From contig CM059432.1 of assembly GCA_030390025.1 (NCBI GenBank), positions 42,286,001 through 42,350,000 of the forward strand: a stretch of DNA of 64,000 bases, given 5' to 3'. The position numbers were made by a program, and so were the translations under genes. The notes below the pieces were generated by a model that was given only the letters and a program-made list of their open reading frames with translations, did no database searches and had not been told where the DNA came from. Positions 1 through 64,000 of the stretch are shown piece after piece. Numbering within the stretch: position 1 is the stretch's first letter; every line of letters begins with the position of its first letter. This DNA comes from Squalus acanthias. Its lineage: Eukaryota.

Positions 1-86
1 ACTGTGGATGCTGGAAATCTGAAATAAAACAGAAAATGCTGGAAATACTCAGCAGGTCAGGCAGCATCTGTGGATAGAGAAACAGA
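1..86. mobile_element. Left arm of a palindromic Penelope-derived pseudo-LTR element, split by a Harbinger insertion
   Basis: Positions 34-86 are the reverse complement of about 2544-2596. The uninterrupted junction GAGAGAAACAGAGTTAAC is present in a related copy at about 59074-59091. Confidence 0.8.
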
Positions 87-354
87 GGCCGGGATTTTAC
101 TTACCTGGGCGGGTCCGGTACGGGCCATGTCAGTGGCGGGTCGCGGCCCCCCTGCTGGCTCCATCCCGCTGGCCAAAATGAACTTCTGTTGATAGGGCTT
201 GTTAAGCCCACCGAGTGCGTTCCCCGGTCCAATTAGAGGAAGCTGGTCTGGTGACGTCATTGTTATTGCTAGGTTCTCCTTGCTGGTTAATCAAAATTTA
301 TATATATATATAAATCTTTCGTAGTTTCTCACTGGTAATTTTCCAGCCATTTTA

Positions 355-630
355 TAAGAACAGAGGGACAGGGGTAGATCATTCAGCCCCTTGAGAATGT
401 TCTGCCATTCAATCAGATTATGGCTGATCTGTACCTCAACCCCATTTCCCCGTCTTTGATCCATATCCCTTGATATCCTTACCTAACAAAATTCTATCGA
501 TCTCAGTCTTGAAAGTTTTAATTAACCCAGCATCCACAGCCTTTTGGGATACCGAGTTCCAGATTTCTACTACCCTTTCTATGAAGAAGCGCTTGATTTC
601 ACTCCTAAATGGCCCTGATTTAATTTTAAG
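355..630 (-). mobile_element. CR1 LINE 3' fragment
   Basis: Reverse complement of the CR1 RT C-terminus and 3' UTR seen in other copies (ATCAAGGGATATGG, GATCAGCCATAATCTGATTGAATGG). Confidence 0.8.
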
Positions 631-977
631 TTTATGTCCCTTTTTATTTTATATATATAGTATATTTTACTTACATTTGATCCATACATTCTCACCGGCC
701 GCGATTTTACTAACCTCGGCGGGTCCGTGGCGGGCGACATCGGTGACAGGACCCGACCCCGCTGCTGTCTCCATCCCGGCCTCTGAAATGAATTTCCTTT
801 GATTGGACTTGTTAAGCCCGCCCAATGCGTTTCCAGGCCAATTAGAGGAAGCCGGTCTGGTGACCTCATTTGATGATGCGCCATCAGCCGGTTTCCTTAA
901 AGGGACCATGCACAAATTTAGTTTGACATTTGTGCTGTCAGTGTTCTACAGCATTGAGGTGCTGCAAACACTGACAA

Positions 978-1205
978 TGACTGCACAGAGGTGCAGGGCT
1001 ACACCCAGGCTCTCCCATGACTTCCTCCATATGTGGGAGTCACAGGACGCAGGGAGGTCCTCTTCCCTTCCCATGGGCAGAGGAGACCTCCCTAGGAGAT
1101 CAACACAGCCTGGTTGCACATTGCAGAGAAGTGCACAAGCAGGGATGTCGTCAGGAGGAGCTGGGTGCAGTGCCACAAACGTTTCAATGATCTCAGTAGA
1201 TCACG
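978..1205 (+). pseudogene. Harbinger Myb/SANT-like DNA-binding protein remnant
   Basis: Frameshifted translation RATPRLSHD...WLHIAEKCTSRDVVRRSWVQCHKRFNDLSRS matches the W-x-x-IA...R-x-W-x-QC-x-K-x-FNDL pattern of the Harbinger second ORF. Confidence 0.7.
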
Positions 1206-2456
1206 AAATGTTACTGCAAAGCCACACTCAACCTCATCCTGTTGTGCCTCTCATCACATCCCCATCACTTTGCCTTTCCCACCCTACTCCTGCACATCCT
1301 TACTCACACCAATTTACCTTGGACCTCCACCCATCCCTCTCTCTCTCTATCTACATTATCACTTCCCCATCTCATTAGCCACCCCTCACACTCACCCTCA
1401 TCCTAGTGCAATCATACCAACTAACAACATACAAGGGTAGCCATTTGAGTGTTTTATCCAATGTTTATGTAAAGTTTGTATTAATGTGCTGTTAAACATT
1501 GAAATATTTATTTTCAACACTTTCCGTGGATAGATTTGTGTGCACCTTTGGAAGTGGCTTAGTGAGTTGTAGTGAATGGTGAGACAGAACGGCATCCCCT
1601 GCAATGGTGATGAGTGTGAAAGGAATGGGTTGGATATTGTAGGGATGCTTTATGGTGTTGGTGTGGGGTGGTGCCAACCTGGTGCATCATGTGGCAGCCA
1701 GGGTGTACAGCGTCAAGTGAAGTAAATCTGGCCATGATGAGGCCATCCCTGGCCTCCAGGGCAGCAATGTGCTTGGGTGCTGATGCCCTCTGTTCTGTGC
1801 AGCATCAGGTGATTGTGGAGAAGGTTGATGTTGTTATTGGTGCTGCTGGTGTGCCTGGTACTGCTGGTGTTGGGGCTCATCGTGGTCCAATTCTGAGGAC
1901 CAAGGTGAGACTGTATAAATGGCACCCATGTTGATGGAATAGATGGCAGGTGAAGTACAGATGACAGAAGTGATCTGTCAATGGTGAGAGAGGTAATGAG
2001 GTGAGACTGGATGGAAACTTTGATGGAAACACTTGCAGCCTACTGATTCTGTTGTGGAAATGCAGTGAGGAGAAGCTTGTGGCTGAGGAGAGTGATCATC
2101 TGTCAGGTGGGAGCTTTTACTGTACATTTGAAGCTGTCAAGGAATCAGCTGGAGCAATGGCCACTGAACTCCTGCCTCAGATTGACAGACATGGTCCCCG
2201 AACAGCGTGGTTCCCATGGCCATGAAGTTAAAGTTAAAAAGTAAGTTAAAAAAGCCTGTTAAGTAGATTATAATGAGTTTAATTGGGTCACCTGCAGCTG
2301 CCTGTCGGGTCTGCTCAGCGGTGACAGACGTGCCATTGGGAAAGGTGCGTTCCGGCGGGATGACAGCAGCTTCCCACCCGGTGTCAATAAAAAACACTTT
2401 CCCACCCGACCTGCCACCGATCTCGCCCGCTGACACCCCGGATAATTCCGGCCAGA

Positions 2457-2491
2457 GTTAACGTTTCAGGTCGATGACCTTTCGTCAGAAC
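2457..2491 (-). ncRNA. Minimal type I hammerhead ribozyme (Penelope-type)
   Basis: Minus strand reads GUU-CUGACGA-A-AGGUC-AUC-GACCU-GAAA-CG-UU-AAC: intact core, 5-bp stem II and a palindromic minimal stem III. Confidence 0.8.
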
Positions 2492-2505
2492 GGTCAACGT
2501 TCGTT

Positions 2506-2542
2506 AGTTCTGACGAAGGGTCATCAACCTGAAACGTTAACT
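2506..2542 (+). ncRNA. Minimal type I hammerhead ribozyme (Penelope-type)
   Basis: Plus strand reads AGUU-CUGACGA-AGGGUCAUCAACCU-GAAA-CG-UU-AACU. Stem II has a mismatch relative to the partner copy. Confidence 0.75.
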
Positions 2543-2821
2543 CTGTTTCTCTCTCCACAGATGCTGCCTGATCGGTTGAGTATTTCCAGCATTTTGTGTT
2601 TTTATACCACAATATGTATGGTGAGTTCCATTTCTAAATAGTTTTTCTTTCCAATATTCTCCCTTAACTCCTCCTTGCCTGAAAGGGGTGGGTCACATTG
2701 CAGTCTAATTCTCTGGGTGCCAGCAGCATTTTGGTAGTATTCTTCCTGTGCAAGCCTAGACAATGGGTGACCATGAGGGGCATCACAGCTATTCTTAATC
2801 TCACCCTTGTCTGACATCCAC

Positions 2822-2925
2822 TCATAGGAACTTAGAAACATAGGAACAGGCTCGAGGGGCTCAATGGCCTACTCCTGTTCCTATGTTTCTAAGTTCAATG
2901 AGATCATGGCTGATCTGCGACCTCG
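2822..2925 (-). mobile_element. CR1 3' tail fragment with an internal inversion forming a perfect hairpin
   Basis: 23-bp perfect inverted arms at 2828-2850 and 2874-2896 flank an inverted 23-nt loop of CR1 3' UTR. Confidence 0.75.
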
Positions 2926-3020
2926 GGTAGATGCCAGTATTGTAGCTGTACTGGAACAGCTTGGCTAGAGGCATGGCTAGTTCTGCAGCACAAGTCTTCA
3001 GCACGACAGCCGGGATGCTG
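2926..3020 (-). mobile_element. Fragment of the same LINE family as 10023-14846
   Basis: Reverse complement matches about 12625-12718 (TCAPELA...KLFQY...TGIYP region). Confidence 0.75.
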
Positions 3021-6000
3021 TTGTAATTCTACTAAACTGAGGCTTATATTAACTTATAGGAGAACACATATCAGAAATATCCACCTGAAACTTCACCATA
3101 TTTAGAATTTAAACATTTCCCCCCCCCCCCTTTTGCTGTTAATTTAAAGTTTGCTGCAGCATGTGATCAGTGATCATTTGAACTTGCTGCATCACTATAT
3201 TGTAATGGAGACATATAACACTTCAACACACCTTTTTCTTTTACTGGTTTTACAGCCAATTGCATGTTTCAGATCACTCTCCCATATTTACACGTGCACA
3301 CAGAGCTGTTTATTTTTATATCAGGTGCTGTGCAGAAATGGAGCCGGTGAATCTGGCAGCTCTTCCTCAGTCCCACAATGAAGTGAGCCTCCACTGCCAA
3401 CACAACAAAGGAAGTCAGGTAGTTTATATTACTAAGTAAAGCCAGCAGCACGAGAATGCACATATGCCACTGGCTGCAATTTAAAAATGTAAACGTACCA
3501 TATATTACAGAGTTGCCTCCAGTGCTGCGAAAATCACTGTCAGAGGCATGCTGTTGTATCAATGATCTGATGTTCTTGCTGTCACATAGTAAAACCCTCC
3601 TGGAGAGGAGGTTTCACTTCCTGTCTCCAATCAAAGGCGCCACTGGTAGGAGCTGTTTAGTTTTGTTGCCAATAGAGATAAAAATTTCAGAATCACTCAT
3701 TTAAAATAATGAGCTCGTCGCACAATTACTCGATAAAAAGAGCTGGCTTACTCTTGAAAGTACAAACGTAAAAAAAAAAAACCCATTGTATTCTGGGGTT
3801 GACTTTCAGGACCAGACTCCTGATACTGGTTTAATGGATGAGACTGATAATTGAGGAGACAATAGCTGAGATTGTCAGTGGTTGTGCCGCTTTAAGTGTG
3901 GCAGAGCAGGAATCCCACCCACCCACTTTCATGCTGCCAAGTTTGCTGGGCTCAGCCCCCAATTTAAATATTCTCGGCAGGTTCCCAACGAGGTTTCCGC
4001 TTATGCTGGGGAGCCTCCACAGGGTCGGGGGGGAGGGGAGGGGAGGGATGGGTGGGGAGCAGTGGTTGTGTTTGAAAATCCCTGATAATGCAGGGGTCTG
4101 CTGCCTGCAGTTGCTAGAGTGGCTCCTTTCTGCAGGCCAGGGAAACATTCAATAACATGGGCTTTTATATCAGGGTTGAAGGTAATCATAATGCAGCCAG
4201 TTAGCAGTACATTCCAATTCATCATTTACGATATTTGAATTCATATCAACTGAAATTTCTTTTACAAATTTTCTCATAAAGCTTGCTGTTTCTCTGTAAT
4301 ATGTTGTGCAACAAATCCTGAGATCACAGTCATTCAAATCATTTAGTCCAATTGCAATTTGGCTCAAATGAGCAGCTTTGACAACTCCTCTGGCAAAAAA
4401 AAAATCTCATAATGGAATAAAACTCCCCGCAAACCACAGACTTCACCTGTATACATCATATAAAGGCTGATAATACAATGGCAGGTGCCTGAAGTACTGA
4501 AATGTAATGGGGGCTTTCATTTAAATTAGGTAGTTGTTCTATAATGTGGCTGGAGCGCATGAGTATTGAAGAGTAAACTACATTACAACAAATGCCTACC
4601 CCTCCTGAAACGTTGTATATTTATCATGTGATTTGTACATAAAACCTGAGGCTCACATTTTTCAATGATCCCCTTTTGTGAACGATCGGTTAAGGATGTT
4701 CTAAACTAGGGTGCAACGTTGGGCCTATGAGCATGAAAGTATTAATGGGGCATCGCCATCCCTGAGAAGTTGTACAGAAAATTTATCTCGCTATTCTGAG
4801 AGTTGTATGTTTCTGTTTGTTTCGGAATACTCTGTTATACAATGTCACTGCTCCTTGACCCTGGCCCTGTGCCCAATACCCCTCCAGTCCTGCTAGGAAC
4901 AGGCAGCCAGCAGTCGTTTACTGGTTCTGGGCGCCTGACACTCTTGGTGCATCATCGCCATGTACCCGGAGTGCCTGAAAATATGCAAATGTGCTGACCT
5001 CATATTATTTGCTGAAATCAGCTCATTTAGACACAGAGGCACATAGTATCTGCACAGCACCAGTGGCACAGGTGCACAGGTTGCATTATCGGCCTCATAG
5101 AACAAGTTTGAAAATATTAAAGTTAAAAATAAGGGAACCCAGAGTACTGCTTCAAATAATTTATGTATGATAGAAATAACAGAGAACCAAGTACTGAATT
5201 TGGAGAAAACGATCTTTTTGAATCAATCTGGTAAGAATGATCTAAACCAGGGTATAACTTTGGACTCACATGTTAAATGGACATTGCTATTCCTGAAAAG
5301 TTGTACACCGTTTCTCACTGTTTTGAGAGTTGGACATTTCAGTTCATCCCAGAAACTGATCTGCCTGAAAACTCTCTAACACAATAACATTGCCGCTTTA
5401 AGCACAGTGCTATATTACCAGTTGGATACAGTCAACAAAATGTTTACCAAGTTACCCAGACACAATTCAAAGGTAGTAGAATAGGATATCATAACTGACA
5501 TATTCTCTAATTGTTCAGCTTCCTTTATTGGTATAATCTTTCTTGATATATAGGGAATCCCCAGAGCATACCATGGCAGTGATGTATGGTGTGTGCTGTT
5601 AGCTCTGGGCTCTGGCCGAGTTAAAATTCTATCAACTGCTAACAATTCCACGCGTCCAGTCAATACCACTAATTTTTATAACCAATTACAAAGCAATTTT
5701 AACTTTACATCATTGTAAAAAGATAATTATTACTTCAGACAACACAAATAAAGCCAATGTGTCCCACACAAAGTGAACTTCCTGCTGAAATCAATAGTTC
5801 TATGCTTCACAGTAATCTTACGTAAAGCAAGAAAAAGAGAAAGTCATGCTAATGTGTGGGTCAGTCACTGTCTGAATCCACAGTGCCCTTCAGAGGCTTG
5901 AATAATCAGTCTTGTGATGAGGCACTTATGACTGAGAGGTTGTAATTTATTGGTAAATAATTTATGCCATGATTAGACTGGGAACAAGGCTAACCTGGGT

Positions 6001-6262
6001 GACTGAACTAATATACTACCGAGATTTATCACCTCTAATGTGCCTATTGCAGACCAGTGACAAAGCTTCACACATGCAACTTCATTTTATGATTTTGCTT
6101 TAATTCCTCTGCAGTTGCTCAGGCTTGTTCAACAAATCATATTTCAATAATCTGATATGAAGCTACAAAATAAGGAATTTAAAAATAAATCCCAGTCTTA
6201 CCTGAAAGAACATCTAATAGTTTAATAAGTTTACGCTGAATATAATGCAGTTCTTGTATATA

Positions 6263-7199
6263 GTAGTTTGCTGATGATACAAAGCTGGGTGGGAATGTAA
6301 GTTGTGGGGAGGATGCAAGGAGGCTTCAAGGGGATATAGACAAGCTAAGTGAGTGGGCAAGAACATGGCAAATGGAATATAATGTGGAGAAATGTGAAGT
6401 TATCCACTTTGGTAGGAAAAATAGAAAAGCAGAGTATTTTTTAAATGGTGAGAGATTGAGAAATGTTGGTGTTCAGAGAGACCTGGTTGTCCTTGTACAC
6501 AAATCACTGAAAGTTAACATGCAGGTACAGCAAGCAATTAGGAAAGCAAATGGTATGTTGGCCTTTATTACAAGAGGATTTGAGTATAAGAGTAAAGACG
6601 TCTTACTGCAATTATATAGGGCCCTGGTGAGACCATACCTGGAGTATTGTGTACAGTTTTGGTCTCCTTACCTAAGGAAGGATATACTTGCCATAGAGGG
6701 AGTGCAATGAAGGTTCACCAGACTGATTCCTGGGATGGGGGGGTTGTCCTATGTGGAGAGATTGAGTAGATTGGGCCTATATTCTCTGGAGTTTAGAAGA
6801 ATGAGAAGTGATCTCATTGAAACATACAAAATTCTTACAGGGCTTGACAGGGTAGATGCAGGGAGGTTGTTTCCCCTGGCTGGGGAGTCGAGAACCAGGG
6901 GTCACAGTCTCAGAATAAGGGGTCGGCCATTCAGGACTGAAATGAGGAGAAATTTCTTCATTCAGAGGGTGGTGAACCTTTGGAATTCTTTACCCCAGAG
7001 GGCTGTGGAGGCTCAGTCGTTGAGTATATTCAAGACAGAGATCGATAGATTTTTGGATATTAAGGGAATCAAGGGATATGGGGATAGTGCAGGAACATGG
7101 AGTTGAGGTAGAAGATCTGCCATGATCTTATTGAATGGCGGAGCAGGCTTGAGGGGTCAAGTGGCCTACTCCTGCTCCTATTTCTTATGTTCTTATGTT
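6263..7199 (+). mobile_element. 5'-truncated CR1 LINE (RT C-terminal half and 3' UTR)
   Basis: Translates as FADDTKLGG...MEYNVEKCEVIHFGRKN...LEFRRMR...VVNLWNSLP, with one stop at 6708-6710 and a (TTCTTATG)n tail. Confidence 0.95.
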
Positions 7200-7902
7200 A
7201 AGATTACAACTCACAAACCATGTGATCGATTTCGACCCCTTCCATTAGCAGAGGTGTTGTAAATGAAAGAATAATAATAATAATAATGTCTTTGGTGCAA
7301 GGGAGCTGATGCTGGCTGCACACAAGCACCCGACACACCAAACATAATGAATTTATTCGAATTATATCTGATCCATAAGACATCCAACATAGCCCAGCTA
7401 TTCAATCGGGAAGTGCCAAACCAGTGAGTATCTGATTCCAATTAGTTCCAAGTCCAAGAATAGAATGAGGCATGACTTTGATTAATCTTTAATATATATT
7501 CAACTGCATGATTAGTTTCTAGATAACCTTTCCTGCATTGTCATACATTACGCAACATAGTCTCAAACTTACATATAGTTATGTCCATGCAGACCAGGAG
7601 CTCTTGTTCTTTTGGAGACGGTCATCTCCTGGCATGCCGCTAGCTTCTTTTGTCCAATGACAGTGATTTTAGCTATCGTCTTCGTGCTTTTATAATCCAC
7701 TTGTTTACAACTAGTTTTCTCCTTTATCTTGTTTTAACCATGCTCAAGGTCTTTTTACTTATTACTTTTCAGCAGTCCATTATTTTCAATCTCATTGGTG
7801 CCATTACAACCGCAGCCCACATCCTTATTTTGCAGGCATGTACATTTTAATTGGCATGGGCATTTAACTCTTTCCCATGTAGTTCAAATTTACAGAAACT
7901 TA

Positions 7903-8822
7903 GGCCCATGAATTTTGATCGGGAGGGGGGTTGGGAGCAGGGGTGCTTGGAAGCGGTCGGGACACCCAGGAGAATGACAGGGCCTGATTTGCATTGGTAA
8001 CCTCTGTTCCCTGGGTTGTTGGAACCAATCGGAGGAGTTGGGAGGGGCGGGGGAGGTGGGGGTTGGGACTGATCGGAAGAGCAGGGGGGTGGTCGGGACC
8101 GATCGGAGGGCCGAAGAGCGGGGGTTTTCAGGACTGATCGGCAGCCAGAGGAGCAGGCGGGGGGTTGGGGGGGGGGGGGAGCGGGGTGGTGTCAGGAGAG
8201 CATAAGAGGGCCGGAGGAGCAGGAGAGCTGGGTGCGGTGGTGGGGAGGCGGTGAGCATTGGAGGGTCAGGCGCAGCAGCTCGGGGGCGGGGGGGGCAAGG
8301 AGCAGCATGGGGGGCCAGGAGCAGCAGACTGGGGGGCCAAGAGCTGCATGGGTGGGGAGGAGGCCTCATGGGGGGGGGAGATCAGAGGCCTGCAGAGGGA
8401 ATTGGAGGCCTAGGGAGATCAGAGGCCTCGTGAACGGGGGGGGGGGGTCTCCGATCACGGGGGGGGGGGGCCAGGGGGGGTGGGTTAGGCAGGGACGCTG
8501 GAGCCAGGAGGTAAGTGTAAAGGCACGTACCTCTTGGATCACCTTACTAAAGCTGGCGGGTTTCACGAGGCCTGCAAAACCAGACCAGCTACAGTTAAAT
8601 TTTAAATGGAGGTTAAATCTGAGGCATGCCAGCCTCATTATAATATTTAAATGGCAGACCTGCCTCCTGGTAATGGGTTGGCTGCCCTGCCCCTCATCCC
8701 GCCTCCGTTTAAACCGGAAGTGGGCGGGTTGGAGGCAGGTTCTGGTCGGGATTCAGACTTTTCACACTGTAACTTCCCACCCGACCCCAACCCATCCATT
8801 TTTTAGGGTTAAAATTCCCCCC
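7903..8822. mobile_element. Harbinger-type MITE with a G-rich interior
   Basis: TTA flanks both ends (7900-7902 and 8823-8825). TIRs are of the GG...GAATTTT / AAAATTCCCCCC type. Homologous to 18209-20667. Confidence 0.75.
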
Positions 8823-9084
8823 TTAATTTTAGTTATTGTAGCACAATGATTCGTAATAAACATGTAAATATAATATATACAAGAGAGGCACAGGATATAT
8901 TTTTGTGGAACATGGTTAGGAGGGATTAGGGATTTTATGAACGCTCCAATGGAAGTACTCATGATTATTTTAAAACATTGTGGCCTCAGGGAAGCCATGG
9001 CCCAGCATTGCTGATAATATCATCTTTGAGACACTTTCCTTATTCAGGATGTCTAGCGAGTTTTAACCCTTCCTCGTCCAGGGA

Positions 9085-9230
9085 CACTGAGACCAATAGT
9101 AGCTCTTCTCCAGCTGCCCCAGTTAAGAAAAGCTAACTCAGCACAGACCAGAGACTGAACCCTGGGCTTTCTTGCTCTGCATGGCTCAGTTTCAAATCGG
9201 GAGCTGTAATTACCAACTGAACCATTACGG
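9085..9230 (-). mobile_element. Degenerate tRNA-derived SINE fragment
   Basis: Shares GCTAACTCAGCACAGACCA with 46190-46434. A B-box-like GGTTCAGTC lies on the minus strand. Confidence 0.55.
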
Positions 9231-10032
9231 AGCTAAAGAGGAGCCTTTTTGAATATAACCTAAATTTCTGGAGAGCAATAGAATCAAAAATGTGTTCCCT
9301 AGATGGAGAGACAACTCACATTATATAAACTGATCAATACAAACATCCTTTGGCTAAAAATATTGAACTGTCTCATCCTGACAGCTAATTGCACGCTCTC
9401 TGTCACTGGCACGAAACCCATGATAAATAGAGTGTGATTCCTCCGTAATGTTTAAGGGTCTGAGTGCACACCACAATAACAAGTGCCTTTGTTATTTATT
9501 CAATACAGTTTTTTTGTTTCCCATTGCACAGTTTACTGCTAACCAGGCACATCTGCTCAGCACAAGTCACTGTGGAAGTGTTTTGTCCTTTCTGACTTAT
9601 GTATCCTCTTGTAGTTTGGTTGCAATGAATATGAATTCATGATTTGAATATTGACAGTGAATATTTAAATTTGGTTCAAATGTTTGCAAAAATTAACCCT
9701 GATGCATATGTTAATCCATGTAGCTGCATAATGCTTTTCTGAAAGGACGTGCCAGTTATCTGAATAAAATGATACAACTGTGCACGCCACATGACCTTGG
9801 TATTGCAATGCCAAGGAACACTGCTACAATTATGAGTCACCTTCTTGTAAGTGTGTTCCTCTTGAAGGCCAGTTCCTTGTTAAAAAAAATGCATGGGGTG
9901 TGCTCCCATCCCATCTGTTTATAAACAGTTTTTGAATTTTGGGCTTTTGTTAAATGTTTGTTGATTTTTTATTCCTGTACGAAAAAGTTCTAAACCCCAA
10001 TGCCCTTACAGCAGACTCATTTGAGGGAACGG

Positions 10033-10106
10033 TAGGGTAGTGGTAATGTCACTGGGCTAGTAATCCAGAGGCCTGGACTAATGATCCGGAGACGTGAGTT
10101 CAAATC
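10033..10106 (+). promoter_or_regulatory. Pol III type-2 internal promoter (A and B boxes) of the LINE's SINE-like head
   Basis: A-box-like TAGGGTAGTGG at 10033-10043 and B-box GTTCAAATC at 10098-10106. Confidence 0.65.
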
Positions 10107-10353
10107 CCACCACGGCAACTGGGCAATTTAAATTCAGTTAATTAAATAAATCTGGAATAAAAAGCTAGTATCAGTAATGGTAACCATGAAACTACCGGAT
10201 TGTTGTAAAAACCCATCTGGTTCACTAATGTCCTTTAGGGAAGGAAATCTGCTGTCCTTACCTGGTCTGGCCTATATGTGACTCCAGACCCACAGCAATG
10301 TGGTTGACTCTTAACTGCCCTCTGAAATGGCCTAGCACGTCACTCAGTTGTAA

Positions 10354-11220
10354 CTAACCGCTACAAAACACAATAATAAGAATGAAACCAGACGGACCAC
10401 CCGGCATCGACCTCGGCACCGGCTACAGACATGGCAACGACACATCCAGCCCAGTCGACCCTGCAATGTCCTCCTCACCAACATCTGGGGATTTGTGCCA
10501 AAATTGGGAGAGCTGTCCCATAGACTAGTCAAGCAACAGCCTGACATAGTCATACTCACAGAATCATACCTTTCAGCCAATGTCCCAGACTCCTCCATCA
10601 CCATCTCTGGGTATGTCCTGTCCCGCTGGCAGGACAGACCCACCAAAGGTGGTGGCACAGTGGTGTACAGTCAGGAGGTAGCAGCCCTGGGTGTCCTCAA
10701 CATTGACTCCAGACCCCATGGGCAAGGAAACCTCCTGCTGATTACCACCTACTGCCCTCCCTCAGCTGATGAATCAGTACTCCTCCATGTTGAACACCAC
10801 TTGGAAGAAGCACTGAGAATAGCAAGGGCACAGAATGTACTCTGTGTGGGGGACTTCAATGTCCATCACCAAGAGTGGCTCGGTAGCACCACTACTGACC
10901 GAGCTGGCCGAGTCCTGAAGGACATAGCTGCCAGTTTGGGCCTGCGACAGGTGGTGAAAGAACCAACACGAGGGGTAAAACCTACTTGACCTCGTCCTCA
11001 CCAATCTACCTGTCGCAGATGCATCAGTCCATGACAGCATTGGCAGCAGTGACCACCGCACAGTCATTGTGGAGACAAAGTCCCGTCTTCACACTGAGGA
11101 CACCCTCCATCGTGTTGTGTGGCACTACTACCGTGCTAAATGGGATAGATTCAGAACAGATCTAGCAGCTCAAAACTGGGCATCCACGAGGCGCTGTGGG
11201 CCATCAGCAGCAGCAGAATT
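10354..11220 (+). pseudogene. Apurinic-like endonuclease (APE) domain of the LINE ORF
   Basis: The frame opens after TAA 10351-10353 with an Arg-rich leader, then VLLTNIWG...PDIVILTESYL...VGDFNVHH. After a frameshift near 10975 it continues LLDLVLTN...SSDHRTV. Confidence 0.85.
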
Positions 11221-11224
11221 GTTT

Positions 11225-12078
11225 TAGAAACATAGAAACATAGAAAATAGGTACAGGAGTAGACCATTCGGTCCTTCGAGCCTGCACCGCCATTCAATGC
11301 GTTCATGGCTGAACATGCTACCTCAGTACCCCATTCCTGCTTTCTCGCCATACCCCTTGATCCCCTTAGTTGTGAGTGTTATATCTAACTCCCTTTTGAA
11401 TATATTTAGCGAACTGGCCTCAACAACCTTCTGTGGAAGAGAATTCCATAGATTCATCACTCTCTGGGTGAAGAAGTTCCTCCTCAGCTCAGTCCTAAAT
11501 GGCTTCCCCTTAATCCTTAGACTGTGACCCCTGGTTCTAGTTTTCCCTACCATTGGGAACATTCTGCCCGCATCTAATTTGTCTAAACCAGTCAGGATTT
11601 TAAATGTCTCTATAAGATCCCCCCTCATTCTTCTGAACTCCAGAGGATACAAGTTCAGTTGACCCAATCTTTCTTGATATGTCAGTCCGGCCATCCCAGG
11701 AATCAATCTAGTGAACCTTCGCTGCACTCCCTCAATAGCAAGAATGTCCTTCCTTAAGTTAGGAGACCAAAACTGCGCACAATACTCCAGGTGTGGCCTC
11801 ACCAAGGCCCTGTACAACTGTAGCATCACCTCCCTACTCCTGTACTCAAATCCCCTTGCTATGAAGGCCATCATTCCGTTTGCTTTCTTGACTGCCTGCT
11901 GCACTTGCATTCCCACCTTCAGTGACTGATGTACCATGACGCCCAGGTCTCGTTGCACGTCCCCTTTCCCTAATCTGCCACCATTCAGGTAATAGTCCGC
12001 CTCTCTATTTTTACCACCAAAGTGGATAACCTCACATTTATCCACATTGTACTTCATCTGCCATACATTTGCCCATTC
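11225..12078 (-). mobile_element. 5'-truncated CR1 LINE inserted into the SINE-headed LINE
   Basis: Open RT C-terminus EWANVWQMKYNVDKCEVIHFGGKN...KGYGEKAGMGY, with a (TTTCTATG)n tail at 11225-11245. Confidence 0.95.
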
Positions 12079-12878
12079 ACCACAATCTGTAACCTCCTGG
12101 CCCGGCATATCCCTCACTCTACCATTACCATCAAGCCAGGGGACCAACCCTAGTTCAATAAGGAGTGTAGAAGAGCATGCCAGGAGCAGCACCAGGTGTA
12201 CCTAAAAATGAGGTGCCAATCTGAGGAAGCTGCAACACAGGACTACATGCATGCTAAAAAGCGGAAGCAGCATGCTATAGATAGGGTTAAGTGATCCACA
12301 ATCAACGGATTAGATCAAAGCTCTGAGGTCCTGCCACATCCAGTCGTGAATGGTGGTGGACAATTAAACAACTAACGGGAGGAGGAGGCTCCATGAATAT
12401 CCCCATCCTCAATGATGGTGGAGCCCTGCACGTGAGTGCAAAAGACAAGACTGAAGCGTTTGCAACCATCTTCAGCCAGAAGTGCCAAGTGGATGATCCA
12501 TATTGACCTCCTCCTGAGATCTCCACCATCATAGAAGCCAGTCTTCAGCCAATTCGATTCAGTCCATGTGATATCGAGAAATGGCTGAGCGCACTGGATA
12601 CAGCAAAGGCTATGGGCCCCGACAACATCCCGGCTATCATACTGAAGACTTGTGCTCCAGAACTAGCCGCGCTTCTAGCCAAGCTGTTCCAGTACAACTA
12701 CAACACTGGCATCTACCCAACAATGTGGAAAACTGCCCAGGTATGTCTTGTCCACAAAAAGCAGGAAAAATCCAATCCGGCCAATTACCGCCCCATCAGT
12801 CTACTCTCAATCATCAGCAAAGTGATGGAAGGTGTCATCAACAGTGCTATCAAGCAGCACTTACTCACCAATAACCTG

Positions 12879-13549
12879 ATGCGGAGATGCCGGTGTTGGA
12901 CTGGGGTGGACAAAAATGAGAAGTCGCACAACACCAGGTTATAGTCCAACAGTTTTATTTGAAATCACGAGCTTTCGGAGCGCTGCTCCTTCGTCAGGTA
13001 AAGTGAAGGAATACAAATCAGCAAAGCATATATAGACAGAGAACAATGTGTAGCGTACAATGTCATACGACTACAGTAAATCTTTCTGACTTCTGACTGC
13101 CTTCCATCACACCTCGGCAGAGATACAATCAGGCCAGTCAGGAAGGCATTACATCAAAGACACAGCAAAATACAGCTAAGACAATGAGGTGGGGTCACAG
13201 GGGGTCCAACGTGTCAAATGCTGCAGTCTGTATGGTTAAGCTTTTTACTTTTTTTTAAAACTGGAAATCACATCTGTGAACAAGACAACGACGACTCGAG
13301 TCTGGATGACTCTACGCCATGTAGCGTGACATGAAACCAAGATCCCGGTTGAGGCCGTCCTCATGGGTGCGGAACTTGGCTATCAGTTTCTGCTCGATGA
13401 TTTTGCGTTGTCGTGTGTCTCGAAGGCCGCCTTGGAGAACGCTTACCCGCAGATCCGAGGCTGAATGTCCTTGACTGCTGAAGTGTTCCCCGACTGGGAG
13501 GTAACAATCCTGCCTGGCGATTGTTGCGCGGTGTCCGTTCATATGTTGT
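12879..13549 (-). mobile_element. 5'-truncated Penelope-like element (end of GIY-YIG domain plus pseudo-LTR)
   Basis: TSD CCAATAACCTG at 12868-12878 and 13550-13560. Encodes MNGHRATIARQ...EQKLIAKFRTHEDGLNRD. Highly similar to about 41822-42520. Confidence 0.92.
12965..13001 (-). ncRNA. Minimal type I hammerhead ribozyme in a Penelope pseudo-LTR
   Basis: Minus strand reads UUAC-CUGACGA-A-GGAGC-AGC-GCUCC-GAAA-GC-UC-GUGA. Confidence 0.85.
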
Positions 13550-15477
13550 CCAATAACCTGCTCACTGATGCCCAGTTTGGGTTCTGCCAAGACCACTCGG
13601 CTCCCGACCACATTGCAGCCTTGGTCCAAACATGGACAAAGGAGCTGAATTCCAGAGGTGAGGTGAGAGTGACTGCCCTTGACATCAAGGCAGCATTTAA
13701 CCGAGTGTGGCATTAAGGAGCCCTAGTAAAACTGAAGTCAATGGGAATCGGGGAAAACTCTCCACTGGCTGGAGTCATACCTAGCACAAATGAAGATGGT
13801 TGTGGTGGTTGAAGGTCAATCATCACAGCCCAAGGACATCGCTGCAGGAGTTCCTTAGGGTAGTGTCCTAGGCCCAACCATCTTCAGCTGCTTCATCAAT
13901 GACCTTCCCTCCAACATAAAGTCAGAAATGGGGATGTTCGCTGATGACTGCACAGTGTTCAGCGCCATTCACAACTCCTCAGATAATGAAGCAGTCCATG
14001 CCCGCATGCAACAAGACCTGGACGACGTTCAGTGGCTGGAGTGGCAGTGAAGTGGCAGGTAACATTCGTGCCACAGAAGTGCCAGGCAATGACTATCTCC
14101 AACAAGCGATTGTCTAACTACCGCCCCTTGACATTCAATGGCATTACCATTGCCGAATCCCCCACCATCAACATCCTGGGGGTCACCATTGACCAGAAAC
14201 TTAACTGGACCAGCCACATAAATACTGTGGCAACAAGAGCAGGTCAGAGGCTAGATATTCTGCGGCGAGTGTCTCACCTCCTGACTCCCCAAAGCATTTC
14301 CACCATCTACAAGGCACAAGTAAGGAGTGTGATGGAATACTCTCGACTTGCCTGGATGAGTGCAGCTCCAACAACACTCAAGAAGCTCAACATCATCCAG
14401 GACAAAGCAGCCCGCTTGATTGGCACCCCATCCACCACCTTAAACATTCACTCCCTCCACCACCGGCGTACGGTGGCTGCAGTGTGTACTATCTGCAAGA
14501 TGCACTGCAGCAACTCGCCAAGGCTTCTTCGGCAGCACTTCCAAACCCGCAACCTCTTCCACCTAGAAGGACAAGGGCAGCAGGCGTATGGGAACGCCAC
14601 CACCTCCAAGTTCCCCTCCAAGTCACACACCATCCTGACTTAGAAGTATATCGCTGATCTTTCATCGTCGCTGGGTCAAAATCCTGGAACTCCCTACCTA
14701 ACAGCACTGTGGGAGTACCTTCACCACATGGACTGCAGCGGTTCAAGAAGGTGTCTCTCCACCACCTTCTCAAGGGCAATTAGGGATGGGCAATAAATGC
14801 TGGCCTTGCCAGCAACGCCCAGATCCCATAAACAAATTTAAAAAAAACTCAAGAACTAAACAGGGAGTAGATGGATATGGCTTTGGTGCCGAAGCAGAGG
14901 GAGATGAAGGTGGTGCGAGTCTGACCCGTAGGTGGACCTAAGCAAGATTATGCTAGGGTTTTGCATAAATACCTACTGATTATTAGCAAAGGAAACTCCA
15001 AAAATGTATCCATCTCAACTATTCAATCCTGGCTGCTGATCTCTAGTCCCAATGGCACAAATACAATTGTATGCAATGGAGTGTTTGCTTATCTCAGTTT
15101 ATCCCTATCAGTTCAACACTTACGTCGCTCATTTTTGAAGCAGTTACATAGATTACATAAAAATTGCAGCTACGACACAGCATCAGTTGTTTTTGCTGGG
15201 ATTGTAATTTGCATCCCCTGCTCTGCAAATGAAAAAAAATCTTTTAATTTCTAGTTTTGCTTGCAACTTATTCAGTTTGAAGTTGTGTTTTCTAAATCTA
15301 AACCAAATTGTATATACCTCTCAGCATTTAAAAATAACTCAATGATGGTAAAGTCCCAATGAAGGTTAAGCTTGTGTCTAAACCATTCTCCTTTGTGGTT
15401 CAGAAGCCCAAGGCACACAACAGAAGGACTTCCTTCATTCCTTGTGCAAGATGTAGGACCAAACGGTGAGGAAATGC

Positions 15478-17320
15478 AGTGGATGCTGTCCATTTGGATT
15501 TTTTAAAAGGTGTTTGATAAGTTGCTTCTTAATAACATTAAGGTACATCCGAGGCTAATTAAAGAAGTTAAGGATAGTATTAGATAAAAAGAAGAGGCTT
15601 ATAATATTGCAAAGAATAGTTGTAAGCCTGAGGATTGCTTTTGGAGAGCTTCAGAAACCAGCAAAGGTTGACCAAAAAATTGATAAAAAGGGAGAAAATA
15701 GAATGAGAGTAAATTAGCAAGAAATACAAAAACAGATTGTAAAAGCTTCTATAAGTATGTAAAAAGGAAGAGAGTAGCAAAAAGCAAGCATTGGTCCCTT
15801 AGAGGCTGAGACAGGAGAAATTATATTGGGGAACAAGGAAAATGGCAGAGACTTTAAACAAATATTTTGTATCTGTCTGCACAGTAGAAGAAACAAAAAG
15901 TATACCAAAAATAGTGGGGAACCAAGGGGCTCATGAGGGTGAGGAGCTTAAAGTAATTAATATCAGTAGAGAAAAAGTACTTGAGAAACTAATGGGACTA
16001 AAAGCCGACAAATCCCCTGGACCTGATGGCCTACATCCTAGGGTTCTAAAAGAGGTGGCTGCAGAGATAGTGGATGCATTGGTTGTGATCTTCCAAAATT
16101 CTCTCGATTCAGGAACGGTTCCAACGGATTGGAAGGTAGTAAATGTAACCCCGCTATCCAAGAAAGGAGGGAGAGAGAAAACAGGGAACTACAGGTCAGT
16201 TAAGCTGACATCTGTCATCAGGAAAATGCTGGAATCCATTATCAAGGAACTGGTAACAGGGCACTTAGAAACTTATAATATGATTAGGCAGAGTCAACAT
16301 GGTTTTATGAAAGGGAAATCATGTTTGACAAATTTATTAGAGTTTTTTGAGGATGTAACTAGCAGGGTAGATAAAGGGGAACCAGTGGATGTAGTATATT
16401 TGGATTTCCAAAAGGCATTCGATAAGGTGCCACATAAAAGGTTGTTACGCAAGATAAGGGCAGATGGGGTTGCGGGTAAGGTATTAGCATGGATAGAGGA
16501 TTGGTTAACGGACAGAAAACAGAGAGTAGGGATAAACAGGTCATTTTCCAGTTGGCAGGCTGTAACTAGTGGGGTGCTGCAAGGATCAGTGCTTGGGTCT
16601 CAGCTATTTACAATCTATATTAATGATTTAGATGAAGGGACCGGGTGTAATGTATCCAAGTTTGCTGACAATACAAATCTAGGTGGGAAAGCAAGCTGTG
16701 AGGAGGATGCAAAGAGCCTGCAAAGGGATATAGACAGGATTAAGTGAGTGGGCAATAAGGTAGCAGATGGAGTATAATGTGGGAAAATGTGAGATTATTC
16801 ACTTTGGTAGGAAGACTATTTTTTAAATGGTGAGAAACTATTAAATGTTGGTGTTCAGAGAGATTTAGGTGTCCTAGTACAAGAAACACAGAGAATTAGC
16901 ATGCAGGTACAGCAAGCAATTAGGAATGCAAATGGCATTTTGACCTTTCTTGCTAGAGGGTTGGAGTACAAGAGTAAGGAAGTCTTCACTCAGAGGGTTG
17001 TGAATCTGTGGAATTCTCTGCCCCAAAGGGCTGTGGATGCTCAGTCGTTGAGTATATTCAAGGCTGAGATAGATAGATTTTTGGACTCTAGCGGAATCAA
17101 GGGATATGGGGATACAGGAGTTGAGGTCGAAGATCAGCCATGATCTTATTGAATGGCGGAGCTGGCTCGAGTGGCCGTATGGCCGACTCCTGCTCCTAAC
17201 TCTAATGTTCTTATGTACATGATATTAATGGGAAGGTGGCAGTATAGGCAGGAAGATTGCTAAAGGACACAAAATAGTGAATAATGGATTTTTTTTGGAC
17301 TGGAGGGGTGTAAACAATGC
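15478..17320 (+). mobile_element. Old degenerate CR1 RT fragment split by a younger CR1
   Basis: VDAVHLDF*KVFDK at 15480-15525 resumes after 17220 as HDINGKVAV...NGFFLDWRGVNN. Confidence 0.6.
15549..17214 (+). mobile_element. 5'-truncated CR1 LINE with a 301-aa RT ORF segment and an internal deletion
   Basis: TSD GTACAT at 15543-15548 and 17215-17220. Motifs KSPGPDGLHPRVLKE, QHGFMKGKSCLTNL, YLDFQKAFDKVPH and QGSVLG. The deletion junction is near 16985. Confidence 0.95.
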
Positions 17321-18434
17321 TGTTTATAGAGAGTGCAGTTATGATTTTGCTCCACATAGCGCACAGAGGAGATCTTTCCTGATTTTGATTAGCATGCTGC
17401 TGCTAACCCTTCAGTCTCAGGAGGACAGCTCCTTGAAAAGGTCAGTTTTTCCTGGATGATACTGAGGTGGCTACATCAAATCGCTACTGTACTGTATGAT
17501 TCAGGAGATGGAAAGTTTTTCCACTTTGTTCCAGTGGAATGATTCTAGGTCAAGCATGGAAGATGTAAGCATCAATGCTGGCTTCTTTTGCAGTGCCCTG
17601 ATTTTCCTAATACTCACAAGAGCAGTTTCAGGCTTTATCCTGCTGCAGATACTGGCCAGATCTCAGTCTAGCTGACCTATGATCTTTCACAGCCATCAGA
17701 AAACAAAGGATTTTCACTTCTAATTATTTGACTAAATTTGAGCTTTGGTCTAACAAAACTGCAGGCAGAAACCAGCATGAATGTCTTCGCAAAGGCCACG
17801 ACCTAATCATCTGAAATTAAAAGTATATTGTCAATGGAATTAACTGTACAGCCAATTCAAAGGTATCTGAAATGACAATGGCAATTGATGTCACAATCAT
17901 TTTTACAGTGACCATATGTTGAGCAGTTTTAAAGATGCAACGCTAATGGCGTTTTTGAAACTGCACAAAAAGATATTATTTAAAAATGACAATGGGTTCT
18001 GTGGACAATACACTGGCTATGAAGACATCCTTCACTTGGTTTATGGTGATGCAACTTTTATTTTTCCCAACATATATTCATATACGTACAAGTTCATTCT
18101 TTTCTCTTTTTTTATTGGAGATTTTGCAGTTTGGACTGCTCATTGCTCTGTGCATCTCCTGGGCATGAAATCATATGCTTGAAGTTCTACTCACTGGTGA
18201 ACTTCTTAGACCGGAATTTTAATCTGGAGGTGGGTCGGGAGCAGGGGAGGTGGGTGCTAGAAAGCGATCAGGAAACCCGGTAGAACGGGTTTCCTGCAGC
18301 CCCTGCCTAAATGGCGGCAGGTCCTGATTAACATTTCAAAGCTCTGTTTCCCACCTGCAGCCAGCCACATGGCGTGGCTGGCTGGCTGAGGGCAGGCAGG
18401 CCTGCGGCACTAGGCCACAGAGAGGAGGGAGGGT

Positions 18435-18880
18435 GGGATCGGGGTGGTGGTCGGGGGTAGGAGGACCATCGGGGCAGGATAATCGGGGGCCAGAGGAGCA
18501 TTGGGGGGGGGGCATGGTCAGGGGCTGGAGGAGCATGGGGGAGCATGGTCAGGGGCTGGAGGAGCAATGGGGTGGGGTGGTGGTCGGGGGCTGGAGGACC
18601 ATCGGGGCAGGATAATCGGGGGCCGGAGGAGCATGGGGGGCGGGGGCATGGTCAGGGGCTGGAAGAGCATGGGGGGACATGGTCAGGGGCTGGAGGAGCA
18701 TGGGGTGGGGTGGTGGTCAGGGGCTGGAGGATGATGAGGGCAGGATAATCGGGGGCCGGAAGAGCATCCGGGGTGGGGAGTTGGGGGCCGGAGGAGCATC
18801 GGGGCTGGAGGGGGGAGGCCGGGAAGGTGATTGGGGGCTGGACGACAATCGGGGGCCAGAGTAGGATCGGGGTGGGGGTG
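18435..18880 (+). repeat. G-rich minisatellite inside the MITE
   Basis: Recurrent units GGTCAGGGGCTGGAGGAGCATGGGG and GGCAGGATAATCGGGGGCC. Confidence 0.85.
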
Positions 18881-18884
18881 GAGG

Positions 18885-20130
18885 TTCTTTTTCATTTGTT
18901 CCTGGGATGTGAGTGTCGCTGGCAAGGCCAGCATTTATTGCCCATCCCTAATTGTCCTTGAGAAGGTGGTGGTGAGCCGCCTTCTTGAACCGCTCCAGTT
19001 AGTGAGGGAGTTCCAGGATTTTGACACAGTGACGATGAAGGAACAGCGATATATGTCCAAGTCAGGATGGTGCGTGACTTGGAGGGGAACTTGGAGGTGG
19101 TGGTGTTCCCATGCGCCTGATGCTCTTATCCTTCTAGGTGGTAGAGTTTGTGGGTTTGGGAGGTGCTGTCGAAGAAGCCTTGGTGAGTTGCTGCAGTGCA
19201 TCTTGTAGATGGTACACACTGCAGCCACGGTACGCTGGTGGTGGAGGGAGTGAATGTTTAATGTGGTGGATGGGGTGTCAATCAAGTGGGCTGCTTTGTC
19301 CTGGATGGTGTTGAGCCTTTTGAGTGTTGTTGGAGCTGCACTCATCTGGCTAAGTGGAGAGTATTCCATCACACTCCTGACTTGTGCCTTGTAGATGGTG
19401 GAAAGGCTTTGGGGAGTCAGGAGGTGAGACACTCGCCACAGAATACCTAGCCTCTGATCTGCTCTTGTTGCCACAGTGTTTATGTGGCTGGTCCAGTTAA
19501 GTTTCTGGTCAATGGTCACCCCCAGGATGTTGATGTTGGGGGATTTGGCGATGGTAATGTCATTGAATGTCATGGGGCGTTGGTTAGACTCTCTCTTGTT
19601 GGAGATAGTCATTGACTGGCACTTGTGTGGCGTGAATGTTACCTGCCACTTATCAGCCCAAGCCTGAATGTCATCCAGGTCTTGCTGCATGCGGGTATAG
19701 ACTGCTTCATTATCTGAGGAGTTGCGAATGGAACTGAACACTGTGCAATCATCAGCGAACATCCCCACTTCTGACCTTATGATGGAGGGAAGGTCATTGA
19801 TGAAGCAGCTGAAGATGGTTGGGCCTAGGACACTGCTCTAAGGAACTCCTGCAGCGATGTCCTGGGGCTGAGATGATTGGCGTCCAACAAGCACAACCAT
19901 CTTCCTTTGTGCTAGGTATGACTCCAGCCAGTGGAGTCTTTCCCCTGATTCCCATTAACTTCAATTTTACTAGGGCTCCTTGATGCCACACTCGGTCAAA
20001 TGCTGCCTTGATGTCAAGGCCAGTCACTCTCACCTCACCTCTGGAATTCAGCTCTTTTGTCCATATTTGGACCAAGGCTGTAATGAGGTCTGGAGCCGAG
20101 TGGTCCTGGTGCAACCCAAACTGAGCATCG
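18885..20130 (-). mobile_element. 5'-truncated copy of the SINE-headed LINE family (RT and 3' tail)
   Basis: ORF 18935-19768 begins MGMFADDCTVFSSIRNSSDNEAV. It is colinear with about 13565-14835 and has the same tail. Confidence 0.92.
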
Positions 20131-21274
20131 GGTAAAGGGGACCTGAGTGTTCAGGGGCTGGAGGAGCATCGGGGCCAGAGGGGGGAAGGCCAGGAAGGGC
20201 GGGAAGGCGATCGGGGGCCAGAGAGGGAAGGTTGGAGGCCAGAGGAGGAATCAGGGGCCTCGTGGGTGGGATGGGGGAAATCGGAGGCCTCGGCGGGGGG
20301 CTGTCCGATCGTGGGGTTTGGGTGAGGCAAGGGCGCTGGATCCAGTAGGAAGTGCAAAGGCACTTACCTCCTGGATCCAGCGGTCCTCGCCTTACTTTAG
20401 CTGGCAGGTTCCCTGAGGCCTGGGAAACCCGACCAGCCAGAGTTAAATTTGTAATGGTGGATCACCATGAGGCACGCCAACCTCATTTTAATATTTAAAT
20501 GGACGCCTGCCTCCTGGCAGCGGGTTGGCTGCCCGCCCCCGGTCCCACGTCCATTAAAACCGGATGCGGGAGAGTTGAGGCCTGTTGGGGTCGGGATTCA
20601 GTTTTTTAACACTTTAACCTCCCACCTGAACCCAACTCACCCATTTTTGGGGGTTAAAATTCTCACCTTAAATTCTCCAAAATCATACTGTAGACTATTA
20701 CCTGAAAAAGTGGTATCCTCAATTCTGTCTTTTTTTGGTGTTCCCCATGCATCAGACATGGGAAGAAAAGCAGCACCAGTCAGTGACCACAGTCCTAGAT
20801 TTGACTGACACAACCAGGGACCTTGCAATGTCAGTGAATCCCTACAGTCGGTCAACACGCTTATTCCTTCCATAAGGAAATCACTTAAAAGGAATGCTAG
20901 GATAGTGGCACACATCTGAAACAAAGCAGAAGCACCAAGGGCGGCCCTGTGCTAATTCAAGCTGCCAGCATTTACACACTAGGTAATCGAGAAAACAAAT
21001 ACCCTGCATTTGATTTAAATATTATGCTGAATATTTATTTGTCATTGGTTACAATACAGTAGGAGCACAACATAATGTGGCAATATTTGTAGAACTAAGC
21101 TTGAAAATGTAGGACAAGGTGATTGGATGCTGTTATTCTGCTCCTTTAAGAAACAGTGTAGCTGTGGCATCCTGGGAAGGCTCAGGCATCAGCACACAAA
21201 TCTTCTTTGTTACATTGCTGGCACAGTTGCTAATTCCTCATGGGTATTTCACCCTCTTACTCTGTCATGCCTTT

Positions 21275-21721
21275 GAAAGAAAGAAAGGCTTGCATTTATG
21301 TGGTGCCTTTCACGAGCACCGGACGTCCCAAAGTGCTTTACAGCCAATGATGTACTTTTTGAAGTGTAGTCACTGTTGTAATGTAAGAAACGCAGCAGCC
21401 AATTTGCGCACAGCAAGCTCCCACAAACAGCAATGTGATAATGACCAGATAAACTGTTTTAGATGTTGATTGAGGGATAAATATTGGCCAGGACACCAGG
21501 GATAACTCCCCTGCTCTTCTTCAAAATAGTGCCATAGGATCTTTCACGTCCACCTGAGAGAGCAGACGGGGCCTCGGTTTAGCGTCTAATCCAAAAGACA
21601 GCACCTCCAACAGTGCAGCACTCCCTCAGTACTGCACTTAAGTGTTAGCCTAGATTTCTGTGCTCAAGTCTCTGGAGTGGGACTTGAACTCACAACCTTC
21701 TGACTCAGAGGCGAGAGTGCC
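21275..21721 (-). mobile_element. Deu-domain SINE (SacSINE1-like)
   Basis: Minus strand shows a tRNA-like head (GGTTGTGAGTTCAAGTCCC), a central CTCTCAGGTGGACGTGAAAGATCC domain and a GCACTTTGGGACGTCC...AAATGCAAGCCTTTCTTTC tail. Homologous to 39005-39421. Confidence 0.8.
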
Positions 21722-22453
21722 TCATGATACATGAGGCTGCTTTTCAGGAGGTAATTATGGAGCATGCAACACTTGACAATTGTTCTCGGAATCATAGAGA
21801 AGACAGTCATTTGTATTGTATGGCTGCCCCAGTCAGTCCAAATGTGAAGCTCTGCTCCATGATATCAGTGATGGAGCTTAATCCACAAGGGGTGGCTGGG
21901 GTGTAACTGTTAGGATCTGGGATTTATTATCTGAGACCTCTGCCATTGACCCCACCCGAATTCGCAGGCCCTGGGGGAGGTGCCTTGTTTTACATGTGAC
22001 TGGCGGGTACCCAGGCTTCTGGGGCGATCAAGGGTGCCTGCTTGCCCTAACATGCCTGGTGTAATGCTGATGGGGTAGGGGTGCGGGGTGGGTGGGCTGC
22101 CAGGTTCCTCCCAGGATAGAATTTACATGCGCTGGCTATGGCATATCCCAGACCTGGTGTAATTTTGTACTTCAGGCAAAATTACCGCAAGGGTGTGCTG
22201 AAAGAACCATGAATATTTGTTCCCGTTATGTTAGATAATAATTCTGATTGCAGCATGAACTTCACTGCATCTTGCTCTGTTTCTGTCCATGGTTGGTGCA
22301 TGGCTGTCATGAAGATTGCCTGCATATGTTAGCTTGGTTTGTCTAGAGCCATCTTTCCATTCTTCATTCCCCTTCAAGTAAGGGTGGCGCAGATGATTCT
22401 CTCGAAAAGAAAGCTTCACGAGAGCTCAGATGACCCAACCGCTTGTCTGTGTA

Positions 22454-23757
22454 CTTCTTCTTCTTAGGCAGTCCCTTGGAACCGAGGATGACTTGCTTCC
22501 ACATTAAAAAAAATGAGTCTCAGGTGACTGATGAGTCCATTGCGGGACCTACAGTCTCTGTCACAGGTGGGGCAGATGATGGTTGAAGGGGCGGGTGGCT
22601 GGGGTGCTTGGGTTGACGTGCGCTCCTTGCGCTGCCTGCGCTTGGCTTCCGCTTGCTCCCGGCGAAGAGACTCGAGGTGTTCGGCGCCTTCCCGGATGCT
22701 TCTCCTCTACTTTGTGCTGTCTTGGGCCAGGGATTCCCAGGTGTCGGTGGGGATGTTACACTTTTTCAAGGAGGCTTTGAGGGTGTCCTTGAAGCGTTTC
22801 CTCTGCCCACCTGGGGCTCTCTTGCCGTGCCGGAGCTCCGAGTAGAGCACTTGTTTTGGGAGTCTCGTATCGGGCATGTGGACGATGTGACCCGTCCATC
22901 GGAGCTGATCGAGCGTGGTCAAAGCTTCGATGCTGGGGATGTTGGCCTGAGCAAGAACACTGACGTTGGTACGCCTATCCTGCCAATGGATTTGCAGGAT
23001 CTTGTGGAGGCAGGGTGGGTGGTACCTTTCAAGTGCTTTGAGGTGCCTGCTGTACATGGTCCATGTCTCTGAGGCATACAGCAGGACGGGTATCACTGCT
23101 GCTCTGTAGACCATGAGCTTAGTGCCGGGTTTGAGGTCCTAGTCTTCAAACACTCTCTTCCTCAGGCAACCGAAGGCTGCACTGGCACACTGAAGGCGGT
23201 GTTGGACTTCGTCGTCGACGTTTGCCCTTGTTGACAGTAGGCTCCCGAGGTGTGGAAAGTGGTCCACGTTGTCCAAGGCCTTGTCGTGGATTTTGATAAT
23301 CAGGGGGCAGTACTGTGTGGCGGGGACAGGTTGGTAGAGGACCTTTGTCTTACGGATGTTTCGTGTAAGGCCCATGCTCTCGTATGCTTCGATGAAGGTG
23401 TTGACGATGGTTTGGAGTTCGATCTCCGAGTGAGCGCAGACGCAAGCATCGTCTGCATACTGTAGTTTGACGACAGAGGATGGGACGACCTTGGATCTGG
23501 ACTGGAGGCGACGGAGGTTGAACAGTTTCCCGTTTGTTCTGTAAATTAGCTCCACTCCAGTGGGGAGCTTACTGAGGGTGAGATGGAGCATTGCAGCAAG
23601 GAAGATCAAGAAGAGCGTTGGTGCGATGACACAGCCTTGCTTGACCCCGGTTCGTACGTGAATTGGGTCTGTGGTGGAACCGTTGGTCAGGATCACGGCT
23701 TGTACGTCGTCGTGAAGCAGGCGGAGGATGGTGACAAACTTTTGAGGGCAGCCGAAG
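22454..23757 (-). mobile_element. 5'-truncated RTE-clade LINE
   Basis: Motifs GVKQGCVIAPTLF, LQYADD, LLYASETWT, QLRWTGHIVHM and GGQRKRFKD, with a (GAA)n tail at 22454-22465. Confidence 0.92.
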
Positions 23758-26700
23758 AGCTTGCAAGCAGTCTGATTTAAACTTAGCTAGTCTGCAGTTA
23801 CATGCCGAGAGAAATAAATGTGGTTGAGGTAGTGATCACTACTAAGAGCATTTATTTGTTCTGCTAGCTGCTGTGCCTTCTTTGATGAGAAGCTCGCTCA
23901 TCCTCTGATTCTTAGTATAATAATGCAATGCAAAATTAATAGGTTTCTATAATTCCTGAAAGGTTGATCATGTGCAGGACATTTCTTTTCTACTCTTCAT
24001 GCTTCTGCCCACAGTTATTACACTGCTGTACTTGTACTGTGGCACTGCTGTACCTTCTTTGATGGTCTTAGCTGGGTGGGTTATGGTCTCACCTTTTACG
24101 TAGAAAATGAGCTGTAGCTAGGTTCTGTATAGCTCAAATGTGTTTCTTTGAGAACTCCACACATTTGCAGTAATTTTGATAAATCTTAATCTGTCTCTAA
24201 AGAGTCCCTCAAGTCAGCTCTAATTCCACATATAATCCTATCTCTGATCAAAGATTCATGCAATTCTTCAAAAATTCATACAGTTGATAAATTTTTCAGT
24301 TCAATGACATATTTCTCCGGTTGTTTTCCAGTCTCTTGGTTGTAAGTAAAACATTTTGGAGCACTTAATGGTCTGAATTTTCTTATGGTTGCATTGCCTC
24401 TGCCAGGATTCATTCTTCTGGAACTCTAGTAAACTGCACAGGACTGTACGGCTCTCTCCCCGACTGCCTATTAGGTGCAAAAACATTTTAACTTTCATTT
24501 TCTCATCTTTGCCAGTTGTTGCAAGTTCTCTATATAATTGTAATTGTCCTTTCTGGTGCTTTCAGACTTTTGGAGAATCTGCTTTGATTTATATCTGTGC
24601 TGGTGGTTTTAACTGGTCCATATCTGCAGGCTTTAAGCACTTACACTGTACTTATCGGAAACTATTCAGCCGATCATCTATACATCTCTCCTGATTTTAA
24701 ATTGTGAGAGACGTATAACAGGCAGCTGAATCGATAGCGCCCATTTTACACTATCGCCCAAAGTCAAAATTACCTCCAGAGTGTTTAGAATATCCCGAGG
24801 ACATGAAAAGTGCAAGGCAAGTGCAGTTCTGTTTTCTTTCTTTCCTGAATTCTAGTGAACTCCTTGGTGGTTGAGAAATTAGTTCAAAGGAATTTTTTCC
24901 AATATTTTTTGCAACAGGGTACAACAGGGATCACTGTTTCAAGTTTTGACGTTTTTTGCTGTATTGCTTTAGTTAGGCCCCTGTTTCAGTGACTTGTGAT
25001 TGCTTCTTCCAGCCTTTTCTTCTCATCTCTGAATGATTGCACGTCTGACACTACATGATTGAGAAGTTAGATTTCATGTTTAGAACAAAAACAATTTATT
25101 TATAAATATATGTGGAGCAAAATATTAATTAGAGAAGGAACACAATTTAAAATATACAATAGTTTTGAAAATTGAATACTTATTACATTTCTTTTTATTG
25201 CTGAACAGAGTTTATCTATTATTTATTAAAAATGATAGGTGGGTCACAATATTCCATTTTAAAATGGATTGAAAACTCCTAAGTCAAACTAGTTATTTGG
25301 AAAATCTCATAACAAAAGTGTCGATATATACCTGCAATATTTGTTATGCCCATAGGTGGTGGGGTGATAGGGGTTTTCAATGTTAAACTTTGCTAACGAT
25401 AACCTTATTTGCATATGCAAAGGGTCTAACGCCTGTTTCAGGCATGGGCCCTGGATGCCTATTTTTTTCCCTATACCACTATGATGAGCAGCGCACTTTT
25501 GGTTCGTAATGAGTGCACGCTTCCTGCCTGCCATATTGGATGCTTAGGTGTCTGTTTAGCGCCTGAAAATCTGGTGTGGTGCCATCAAATTTTTAGGTTT
25601 CTTTATTTTTTGGAAAATCAGGCCACTGAGATACTGAGGCAGCTTCCCGCCACTCCCCGCTGAGGTACATTCCACCACTTCAGCTGAGGTACTTTTCCAA
25701 CCGTCTCCCGCCAACTGAGAGAGCTTCCCCCATCTACTATCTCACTTTCCTCCTCAGCCCCCTTTCCATCGTCCTCTTCTCTTTTCCCTCCTGCCCCTCT
25801 TCCCTGTTGCCCTTACACTTCCTTCTTCTCCCCCACCCCCGCCATTCCCCTCCGACCCTTCATTCTCCCTTCCTCACCCCTTCCTCCATCTTGGCTCAAT
25901 TATTCTCCCACCCTCTAACCCTGTCTGACCTGCAGACAGGGCTTGGTCTTGACTATCTGTATGCAAAACCATGGGGGAAGGGATGATGAGTACAACATTA
26001 AAAATAGAAATAGTTTTATATAAACTATTCATAATTCTATCTATGGTTTCAGACATATCTTCACTTATTTAGTTACAGAAAATAAAACATTAAGAGGTAA
26101 TAATCTTTTTATAAGTTCAGGAAACTAAGCATTGCAGATCAGATTGTAAAAATAGAAAAGCATTTGGAATTTTAAGCATGCTGGGTGTGAAACCACAGAA
26201 ATGTTTTAAGGATGAAGTATTTTAGGAGTGCTGTATCATTCACTATAGTAGGATTCCTCTCTAGGAGTGATATTGTTCTATGATGAATGTCAAAAAAGGT
26301 AGCTCTGAAGGACGAGTACCACGGCATCGATTAGAAGGGTGTTGTGGCATTGTTTCAAGTCAGAACTGTCTCAAGATGCCTCCATTAGACAAGCCAAGAG
26401 CCAATTAAAAAATAAAACCTTCATATCCCAAGTGAACAACTTTGACAAACAATGTGGTGTGTCATACAGAGCCAAAGGCACAGAGATGTCAAATGAAGAA
26501 TCAAGGGGATTGAACTGAGATCCGCGAACGTGTAATTAGGGCTGAGCAACCGCTTTGGATGTGACACCTTACTTTAACCCTTTCCAACCTATTATTTTCT
26601 AGTTCTTTTGCTTTTAGTTGTCAGGATGACAATATTTTACCCTCTCCCAACCCACTGATTTTTGGATACATTGTACCTTGTTCCTGGGACACACATTGAC

Positions 26701-27177
26701 GTAAACATAGCTGTGTTTATCTTTATCAAAGTGTAGTCAATAAAACCAGAATTCTGTTACTATATTTGCAATGTTAGGCTGGACAAAAATCATTGCTTAG
26801 TTATATCCAGTTTAAATATAATAGTACTGACTACGATTAACATATGACTACTGTTAACAAGCCAATTGTAAACTGGCAAAAGTCATTTTTCAAGATTACT
26901 TGTTTGTGGAAATTTTACAAATGTGCAGAATGGTTTAGCAGGTGTGTAAATATAGCAGCACACTGTTTAAATATGCATTTGGAAGCTTGTTATTCTAAAT
27001 TAGTGCACATGTGCGATTCAGAAAACTTTGCTAAACTGCAAATTGCTATTTAGTAGGAAATCAAATTAGAAATGGCTGCAGTTGTTGGTAATTACCTGGA
27101 ATAGTAGATAAGCCACCTTACATTAACAAGCAGTGCCTTTTTGATAGAATTGATCACCTCGTATATTCATGGGATGC

Positions 27178-27312
27178 TGGGAATTTCCTTGGTGGTTCTC
27201 ATGATTGGCCACTGTAAACTCGGTGAAAGATTGAGGGAGACCCTGAATGTATGTTAACGGGGTTTCTGTCGATCTTCCCTTGAAGTTACGGCGGCCCATA
27301 GGGAAATCCCCC
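27178..27312. repeat. Degenerate palindromic MITE-like repeat
   Basis: Imperfect inverted repeat GGGAATTTCC...GGGAAATCCCC. Related sequences lie near 46870-46955, 55268-55375, and 56692-56750 / 59903-59955. Confidence 0.5.
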
Positions 27313-28803
27313 TGAAGAAACTTGCAGCGAGAGACTCAGACAATTCCCCTGGGAAATGATCTTTAGGCTGGTGGCAATTCTTTCAGACCATAGAAGACAC
27401 TTGCGCCATCACCAGCTACCAGCTGAATTATCCAGCAAATACCAGAACTCTCTAGGTCGGATAAATGACCTTGAGGTCAAAGTCTTGCATTTGCAATGCA
27501 TGTTACTCCCCATTTCTAGTAGCACGTGGAAGCAGAAGCAACATATCATTTAGATCTTGGTTTTCATTACAAATTATAATTTTCTACCAACTTTTAAAAA
27601 GAATTGACCTTTTATGTGAGTTTGAGAAAGTTACAGGTGCAAAAGCACCTTCTGACTATGCTTCCAAGCTATTATGAACCGTGATAATGCACTGATGGCC
27701 AAAAAACATGGTCCTAACTGTAAATGACCAAAGACCTCAACACATTTATTGATCTGCTGTCTGTATATCTCTAAATTTTCTAGCGGAAAAGACTTGTAAA
27801 AAATTGTAGCTGTCCAAGCATGCTGCATGATTATTTTAGCAATGTTTTTACCCTTCTGATAAAACCAGCCCATGCTATAATTAGAAAGAGGTAAATATGC
27901 CTTTAAAAGTGATTCTATACTATAAATTGGGTATTAAGGAGGCAATTTCATTAACAAATCAAGTTTGGCAAACCTTATTCCCCTGTTCGACAAACACAGT
28001 GACATGATATCCCAATTTGAGGTGCATGAAAATAATGTCTGGCTGTTCCAGTTATCCTTTGACTCCAGTGACCAGGACAATGACTGCAGACAAATTTCAA
28101 ATGGAAGGGAAAAGATTCTGACATTAGTCAGGCATCAATGTCAGGCTAGGTGTCACGAGTAACTGCTGCTCCTGTCAGGTCATTATATCCATTTTTCCAG
28201 CTTGCTGGCAACATCAAGGTAAACATGAATTTTTTTTTTAAGAATAGGCTTTCTAAATGTAATGGGGGCAATCAGTTGCACACATGTGCCTTTCAGATGA
28301 AGATTGTGTTATTTTGTTTTGAATTTCAAACACTTCTATTCCGTGAAATTGCAAAACCATAAATATGGTTGCTAATTTTACAGCTCCGGATTAACATGGC
28401 TCTTACTTCGAGCTAACTCTATATTGCCACACAGAGTTGACATATATAGGACTGAAATGAGGGAGTTAGGAAAATAATTCCCTGTAGAAAAGCACTATTC
28501 TACTCATTAATAACTGAGAGATCCTTTAATTCCACATTTATACTCAGAATGTGTTAAAAGATGGTGACTGTGCTGACACATCTTTGACCCTCTTTGACCA
28601 ATATTCCATGCTGCTGATTCAAAATCAGCATCAACCTGCACATTTGAGCTCACTCTCCTTGAATAATTTCTCCCCACTTCCTATCTATAGCCACTTTCTA
28701 AGGGGAGTGTATTCCTTTCTTCTTGGTTCTCTGGAGAAACTATGGGCAATCACTCTGAATTTCTCACTCTTATTGTCTGCTGGTGAATAGATAACACGGA
28801 CTC

Positions 28804-29838
28804 AGGCTGGATTTTACCAGCCCTGCGGAGGCGGGTTTGGAGGCGGGACTGCTGGGAAAATCCCCCAAAATGGGAGCAGGTCCCAAACCCGCTCCCAACC
28901 CGCTTCCAACCTTCTTAAAGCTAAAGGTATCAAGGGATATGGGGAGAAGGCAGGTACAGGGTACTGAGTTTGGATGATCAGCCATGATCTCATCGAATGG
29001 CGGAGCAGGCTCGAGGGGCCGAATGGCCTACTCCTGCTCCTATCTTCTATGTTTCCATCAAGAATGAGTTAGATATATTTCTTAACCAATCTTCCCAGGA
29101 GTCGGGTCCCCGGTTTGCGCAGGGACCCGAGTCCTAGCAGCAGGAAGAGGATTATAGCCACTTAACTGCCTGTTAACAGGTAGTTAACAGGCAGTTAAGA
29201 GGCTTTTTCCAATTTTTCGACTTCTGCTGCAGGCTTCCCGATGTCGGGGAACCCCGCCAGGGTAAGTGAGGCGTGCTGTGGGTCTGTTGCTATGTTGGTG
29301 TTTGGATGACAGCTGCAGAAGTGGTGTGAAGGATGCAATGGGACACTGGTTAGTATCAGAGGTAAGGACATGTTGTGAAAGTAATTTTTAATGTGGTTAG
29401 ATGTTTCTGCAGGTGACAAGCTGCGAAGTGTTTGTGTAGCTCATCTCATCGGGAGAAGTGACAGATGGCTTCTGCAATCTCAGCTGCAGCTGCCATCTAT
29501 TTTATCCTAAGGAGGGAGTAATTGGAGAGCCTGGGTACAAGGGCTCACCTTTGGACAGTGATTTTCAATGTTTGACAGCACCTCAATGCTGTCAAACACT
29601 GTCAAATCATCTGTCAAACAAGTGTGGTGCATATGCCTTTAAGAAAACCGGCAGATGAAGCGTCATCAACTGATATCATCTGACACCGGCTTTCCCTTAA
29701 TTGGCTGGCAAGCCCGCAGGGTGGGCTTGACAAGGCCAATCAGGGCAAAATAGCATTTGTTCGTCAGACGTCGGTGGACTAGAACTCAGAAGGTAGCAGT
29801 CCCACCCCCAACGTGTCTCAGTGAGTAAAATCCAGCCC
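28804..29838. mobile_element. Non-autonomous Harbinger-type element
   Basis: TIRs AGGCTGGATTTTAC and GTAAAATCCAGCCC. The subterminal CCGGCTTTCCCTTAATTGGCTGG resembles the end of the 87-2453 family. The TSD is imperfect. Confidence 0.75.
28912..29085 (+). mobile_element. Circularly permuted CR1 3' end inserted into the Harbinger-type element
   Basis: Same content as about 41578-41745 but rotated. TTCTTAA is duplicated at 28912-28918 and 29079-29085. Confidence 0.8.
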
Positions 29839-30827
29839 TGAGTATCTAAAGCAATGAGGTGCAATTCCAAATCTCTCTACAGGCACTGTTTTCAGACTTA
29901 ATTTGAATATGTAGTGCATTTAGTATAAGGGGGACCCCTCTCTGCACCACCCCCCCCCACCCCGCATCTGATTTCAAGGCTGCATAAAGAAGGCAACCCA
30001 CCTGATTTTTGTTCCATTAATTTCAATGGAATGACAGTTAGGCTGGTGATCTGCTCTATCAGGTTATCGTCCAAGAAGCGAAGTTGAAAATTGCCCCATG
30101 TACTGTCCCAGAAACCACAGGATAAACCACAATCACAGGCTGGCTCTATCAAAGGCTGCAGAAAATCATGCTGTAGAGTCTGTGAAGAAAAGAGCACCAT
30201 GAACAGTATTGTGAACCCAAGGCGGCCAACAAACCTCAATCTCAGGCAGGGCCCAAACTCTAGCCACCTGATAGGTTCTGAAATCCATGACTACCACACA
30301 AACCTCAGACTGACTTTGAGGCAGGCCCAGACCATAACTTCTTGACAAGCCCAAAGCAAGGTCTCCACTAACCAACCTCCCAAACACATAGGGGGCAATT
30401 GAAATCAATGGGATGTAAATAGGGCTGTTCTACAATGGGCAGGTGTCCTGCTTTGCCAGGTTACCATCCAGGTGGTGACATTGAAAATGATCCTCATAGA
30501 CTGTCATAAATTTTGTTACTCCTGTTGTTCCCTGTCTACTCATTAGCACATTTTGGTTACTTATTTACCTCCTCTCTGCCATCAACATCATCTCCTGTTC
30601 TTTATCTCCCTGGTCTCTTACAATACACCCTTACCCTCTCCTTTTGCAATATCTGTGTCCCATCTTTGACCCTATCTTACCCTATCTTACCCTATCCATC
30701 ACTACTCCATGCTGAATTTCTTTCCTGTCACCATCCTATGCTTTTGTCTTTCTTGGACAGGTGCACAGACTCCCTCAGTTCTAATGTAGGCATAGACCAC
30801 TGGTTCTCCCTGAGCAGTCAACCAAAG

Positions 30828-30980
30828 AGAACATAAGAATATAAGAACATAAGAAATAAGAGCAGGAGTAGGCCATACGGCCCCTCGAGCCTGCTCCGCC
30901 ATTCAATATGATCATGGCGGATCATCGACTTCAACTCCATTTTCCCGCCCAATCCCCATATCCCTTGATTCCCCTAGAGC
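30828..30980 (-). mobile_element. CR1 3' tail
   Basis: (AGAACATA)n tail followed by the reverse complement of the CR1 3' UTR stem-loop. Confidence 0.88.
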
Positions 30981-32982
30981 CTCATTCTTCTGTCCCAGTG
31001 CTTAGTCTATTTGCTATGTTCCCTTGAGATCAACTTCTCTGAAGAGGTGAGGCCAATCAATGTCTGGTGCATTTGAGAAACTTACCCCTACATGTTAAAA
31101 ATAGCAACAACAAAAAATATCCTATGGAATTGTTTTGATTGGTAAAAAAAAATAGGATTCAGAGCAACAGCCTTTCTGAATGAATAGTTTTTTTTTAACT
31201 TATAAACAACTGCATTCCAGGGATAATAGCACATTGATCAGAGTTCCCACTCCCAATCACGATCTCAAGACCCTTGCTGGAAGTGCTTGTGTCGATGTCA
31301 GGTGAGGACAGAATGTAAATTCCTCCATAGTCAAAAAATTCGACCTCAAAGGAACACTTCCCTACTACCCAGTGTGACATTTAAATTTCCTTCAAACATT
31401 AATCTTGTAGTTTCATGAGTAAAATGATTTCTTTAATACGGCCCAATTATGATTAAGCTAGAGATTAATTGATCAGCAATAATCAAGGTTGTATAATACT
31501 GTTCCACATGTGTTTTTGTCCTGTGCACTCATGGCAACTTTACTTAGGGACTCCACAATCAGGAGAGGGAAATCTTTCATTGAGGATTATACTGCAGGGT
31601 CAGTCACTTTCAACAAACCTGATTGCAACACAAAGGCATCTCAAAATCGGAAATTGATAAGTGCAGCTTGTTGGTTTTCTGACATATTCCATGACTTAGT
31701 TTAAGCCCCTCATAAGTTTCCTAAATAAGCTTCTGTATGAGTGGCTAGTAACCCCCTCGGACCTCTCAGCACAATAGTCTGTTCATTTTGACTATGTACT
31801 GCCACTTATCTGTCAAAATGGCATGTGTTGGTTTCTGGCATGTCACCCAGTGGGTGGGACAAAACGGGGCATAGCAAAGAAATGAAAAAGGAATATTTCT
31901 AGCTGAAGATGAAGGACAACTGCCAAACCTTCGATTTGGCAGGTGGAGCACATGAAGACCTAGCTAACTTCAGTTGTGAGACAAGTTGCAGAATGTAAAA
32001 ATAGGAAAGAAAAGCTAGCTGGAGGTGAGCAATAAAGGTCTGTCCCTTTACCTGGTAAAGATGGAGTGCGTGAAGACTCTGATTCCTCAGTTGTGGATAT
32101 TACTTTCCTTGTGGGGCTAGAGGGGTAAGATGGGTGTTAAATAATAGGTTCATTGCATTATAATTTTGCATTGGAAACATTATTTTCAGAACATCATACT
32201 TCAGCACTGAATCCATCTTTGAAAGAGAATTTTGGTTGGGCAGCAATCTGTGTTATCAAAATATGTCACCTATTTCTGCTTTATACAATGGAGAACTGTT
32301 GAATATTGCTACTGAATAAAATAGAACTCAAGTCTACTTGAAGCCAAGCAACATTCTACAATAGACTGCTTCATGAACTACATTGTTGGCTACTGCTCTC
32401 TATAATGAAATGAGAGTCCACCTAAAAGTTGAATTTATAAAAAACATTAAGAATGGTCAAAGGTCGGCAGCTTGATGGCATAACACATTGAAGCGCCAAC
32501 ATGCAATGCTACAGAACTGGGCAATACAGGTTTGATCCCTTAACATTGTTGAATCTCCAGTCTCAGCTCTGCTGATGTGGGAGGGACTATGCTCCAGTCA
32601 CTCCGTAGCTTCTGGTATCCAGCTCCAGCTGTATTGCTGGAGGTTCACATGCAGGCCAAACTCCCGTCCTTTCGGCTGCAGTGGTATGTGGCCTGAGGAG
32701 ATGGGGACTGAGGAGAAAAATAGGGAAACTTCATATAACCACAAAAATATATATTTTTTAATGAGTACTATTTATGGTACAAGCAGAATATGCAAGGCTA
32801 GCTTATAAATAAAATCATCACTCAGTCAGAACTTGTTCATGACTTTTTGACTCATTTAATACTACTTACTATCTTTTATTTTTAATACTATTTACTATCT
32901 TTTATTTTTACTGGAGACTCAAAGTGTTAAAGACAGGTTTTTACATAAGAATCTCTGTCATGTTTGGGGAGGAAGCTGTATG

Positions 32983-33702
32983 GGGGAGAAATTCCTCTAG
33001 AGGGCCATTTGGGGCGCTAAGTCAAAAATGTTTGAAAAGCTAGCGCCAGGTGCTAACCTTTTCAAACATTTGAGAAATTCCCATTTTTTGCTTCAAGAGG
33101 GAAATGGAGCGATAAAACAAGAGACAAAGAATGTCCCGATCCGGGGCGATGTGCTCAGCAGCGCCACGTGTGGCACTGCTGCGTTGCAGGGGCTCTTCCC
33201 TCAATTACAGGGAAAGGCTCCCCGCTGCGAGTTTTGCATTTTATTTGCCATCTGTTGGAGCACCGGGGTGCGGGAGTGCCGCGCGATCGGCCCGGCACTC
33301 AAGTGACCGATCGCGGCACTCAGCCCGCGTCCGTTGCTCAGAATTTTTTTTTTTTTAATTGCCGATTTTTTTCATGTCGGCCAGACACCGCGCCTTTAAA
33401 TGGCGCCCTGCGAGAGGCTGGCTTCACTGTTCACGACTCCTGCAGCAGTCGGTAACATCGCCCGGCACTGTTGCGGGGCGCGAGGGGGAATTTTTCTCCC
33501 GAGGCGCTACCGGGGCACTGTGCTGGGAAATTACGTCATGATCTCTGGGCGCAGAAGATCGGAGCGATACCCGGTAGCGCTGCCGTTAACCTCCCGTGGA
33601 ATTTCGCGGGAGGCGCGGCTATCGCCTCGGGGGGGGCGAAAAGCCATTTGCGCCCCCGTTAGTGCCTCTCACTGGAGGCGCAAACGAGGGGAATTTTGCC
33701 CC
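32983..33702. mobile_element. CpG-rich Harbinger-type MITE
   Basis: TIRs GGGGAGAAATTCC and GGAATTTTGCCCC. There is a sharp GC/CpG contrast with the flanks. No clean TSD. Confidence 0.7.
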
Positions 33703-36035
33703 CAACCTTAAATCAAAGATTCAGAACTTCAGCAGGAGTGGACATTCTGTGTTTTGGATGTCACTCACTGTCAACCTTGAGGAGATCAGGATAAGATGAA
33801 TGTTGGCAATTGTTCTGTGTAGAAGGAAAAGGCACTATTTGCTCAGTTTGAGGATGAAATCATTTGGAGATTCTGACAGAAGATAAGCCAAAAAAAAAAT
33901 CAGCTTTTCTGAAAAGATATGATTTTGCTTCTGCCTCAGATGTGCACTGACAAAATAATAATTATGATCAGGATTGGGATGAATGTGACACGTGTAGCTC
34001 TGGAGGGTCTTCAGAGGTTTATAAAATCATAGCATGTGATGCCATCAATTCTCTTCATAATCTTGAGTGAGAATGCCATAGTTGATATGGGTATTGAATC
34101 TATATGATGCCAACCTCATTTTATTTTAACTTTTTTTATCCTGGTGAATCTAAGATTAATGAATCGTAAAGCTAATCAGATTAAATATTTTTTTCATGCA
34201 CATTGAAGTGATATCTGGTTGCCAGACCTCTAAGGAATCCAAATAAATGAATTTGCACCTATGTATATATAAAGCCTGAAATATGTTGCCATGGAACAAG
34301 GGAAAATATAACTTCCTGTGGCTGTTTACTGATCCTAGTTGCTTTATTCATAAAGGTAGAGCCTTGAATGAGTCATCACATACAGATCTACTAAAATATT
34401 TTTTTTCATGAGTGTTTAAATCCACATGTGGAACAATATTATAAAACCTTGATCATTGCTAATCAATTAATCGTTGATATACATGATAGTGGAAGCCTGC
34501 AACAAACTTCACACGCATAAGAGTATTAGTTTTGAATTAGGAAAATAATAATTGACTACTTGTGTAGTGTATTACTAATTGATGATGTGGCTATTCCTTG
34601 AAGCGTAGCACTGTCACAATCAGTTTGGTGCACTGATCCAAGGGCTTTGTGCAACTGACAAACATAATAGAAATGTTTTTCTTCAAAAGGTCCACACAGG
34701 ATGAATTTTAAAATGGTTAAATGAGGTTCAGACAATGCTCGTTTAATGCCATTCAATTCATCATTTGCTAGCTATAATTTTATAATGTGTATATATAACA
34801 TATATGCATATTTCTTAAAAAGTTGAGAAAAAATCATCAGCTACGTACTAAACTGCAACTGTTTTAAAAATTATCCAGTACTATAATATTATACAAATGC
34901 ATTAAGATCATCTGGTATGTAACACCTCTGACTCTATCATATATCTGCACATATTATATTTTAAGATTACTTTATATTTGCACAGTAAATGATTTTTTAG
35001 TGGGATTTGATGTTAAGAACATAAGGAAGAATAGAACAAGAAAATGCTATTTGGCTCATCAAACCAATTTCTTCTTCAGGTCATGCACAATATGTCCCAT
35101 TATGAACTCTAATGAACAACCTTCAAAAAGTTAAAGCTCTGTGAAATTTCTCCTCTACTTCCAATAAATACTAATTGAATTTTACACACACTTACCATTC
35201 CACAGGTGACCCATCCACGGTCAAATGCATTAAGGCGTTCGTATTAAATTCCTTTGTCAGTTATTTTAACCAAGGCATTAATCTGTATATATTAAATGGG
35301 TTAAAGCTTTTGTTGAAATAGTGGATAGAGTGAATTCATATGAAAGTGCTAATGCATTTGTTACTCATATTGCATTGTGCGATTTCAACCCATAGGAGTT
35401 AAGTCATCAAAAATTGTGTATGCCTGTTCTTTGAGGGGCACAGAAAATCTTTTCATTGCTGTTGTGCTGATTTGTAGTTTTCCACATGGCAGATGGGACT
35501 GCTGGAGGCTGCACCCAAAAAGGTAAGTAAAAATCTTTTTGCTTAGTTGAATATGGAGCCAGGAGTAGCAGGAGCGCTGCTCCTGGCTCAACATTGAAAC
35601 TGCAAGCCACTGCCTGCCACCCCTCACCCTCCTCTCGATCTCCTTCCTCACCTTCCAGACTCACATTAGCCCCATCGCTGCCGGCCGACTTTCATCCCCT
35701 TCACAACCTCTTGGGGCATGACTGGTGCCCCCACCACACCGGTTGGGTCTTCTTGACACAAGACAACCGATTTTGCATGGTCCTCTTGTGCATCAGTCTC
35801 AGTGTGACGGTCATTGCCGCTGTTGGGTTCACACCTGGTTGCGGGCACAAACCAATTTTCTCGGCATTTATCTTTGTCTGTGCTATAAGCAAAAGAAATT
35901 TTTAATTCCAAAACTTCATTCTCATTTAGATTTTTTTCTAATGGGAGCAGTGGATTAGCACGTCGCCCTTTCACTTCTGGTATCTGGACCTAATTGCAGC
36001 CTACAATGAAAGTGGAGTGTCGTCTCTCTCTACTA

Positions 36036-37754
36036 TGTAAAGTTTCGCAATTATCGCGATTCGAAATAACACAAGAGAAGCAGATTCGTTTGATCAGTTT
36101 TATTAAACGAAATGCTGTCATGATTATAAAGGACACAGAAGCCTGTAAAATGGCCACCGCGCATCGTGGCAGAAGCTTCCAGAATTACAGTGGGCAGACA
36201 AGATGGCGTTCGAATAAACATTTCAATATAAGACGGGATCATACTCGATAAACACTGATAAGGACAGGATGCAACCTGTTTGCATTTGTGACAATAGCAA
36301 AAGATATAAGTGCTGGAATCGTTTTCCATGCACAAGTAAGGACCATTGTACTGGGCAATCGAAGGCCCATCCAGACACATCAATACACAAATACCCCCAC
36401 GGCTCTACAATGAGAGAGACATTGATGGGTGATTAAACAAGTATTCGGGGGCCCCCAAAACCAGTCAGGGAGACGATTCATACGATCCTGGCTGGGTCAA
36501 CAATGGGGAAAACATTAACGGGTAGTTGGCCAGTTTCAGGTGCTACCGAAACCCGTTAAAGACAAGAGTCGCCCCATGCTGGGAGTTTTGAGCGCCAATA
36601 TTTCACAAAGGACAAACATTAAGATTTGGACGGGAGATAAGGGAACACAGCACTATAACTATAGTGAACAAATGTCCATCGGCCTCTTATTTCCCTTGAT
36701 TCGACTCTTATTCTCCTGACTCGCTCGATCGCGGGCTGAAGCTCTTCTCTAGGGCTGGACTCTGTTGACTCTGGACTTTTAGCCGTACTGGACGGTTATT
36801 CGAATGTTGGGTGGAGCTCAATCGGAACGAGCCGCCTCGACAAGGGCAAGTGACCGGGTGCACCATCCCGAGAGTCGGTAAACGGTGTCTGGACCCGAAG
36901 GTCCAACAAGACAAGACGAAATGACAAGAAAAGAAGAAGAATCCACGTGCCGCCGCGGTCAGTAAACCCCGACCGCGCCCGAAAATATAGGACCCATTTC
37001 TTGAATTCTACGGGTTATTGCACGAACCGGTTTTTGGGTCCATCGAATTCCTCATAACAACAAGAAAGACTCTTCTTTGAATTCTACCGACAACTGGTGT
37101 CGGTACAGGAAGACTTTTCTTTGAGTTCTACAGCCGGGCCCGAGTTCTGTCGAGTTCTTCATGACAACGGGGAGCCCGGCCTGCTTGCCGCAGCAGCGAA
37201 GATAAACAAGTGGGGTACAGAGACCCCTCCAAACACGTGACAGTCAGGCGCTGCAGCGAACGAGCCGAGTGCCTCACTTTAAAATTCTCCAAAGTATCAC
37301 GAGTGGTGAGCATGTTTCCCGATCCTACAAATCTAGACGTAGTGTAGGTATTGATAGGGGAGGGTGGTTTTAATTAAGGATAAAGTATAATGTGTTCCCC
37401 TTTTTACGATGTGCCGTGCGTTCTTCATTACCCTAGACCAAGCTTTATGAATGTATGTATACTTGTACTCTCGTTAATTTGCACCTATGACATGTACTTC
37501 ATGATTTTGGACGCTATGCAATAAAGATTTCCATTTCGTACTATTCAACCGGGTCTATTTGAGTTTTTCTCTACATTACTGCTCTCACACCTAAGTCCAG
37601 TGTTAGAACCGTAAGGGCGAGTGGGTCGAACCACTCACAGGTGCTTATTGCAACAAGGCTGGCCGGAGACCAGAGCAAGCAATAGTATTAGGCAACGAAG
37701 GCCTAACCTCGCACCAGCACCGTCTGTGATACAAGCACGACAAAACCCCTTACA
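36036..37754 (+). mobile_element. Solo LTR (1719 bp) of an ERV or LTR retrotransposon
   Basis: Termini TGTAA...TTACA and 4-bp TSD ACTA at 36032-36035 and 37755-37758. CCAAT at 36595, TATAA at 36654, AATAAA at 37520. CpG-rich, with no adjacent internal coding region. Confidence 0.88.
36595..36666 (+). promoter_or_regulatory. Putative LTR U3 core promoter (CCAAT and TATA)
   Basis: CCAAT at 36595-36599. TATAA at 36654-36658 sits within the palindrome CACTATA-AC-TATAGTG. A YY1-like AAGATGGCG lies at 36200-36208. Confidence 0.5.
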
Positions 37755-39004
37755 ACTAGTTTTATGCATCCTATGTAAAATGAGTTGGGGAAGTTTCAAC
37801 TCATTAATTGTCACTGACTTGGCAATTTCACCCAGAGATAATGCAAGAATGCCTAGTGGGAGAGGTGGTAAAGACTAAAGTACATTGTTGGGCACAGAGT
37901 ACAGTGGGGGTAATTTTCACTTTTCACCACCATCCTGGGCCCAGCACTTACCTGGTCCTCTAGCCTCCTTGTCCGAGTTCCCCGCACCGTGCGGGTGGGA
38001 CCTGGGAAAATCCAGCCGTTATGTGTACATAGATATTAAAACAAATGTATGGAAAACTCCATGCCCAAATTCCCAACATGAGCTTCTGTTGTGCAAATCC
38101 AGTCGTGTTAATTCACAAAATCTACGCTGGTTTAGGCAAATCAGTGCTGTTGGGTAACTGTTATTGCAGTATAAATGGCAATTAAGTGTTCATTCACTTT
38201 GCAACTTATATATTTTGTTCTGGACTTGCATGTTGGATCTAGGGTAACACAGTTGGTCTCTTTTAAGAAAATATGGGTGTTTTCTAATAGGAACTTTGCA
38301 AATTAGTACTTCCTCCTGCTAGGTTGGTCAGCGTTATGGGTGTTAGTTTAAATGTAATTCCGACTGCTTTTCCTAGATTATGCTTCTGCAAATACTGTGC
38401 AAATATTGTCCAAATTCAACTTAGGCTAAATACTATCAGTGGTTAATGCAGGAATTTATCATAGAGCTGAATAGCTTTCCCACTGTACATCAAAATCACT
38501 AGGAGCTTAAGTGACTCTTAATTGTTTCATTACTAAGCACTCTGTTGGTCATTAGTGGTGAAAGTATACCACATGCAAATTTATTGCACCGAAAGTGCAT
38601 TTCTTCAACCATTAAATCTGCTAACACTCTTAACATCATTAAAAAATCTGATTTAATTGATTGTGGACTCATAAGGAAGGGAGAAATTTGATCTTAACTA
38701 ACCTTGAACTGAAATTATGGACTAAAAATATTGATTTGTAAAATCTTGTTAAAATATTGATCCTTCAATTCTTGTCACATTGGGGAATTTTGGGCAAGGT
38801 TCAAAAAACATTTCTATAAAGATACAACTAGAGCATCAAAATTTCTGAAACTATGGGTGGAATTGTTACCTTTCAACACCAGGAAATATGGTTTTTTTTG
38901 CCTTCTAATTTATTCACAAAGCCTTTTACACTCCAGTCTAATGCAAATTGCTTCAGTGATACTTAGCTGGCCAATCATTACCTTCAAGTGACAATTCTAT
39001 GGGT

Positions 39005-39421
39005 GTCCCCTGTGGCTCAGTGATAGCGCTCTTGCCTTTGAGTTAGAAGGTTATGCAGTTCAAGCTGCCCTCCAGAAACTTGAGCAGTTGGAATATGCTG
39101 CCTTTTGGATGAGGAGTTAAAATGAGTCCCTGTCCGTCCTCTCAGGTGGACGTAAACGATCCTGTGACACTATTTGAAGGGCAGGGGAGTTCTCACATTA
39201 TCCTGCCCAATATATATCCATCAACTAACATCACTAAAAAACAGATTATCTTATCATATATTTTATTGCTGTTTGTGGGACCTTGCTGTGTGCAAATTGA
39301 CTGCTGCATTTCCCTACATTACAACAGTTAGTACACTTTAAAAGTGCTTCATTTGCTGTGAAGTGCTTTGGGGCATCCTGAGGTCATGAAAGGCACTTTG
39401 TAAATGCAAGTTCTTTCTTTC
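39005..39421 (+). mobile_element. Deu-domain SINE (SacSINE1-like)
   Basis: A-box TGGCTCAGTG, central CTCAGGTGGACGTAAACGATCC and tail AAATGCAAGTTCTTTCTTTC. Confidence 0.8.
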
Positions 39422-39949
39422 TTATACTATGTTATGGGTAATGATATGAATTCACACTCCTGGAGCAGAACGTCAGCTGCCAGGACATATCAAAAATTTG
39501 GCTAGACCTCCGATCCTTTCATTCTAGTTCTTGAACTCATATTAATGAGTTGTAGATTCATTTTAATTTCCATTTTTTGAAGGCATGTTACTTTCTCAAA
39601 TTCTTTTGCTTCAGCTACAATGAGCTAACCTGCCTCCTATGGTGAAGCAACCAATCTGCTCACATGCCTCTGCCAACAGTACTTTGAGACGGTCACTGGG
39701 AATTGTGCAAGGAGAGCTTGTGATGACTCTTTCTCCAATGTTTCTTCCTCTCTGTGGAGATGTGCTTTTCCTTCAATTAGTGCCCCTCCATCAGAACTCA
39801 AATTAAGTATTCGGTATCTTTATCCTTACTATGATTTGGGCTTTCTACTGATACATTTATGCTTGTATTTTCACAGGCTGTAAAGTGCTTTGGGATGTTT
39901 TGAAGATGTGAAGGGCACTATATAAATAGAAATACTTTATTTTCCAATA

Positions 39950-40200
39950 TTTATCCAATTCCCCTTTAATGATGTTATAGTCTCTGTCTTAATAACTACT
40001 CATGGTAAAGCATTCCACCTTCTAGTAATCCACTGTATGAAAAGAAATTCTTCTGACTTCCCACTTGATTCTTCTAGTGATACTTCTGAGTCTATGTCCC
40101 TTTCTGATCAGTTTGCCAACCAGTAGAAATAATCTGTCAATATTTACCCTCCAATAATTTTTAAAACTTCTATTAGATCACCCCTGAACATTTTCTGTTC
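39950..40200 (-). mobile_element. Old CR1 3' remnant
   Basis: Degenerate reverse complement of the RGDLIEVFKI...FFIQ...WNALP region. Confidence 0.55.
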
Positions 40201-40364
40201 TAATGTTCTAATCCAATAATCAGATTGTTAATAAATAATTCCTCCAAAGCAATTTACAGTCAAGAGTAGTTTTGCTAAACAATTTGGTTAACTTTATATC
40301 TACAATAAGGGATTGGCTGTGTTGGGGGGAGGTTGGGGGAGGGGGGAGCACAGCCATTTAATGG

Positions 40365-41747
40365 TGGTAGAGAGAAAACGGGGAATTATAGACCAGTAAG
40401 CCTGACATCGGTAGTGGGGAAAATGCTAGAGTCCATTATAAAAGATGTAATAGCAGAGCACTTGGAAAACAGTGACAGGATCGGACAAAGTCAACATGGA
40501 TTTACAAAAGGCAAATCGTGCTTGACTAATCTCCTGGAATTTTTTGAGGATGTAACTGGTAAAATGGATAAGGGAGAACCAGTGGATGTGGTGTATTTGG
40601 ACTTTCAGAAGGCTTTCGATAAGGTCCCGCATAAGAGATTAGCGTGTAAAGTTAAGGCACATGGGATTGGGGGCAAGGTATTGACTTGGATAGAGAACTG
40701 GTTGGCAGACAGAAAGCAAAGAGTTGGAATAAATGGGTCTTTTTCCGAGTGGCAGGCAGTGACTAGTGGGATACCGCAGGGATCGGTCCTAGGACCCCAG
40801 CTATTCACAATATATATTAATGATCTGGACGATGGAATTGGATGTAATATCTCCAAGTTTGCAGACGACACAAAGCTGGGTGGGAGTGTGTGCCGTGAGG
40901 AGGATGCCGAGAAACTCCAGTATGATTTGGACAGGTTGGGAGATTGGGCAGAAGCATGGCAGATGCAATATAATGTGGATAAATGCGAGGTTATCCACTT
41001 TGGTGTCAAAAACAGGAAGGCAGATTATTATCTGAATGGCAATAGATTGGGAGAAGGGGAAGTGCAACGAGACCTGGGTGTCCTTGTGCACCAGTCGCTG
41101 AAGGTAAGCATGCAGGTGCTGCAGACAGTTAAGAAGGCAAATGGATGTCTTGCTGCAGTTGTACAGGGCCTTGGTGAGACCACATCTTGAGTATTGTGTG
41201 CAGTTTTGGTCGCCTTATCTGAGGAAGGATGTTCTTGCCATGGAGGGAGTGCAGCGAAGATTCACCAGGCTGATACCCGGGATGGCAGGAATGGCGTATG
41301 AGGAGAGATTGGGTCGATTGGGCTTATACTCACTGGAGTTTAGAAGAATGAGAGGGGATCTCATTGAAACTTATAAAATTCTAACAGGACTAGACAGACT
41401 AGATGCGGGAAGGATGTTCCCGATGGCTGGGGAGTCCAGAACCAGGGGTCACAGTCTAAGGATAAGGGGTAAGCCATTTAGGACTGAGATGAGGAGGAAT
41501 TTCTTCACCCAGAGAGTGGTGAACCTGTGGAATTCTCTACCACAGAAGGCAGTTGAGGCCAATTCATTAAATATATTCAAGAAGGAGTTAGATATATTTC
41601 TTAAGGCTAAAGGGATCAAGGGATATGGAGAGAAGGCAGGGACAGGGTACTGAATTTGGATGATCAGCCATGATCTCATTGAATGGCGGAGCAGGCTCGA
41701 GGGGCTGAATGGCCTTCTCCTGCTCCTATCTTCTATGTTTCTATGTT
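40365..41747 (+). mobile_element. 5'-truncated CR1 LINE (RT and 3' UTR)
   Basis: ORFs 40333-41190 and 41141-41653 give NYRPVSLTSVVGK, FADDTKLGG and LEFRRMRGDL. There is a small deletion near 41145 and a TTCTATGT tail. Confidence 0.95.
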
Positions 41748-41910
41748 ACTAGAGAATGATATTACTACAGGTATATGCATGAGTCCTACCTGTAATCCTC
41801 CATACATGTCTAGAAGAGACGATGATGCGGAGATGCCGGTGTTGGACTGGGGTGGACAAAATTGAGAGGTCGCACAACACCAGGTTATAGTCCAACAGTT
41901 TTATTTGAAA

Positions 41911-41952
41911 TCACAAGCTTTCGGAGCTATCGATTGCCCCTTCCTCAGGTGA
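41911..41952 (-). ncRNA. Minimal type I hammerhead ribozyme in a Penelope pseudo-LTR
   Basis: Minus strand reads UCAC-CUGAGGA-A-GGGGC-AAUCGAUA-GCUCC-GAAA-GC-UU-GUGA. Confidence 0.82.
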
Positions 41953-42282
41953 AGTAAATTAGATACAGAATCGCCAAAGCATATATAGATAGAGAACAAA
42001 GCATGTGTACCTTACAATTGCAGACCACTAAATTAAATCATCCTGACTATCTGCCGAGGTGTGATAAAGTTAATCAAGTCAGCCAGGAAGGTACCACATC
42101 AAAGACATAGCAAGATACAACTGAGACAATGAGGTGTAGTCGCAGGGGTTCTAACGTGTCAAAAGCTGCCGTCTGTATGTAAAACGAAAAGCTTTAAAAT
42201 TTTTACTTTTTTACTGGGAAAATTTTTACTTTTTTACTGGGAATCACATCTGTGAACAAGCCAACGACGACTCGAGTCCGGA

Positions 42283-45200
42283 TCACGTCATGTATCGTGA
42301 CATAAACCCAAGATCCCGGTTGAGACCGTCTTCATGAGTGCGGAACTTGGCTATCAGTTTCTGCTCGATGATTTTGCGTTGTCGTGTGTTTCTAAGGTTG
42401 CCTTGGAGAACGCTTACCCGCAGATCCGAGGCTGAATGTCCTTGACTGCTGAAGTGTTCCCCGACTGGGAGGTAACAATCCTGCCTGGCGATTGTTGCGC
42501 GGTGCTCATTCATACGTTGTCTCAGTGTCTGCATGGTCTCGCCGATGTACCATGCCGCGGTGCATTCTTTCCTGCAACGTATGAGGTAGACAACGTTGGC
42601 CGAGTCACATGAGTATGTACCATGTACCTGGTGGTTAGTGTCCTCACGTGTGATGGTGGTATCTGTGTTGATGATCTGGCATGTCTTGCAGAGTTTGCTG
42701 TGGCAGGGTTGTGTGGTGTCGTGGTCGCTGTTATCCTGAAAGCTGGGTAATTTGCTGCGAACGATGGTACTTCTGAGGTTAGGCGGCTGTTTGAAGGCAA
42801 GTAGTGGAGGCGTGGGGATGGCCTTAGCGAGGTGTTTGTCGTCATCGATGACATGTTGAAGGCTGCGAAGAACATGGCGTAGTTTCTCCGCTCCGGGGAA
42901 GTACTGGACGACGTAGGGTACCCTGTTGGTTGTGTCCCGTGTTTGCCTTCTGAGGAGGTCTATGCGATTTTTCACTGTGGCCCGTCGGAACTGTCGATCG
43001 ATGAGTCGAGCGTCATATCCCGTTCTTACGAGGGCGTTTTTCAGCGTCCGTAGGTGTCCATCGCGTTCCTCCTCGTCTGAGCAGATCCTGTGTATTCGCA
43101 GGGCTTGTCCATAGGGGATGGCTTCTTTAACATGGTTAGGGTGGAAGCTGGAGAAGTGGAGCATCGTGAGGTTGTCCGTGGGCTTGCGGTAGAGTGAAGT
43201 GCTGAGGTGTCCGTCTTTGATGGAGATTCGTGTGTCCAGGAATGAAACCGATTCTGAGGAGTAGTCCATGGTGAGTTTGATGGTGGGATGGAACTTGTTT
43301 ATGTTATCGTGTAGTCTTTTCAGTGATCCTTCGCCATGGGTCCAAAGGAAGAAAATGTCGTCGATGTATCTGGTGTACAGCGTTGGCTGGAGGTCCTGTG
43401 CAGCGAAGAAGTCTTGCTCGAACTTGTGCATGAAGATGTTGGCGTATTGGGGTGCGAATTTGGTCCCCATGGCTGTTCCGTGTGTTTGGGTAAAAAAATG
43501 GTTGTCGAAGGTGAAGACATTGTGGTCAAGGATGAAGCGGATGAGTTGTAGGATGGCGTCTGGAGATTGGCTGTTGTTGGTGTTGAGTACTGAGGCTGTT
43601 GCAGCGATGCCGTCATCGTGGGGGATACTGGTGTAGAGTGCCGATACGTCCATCGTGGCAAGGAGTGTTCCTGGTTCAACTGGTCCGTGGGTGCTGAGTT
43701 TCTGTAAGAAACATAGAAACATAGAAACATAGAATCTAGGAGCAGGGATAGGCCATTCGGCCCATCGAGCCTGCAACACCATTCAATACGATCATGGCTG
43801 ATCATTCAAATCCAGTACCCTGTCCCTGCTTTAATCCCCACAGTACACATATCCCACCCGACCCCCGTAACCCCACGTATTTAATTCCCCCTAACATATC
43901 CCATCCTATCCCCATAACCCCACATATTTAATCCCCCCCTAACACTAAGGGTCAATTTATCATAGCCAAATCAACCTAACCCGCACATTTTTGGACAGTG
44001 GGAGGAAACCGGAGCACCCGGAGGAAACCCACGCAGACACGGGGAGAATGTGCAAACTCCACACAGACAGTCACCCGAGGTCAGATTCGAACCCGGGTCT
44101 CTGGCGCTGTGAGGCACCAGTGCTAACCACTATGCCACCGTGTTGCCCGTAGTGTCTGTAGTGTCGCGACAGAAGCTGGGGGTTCCCTGTACGATGGGTT
44201 TCAGAATGCCCTCGACGTATCCAGAGAGGTTCTCACACAGGGTTCCATTGCCTGATACGATAGGACGTCCGGGTGTGTTGGCTTTGTGTATCTTTGGGAG
44301 GCAGTAGAAGTCTCCCACGCGGGGAGTACGTGGGATGAGAGCGCGTAGGATGTTTTGAAGGTCTGGGTCGAAGGTCTTGATCAGTCTATTGAGTTGGCGG
44401 GTGTGTTCTTTGGTCGGATCTGCGGGTAGCTGTCTGTAGTGTTCCTGGTTGTCCAGTTGTCGGTATGCTTCTTTACAATAGTCCGTTCTGTTCTGTATGA
44501 CGATGGCTCCTCCTTTGTCCGCTGGTTTGATGACAATGTTGCGGTTGGTCTTGAGAGCGTGGATGGCGTTGCGTTGTGCTCGGGTGACATTCTGGACTGT
44601 CTTGTGAGTGCGGCTGATGAATCTGGCGTTGATGCATCTCCTGACAGCTTGAGCATACATGTCAAGCTTGGGGCAGCGACCCTCCGGAGGGGTCCAGTTT
44701 GACTCTTTTTTCTTCGGTTGCTGCACTGCGAGTCCCTCTGTCTGCTGTTCTGGATCATTGATTGTCTCATTGGGTTTGTTGCTGACATCTTGGGATTTGT
44801 GGAAGTATTCCCGGAGCCTCATTCTCCTGATGAATTCCTCCGTGTCTGCCGCGAGACCGATGGGGTCCATTTTGGTGGTTGGGCAGAACTTGAGCCCTAG
44901 GGCGAGAACTTCGATTTCGTCTGGTTGAAGGGTATGGTCGGACAAGTTGACGATGGACTTCCCTGTGGTTGCAGCCGTGGTACCGGGGGAGGCTTGGTTG
45001 CTGCTGGTGGTGATGCCGAGTTTCTCAAGCTTCCTGTTCTTGATGCGCATGTAGGCAGCGTAGTTCCGTTGCCTCGTCTGTTTGGTGGTGTCTCGTAACT
45101 GGTCTGCTGTGTCCTGAGCACAGGCTGAGAGCATGGACTCTATCTTGGTTTCGAGGTTGTGGCGTTTGCTGTAGAGCTGGTGTACGAGATGGTTGAGGAG

Positions 45201-45332
45201 TGTGCGAGAGGTACGACGGCAGAGTCTCTCAGCGTAGTCTGTGTTGTATGTCGACTTGAGTGGGTTCGTGATCTGTAGTCCTTTCGGGATCTTGTCTGCT
45301 TTCTTGCATCTCTGTAGATACTTGATGTCGGT
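42283..45332 (-). pseudogene. Penelope RT and GIY-YIG endonuclease ORF split by a SINE
   Basis: 45332-44154 (393 codons) joins in frame to 43710-42283 (475 codons plus stop) as FCRDTTD|FLQKLSTHG. No internal stops were seen. Confidence 0.9.
43711..44148 (-). mobile_element. Full-length V-SINE (HE1-like) with a CR1-derived tail
   Basis: tRNA head (TGGCATAGTGG and GGTTCGAATC), V-domain TGTGTGGAGTTTGCACATTCTCCCCGTGTCTGCGTGGGTTTCCTCCGG, and a 3' end matching the CR1 3' UTR with (TTTCTATG)n. Confidence 0.9.
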
Positions 45333-45342
45333 TAAATTTTTT

Positions 45343-46050
45343 GATTAGTGGATGGTATCCTAGAGTTTATAGCAACCCAAAGGTTGTAAATTCATAATCC
45401 TGCCATGCAAGCTGTGAAATTGAATTCAATAAATCTGCTAATTTGTGGGCTATCTCCAGAAAATGATGAGGAAAGCTGCTGGATTGTTGTAAAAAAAAAC
45501 AACAGGTCTACTACTAATGTCCTTCAGGGAAGCAAACCTATCACCCTACCTAGTCTGGCCTATATCATAGAATCATAGAATGATACAGCACAGAAGGAGA
45601 CAATTCGGCCGAGCAGGCCTGTGCCGGCTCTTTGGAAGATCTATCCGATTAGTCCCACTCCCTTGCTCTATCCCCATAGCCCTGCAAATTTTCTCTCTTC
45701 AAGTATTTATTCAATTTCCTTTTGAAAATTATTATTGAATCTGCTTCCACCACCCTTTCAGGCAGTGCAGTCCAGATCATAACAACTCGCTGTGTTAAAA
45801 AAATTCTCACTTCTCCTCTAGTTCTTTTGCCAATGACCTTAAATCTGTGTCCTCTGGTGACTGACCCTTCTGCCACTGGAAACAGTTTCTCCTTATTTGC
45901 TGTATTAAAACCCTGCGTGATTTTGAACACCTCTATCAAATCTCCCCTTAATCTTCTCTCCTCTAAGGAGAACAACCCCATGAGGTTGACTCTTAATTGC
46001 CCGCAAGGCAACCAGGAATGGGCAATAAATACTGCCTTGCCAGTGTTGCC
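45343..46050 (+). mobile_element. SINE made of the head and tail of the 10023-14846 LINE, split by a CR1 fragment
   Basis: Shares GGATTGTTGTAAAAA, ACTAATGTCCTT, TCTGGCCTATAT and GGTTGACTCTTAA with 10190-10320, then joins directly to the GGGCAATAAAT...CCTTGCCAG tail. Confidence 0.8.
45566..45980 (-). mobile_element. CR1 3' fragment with a (ATTCTATG)n tail
   Basis: Translates as GLFSLEERRLRGDLIEVFKI...TRGHRFKVIGKR...VVMIWTALPERVV. Confidence 0.9.
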
Positions 46051-46189
46051 CACATCTCAAGAACAAATTTAATAAAATGATAAGCTAACAATGTTGGGAC
46101 ATTTTTTATGAGGAAATCTTTTATGTATTTTCTTTTATTCTCACTAATTTTCTCCAGTGATGGCAGTCTATTTGATGATGGGACCATCA

Positions 46190-46434
46190 CATCTAAGCCT
46201 GACCCTGCCCTAACCCACTGTCAACAAATGTGCACTTCTGTCAGGGGTCATTGGATCAGTAACAGGACCTCACTGATTTTCTGCTCCCTAATTGAATGGC
46301 ACTGAGGCCAACTGTGGCACCCCCTAGTGCCACCATGACTGAAATAAACTAACTCAACACAGACCAGGAACTGAACATGGATTCTTCCTGGTCTTTTTAG
46401 CTCAGCCAACTTACTGGATATACCCACTGAACCA
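46190..46434 (-). mobile_element. Degenerate tRNA-derived SINE
   Basis: Minus strand has an A-box-like TGGTTCAGTGG. Related to 9085-9230. Confidence 0.55.
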
Positions 46435-47059
46435 GGAGTAGAGCTTACTTCCTTTTGCATTTCGATGGCCTCCTACACTTCTCTAACAGCAAGACCACAT
46501 AGCCTGAAGTCATTCTTCAGCAGTGTGCTTTGTGTTGATATTGTTCTTCATGAATGATTTCTTTTACATTAAGATGAGTACTCAGTTATTATTGCTTAAG
46601 GCATTTAGTCCAAATAGGGAAAAATAACACTTTTCCTTTGATGCATCCTTTTGCTAATAGCTCTTAAAACAAAGCTTTAGCGTCAAGGCACAGCAAAGGG
46701 GATAACAGAGACCAATGAATCTGTGCTGAAAATCTTGCAGGAAAATAAATTTGTACTGGAACAAGTTCAATTTGTGTTGCAGCAAGGTAAATTTCATGTC
46801 AATGTTGGATGATCTGCAACCACTATGATACTAATGGATCATTTAGCTTAGCCGTCATTCCGATGACACATGGGGGCTAATATCTCCAGAGATTCTCCCA
46901 CTCCTCTACCAGGACTTGTGACGGACAAGCGGGAGAAGCTCTGTGGATATTCGCCGTCATGACCTTTAACCTTCTGAGAACATGCTTGCATTTTGCTGTG
47001 AAGCCATCCCCTTTCATGAAAACAGATTATTTCAAGATGTTACAAATTAAACCAATGTG

Positions 47060-47411
47060 CTTCACAGCCAAGGAGGTACTTTTGAAGTAAGAAAGAACAG
47101 AAAGATGTGCAGTCACTATTGTAATGTAGGGACAGCAAAGTCCCACAAACTGCAATGCAATAAATGACCAGGTAATCTGCTTGTAGCGGTGTTGGTGGTT
47201 GGATAAATGTTTGTCAGGAAACTGGGAGAACTCCCCTGCTCTTCTTCGAATTGTGCCATGGGATCTTTTACGTCCAACTGGACAGGCAGAATGGGCCTTG
47301 GTTTAACTTCTCATGAACAAAGGACGGCAGCTTCAACAAAGAAGTGCCCAGATTATGTGCTCGAGTCTCTGGAGTGGGCATGATCTTCCGACTCAGATGG
47401 GAGAGTGCTAC
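47060..47411 (-). mobile_element. Deu-domain SINE (degenerate)
   Basis: Homologous to about 21330-21721 (AACTCCCCTGCTCTTCTTC, GGATCTTTTACGTCC). Confidence 0.75.
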
Positions 47412-47990
47412 CCCTAATATTCCTTTATGATACAAATTGGTCGCTGAATTTACCTGAAATGAATTGACAGCTGTTTTGATACAATGGTGACTGTGATTTT
47501 GCTGAAATTATTGGCTCCAAAATTTATGAAGTGTGATTTTGGGCTATCAATTTTTCTGCTATCAGGTTCTCATCACCACCTCTTGCACAATAAACAGGGA
47601 ACTGTGCGGGTCCATGTTCTCTGGGCTTCTCCCGCTCTGCCTTGTAACTTAGGCAGAAGTTCGGCCGAAGCCCTCTTTATGCGTGGCACTTTCTGTAACA
47701 TTTTCCTGCCACATTACTTCGGTCACACGTTTTTTCTCATGCTTGTCTGTTATGTTTTTTGTCATGATTAAACTGAACTATTCATTTTACTTATCTCTGA
47801 TCGAGGTTTCTGCAATAAAAATGCAAGCTGACTTTAATTACAATAAATCATTGGGCCTGATAATACATTGTCCATCCCATTGCATAAAACAGCATATCGG
47901 TTGGCTGGTCACAAAATTCAGCTCCATAGCGCTCGTTCTTTGGGCACTACGGGTGCCATTTTGGTTCCAAAATGCGTACGCACACTTCTG

Positions 47991-49814
47991 GGGCTGGATT
48001 TTTCCAACCTTGGCGGGTCCGGGGTGGGCGACGTCCGTGACGTGTGGGGACCCCGCTTCTGTGTCGATCCCGGTCTCCAACAAGATATTCCCTTGATGGG
48101 GCTTGTTCAGCCTGCCTTGTGAGGTTCCCGGCCAATTAATAGGAAGCGGGTCTGATGACATCATTTGATGATGCGTCATCAGCCGGTTTCCTTAAAGGGA
48201 CCATGTCCACAATCATTTTGGAAGTTGTGCTGTCAGTGTTCTACAGCATTGAAGTGCTGCAAACACTGACGAGCACTGCACAAAGGTGCACGGCTGTACC
48301 CAGGCTCTCCCATTACTCCCTCCATATGCTTATGGAGGGAGTCACAGCACACAGGGAGGTTCTCTTCCCTTCCCATGGGCGGAAGACTCCTCCCCAAGAG
48401 ACCAATGCAGCCTGGTTGCACATTACACAGGAGGACACAAGCAGGGATGTCGTCAGGAGGACCAGGCTGCAGTGGCGCAAACCTTTCAATGATCTCAGTA
48501 GATCACAAAACGTTACTGCAAAGCCACACTCAGCCTCATCCTGCTGTGCCATTCAACACATCCACATCACTCTGCCTTCCCTACACTACTCCTGCACATC
48601 CTTACTCATACCAACTTACCTGGCACCTCCACCCATCCCTCTCTATCTACATTATCACATCCCCATCTCACTAGCCATCCCTCACACTTACTGTCATCCT
48701 TGTCCAATCATACCAACTAACAACACACAAGGGTAGGCACTTGGGTGTTATTGCCAATGTTCATGTAAAGTTTCTGTTAATGTGTTGTCAAACAATGAAA
48801 TCTTTATTTTCAACACTTTGCGTTCTTGGACAGATTTGTGTGCACCATTGGAAGTGGTTTCGTGAGTTGCAATGAATGGTGAGACATAACGGTACCACGC
48901 CCGCCCCCCCACCCCAACCGTTCCCCCCTCCCACTGGTGATGAGTGTGAAAGGAATGGCTTGGGCATTGTAGGGATGCTTTAAGGTGCTGGTGTGGGATG
49001 GTGTCAACCTGGCGCATCATGTGTCAGCGTCAAGTGAAGTAAATCTGCCCATGGTGAGGCCATCCCTGGCTTCCTGGGTAGCAATGTGCTTGGGTGCTGA
49101 TGCTCTCTGTCCTGTGCAGCATCAGGTGATTGCGGAGAAGGTTGGTGTTGTTGTTGGTGCTGCTGGTGTGCCTGACGATGCTGGTGTGCCTGGTGATGTT
49201 GGTGTTGGGGCTGATCGTGGTGGGATTCTGAGGACCAAGGTGAGATTTTTTCAAGGGCACCGATGCTGATGGAATAGCTGGCAGCTGAAGTTGAGATGAC
49301 AGAAGCGATCTGTCAATGGTGAGAGAGGTTGCTCCAAGGAAGTGACACTGGATAGAGAGTTTGCTACAAACAGTTCAAACCTCCATAAAGTTGAAAAGTG
49401 TATTCCGAATCCTGAAGGCTCCAGCCTCTAAGATTGGAAAGTGACCAGCTGTGAAATGGTAGGTCTTATACCACTTTTGCAGCTGTCACCTATTCACAGA
49501 AATGGAGAATTGTTTAAAACCCGACACACTTACCTGGCATGCTCCCCGAGCGGCGTGAACCTTGTGGAAAATTTGGCAAAATGGTTTGTACCTGGTAAGA
49601 TGCTGATTAAATTGCTTTAAACACATCCGTAACTACATGAATTGCCTGACCCGCCACTTAGTGCCGGGTCTGTAAAGCGCAGGCAAAGCCGGCACTAGGG
49701 AAACTCACAAGGAGGCGGGTTCAGAGCGGGATACCGCCCTGCTGTCAATCTTTTTGATTTTGACAGCGGACCCGCCTCCGAACCCGCCCTCTGAGCGCCA
49801 GCAAAATTCCGGCA
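47991..49814 (+). mobile_element. Non-autonomous Harbinger (Myb-only type) nested in another Harbinger
   Basis: TSD CTG at 47988-47990 and 49815-49817. TIRs GGGCTGGATTTT and AAAATTCCGGCA. Colinear with about 697-2000. Confidence 0.85.
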
Positions 49815-50329
49815 CTGGTGTGGGCCGCGCCGGACGCTATCTTGGGTAGGGCATTAGCATGGAGCCACTGCCACTCCCCCGGGGTGGAACCTCAGCAATC
49901 CTAGTAATCTGTTGGATGACAGATTGCTGGACTGCTGTGACACCCTGCCGGTTTTCAGCTCAACGCTCCAGCTAACACCCTCTCTTAAGCTCGCATAGCT
50001 GAACACGCGTTCCGCAGCAGGAAGGACCCCTCATCAGCATTATTTAAAGGGATCATCACCTACTTACAGGTTAGTTGCTGATTGACTTCTACTGGCTGTT
50101 GCTGCATTTGTAAAAGAGAACCGCTTTGCCAGTGGATGTGACGGTCACAGTGGCGATGAACTTTTATGCACCAGGCTCCTTCCAGGCTTGAACAGGAGAT
50201 ATTTGCAACATCTCCCAGTTTGCCGTTGACTGTTGCATTACGGAGCTCACTGAGGCTCTGTATTCGAAGAGAGCTGAATATATTTCCTTCTATCTGGCCA
50301 GAGAGCAGTAGGCGGAATGAGCACGCAGC

Positions 50330-50850
50330 TTTGCGAGGAATGCAGGCGTCTCCATGGTGCAGGGTGCCTTTGACTGTATGCACGTCGCTTTGCGGATGCT
50401 GCATGTCAAATCTGAGATGTACTGCAACCAAAAGGGATTCCACTCCCTCAATGCTCAAGCTGGTGTGCGACCATACTCAGCGAATCATGCAGGTCAATGC
50501 CCGGTATCCTGGCAGCAGTCAGGATGCCTTCATTCTGCGGCAGTCCACTGTGCCATCTGCATTTGAGCCACCATGACAAACCAGAGGGTGGCTGCTGCGA
50601 GACAAGGGCTATCCGTGAAAAACATGGCTCATGACTCTGGTGCGCAACCCACACACACGTGGGCAGCATTCATACAGGAAAGCCATGCTGTCATAAGAAA
50701 TATCATCGAGCAGACCATTGGCGTGTTGAAGCAACATTTCCGCTGCCTGGACCACTCTGGAGGAGCCCTGCAGTACTCGGCAGAGCGGGTGTCGAGATTC
50801 GTGGTGGTCTGCTGCATGCTGCACCACCTCGCCATCATGAGGGTACAGCC
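50330..50850 (+). pseudogene. Harbinger (HARBI1-like, DDE) transposase remnant
   Basis: VQGAFDCMHVAL...NQKGFHSLNAQ / LVCDH...VNARYPGSSQDAFIL / L-x-DKGYP / RNIIEQTIGVLKQHFRCL...CCMLHHLA across frameshifts. Confidence 0.9.
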
Positions 50851-53828
50851 ATTGGCACCAGCTATACGGCAAGCAGCTGAGGAGCAGCAGGTGGAGGAAG
50901 AGGAAGGGATGAGACAACTCAGACAGCCCCTTTCTGGCCAGCTGTCCGTGACTGACTCATCTGGCTGTGATACCAGGAAGTGCAACCCCAATTCCACATT
51001 CACCAACAGTCCCACACCTTACCTTCTCTCTGTCACTAACCAACACAGCATCCACTTGGCCACAATGCAAAAATAAAAGCCACCACAAAATAAACATTAC
51101 AAACCAAATTTATAAATCAAATCATGCCATATTGCACATAAACATAAACTAATCAACCTTGTACATTCCCTTAGTGTCTGTCTTCCATGTGCCTTTGCCT
51201 GTCCTAGCGCTCCTACGAAGTGCTATCCCAGTGGCTGCAGCATGGCTGGTGGAAGGCTGCTGACTTTCAGTGGAGGAGACTGCAGATGAACTTGGAGGAT
51301 GACCTTGAGCAGCTCTGGGCCTAGAAGGCCTAGCTTCGGACTGCACCATATTGGCATGGGCGGCAGCAGTCTGGGCTGACTGGCTGACAGGCAACAGCAA
51401 GGGCACTGGCGGAGTGGCAGGGGTGGGAGGGTGAATCCTAGTAATCTGTTGGAGGACAGATTGCTGGACACCCCGCGTGCCCCTTTGAACACTGGTAACC
51501 GCAGCCATGATGGCAGCAGTCTGAGCTTGCGTGGCAGTAAGCTGAGCTTGCATGACAGAAGCCTAAGCTACCTCTGCAGTACCCAGACATAGGGTGGCTT
51601 CTGCTTGTGCTACAATGGAAGCTGAGACATCGGCCATCAGATGCTGCATCCTGGTGCAAATGGAATTGCCAATCACTTCCATGCTGGAAAGGATGGGCTC
51701 CAAGCTCTGTGTAAAGCCCTGCACCAAGTTGGTGCTGGACTGGTCCATGCTCCTTGACATTGCACGCAGGCTTTCTGGCAGGCCTGCCAATGCACCAAGC
51801 ATTTCATTGTGCATACCCATCAGCCTTCTTCTGTAGCCTGCCCCATCGAAGTGCTCATCTGGGTCCTCTGCAGCCGAACTCATGTATGACCTTGTCCTCC
51901 GGGGAGCTGGCACCTGCGCTACCCTTGCTCCCTGCCCTGGCTGAAGGCCACTCGTGCCCAGTGTCTCACCATGTGCAGATCCCGCGTCTATGCTATCCTC
52001 TAAAGTACGCGCGGAGTGTCAGTATCTGAGCTGGAGGCTGGGAGTGCATCGCGATTCCCGTGCCCATTTTTGGGCACTATTGAATTTAGCCCACGCTAAT
52101 TTAAGCAATGCCATGAGACATCTTCGATGTTAAAGGTTTTGTGTGCGTGTTATACACTCATGTTTTTTTCTATCACACTATTTCTGTCCCAACTGTCTGT
52201 TGCACCTATCTGTACAATATAGGTGGCACTGTGGGATTGTTCTGAGCCCCGCCCCCGTGTGTCGGTGGACTTTTCCCCTGTCTGCTCCCTCCTGCTGCCT
52301 CTCACCACTCCCACCCTAAGTGCCTGAGTCTCTATCTCCCCTTGCCCTCCCCCTTGCCCCATGCTTCTTGTGGCCAACAAGCTCTTGTGAGAAACTGTTG
52401 CCAAATGTGACTGGGGAACCAGTTTTAGGCTCTTTAAAGCATTGACTGTACTTTTACTAAGACACTAAAAGTGCAGTAAACATTTTGAGGAACTTAAAGC
52501 CAGTTCCTTCGTCATGACCAGAGATGAGGCTATAGGCCTTTTATCATGGGGTAGGGTTTCCACAAACAGCTTTCCTGGCACTAATCCAGGAGTCATGTTT
52601 TAGTTATTGGAAGCACAAAGTGCACTAGGTGTTATGAATTTTTACTCATGATATGGAGCTAGACTCGCTAGGAGAGCATATCAGGAATTCATGCTTGGAA
52701 GTCAGTAGGCCATGCTGGATCTACCATCCATTATTCATTTCTGTCTGTCATGTTGCTCTTCAGGCATCGAATGTTGACCAACACCCCTGTAAATGTGCAA
52801 CTTTCTTCCAACTGATTTGCTCAAATTTCATATTCAGGAAACAGCAACAAATCACAATTGAAAAGATAGATAATATAGGAATCATATGTGAGGAAAGTCA
52901 TCAAAAATATCAATGAAGGACATATGAAAACAATTAACTTAACATGGCAACATCTACCAATAAAAGAAAGAAGAAGGCGAACCAGCTTCAAATATTTTTG
53001 AAAATTCTTTCGGTTCCCATCATGATTTCTCCACAAACTGGGAATGTGATATAAGAAATATAACAACATAATAGAGACATTAAAATTTAAAACGTACAAG
53101 AACCGAACTAAACTTACCTATACAATAGGATTTTCTGTGTTTGAAATGCCTCTAACAGTATTTTCTGTTTGAGATTTGTGCTTCTTTGAGAAGCCTGAGG
53201 CTTGAGTTCTTGGAGTTTTCCAGATCCATCACTGTCAGCTGAAGAGACTCAGTGGAGGTAGCAGGCTATAATCCCAACCGGCACCTGTGTCTACAGTTCC
53301 CAGAAATTATTTATGATTAACATCAAGACTAACCATTCATGGAGTTATGCCAGGACTTGCTGCTTTTATGCCTCACCCCACTCCTCCATTCCTGTGGAAA
53401 ATTACTTAGAGATGAAACCCCTAGGGTTTGTTTTCATAAATCAGCAAAACAAGATAAAGCACGAATTCCAACTTTTTCTGACGTAATTTGGGACTTTGGA
53501 CATGGAAGCTTATATGCTGGATTCACGATTGGCACAATATTTTTATCCATAATGCCAGGATCCCCACCCCGTGGAACCTGCCTAGGATGGGCTGGAAAAC
53601 CAGCATAACCGAGTTCCACCCCAAAATCCCCCCTGCCCAGATAGTGCTGATTTTACATCCAACACAGACTGGAATTTCCTCTTTTTTTTAGAAGCTTCAA
53701 AAATCATAACTTAAACTATTATTACCAGTTATTTTTAAAGGATTACTGTAAATTTTTTAAAAAACACAATATTTAAGCAGTGTCTGGATATCTATTGAAT
53801 AAAGTACCTGCATTTACTTATATTAAAT

Positions 53829-53988
53829 TACATAGAATAACTGCACAGAAACAGGCCATCCGGCCCAACAGGTCTATGCCGGTGTCTACGCTCCACACGA
53901 GCCTCCTCCCATCTTACTTCATCTCACCCTATCAACATATCCTTTTATTCCTTTCTCCCTCATATACTTATATAGCTTCCCCTTAAAT
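53829..53988 (-). mobile_element. CR1-type 3' tail fragment
   Basis: ACATAGAA tail followed by the reverse complement of a CR1-like 3' UTR (GGCCATCCGGCCCAACAGGTC). Confidence 0.7.
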
Positions 53989-56900
53989 GTGGGTGCACTT
54001 ATGCATCTAATGGGTCTCCCGTTGTACTGCTCGCGTTATGTTACAGGATATACTCCACGTCACACCTATTCGTGTTGTCTTCAGGTCTCTGGTGGTGTTG
54101 CCATGTCCTCTCTGGGCTCTCTGTTGCCTCTTTATATTCTTTTGTGGTTGTATCTCTGTGGTGTTTTGCTTCTGCTTCTTTTTGTCATTTTTAATTTGTT
54201 GTCCATTACGTTCTTTTTTCTTCTTTTGCATTCTTGCGAATAGGGGAGGCAGGTGGCTAGGGCACAGGGCGACAGCAGAAAGCACCGTGCAGTGGTTGGT
54301 GTCATAACTACCTTCCCTCCTTTGTCTTCACACAATCCCTTCAATCTTTGCTCATTTACTTCCCTCTTGTAGTGATGCAGCTACTCGCTGATTTCTCGTG
54401 CTTTGATTGGCCTTTCCCTGAGCACTGCTGTGTACTGTACTACCTCCTCAGTGGATCCTATGAAGCAATCTAGTATGCTGCCCCGGTTCGGGACTTCTGC
54501 TTGGGCTTGCTGATGACCACAATGCCATCAATGCTTCCTCTTCCCATAATCCATGCCTGCTCCCCTTCCCTGTTTTAACCTCCTCCCCTCACTTCCTTTC
54601 ACACATCCAGTACTTGGGCTTTCCCCTGTCTTCGACCACATTCCTCTCCCTATTCACTTCCCCTGCACCCCTCCTCCTATTAATGCCCTCACCTTCCAGT
54701 TCTCCTGTTTCCCCTCCACTCCATTGTTATTCTCATTCTTCTTTACCCATCCCGTATTGTTCCTGTTTCCCCTTTTTTGCCTTCTGCTGTTCCCTGCTAC
54801 TCTTTTTCTCTGCTACACTTCTTCACCCCTTTCACCTTTTCCTGCTCTTCTGCCAAAATTCTTGAGGCCTTCCTATACTTGAGGGAGCCTATGCCCCTGC
54901 AGGTTATCCCATTCCCCCTTTCCTCCTCGTCCTTCTTCCCTCCTCCATCGGCCCCTCACTTGGGTCTCCGTCACATTCCTCCTTCCCCCATTTGCTCACA
55001 CCCTTGTCTTCTGACTCCCTGAGCCATTCCCTGCCACCCTTTACACTTCCCCCATTACCTCTGACCCTTCTGTCCTCACCTTTCTGCCATCAATTCTCAC
55101 CTTTGTGTTATCCCCCTCATCCTTGCCCCTAAATTCATGGCTTGTCTTGCCCCTCATCTTTACCCCAAAGGTTTTCACAGCAGAACCATTGATAACCTTC
55201 TTCTGCCTGATCTTCACCAGTTCGAGGAAAGCAGCAGTTTCGTTTCCAAGAGTTGACTGCAGTTACAGGGATTGAATTTCTGTGAGGGCTTCCTTGATTA
55301 TCCACCATATTTTGAGCAGCAGATCCACTGCTGCTCTTCCATTGAAATAACAGCGGACAATGGGGGAACCCCTGTGGAAATTAATGCCAATAATGTTAGT
55401 AAATGTACTATAAGTGGAATCAGCTCTTTCAAAACAAAACTAGCCATTTCCAAGAACCAGTGATCATCAGAAGCAGAAGCAAGAGAAAGCAAGGCAAAGC
55501 CTGGAGGTGGCAAGGAGAGGGAGGCCAAGGTGAATAAATACGAGGATCAGCAAAGTTAAGAAGTGGGGAGGCGGTGGGTGGTGGGTGGTGAGGCTGGTCT
55601 GAGTGACACTGAAAGCGACAAAGTTTCAGTGATGACAAAGGGAAACTTAAGTGCCACTGATAGCAATGAAGGTTCAGACACCAGTGGGAGGCTTAAGTGA
55701 TGTTCAAAGTGGTAAAGATTCAGGCATGGAGGCGGGTGAAAGGGCGAACTGAGGGGAGGACTGAAAGTTAAGTAAGTTATAATGTTAAGTACGATAGTGT
55801 AGCTTACTATAGTTATAAACAGGCATTACTTAAGTGTTTCCCAGGAGTGACAGAGGTGTGACAAAAGCATGACAAAATGGTGACACAGGAAGTAAGTGTG
55901 CCAGCAGGAAATGTGTGCAGTCTCAAGACTTTTGTTATGTTACGAGTTGACCTCGCCTGGCATTGCAGTTAGAGAGTCAAAGCCAAGTGTTGTCTTCAGG
56001 TAAAGCAGTATTGGAGGGCGGTGGATAATTTGACCAGGCCACACAAATGTAATGCACTCCTCATTTTAAAGTCATACATTCTGTTCCTATTTCTACATTA
56101 TATATTGTATTATTTATAGTTAAATAGCAAAACTTTCAGCAATGTGGGAAGCATAAAGGTAGAGTTGGTTGGAACATAGAAGTTTCTCAGGAGTACTGGC
56201 CGAGGATCTGAGAGACGCAAACCCTGGCATCGTGGTGCCACCACTAGAGGGACGGTGTAATCACAGTATAAATGTGGACTTAAGAATTTATATTGGAAAA
56301 AGTTGATAACAAAAGTGTGATAAAAACATGACAACAGGAAGTAAGATTTGTAGACATGGGTGGAAATTGGTTAGGCTCCTTGAATATGCAAATCAGGGGC
56401 CTAACACCTGTTAAAGGACTCCTTTACAAAATTAGTCAACGATGAGTGGGGCAGGAATCCCACTTACGCACATAAACGGGGTTTCAACTGCACATCCGAT
56501 GAAGTTACGGTAACGCAGTGGCAGAAGGTCTGAGGAAACTTAGGGCCCATGTCTTTTGCAGTAACAGCTCAGAGAATAACATGCATTCTACACATACCTC
56601 TTTTGGTGTAAATCAGGGTAAATGCGTTAATGCCACATTTTTGGGGATGTTTGCTTGTTAGAATAGACAGAACAGTTTGTCCCAATACACTCAGGGGTTA
56701 CCTGATAGTCCACCATAACTTTGGCAGAAGATCCACAAAACCCTGGAGAACGGCATAAACACTGGGTGGGGGGTGGACTTGGGCTCAGTAGCGGCCGTGT
56801 TTTGGGCACCACGAGGCCTCTTAAACTACAAAAATGGCATCCGCGATGCGCATGAACACTTCCGATGGGAAGTACTCCGGACGCCATCTTCGTAAAGGGG

Positions 56901-57434
56901 TTTGCGTAAAGACTGTCAGCAGCATGCAGAGCAGGCAGATCATGATGTCAATCAGCGTGCAACGCTGCCATTTTGGACATTCCACACTCCAACCTACGCC
57001 CTCTCTTAGCCTCGCACAGCTGAACATGTCGTTAAATGACATGAAGGACCCCCCCTCCCCCCACTAGCACTAATTAAAGGGATCATGATCTACTTACAGT
57101 TTAGTTGCTGGATTATTTCTTGTGGCTGTTGCTGAAATTATACGCATTTGGTGTCCTTTTCCATACTTGTTTACTTGTTTAAAGTTTCAATAGTCTATAG
57201 GGAGTGGTCTGGCTGGTGCTGAAGTACTTTTTTGGTAACTTAAAGGCTTGTGCACAAACCATTTGCTTCCAGAAATGGGTGGCCTAGTAAGGCTTCCTCT
57301 TGGCATTGAGCATGACTGGGAGAATGAGCAGAGGCCACGCAGAGCGGGACAAGCTACTAGAAGAGGGAAGAGGAGGAGGGAGAGAAGGGCTTTCAGCAGG
57401 AGGCCATATCCGCAGAGCATCTTTAGGGAGCAGA

Positions 57435-58924
57435 TCTGTTGTAGAACAAATTGCTGGACTCCTGTGTTGCCCTGCAAGCCCCTTTGCACACTGGTATCCA
57501 GTGCTATGATGGCAGTAGTCTGAGCTTCCATGACAGCAAGCTGAGGCATGACAGCAGTCTGAGCTTCCACTGCAGCACATTCAGACATTGGGTGGATGCT
57601 GTTTGTACTGCAACGGAAGCTGAGACACCAGCCATCAGACGCTACATCATGGTTGGCTCCATAAGTGTGTTGATGGAGGTCTGTACAAAGCCCTGTGCCA
57701 AGTTAGTGCTGGACTCATCCATGCTCCTTGTCATTGAACGCAGGCTTTCCAGCAAGGTTCCCAGTGCACCAAGCATTTGGGTGTGTACGCCCATCGGCCT
57801 TCTTCTGTAGCCTGGCTCATTGAAATCCTCAGCTGAGTCCTCTGCAGCAGAACTAGCATGCGACCTCACCCTCCGCCAAGCTGGCACCTGCGCTATTCTT
57901 TCCCCCAGCTCTGGCTCTAGCAGACTTGTGCCGGTGTCTCTCCACATACAGGTCCCACCTCTATGCTAGCCTCTAAATTATGCACAGTGTCAGTATCTTA
58001 GCTGGTGGCTGCGACTGTGAAATCGAATGAGGGTGTCCCTTCATCTTCACTTTCTTCTTGCTCCTCCTCCACTGCCTAGACAGGTTCAAGTTCTTGAGAG
58101 TATCTGAAATGGAAAAGGGACAAGGGTTGGTTTGTGGTGAGGGGAGAGGAGAAAGTAAGAAATCAGCTTGTAAATCAGAAGAGATTGAGGGATGAGGGAG
58201 GAGTGGGATGAGAGAAGGAGGATTAGGTATGCGAATACCCTCATCTTCAATTGCTTCAGCCCCGGCAGTGGCTAGAGCCTCTGCTATGGCCCTTCCCATA
58301 ATGGCCAGCACCATCTCCTCCATGGAGGTTAAAACAAGCAGGTATGCTTCTCCTCCTCCAGCTAGTTCCTGCTGCCTCTGGTTGTGCGCCACCTTCTCCT
58401 GCAAGAAAGAGGGAAGTGTTTCAGTGCATGTCATGTAATATGTTTGGGTGATATGGCTGTCATGGGTGAATAGCTGCCAGTGTGTGCAAGCTTTGAGATG
58501 TGGGTGCAAGGCTTGCAACAGTGCGAAGTGTGTGATGGTGAGGTGAAGCATATGAATGTTAGGTATGAGTCCTGATTGATAGAGATTGTTAGTAGGTGAG
58601 TGATGGGGGTGTAGTGTGTTGAGCAGTGGATGAGACTAGTGGTGCAGTTGGTAGGATATGGCATTTGAAGATGCACTCACTGATCTTGACAACTTGTGTG
58701 AGATCATTAAACTTCTTCCTGCACTGCATCCAGGTCCTTGGGGCTACACTCCTAGCACTAACCTCCGCCGCTATCTCTTGCCACTGCCTTCTGCGCATGT
58801 GTCTGGAGGGTCTCCGGCCCTCCTGAGGTTACAGGATATCTCTCCTTCTTTCCATCTCTTCCACCAAGACCTCCAGTGCAGCGTCTGAAAAACTTGGTGC
58901 ACGTTCTCTCCCATGGTCAGCCAT
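57435..58924 (-). pseudogene. Harbinger Myb/SANT-like gene with three exons
   Basis: Exon 1 from ATG 58924: MADHGRERAPSFSDAALEVLVEEMERRRDIL*...WQEIAAEVSARSVAPRTWMQCRKKFNDL. Exon 2 is 58398-58239 (EKVAHNQRQQELAGGG). The exon 3 acceptor TTTCAG precedes 58103. Confidence 0.8.
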
Positions 58925-59023
58925 TGTTGCTTCTTCCACAGCACAATATTCAGAATGATCTCAGTGCCACCAGCAGCCACAATGCACCTCCCCTTTAAGA
59001 AGTGCAGACTAGCTTTAAGTAGT

Positions 59024-59688
59024 AAGAACAGAAAATGCTGGAAATACTTAGCAGGTCAGGCAGCACGTGTGGAGAGAGAAACAGAGTTAACATTTCAGGT
59101 CGATGACCTTTCACCAGAACTGGAAAAAGTTAGAGATGTAATAGGTTTTAGGCAAGTACAGAGGCAGGGAAAGGGGGTGGAGGGGAGGAAAGAACAAAAG
59201 GCATAGGGTAATCGGTGATCGGTTGGAAGGCAGAAGTGATTAAATGACAAAGGGGATGATGGTGGAAGGCAAAAGGAGATGGTAATGGGACAAGTAAAGA
59301 AACAAATGATGGGTCTAGAGGAAGTGTAAGTGACAAAAGCAGAATCATTACCTGCAACTGCTGTCCGAAATAAAGGGAGGAGTGGTTAGGATCTGAAATT
59401 GTTGAACTCGATGTTGAGTCCGGAAGGCTGTAAAGTGCCTAATCCTTGAGCTTCCGTTGAGCTTCATTACAGCAGTGTAACAAACCAAGGACAGAGAGGT
59501 CAGAGTGGGAGTGGGGCGGAGAATTAAAATAACAAGCGACCGGAAGCTCAAAGTCACGATTGCGGACTGAACAGAGGGGTTCCGCAAAGCGATCACCCAA
59601 TCTGTGGCATCATGAGCAGTTAATACAGTATACTAAGTTGAAAGAAGTACAAGTAAATCGCTGTTTCACCTGGAAGGAGTGTTTAAAA
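59024..59688 (-). mobile_element. Degenerate Penelope-like fragment inserted in the Harbinger
   Basis: TSD CTTTAAGTAGT at 59013-59023 and 59689-59699. Its end matches 28-86 plus 2457-2491. The hammerhead core is mutated (CUGGUGA). Confidence 0.8.
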
Positions 59689-61769
59689 CTTTAAGTAGTG
59701 CTCGGTACTATCGACATTGGGCCCCCTGCTGATGCGTGCAGCCAATGAACAGTGCGGGAGCGCTGGCTACACGCAGAAATCATGGAAATGATCAGGCAAC
59801 ATAAAGTTGCCGTCCTGCCTACAGTGCAATCAACGGGCGCGGGTTAATCGCGCGTCACAATCCCAGCGCCCATTTTTGGGGGTTATCCAATTTAAACCCC
59901 GGCTTCTCCAGGGTTTCCACAGATCTTCGGCCAAAGTTACAGAAGAGCCCTGCTGAAATTAATGTCAGCAGTTTCCATGGCTATTATGTTGGCTGAAACA
60001 GTTGTAAATCATTGCAATGCGGATTTGAAAAATACTTTTACAATAAGTTTAAACATTGATACAAGCTTAATTGCGGAAACAATATAATTTCACTTGCTCG
60101 GTTTATTAACTAAGTAAATTAATACCCATAAACATTTGTAGCAGAATAGTGATAGCCCTTTAGCAAAGATTTTCTTTCTATCAAATTAAACAATCACTGA
60201 AACTAGATGCAAATTATATAATTTAGGATAGACGGTGCATATAACATAGCATTTTACAATTATCATGGAAATCCAGAAGTTTGTTTGCTGAAATAAAATA
60301 ATTCTTGCCACAAAATTCATTCTTCCGCAACGACAGACACATATGTGTCCCTAATTTTAAAACAGTAATTCTTCATAAATTTATTTTACGCTCTTAAAAT
60401 TTGTCCTTAAAATATCTTTTCACCACAAATCAGCTTTGACAACCTGATCTGTTTAAGAGATGTTCACAGTCTTTAGTGAAGGCTAAAATCCTGAATGGCA
60501 CTTTGTTTGTGCAAAATGCACTGACCTCAGCTCTCTGCTGACTGCTAAGTACTGCCAATCACAGAGTGGGGGACTGAGTGTTTCTTTGAGGAAGACTACA
60601 GCAGGTTGGAGTGAAACTTCGTTATTGTCACGTCATGCCCATTGTCCCTTTTCAGCTTGCAAATTAAAAGTGACAATAAAAAGAAATCCACTGTAATGGG
60701 AAATATACTGAATAACTATTGTCATCAGTGAAGGTATGCAGCGAACTAGGGAGCATATTGAATGTCAAATCCCCAAATCAGATAACATGAAAGTGGTAAT
60801 GAATTTTTGTAAGGCTAGCTCTTTCTATTTGAACACTCACTGCGGCATGCTCTCAGTTAAACATAATGAAGCAATTGGTTTCGGTTCCTGTTAACGGCAT
60901 GTTGTGCATGCTGAGAAGGGCAAGAGAGGTGGGGGCCATTAGATCAACAATAGGCGATGAGGTATAAACACTCCCACAAACTCATACTTGCTTTATTGAA
61001 GCCATTTGGAAGGGCTGGTTTTGCCGGTGACCAGCTGCCAGGTCGTCTCTGCCACCTTGCAATATGCTGGCCCACTAGAACAAGGATTGCACTGCTGTAA
61101 CTTAGCACCTGTTCAGAGCAAAGCTCATGATTAGATCAAGGTCATTCGTTTCAGTTAACCTTGCAATGTATCCACAAAAAAACATTGAAAAGCCATATTG
61201 TATTGACAATGAGAATGATCTGTAGTACTCAGTCTGCAGTAGCAGCAAGACTCCCAGGCACTTTATAATTGGTTACAAGCTCTGTAATGTGTACATTGAT
61301 TTATTGATTGTGTGATTAAGTTCTCATCCAACAGATGGGTGTGTGGTCATCTGGAGTGCCTGGAATAGTAATTATAAAGAGTCTGGATGCTTTTTTGATA
61401 AGATTGGGAAGGTGAATTTATGAAGATCACCAATAAGATTTATTTAGTGCTGGGACATTTTCTCCTCTTCTTTTTCTAGGTTTCTTCAATAGTAGATTGA
61501 TTGTGTGTCTATACTTCATTTTTGAAATAAACTTTATACATCCTGAACTTTTATGAAACTTCTGAGCACTGTTAAAGCTCTTTTTCAATCATTTCAAAAG
61601 AATAACAAGATTGAGAATTGTAAGTTTATTATTTGTTCATGTCTCATTACCTTCTTCCATGTGTGCATCTGAAAATTAGTTTGTGGAGGAAACAAATTAA
61701 AGTGGGAGGGCGGGGGCCCAGTGGCAATTCTGTCGCAGCACGGCTGGCTGTGGTCACCGAGATGCAAGA

Positions 61770-61960
61770 GAATCATGCAGCAGTTCAGAGAAGAGCCACA
61801 AGGCTGATTTCTAGCATCGAAGAACTGAGTTATGAGGAAAGACTGGAGAAAATTGGGCTTTTCAGCTTCGAAAGGAGGTGACGGTGAGAGCTGAGCTCAT
61901 TGATATAAAATAGTAAACAGTGTAGAAAAGGTAAATGCAGATCACTACTTCAAACTACAC
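61770..61960 (+). mobile_element. Old CR1 remnant
   Basis: Translates as VQRRATRLISSIEELSYEERLEKIGLFSFERR. Confidence 0.75.
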
Positions 61961-62050
61961 CGTAACATTGGCGCCCTGAATAACCACACTAATTTCAGCA
62001 CTTACGCCATTATTGTGCTGGTATTGCGCAATAGAAGATCAAGGAAACTT

Positions 62051-63730
62051 GGGGGTCAAATTTGATTAAGGCCCAAAAACGGGCACAGGCACCGTGATGC
62101 GAGATATGCCTGCACCCGTTCAGAAAGTGCAGGCAGCACGTCAACTTGGTGCTGCCTGCTATTTTACATGATAGGAGTGCACAGCCTAGTGACTATCGCG
62201 CTGTTGACAGGCTGTGCGCTCAGCAGGCGGCCCAAGTTAATGTCGCTGGAGGGAGGCTGCCTTTCCTTAAAGCTAACCTATTCCTTGACAAGGCAATCTC
62301 TAGTCCTTAAAGCTGAATTACATTCTGAAAACAAAATTTAATATCATTCAGAACTAGGCAGTCTGCAGCTCGAGTGGTCAAGGTCAAGGTCAGTGAATGT
62401 ATCTTCCAAAGCCGTCTCCTACCAACTGCACCACTAGCCTCACACACTGCTCAATGCACGACCACCCCGCTGCCCCATCATTCACCTACCAACAATCTCT
62501 ACCAAACACGAGGCACACCTCACATTCTTAGCTTCGCCTCACCCCCTTGGAGGAGACAGTGCTGGCCATTCTTGGCAGGGGCATGGCTGAGCCCTTGGCC
62601 AGCCATGTGGCTGAAAGAATACAAGTTCCTGGTATCCTCATACACTATCCTCTTTCTCACATCCCACTTCCCCCTCATCCCACAATCTCTTCTGATTTAC
62701 AAGGTGCGCATGGTGTAAGCATGCACCTCTTGCTTTCCTGCCCTCCCCTCGCCACACCCCTACCCTTGTGCCTTCCTCATTTCAAACATCCAAGAAATCC
62801 AACCTGTCCAGCCAGTGGTTCACCAAGAAGAGGGAGAGGAGAGTGAAGAAGAAAAAGAAACATTGACACTCGATTTCACACTCCCAGCACCAGCTCCTCG
62901 AGGTCGTCCTGGAAGGCCATCTGCAGTGTCCCCCACTGAAAGGCAGCAACCTTCCACCAGCCATGCTGCAGCCACTGGGGTAGCACTGCATAACATCACT
63001 AGGATAGGCAAAGGCAGACGCAAGACATTCACTAAGGGAATGCGCAAGGGTGATTAGTTGATTTTTTGATGTAATATTGGATGCATATATGGATAAAGTT
63101 AGGTTGGAAAGTTTGCTTTGTGGTGGCTTTTATTTCAGCATCGTGGCCAAGAGGACGCTGTGATGGTCAGTAACAGAGGGAAGGTAAGATGTGGGACAAT
63201 TTTGAAAGGGGAATTGGGGTTGTATTCACTGGTACCGCAGGCGGATGATTCCATCCCGGATATCCCGGCCAGAAAGGGCTGTCTGGGTTGCATCCTTCCT
63301 TCTGCTTTTTGCTCTTCTGCTTCTTCCTCTTTCCTCTGCGAGCAGCTTGTCCCCTTTGCTGCCTTTGCTCCATCTCCATGTCATGTTGCAGCCCAAGGGG
63401 GACTGCAACTAGAGCCCCCAGGACTGGGAGCAAGTAGTCTTCTCAGAGGCCTTTTTTTAATATCCAAAGCCTTACAAGCTTGCAGTAGCACTCCTTGCAC
63501 ATTTTAACAACTTTTAAATGTATTGTACCAAGCCACTACTCCAATAAAATGTAAAAAAAAAGTCCAAAAGTCAAAATCTAAACTTACCTGAGAGATGTGT
63601 GAGTCTCTTTAAGAAGTGCTGGCAGCATCAATGTCGTACTGCTGCACGCACGTTCTTCTGCGCATGGTTAGTAGAGGGTGGTATCCAGAGCGGCGACACC
63701 CAAAATCACAGTCGTGCGTCAATTCAGGCA
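62051..63730. mobile_element. Heavily deleted Harbinger remnant
   Basis: Plus strand carries Myb-gene pieces (VVKVKVSEC; EETVLAILGRGMAE; PSTSHAAATG). Minus strand carries fused transposase N- and C-termini (63430-63220). Boundaries are approximate. Confidence 0.65.
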
Positions 63731-63734
63731 TTTT

Positions 63735-63813
63735 TTTTTATTATTCATTCATGGGATGTGGACATCGCTGGCAAGGCCAGCATTTATTGCCCATCCCTAG
63801 TTGCCCTTGAGAA
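63735..63813 (-). mobile_element. Isolated 3' tail of the SINE-headed LINE / SINE family
   Basis: Reverse complement of TTCTCAAGGGCAA...GGGCAATAAATGCTGGCCTTGCCAGCGA...CATCCCATGAATGAAT. Confidence 0.85.
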
Positions 63814-64000
63814 GGCATTGCATGCCAATTGATGTCACGATCAGCAGAATTTACATGTGGGCGGCGAGCGCAGGCAACGGCAGCGCTAACGACCTCCCCA
63901 AAATGGCGGCCGCTGCGTTCTGCACCAGAAGGGGGCGGAAGCGAGGTGGCCGCCATTTCTTCAGCAAAACCGGCCTTGACGGCCGGTGCTAGACCTCCGA

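What the first reader, a model, noticed from the sequence alone, without database searches (positions are those of the whole stretch)
10023..14846. Candidate Pol III-driven autonomous LINE: tRNA-derived SINE head fused to a single APE-RT ORF
Seen: an A-box-like (10033) and B-box (10098) SINE head runs directly into an APE-RT frame. There is no ORF1 and no room for one, and the element ends in a tail shared with a short SINE. Established: LINEs are normally Pol II transcripts, SINEs are non-coding Pol III transcripts, and SINE/LINE partners usually share only the 3' tail. Inference: here the SINE head may be the LINE's own 5' UTR and promoter, making a protein-coding retrotransposon with a tRNA-derived Pol III promoter. 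This copy is itself inactive.
Basis: partly seen in the sequence, partly recalled or inferred. Interest (0 to 1): 0.85.

Follow-up and report, generated by a model that had tools for sequence, protein, structure and literature searches.

The report
LINE retrotransposon carrying a SINE head
This genome holds well over a thousand copies of a compact protein-coding jumping gene (a LINE) whose front end is the same tRNA-like promoter piece carried by its small non-coding partner (a SINE), so a protein-coding retrotransposon may be started by RNA polymerase III, which can be tested but is not shown here.

Summary
The window copy (10025-14847, +) is a decayed member of a ~3.25-kb single-ORF APE+RT LINE. 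It is interrupted by two nested insertions (11226-12084, 12879-13549).

The head-to-ORF junction recurs at 39 other scored loci, out of 4731 candidates. By exact pattern it occurs at 1298 places. In 24 aligned copies the upstream flanks are unrelated, and 20 of them begin with the same GGGAAY, 8 nt before a consensus A box. No headless full-length class was seen. Head and ORF parts are equally diverged.

The abundant short SINE equals the LINE minus its ORF.

There is no ORF1. A conserved 48-codon mini-ORF overlaps the APE frame, which has no AUG of its own.

Pol III drive is permitted but not shown. The sense strand lacks T4 runs, but this is not significant (P about 0.15). I put Pol III initiation of the full-length RNA at about 0.4. 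Nine searches of the held papers found no tRNA-headed autonomous LINE.

Verdict: a new variant of a known kind, and interesting.

The parts
10025..10108 (+). tRNA-derived head: element start GGGAAC (10025), A box 10033-10043, B box 10096-10108
   Evidence: Sequence read. Rfam tRNA match at 20.4 bits, E 0.14, model positions 7-64. The same start is seen in 20 of 24 aligned copies with unrelated flanks.
10109..10381 (+). SINE-type body that serves as the rest of the LINE 5' UTR; it holds most of the 7-10 upstream ATGs counted over the whole 5' UTR from 10025
   Evidence: It aligns with short SINE copies L066-L074 up to about 10370.
10382..10528 (+). Conserved mini-ORF (48 codons plus stop) in the frame one base off the APE frame
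   Evidence: The ATG is kept in 19 of 24 copies. The ORF is 48 codons in 12 of these and 46 in 2. The frame offset is 2 in 14 of the 16 copies where it could be read.
10354..11225 (+). APE-RT frame, first piece (APE domain); no in-frame ATG before the domain
   Evidence: Pfam Exo_endo_phos_2 and Exo_endo_phos on the homologous part of L040.
11226..12084 (-). Nested insertion 1: 3' fragment of a different LINE family, antisense; not part of the element
   Evidence: Absent from sister copies, where 11225 abuts 12085. 22% amino-acid identity to residues 708-949 of the family protein.
12085..12878 (+). APE-RT frame, second piece (linker and start of RT)
12879..13549 (.). Nested insertion 2: unidentified repeat; not part of the element
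   Evidence: Absent from sister copies, where 12878 abuts 13550. No Pfam family above threshold for its longest frame.
13550..14783 (+). APE-RT frame, third piece (RT with the FADD motif, and the C-terminal region). The family stop, TAG at 14781-14783, lies inside the SINE-shared tail.
   Evidence: the L064 frame ends ...HLLKGN*. RVT_1 at 9.3e-40.
14731..14847 (+). 3' part shared with the SINE. The long SINE form shares from about 14731 and the common forms from about 14743. It contains a hairpin at 14783-14827, AATAAA at 14792-14797, a T run of variable length, and an A run at 14840-14847.
   Evidence: Hairpin energy -24.4 kcal/mol, z -3.68, 0 of 200 shuffles as stable.

Best explanation
SHOWN.
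- The window copy belongs to a high-copy family of compact (~3.25 kb) autonomous-type LINEs.
- Each has one long APE+RT frame, no ORF1, and a 3' UTR of about 65 nt.
- The first ~345 nt are a complete tRNA-derived SINE head plus body.
- Head, ORF and tail moved together as one RNA. Copies lie at unrelated loci, start at the same base, are 5'-truncated at varied points including inside the head, and show equal divergence in head and ORF.
- The abundant ~450-nt SINE of this genome has the same head and body joined to the last 60-115 nt of the LINE. It is the ORF-less (bipartite) partner of this LINE.

INFERRED.
- The head is the family's internal promoter and fixes the RNA start 8 nt before the A box. 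Otherwise the exact 5' end could not have been kept through several LINE subfamilies.
- My committed reading is that TFIIIC and Pol III start on LINE copies just as on the SINE, and that Pol III runs through a body free of T4 terminators. The resulting full-length RNA is recognised through the shared 3' hairpin. The LINE would then behave as a giant SINE that carries its own enzyme gene.
- Protein would have to come from an unconventional start. There are 7-10 upstream AUGs, the APE frame has no AUG, and a 48-codon overlapping mini-ORF is present.

ODDS.
- The head is the LINE's own 5' end: 0.95.
- The head acts as an internal promoter that fixes the start: 0.8.
- Pol III makes the full-length retrotransposed RNA: about 0.4. 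The confidence value refers to this last claim.
For: - Junction 10250-10550: 39 other scored loci at 94-96% identity, out of 4731 candidates.
- 5' ends: of 29 such loci, 17 begin within the first 36 nt of the head (10 of them at 10024-10025). The other 12 are truncated at 10139-10245.
- Head hits: 12 of 12 fetched run on into the ORF.
- Flanks and start: 24 aligned copies have unrelated upstream flanks, and 20 of 24 start with GGGAAY.
- Continuity: sister copies carry head, ORF and tail uninterrupted over 3190-3304 nt.
- Pattern counts: body motif to ATG motif gives 1298 hits (control 0), with several 5' UTR subfamilies. The ATG motif alone gives 2235 hits. So 58% are preceded by an intact 14-mer. 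That is at or above my arithmetic expectation (0.94-0.95 to the 14th power, 0.42-0.49) if all copies are preceded by the body.
- Age: pairwise identity over 36 pairs is 94.5% for the head and body and 94.7% for the rest.
- SINE partner: SINE-type junctions give 1808 exact hits. SINE copies share the head and body. The long form breaks about 13 nt before the ATG and about 50 nt before the stop.
- Terminators: 0 T4 runs in 6 of 8 full-length copies against 4.1-4.5 expected from composition. Four fragments of other LINE families in the window have 9 T4 runs in 3.1 kb.
- Fold: the head does not fold as a cloverleaf (z -0.7 and -1.6). This fits a DNA-level promoter better than an RNA mimic.
- 3' end: AATAAA, then a T run, then an A run. 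This resembles polyadenylated Pol III SINEs (PMC8466645, abstract only).
Against: - The lack of T4 runs is not significant under fair controls. Dinucleotide shuffles expect 1.7-2.1 runs (P 0.09-0.15 for zero). Synonymous-codon permutation expects 1.6 (P 0.14-0.16). The comparison LINE fragments are older and richer in T.
- The 3' T run is usually short. In my hand tally of 50 distinct places among the first 100 rows, T1 occurred 22 times, T2 9, T3 11, T4 4, T5 1, and 3 were odd. Most copies therefore carry no terminator of their own.
- None of the papers I read describes a Pol III transcript of this length or a Pol III-made retrotransposon mRNA. Kojima states that LINEs are Pol II transcripts and that SINE length is limited by Pol III (PMC10886601 section 4.1 and introduction passages; PMC5786205 discussion).
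- Uncapped Pol III RNA is a poor mRNA (recalled knowledge).
- No fully intact full-length copy was seen. The best was L064, 962 codons with one stop.
- TSDs are short or absent, so the element ends rest on multi-copy alignment alone.
Confidence: 0.4

Rival explanations
1. Pol II element with a captured SINE front. The LINE lineage once acquired the SINE head and body, for example by a template switch of its RT onto a SINE-type RNA. It now uses that ~345 nt as an ordinary internal Pol II promoter and 5' UTR. The A and B boxes would be relics, or would help only indirectly through TFIIIC binding. The RNA would be capped and polyadenylated after the AATAAA in the tail.
For: - All LINEs in the papers I read are taken to be Pol II transcripts with internal 5' promoters (PMC5786205 discussion; PMC10886601 introduction).
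- AATAAA lies about 40 nt before the terminal A run in LINE and SINE copies alike.
- The absence of T4 runs is within chance.
- A 2.9-kb ORF has to be translated.
Against: - The start base GGGAAC, 8 nt before the A box, is where a type-2 Pol III promoter would start transcription. It does not resemble an initiator element (motif recalled).
- The boxes are consensus-grade in the LINE copies.
- The 7-10 upstream AUGs and the lack of an AUG in the APE frame are also bad for a capped, scanned mRNA.
Confidence: 0.38
2. RNA-processing head. The LINE is transcribed as part of longer host or read-through RNAs. The tRNA-like head is then cut at its 5' side (RNase P-like). This would give the uniform start, much as HDV-like ribozymes do at the 5' ends of R2, RTE and L1Tc.
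For: - 5' self-cleaving ribozymes are reported for several LINE clades (PMC5786205 discussion, citing Ruminski 2011 and others).
- The 5' end is uniform.
Against: - The Rfam tRNA match covers model positions 7-64 only, so there is no acceptor stem.
- The first 100 nt do not fold as a cloverleaf and are no more stable than shuffles (z -0.74 and -1.55).
Confidence: 0.05
3. Chance juxtaposition at this locus: a LINE landed in or beside a SINE.
For: Nested insertions are common here; two interrupt this very copy.
Against: - The same junction is found at 39 other scored loci and 1298 exact-pattern places, with unrelated flanks.
- Head and ORF show equal divergence.
Confidence: 0.01
4. Site-specific LINE that always inserts at one position of the SINE. 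The head and tail would then belong to the target SINE, not to the LINE.
For: The SINE equals the head plus the tail, so a LINE sitting between them would look like this.
Against: - The long frame runs without a break into the shared tail, with no separate LINE 3' UTR or A run before it.
- 5'-truncated copies are not preceded by the rest of the head. They meet unrelated flanks, or in L065 another copy's tail. This holds for 12 of 29 loci, for L063 and L065, and for window 18881-20135.
Confidence: 0.02
5. Recurrent chimeras of the U6/L1 kind. Each copy would arise anew by RT switching from the LINE RNA to a SINE RNA, so the fusion would not be heritable.
For: Template switching and RNA ligation do create small-RNA/LINE chimeras (PMC6789731, abstract in a search listing only).
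Against: - The junction is constant on both sides in 1298 exact-pattern copies and is kept across several 5' UTR subfamilies.
- A SINE RNA would bring its own tail into the joint, and none is seen.
Confidence: 0.03

Closest known systems
HE1 SINE with HER1 LINE of sharks and rays (Ogiwara et al. 1999; seen only as a table row and reference in PMC3747384; neither the 1999 paper nor the 2002 V-SINE paper is held)
   Same: A tRNA-derived SINE of elasmobranchs paired with a LINE through a common 3' tail. The nearest named proteins to this LINE come from a shark and a ray.
   Different: Identity with HE1/HER1 could not be tested, because no sequences were on hand. What I could read describes a shared 3' tail only. 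It does not mention a shared tRNA head on the LINE.
Bipartite non-autonomous LINE derivatives and the SINEs built on them (RIME/ingi, NARTc/L1Tc, Vingi-1_EE derivatives, Bov-A/Bov-B, WALLSI; Kojima 2018, PMC5786205)
   Same: The short element shares both the 5' and the 3' end with a compact single-ORF LINE of about 3.1-3.9 kb. The deletion removes essentially the ORF.
   Different: In those cases the LINE 5' end is not tRNA-derived, and any tRNA head sits only on the SINE, upstream of the LINE-derived 5' piece. Here the coding element itself begins with the tRNA head. The clade of this LINE was not resolved.
tRNA-derived SINEs, including those with AATAAA, a terminator and an A tail whose Pol III RNA is polyadenylated (PMC8466645, abstract)
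   Same: A and B boxes, a start a few bases before the A box, and AATAAA, a T run and an A run at the 3' end.
   Different: SINEs are 100-700 nt and non-coding (PMC10886601 section 4.1). This element is 3.25 kb and encodes APE+RT.
Cassandra, Helenus and Ajax (TRIMp3): LTR retrotransposons with 5S- or tRNA-derived Pol III promoters (PMC10886601)
   Same: A retrotransposon of another class that has taken a small-RNA gene promoter into its own terminal region.
   Different: Those are short (311-1263 nt) and non-autonomous. None encodes its own enzymes.
U6/L1 chimeric retrocopies (PMC6789731, abstract only)
   Same: A Pol III small-RNA sequence joined 5' to a LINE sequence.
   Different: Those are one-off products with variable L1 breakpoints. 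Here the fusion is a heritable family structure.

Membership tests
APE-type autonomous LINE (non-LTR retrotransposon) | APE endonuclease domain | tested here: met
   Exo_endo_phos_2 at 3.4e-13 and Exo_endo_phos at 1.1e-11 on the L040 piece. The same frame is present in the window at 10354-11225.
APE-type autonomous LINE (non-LTR retrotransposon) | Reverse transcriptase domain with a YXDD-type motif | tested here: met
   RVT_1 at 9.3e-40. FADD is visible in the translations.
APE-type autonomous LINE (non-LTR retrotransposon) | Dispersed copies with a common 3' end and variable 5' truncation | tested here: met
APE-type autonomous LINE (non-LTR retrotransposon) | An intact, potentially active copy | tested here: not met
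   The best copy seen was L064: full length, 962 codons, one stop. Only 74 of 655,678 candidates were scored, so an intact copy is not excluded.
APE-type autonomous LINE (non-LTR retrotransposon) | Target-site duplications around the whole unit | tested here: inconclusive
   No consistent TSD in 10 full-length copies. L034 has one 16-nt direct repeat, displaced 21 nt beyond the A run.
tRNA-derived SINE (SINE2/tRNA) | tRNA-related head with A and B boxes | tested here: met
   The Rfam scores (20-26 bits) stay below the gathering score of 29.
tRNA-derived SINE (SINE2/tRNA) | Short (100-700 nt) and non-coding | tested here: not met
   3190-3304 nt with an APE+RT frame of about 960 codons. The separate ~450-nt partner does meet this feature.
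Bipartite LINE/short-element pair (RTE, Vingi or Ingi type) | The short element consists of the LINE's 5' and 3' ends | tested here: met
Bipartite LINE/short-element pair (RTE, Vingi or Ingi type) | RT phylogeny places the LINE in RTE, Vingi or Ingi | not testable with these tools
   No labelled reference LINE proteins were on hand. The best homologues are unnamed and at most 43% identical. The Atlas names are generic.
Pol III type-2 transcription unit | Internal A and B boxes, with the start a few bases upstream of the A box | tested here: met
   The A box is at element positions 9-19 and the B box at 72-84. The 5' end is uniform.
Pol III type-2 transcription unit | No T4 or longer terminator inside the unit | tested here: inconclusive
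   0 T4 runs in 6 of 8 full-length copies, but P is 0.09-0.16 under dinucleotide and synonymous-codon controls.
Pol III type-2 transcription unit | T-run terminator at the 3' end | tested here: inconclusive
   The T run before the A run varies from 1 to 5. It reaches T4 or more in 5 of the 50 places tallied by hand and in 3 of 18 aligned LINE 3' ends.
Pol III type-2 transcription unit | Pol III or TFIIIC occupancy; uncapped transcript; alpha-amanitin profile | not testable with these tools
   No RNA holder is on record, and only contigs of guessed RNA runs could be laid.
U6/L1-type chimeric retrocopy | Independent events with variable LINE-side breakpoints | tested here: not met
   The junction is constant in 1298 exact-pattern copies and across subfamilies.

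The most novel reading that the evidence does not exclude
An autonomous LINE lineage of cartilaginous fishes is transcribed over its whole 3.25 kb by RNA polymerase III from a tRNA-derived internal promoter. This would be a protein-coding Pol III transcript and, in effect, a SINE that carries its own reverse transcriptase. Its ORF-less SINE partner would arise from it by simple deletion. The enzyme would be translated from an uncapped RNA by a non-AUG or frameshift route.
Probability: 0.4. Interest if true: 0.92.

Novelty: new variant of a known kind. Interest (0 to 1): 0.74.

Why it matters
The textbook division is that LINEs are Pol II-made and coding, and SINEs are Pol III-made and non-coding. 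That division also underlies the usual account of how SINEs are born: a small-RNA head is added to a LINE tail.

Here one head serves both the coding and the non-coding element, and the SINE is simply the LINE without its ORF. This gives a concrete, high-copy natural system for several questions.

- Can Pol III make a multi-kilobase, translatable retrotransposon RNA?
- How does a LINE keep a portable promoter?
- Can SINEs arise by deletion from a tRNA-headed LINE, rather than by head capture?

Even if Pol II turns out to be the enzyme, a LINE that has adopted a SINE front as its 5' UTR through several subfamilies is an unreported arrangement in the literature I could search.

Tried and rejected
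- **ARAGORN** found no tRNA in the window. The head is only tRNA-related.
- **TSD search** around 10 full-length copies gave no consistent duplication.
- **RNA evidence.** No RNA holder is listed for 10023-11225. I laid the contigs of four runs guessed to be RNA, from four coded organisms.
  - The contigs are short and fragmented. None listed spans the stretch, and no molecule starts were reported.
  - Both the head and the ORF are covered. The SINE form shows as loose ends at 10349-10352.
  - Places 10366-10377 are covered by a single contig in X7 and in X12, but at depth above 1000 in X1 and X5.
  - This says nothing firm about expression, or about which species hold the junction.
- **Clade assignment failed.** The homologues are unnamed and at most 43% identical, and the Atlas names are generic. 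The papers on HER1 and on Vingi were not held.
- **Consensus fold of the tails** was spoiled by two badly aligned rows. Only the single-sequence hairpin is reported.
- **Splicing as the origin of the SINE** was considered and dropped. The observed SINE joints do not match a GT..AG excision of the LINE sequence.
- **Earlier findings of this scan** held nothing on this element.
- **Literature.** Nine searches found no autonomous LINE with a tRNA-derived head. Subscription papers and Repbase/Dfam entries were not searchable, so prior description there is not excluded.
- **Pfam** gave nothing for the frames of the two nested insertions.

Full report
**What is in the window.**
- At 10025 the sequence GGGAACGG opens an 84-nt tRNA-related stretch. 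It has an A box (10033-10043) and a B box (10096-10108).
- Rfam's tRNA model matches 10032-10111 at 20.4 bits, E 0.14. The match covers model positions 7-64, so there is no acceptor stem. The score is below the gathering score, as is usual for SINE heads. ARAGORN calls no tRNA.
- A SINE-type body follows, to about 10370.
- A long frame open from 10354 then encodes an APE endonuclease and a reverse transcriptase. Pfam gives Exo_endo_phos_2 at 3.4e-13 and RVT_1 at 9.3e-40 on a sister copy.
- The element ends in a conserved tail with a hairpin, AATAAA, a short T run and an A run at 14840-14847.

**The window copy is broken.**
- In sister copies 11225 abuts 12085, and 12878 abuts 13550. So 11226-12084 (an antisense fragment of another LINE) and 12879-13549 (an unidentified repeat) are nested insertions.
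- The rest of the frame falls into several tblastn pieces in different frames.
- Uninterrupted family members are 3190-3304 nt long.

**The junction is a family feature.**
- A 301-nt query across the head-to-ORF junction matched 40 of 40 scored places in the window's own 3.7-Gb genome. That is the window plus 39 others, at 94-96% identity, out of 4731 first-look candidates.
- Among the 29 other loci fetched, 17 begin within the first 36 nt of the head, 10 of them at 10024-10025. The other 12 are 5'-truncated at 10139-10245.
- A search with the head alone gave 40 further places. All 12 that I fetched continue into the ORF and start at 10023-10028.
- In an alignment of 24 copies the upstream flanks are unrelated, and 20 of 24 start with GGGAAY.
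- An exact pattern 'body motif ... ATG motif' has 1298 hits against 0 for the reversed control. The hits fall into several 5' UTR subfamilies, all attached to the SINE-type body.
- The ATG motif alone has 2235 hits. So 58% are preceded by an intact 14-mer. That is at or above the 42-49% I expect by arithmetic (0.94-0.95 to the 14th power) if every copy had the body. There is no sign of a headless full-length class.
- Pairwise identity among nine long copies is 94.5% in the head and body and 94.7% in the rest (36 pairs). The two parts are therefore the same age within each copy.

**Relation to the SINE.**
- A pattern 'body motif ... tail motif' has 1808 exact hits against 0 for the control.
- Nine fetched copies show a ~450-nt element with the same head and body as the LINE. 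It is joined directly to the last 60-115 nt of the LINE.
- In the long forms the SINE follows the LINE 5' UTR to about 13 nt before the ATG. It resumes about 50 nt before the stop codon. Shorter forms have lost a little more on both sides.
- The family ORF ends (...HLLKGN, then the stop) inside the shared tail, as seen in L064. The SINE tail is therefore the last codons plus a 3' UTR of about 65 nt.
- That tail folds into a hairpin of -24.4 kcal/mol (z -3.68; 0 of 200 shuffles as stable). It is the likely handle by which the RT recognises both RNAs. That role is an inference from what is known of LINE/SINE pairs with a common tail.
- The SINE is therefore the ORF-less, two-ended partner of this LINE. 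The same holds for RIME/ingi and for RTE or Vingi derivatives (PMC5786205, abstract, discussion and passages read). The difference here is that the coding element itself carries the tRNA head.
- Whether the LINE captured the head or the SINE arose by deletion cannot be decided from one genome.

**Rivals about structure.**
- *A site-specific LINE inside a SINE.* The frame runs unbroken into the tail, with no separate LINE 3' end. Truncated copies are not preceded by the rest of the head. They meet unrelated DNA, or in L065 another copy's tail. This rival is excluded.
- *Recurrent U6/L1-like chimeras.* The joint is constant, and it is kept across subfamilies. This rival does not fit.

**Coding layout.**
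- There is no ORF1. The 357 nt before the conserved ATG hold 7-10 other ATGs and no long frame.
- The ATG (window 10382) is kept in 19 of 24 copies. It opens a mini-ORF of 48 codons in 12 copies and 46 codons in 2.
- That mini-ORF lies one base off the APE frame in 14 of the 16 copies where the offset could be read. The APE frame has no ATG before the domain.
- So the enzyme needs a frameshift, a non-AUG start or re-initiation.
- I recall, but could not check, that RTE-1 has a similar 43-codon overlapping first ORF.
- In L051 a 20-nt deletion puts the ATG in frame with the APE.

**Which polymerase?**

Points that fit Pol III:
- The A and B boxes are consensus-grade.
- The start is uniform, at a G 8 nt before the A box.
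- The head and body match those of a SINE that is Pol III-made by class.
- The head does not fold as a cloverleaf. That points to a DNA-level promoter rather than an RNA mimic.
- The 3.25-kb sense strand has no T4 run in 6 of 8 full-length copies (9 of 15 elements). Composition predicts 4.1-4.5 runs.
- Four fragments of other LINE families in the window have 9 T4 runs in 3.1 kb.

Points that weaken this:
- Dinucleotide shuffles expect only 1.7-2.1 T4 runs (P 0.09-0.15). Synonymous-codon permutation expects 1.6 (P 0.14-0.16). The terminator-free body is therefore permissive, not evidential.
- The T run before the terminal A run varies. In my hand tally of 50 places it was T1 in 22, T2 in 9, T3 in 11, T4 in 4, T5 in 1, and odd in 3. 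This neither proves nor excludes termination there.
- No RNA run is on record. Contigs of four runs guessed to be RNA were too fragmented to show starts.

I therefore put Pol III synthesis of the full-length RNA at about 0.4. An ordinary Pol II reading with a captured SINE front stands at about 0.38. An RNA-processing role of the head stands at about 0.05.

**Literature.**
- Nine searches of the held library returned no autonomous LINE with a tRNA-derived head.
- Kojima writes that LINEs are Pol II transcripts, that 'SINEs cannot encode a protein', and that SINE length is limited by Pol III (PMC5786205 discussion; PMC10886601 introduction passages and section 4.1).
- The elasmobranch pair HE1/HER1 is the obvious candidate identity. 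I saw it only as a table row in PMC3747384, and the original papers are not held.
- Repbase and Dfam could not be consulted.

**Verdict.**
- The structural reading is supported at about 0.95.
- The Pol III reading is open but serious.
- This is a new variant of a known kind, and a good experimental system.

Noticed in passing
window 18881-20135 (-): A second, 5'-truncated copy of the same LINE family. It covers residues 560-962 at 82-91% amino-acid identity, and its tail is 79% identical in DNA. It has no T4 run on its sense strand.
   Followed up: partly
window 45473-46077 (+) and 63732-63815 (-): An old copy of the partner SINE, split by its own nested insertion (about 45567-45975), and a tail-only fragment of the SINE or LINE.
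   Followed up: partly
window 6267-7019 (+), 15845-16744 (+), 40369-41139 (+): RT fragments of three other LINE families, 23-32% identical in protein to this family. Together with nested insertion 1 (window 11392-12099, -), these sense strands carry 9 T4 runs in 3.1 kb.
   Followed up: partly
window 12879-13549: Nested insertion 2 is an unidentified repeat. Its longest antisense frame has no Pfam family above threshold. From memory it resembles the endonuclease end of a Penelope-like element; this was not tested.
   Followed up: partly
family 3' ends (window 14837-14847; first 100 rows): The T run between ...AAACRAA and the terminal A run varies from 1 to 5 among copies. The cause could be Pol III termination within a T run followed by A-addition, or RT slippage. 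This is unexplained.
   Followed up: partly
L034 (own genome), 5' flank and 21 nt beyond the A run: A 16-nt direct repeat, GGAGTTTGAACACCAT, lies just before the head and again 21 nt downstream of the A run. It may be a target-site duplication enclosing a short 3' transduction.
   Followed up: no
L036, 40 nt upstream of the element start: The 5' flank itself holds a head-like fragment (…AACGGTAGCATAGTGGTAAC…) directly before the full head. This could be a partial head duplication, or an insertion next to another copy.
   Followed up: no
L051, element positions about 375-395: A 20-nt deletion puts the conserved ATG in frame with the APE domain in this one copy.
   Followed up: no
runs X7 and X12 against X1 and X5, window 10366-10377: In two coded organisms the last bases of the 5' UTR before the ATG are covered by a single contig. 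In two others they are covered at depth above 1000. In X7 and X12 the SINE form is the most frequent loose end listed at 10349-10352. This may mean the head-to-ORF joint is lineage-restricted, or it may only reflect divergence and fragmented contigs.
   Followed up: no
rows P0028 and P0122: Pieces of this LINE protein appear inside annotated host proteins of a sevengill shark (named aldo-keto reductase-like; 71% identity over 32% of the query) and of a manta ray (82% identity over 14%). These are probably LINE fragments swept into gene models.
   Followed up: no

Follow-up and report, generated by a model that had tools for sequence, protein, structure and literature searches.

A Zenon-1 retrotransposon of the spiny dogfish carries a tRNA-like 5′ end and a sense-strand depletion of T clusters that may reflect transcription by RNA polymerase III

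The 64,000-nucleotide stretch of Squalus acanthias DNA analyzed here (the window) contains, at positions 10025 to 14847 of the forward strand, a full-length, decayed copy of Zenon-1, an already published family of elasmobranch LINEs. Members of this family combine a tRNA-like 5′ end with a protein-coding region, and their sense strand is depleted of T clusters well beyond chance. Based on these features, we consider it likely, with a probability of about 0.65, that Zenon-1 is an autonomous coding LINE whose active master copies are transcribed by Pol III.

The native sequence of the window copy (~3.29 kb, in the segments 10025-11221, 12079-12878, and 13550-14847) diverges from the majority base of the family alignment columns by 4.05%, and the family occupies 4.8% of a 664-kb sample. 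Unless otherwise indicated, the features below lie on the forward strand. The tRNA-derived head, with an enlarged variable arm, spans 10025..10110 and includes an A box at 10033..10043 (family majority TAGCGTAGTGG, from which the window copy differs by one substitution) and a B box, GAGTTCAAATCC, at 10096..10107. It is followed by a 5′ UTR body (10111..10353) that is common to the LINE and to free SINEs, and then by one open reading frame (ORF) for an APE endonuclease and a reverse transcriptase (10354..14783; ~969 codons in the family columns), which in this copy is interrupted by two insertions and by frameshifts. An upstream ORF (uORF) of 48 codons (10382..10528) lies in a different frame from the main ORF. 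The 3′ end (14792..14847) consists of a short 3′ UTR with AATAAA at 14792-14797 and an A8 tail at 14840-14847. The first insertion is a 5′-truncated CR1-type element on the reverse strand (11222..12078). The second, also on the reverse strand (12879..13549), is flanked by an 11-bp target duplication (12868-12878 and 13550-13560) and is called Penelope-like from its translation and the initial annotation; Pfam gave no match. A second, 5′-truncated Zenon copy occupies the reverse strand at 18894..20129. Target-site duplications of Zenon-1 itself are inconsistent: of 17 near-full-length copies, one had a clear match of 16 nt.

The tRNA-like head is the 5′ end of the family. Twelve of 29 copies selected by their endonuclease sequence begin at positions 1-8, and the remaining 17 begin at scattered positions between 121 and 650 that form no internal peak. 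The junction between head and ORF was covered at ≥93% by all 40 scored matches (from 6290 candidates), and it is bridged in assembled contigs of sequencing runs X9 and X11, with none among the pieces listed for runs X13 and X14. The head also stands at the start of all five published elasmobranch Zenon-1 consensuses, as judged from their first 400 nt (PMC13343379), and is joined to the ORF in both sharks and rays. The Rfam tRNA match on one copy reached 22.1 bits (E 0.027), below the gathering score of 29, and a scan of the whole 64-kb window returned just four matches, all at chance level. ARAGORN called no tRNA gene in the window, nor in the 60 of 80 loci of metagenome relatives given to it. 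A strict A/B-box pattern occurred in 0 of the 80 relatives, although many of these contigs are short upstream, so that headlessness is not implied. When one copy was used to look for a diverged sister family without the head, ordinary Zenon-1 matches alone were returned, and the 5′ region folds no more strongly than shuffled sequences (z 0.20).

Pfam (PF14529, PF03372, and PF00078) and frame analysis agree on an APE endonuclease and a reverse transcriptase in one ORF. There is no ORF1; the ORF is preceded by just ~330 nt, in which the sole other frame noted is the overlapping uORF, and frame analysis found no in-frame ATG upstream of the endonuclease. Variants common to at least five copies fall at codon positions 1, 2, and 3 in the ratio 18/15/40 (P 1.7e-4), compared with 416/405/408 for singletons, revealing that the ORF evolved under purifying selection on the protein. 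A PDB search with the N-terminal half of the protein gave 0 matches. The copies end in the poly-A tail that characterizes Zenon within the CR1 group, and in a quick reverse transcriptase tree (70 of 78 rows, with L2 and RTE fragments among the 8 dropped) Zenon-1 falls in a clade with SH-aLRT 99, apart from four shark CR1 elements. This 34-row clade includes two lepidopteran proteins, P0033 and P0080, which carry no Zenon label; the name is taken from the match of our sequences to the Zenon-1 rows already published. In carrying A and B boxes within a tRNA-like 5′ head, albeit with a sub-gathering Rfam score, Zenon-1 resembles SINE2 elements, which are short, non-coding, and non-autonomous; at 3.3 kb and with a selected ORF, it is none of these by its structure. 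The sole short and non-coding forms are its deleted derivatives. These free SINEs are the two ends of Zenon-1 joined together; they are numerous (20 of 25 loci), and their head-tail joint is present in assembled contigs of all four sequencing runs examined.

The initial annotation had drawn attention to the lack of TTTT on the sense strand, and its counts hold. No run of four or more T occurs in 10023-11220, 12079-12878, or 13550-14835, against 15 runs of A4 or longer (more than ten had been claimed). All nine T4+ runs within 10023-14835 fall inside the two nested insertions, and 11222-11225, at the CR1 junction, is one of them. On its sense strand, the second Zenon copy has none, and a T6 is indeed present in a CR1 sense strand at 6437-6442. 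In the alignment of 39 fetched copies and the 2 window copies, no four neighboring columns have a T majority, compared with 14 A4, 11 C4, and 9 G4 sites. Individual copies contain 14 T4 in 115,317 nt, a rate of 0.12/kb, versus 519 A4, with the CR1 junction accounting for one of the 14; a larger set contains 20 T4 in 178,975 nt. The expected number is 3.9 T4 for independent bases, or 1.5 under a first-order Markov model (probability of no T4, 0.23). For a natural ORF of 736 codons, two codon-based nulls gave 1.9 (P 0.11) and 2.6 (P 0.054), so that the codon-shuffle comparison proposed earlier is not decisive. A 624-codon ORF of an RTE, a Pol II-type element of similar composition, likewise contains 0 T4 versus 2.6 expected (P 0.03), even though the full RTE unit has a T5 and a T4 in its 5′ UTR and a T5 at the ORF end. 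Thus, the absence of T4 is weak to borderline evidence as a sole test.

The wider depletion of T clusters is far less compatible with chance. In the column majority, TT has an observed/expected ratio of 0.71, and there are 7 TTT versus 19.7 expected, all of them isolated; nine control rows gave 0.91-1.20 for TT and 0.94-1.36 for TTT (two CR1 rows were left out because their depth was low, and Harbinger, whose two rows are absent, enters the ORF-level tests through its ORFs). Only one five-base span with four T is found, a TTCTT at 14525..14529, versus 12.3 expected (P 5e-5), or 6.8 when the TT depletion is kept in the null (P 0.012). Across the copies, which effectively represent one lineage and are not independent samples, such spans number 3.6 per 3.3 kb on the sense strand versus 13.7 expected, compared with 43.5 versus 43.2 on the antisense strand, and the depletion is therefore confined to the sense strand. 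The corresponding ratio in eight control retroelement families of the same genome is 1.00-1.53. TT across codon junctions of the ORF occurs 6 times versus 21.8 expected, and 15 control ORFs have ratios of 0.66-1.73, three of them with mild TT deficits (P 0.010-0.022); one Penelope control ORF has a TTT deficit (P 0.013). On both measures, six natural Zenon-1 ORFs have lower values than any of the 80 metagenome relatives. Over its last third, the element has just a weak TT deficit (33 versus 37.2). Of 419 private mutations to T, 163 adjoin another T, which is the neutral rate for an opportunity of 38%, whereas shared ones do so less often (5 of 26; P 0.059, not significant). The protein has the lowest Phe (2.0%) and Leu (8.8%) among 36 clade proteins, and conserved Phe residues are kept at 9 of 13 sites, which is ordinary retention.

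These deficits match the known weak terminators of human Pol III, if strengths measured for the human rather than the shark enzyme may serve as a guide. Non-canonical terminators of this kind have been described, for which isolated TTT is inactive and TTCTT causes 15% termination in human extract (Orioli 2011, PMC3141230). Like a type 2 Pol III unit, Zenon-1 has no internal terminator, its sense strand being free of canonical stop signals and of almost all weak ones. The proposal of selection against Pol III termination made in the initial annotation finds partial support, because all T-dense motifs have been purged, non-canonical terminators included; it does not rest on zero TTTT, which is at or near expectation (P 0.05-0.23). 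Similarly, the comparison with other LINEs of the genome favors the proposal for T-dense spans, with no such depletion in the eight control families, and not for T4, which one RTE ORF also lacks.

If Pol III does transcribe Zenon-1, then TFIIIC would bind the internal A and B boxes of the head, transcription would start at the first G of the element and, with no stop signal inside, would read through all 3.3 kb to end at the first T run in flanking DNA. A master that gained a T4 or an interrupted T run would yield a truncated RNA lacking the 3′ end for target-primed reverse transcription, and so would leave no copies. Because there is no in-frame ATG and a Pol III transcript would have no cap, translation is unexplained under this reading; it would have to be unconventional, probably with scanning as far as the out-of-frame ATG of the uORF, which all five published consensuses conserve (PMC13343379), and then a frameshift or re-initiation. 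Internal deletions would then produce ready-made SINEs. We favor, by a slimmer measure, the full combination of these proposals, in which Zenon has been an autonomous Pol III LINE with an internal tRNA promoter since before the split of sharks and rays, with codons and possibly amino acids reshaped to purge terminators, an uncapped 3.3-kb RNA translated via the out-of-frame AUG, and SINEs born by internal deletion.

The most serious alternative, which we regard as unlikely, is that the coding RNA is a product of Pol II, which would start at host promoters in the flanks or at the head; the head would serve as a 5′ UTR or helper. T clusters would then be avoided for another cause, examples being that they make Pol II pause or terminate, form splice acceptor tracts, or act as U-rich signals for decay. 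The RNA would be capped and translatable, AATAAA and the A tail fit Pol II processing equally well, lepidopteran Zenon is described without a Pol III promoter (PMC6740152, in the parts consulted), and T-tracts can terminate purified yeast Pol II (PMC7615648). However, the eight other retroelement families of this genome carry T-dense spans at or above expectation, the full RTE unit retains T4 and T5 runs, the headless Zenon elements of hagfish and coelacanth contain TTTT, and both boxes are retained at the exact 5′ end of Zenon-1. Less probable still is a dual use, in which an untranslated Pol III RNA is the template for reverse transcription, with terminators selected out, and the protein is made from a separate, capped Pol II read-through RNA and acts in trans. 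This would account for both the terminator purge and the missing normal start codon, and the abundance of free SINEs indicates efficient trans-mobilization, but purifying selection on propagated variants at the protein level needs the same masters to supply both the RNA that is copied and the RNA that is translated, for which action in cis is simpler. Finally, the idea that the lack of T runs simply follows from mutational bias or from a composition poor in T (19.5%) and rich in C and A is largely refuted and very improbable, for it accommodates the zero T4 (P up to 0.23) and the few T4 of RTE (17% T) but not composition-normalized deficits that none of the 8-9 control families and 80 relatives shares and that are restricted to one strand, nor the neutral rate at which mutations after insertion create TT.

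Pol III is normally reserved for short non-coding RNAs. If transcription of Zenon-1 by this enzyme is real, its RNA would be a naturally occurring mRNA of several kilobases made by Pol III, raising the question of how an uncapped RNA without an in-frame AUG is translated, and a SINE could be born in one step by deleting part of a promoter-bearing LINE. The same reading makes a sharp prediction that is cheap to test: a single synonymous T run in the ORF should block the element. A high-copy coding Pol III LINE would also break the working division in which coding LINEs are transcribed by Pol II and non-coding SINEs by Pol III (Kojima 2018, PMC5786205).

Several known systems are close to Zenon-1. 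The published elasmobranch consensuses (CarCar, HypSab, RhiTyp, ScyCan, and SquAca; Stuart et al. 2026, PMC13343379 and its bioRxiv version) represent the same family. They are 3244-3314 nt long, lack ORF1, and have a poly-A tail, as in the window family, and the first 400 nt of SquAca_Zenon-1 are near-identical to our copies. The main text of that report mentions neither tRNA, pol III, nor promoter, and it does not remark on the head, the purged terminators, or the SINEs derived from the element. In contrast, its hagfish and coelacanth Zenon elements are headless and, by eye, show TTTT several times within the first 400 nt. Lepidopteran Zenon, with its internally deleted derivative Persaeus, is likewise a CR1-group element of ~3.3 kb with a poly-A tail and short derivatives; however, Persaeus bears the Zenon 5′ UTR without tRNA homology or a Pol III promoter according to the portion of PMC6740152 consulted, and one lepidopteran Zenon 5′ UTR contains a T5. 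Sharks also have SacSINE1 and other Deu-SINEs whose head derives from a tRNA (PMC5499810). A SacSINE1/Deu label for the window element was withdrawn. The tail of this element is that of Zenon; by its description, SacSINE1 combines a Deu body with a tail of the L2 type. Bov-tA and SINE2-1_ACar (Kojima 2015, PMC4494074; Kojima 2018, PMC5786205) similarly join a tRNA head to LINE-derived 5′ and 3′ parts, and internal oligo-T was used in the 2015 study to exclude Pol III, which mirrors the argument made here. Those elements are non-coding and gained the head after deletion, whereas in Zenon-1 the head sits on the coding element itself.

The native segments of the Zenon-1 copy at 10025..14847 (+), namely 10023-11220, 12079-12878 and 13550-14835, contain no run of four or more T (T4+) on the sense strand and 15 A4+ runs, as the initial annotation had described them (no TTTT, more than ten AAAA). 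Nine T4+ runs do occur within 10023-14835, all inside the nested CR1-type and Penelope-like insertions. The second, 5′-truncated copy (18900-20130, minus) likewise has none on its sense strand, in agreement with the same annotation. An 11-bp target duplication (12868-12878 / 13550-13560) brackets the Penelope-like insertion.

Within the 3.7-Gb source genome (this locus being G000:C8:42286001-42350000), a query spanning the head-ORF junction gave 6290 candidates and was covered over the junction at ≥93% in all 40 that were scored. The family unit, defined from 39 copies fetched from these matches, is about 3.29 kb and consists of a tRNA-like head, a body of ~240 nt, a single endonuclease-RT ORF of ~969 codons, a short 3′ UTR and an A tail. 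Copies diverge from the column majority of the pile-up by 2.0-7.2%. Most retain the A and B boxes, and the head has a weak match to the Rfam tRNA model (22.1 bits, E 0.027). The head is also joined to the ORF in four older headed copies with 9-10% substitution, and the junction is present in sequencing-run contigs of two further organisms. Of 29 copies chosen solely by their endonuclease sequence, 12 begin at positions 1-8 (two of which may be one segmental duplicate), and the starts of the other 17 are spread over 121-650 with no second peak. We regard this anatomy and this 5′ end as established. The family makes up 4.8% of the bases in a 664-kb sample (the window, the adjoining 200 kb and two further 200-kb blocks), where cover of the unit is 25-fold at its 3′ end and 2-8-fold at its 5′ end, the pattern that 5′ truncation would leave.

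Taken alone, the absence of T4 is barely beyond chance. Base composition predicts 3.9 runs and a Markov model 1.5, with P(no T4) of 0.23, and codon nulls on a natural 736-codon ORF give P values of 0.11 and 0.054 for zero T4. Comparison with these chance models and with controls points in the direction of the depletion that had been proposed, with a weak statistic (P 0.054-0.23) and with one RTE ORF equally T4-free (P 0.03). The RTE family concerned (22707-23786, minus; loci L183-L202 and L259-L277; ~4.1 kb with an 870-nt 5′ UTR) is T-poor (17%) and shows a single majority T-run over 2.9 kb. Its ORF is almost without T4, yet T-dense windows are present, and the whole unit carries a T5 and a T4 within its first 150 nt.

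A wider test was built on terminator forms reported in Orioli 2011 (PMC3141230), in which human Pol III does not terminate at an isolated T3 and does so at TVT3, T2VT3, T3VT2 and T2AT2; these rules are human and the host is a shark. Another paper (PMC8466645) describes TCTTT and TATTT as natural SINE terminators. The family majority contains seven TTT, each of them isolated, and a single window with four T in five positions, a weak TTCTT, versus 12.3 expected (P 5e-5) or 6.8 with the TT deficit kept (P 0.012). Per 3.3 kb, natural copies hold 3.6 such windows versus 13.7 expected on the sense strand and 43.5 versus 43.2 on the antisense strand, and eight control families (RTE, four CR1, two Penelope and L2) lie at 1.00-1.53 of expectation. 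A measure independent of the protein, TT across codon junctions, stands at 6 versus 21.8 expected (0.66-1.73 of expectation in 15 control ORFs), and codons end in T in 6/105 cases before T versus 84/429 before C or A (Fisher P 4e-4). Six natural family ORFs, which are not independent of one another, score lower than each of 80 metagenome relatives by both measures; every one of those 80 contains T4. Phe and Leu content is the lowest among 36 clade proteins, and conserved Phe sites are kept normally, with no unusual loss. Mild TT or T3 deficits occur in some controls (P 0.010-0.022), and towards the end of the element the TT deficit weakens (33 versus 37.2 expected in the last third). We consider the strand-specific loss of T clusters established, on evidence from one lineage. 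Mutation bias does not explain it, because private changes to T adjoin T at the expected rate (163/419); shared changes to T do so in 5/26 (P 0.059).

Selection against Pol III termination, as the initial annotation had proposed, is therefore partly supported: it finds little in the zero-TTTT statistic and strong backing in these refined tests. From such sequence patterns, we put the probability that the Zenon element is transcribed by Pol III at roughly 0.65. The polymerase would initiate from the internal boxes and read through the whole unit, ending at a flanking T-run; T4 lies within ~1 kb past the 3′ motif in 26 of the 28 copies checked. Avoidance of T-tracts could also concern Pol II termination, since T-tracts can stop purified yeast Pol II too (PMC7615648), and the AATAAA and A tail are compatible with either polymerase.

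Transcription by Pol III would place a coding sequence on such an RNA. Non-CpG variants common to at least five copies are distributed 18/15/40 over codon positions 1/2/3 (P 1.7e-4), and singletons 416/405/408. This bias of shared variants toward the third position, with singletons even, indicates that the masters evolved under protein-level selection, which we also regard as established. None of 19 copies examined is fully open, the longest open frame being 736 codons. No in-frame ATG lies ahead of the endonuclease. A conserved ATG opens a 48-codon frame (10382-10528, +) that differs from the endonuclease-RT reading frame; the ATG is kept in all five elasmobranch Zenon consensuses, and inspection by eye found no canonical slippery heptamer. 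Judging by titles of Gunnery and Mathews from 1995 and Gunnery et al. from 1997, and by a Pol III reporter with a TTTT taken out (PMC8223928), Pol III RNA can reportedly be translated.

Free SINEs that combine the Zenon head with the Zenon tail are abundant, and their junctions are many and varied (G000 loci L233-L257; L069:1887-2285). The 25 loci found through an old short copy comprise 20 head-plus-tail elements, four headed LINEs and one unclear case. The 5′ parts of the SINEs end at 278-357, mostly 340-343, and the 3′ parts start at many points over 3143-3230, all within the ORF end. So many junction points fit repeated internal deletion of the headed LINE, by which the free SINEs may have arisen. 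It is conceivable that the LINE instead captured its head from an older SINE. No name for the head-tail SINE turned up in the literature searched.

Other repeats were noted in the window and the sample. A CR1 copy in sample block C12 (~50,055,545-50,058,508, +) has a 988-codon open frame over endonuclease and RT, which suggests a recent insertion. Fragments of another RT family in block C8 (~87,300-89,400 and 168,400-168,950 from the window start) presumably resemble Vingi/Ingi. By its translation, a short repeat at ~21150-21470 looks like another shark SINE, one whose tail is of L2 type, and presumably resembles SacSINE1.

In a quick-search RT tree covering 70 of 78 rows, the protein and two lepidopteran proteins belong to one clade of 34 rows (SH-aLRT 99), from which four shark CR1s are separate. 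A clade relative, P0007, has an N-terminal motif that we assume to be 2A-like. The clade occurs in the protist Lithocolla too (P0013). An annotated shark aldo-keto reductase model (P0015) includes ~215 residues that match the Zenon ORF with 87% identity, which probably reflects exonisation or an artefact of gene prediction. The supplement of Stuart et al. 2026 (PMC13343379) contains five occurrences of a window-derived motif, and the two rows displayed are shark Zenon-1. All five elasmobranch Zenon-1 rows there (four sharks, one ray) open with the head and body of the window element, and the spiny dogfish row is near-identical to the window family; the family sequence itself is already published. 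The words tRNA, pol III and promoter have no occurrence in the main text of that paper. Our literature search, with Repbase Reports, Dfam and most subscription journals outside it, found no paper on a Pol III-transcribed coding LINE or on the Zenon head. The present analysis adds the identification as Zenon, the finding that sharks and rays alike conserve the head, two tests (on non-canonical terminators and on codon junctions) and the caveat that RTE raises.

Lepidopteran Zenon 5′ UTR motifs, drawn from the supplement of PMC6740152, presumably resemble self-cleaving ribozyme cores and might be an alternative way of forming the 5′ end in this clade. Within the supplementary rows of PMC13343379, no TTTT was seen by eye in the first 400 letters of the five elasmobranch Zenon-1 sequences, whereas the hagfish and coelacanth Zenon rows lack the head and show several TTTT in 400 letters.
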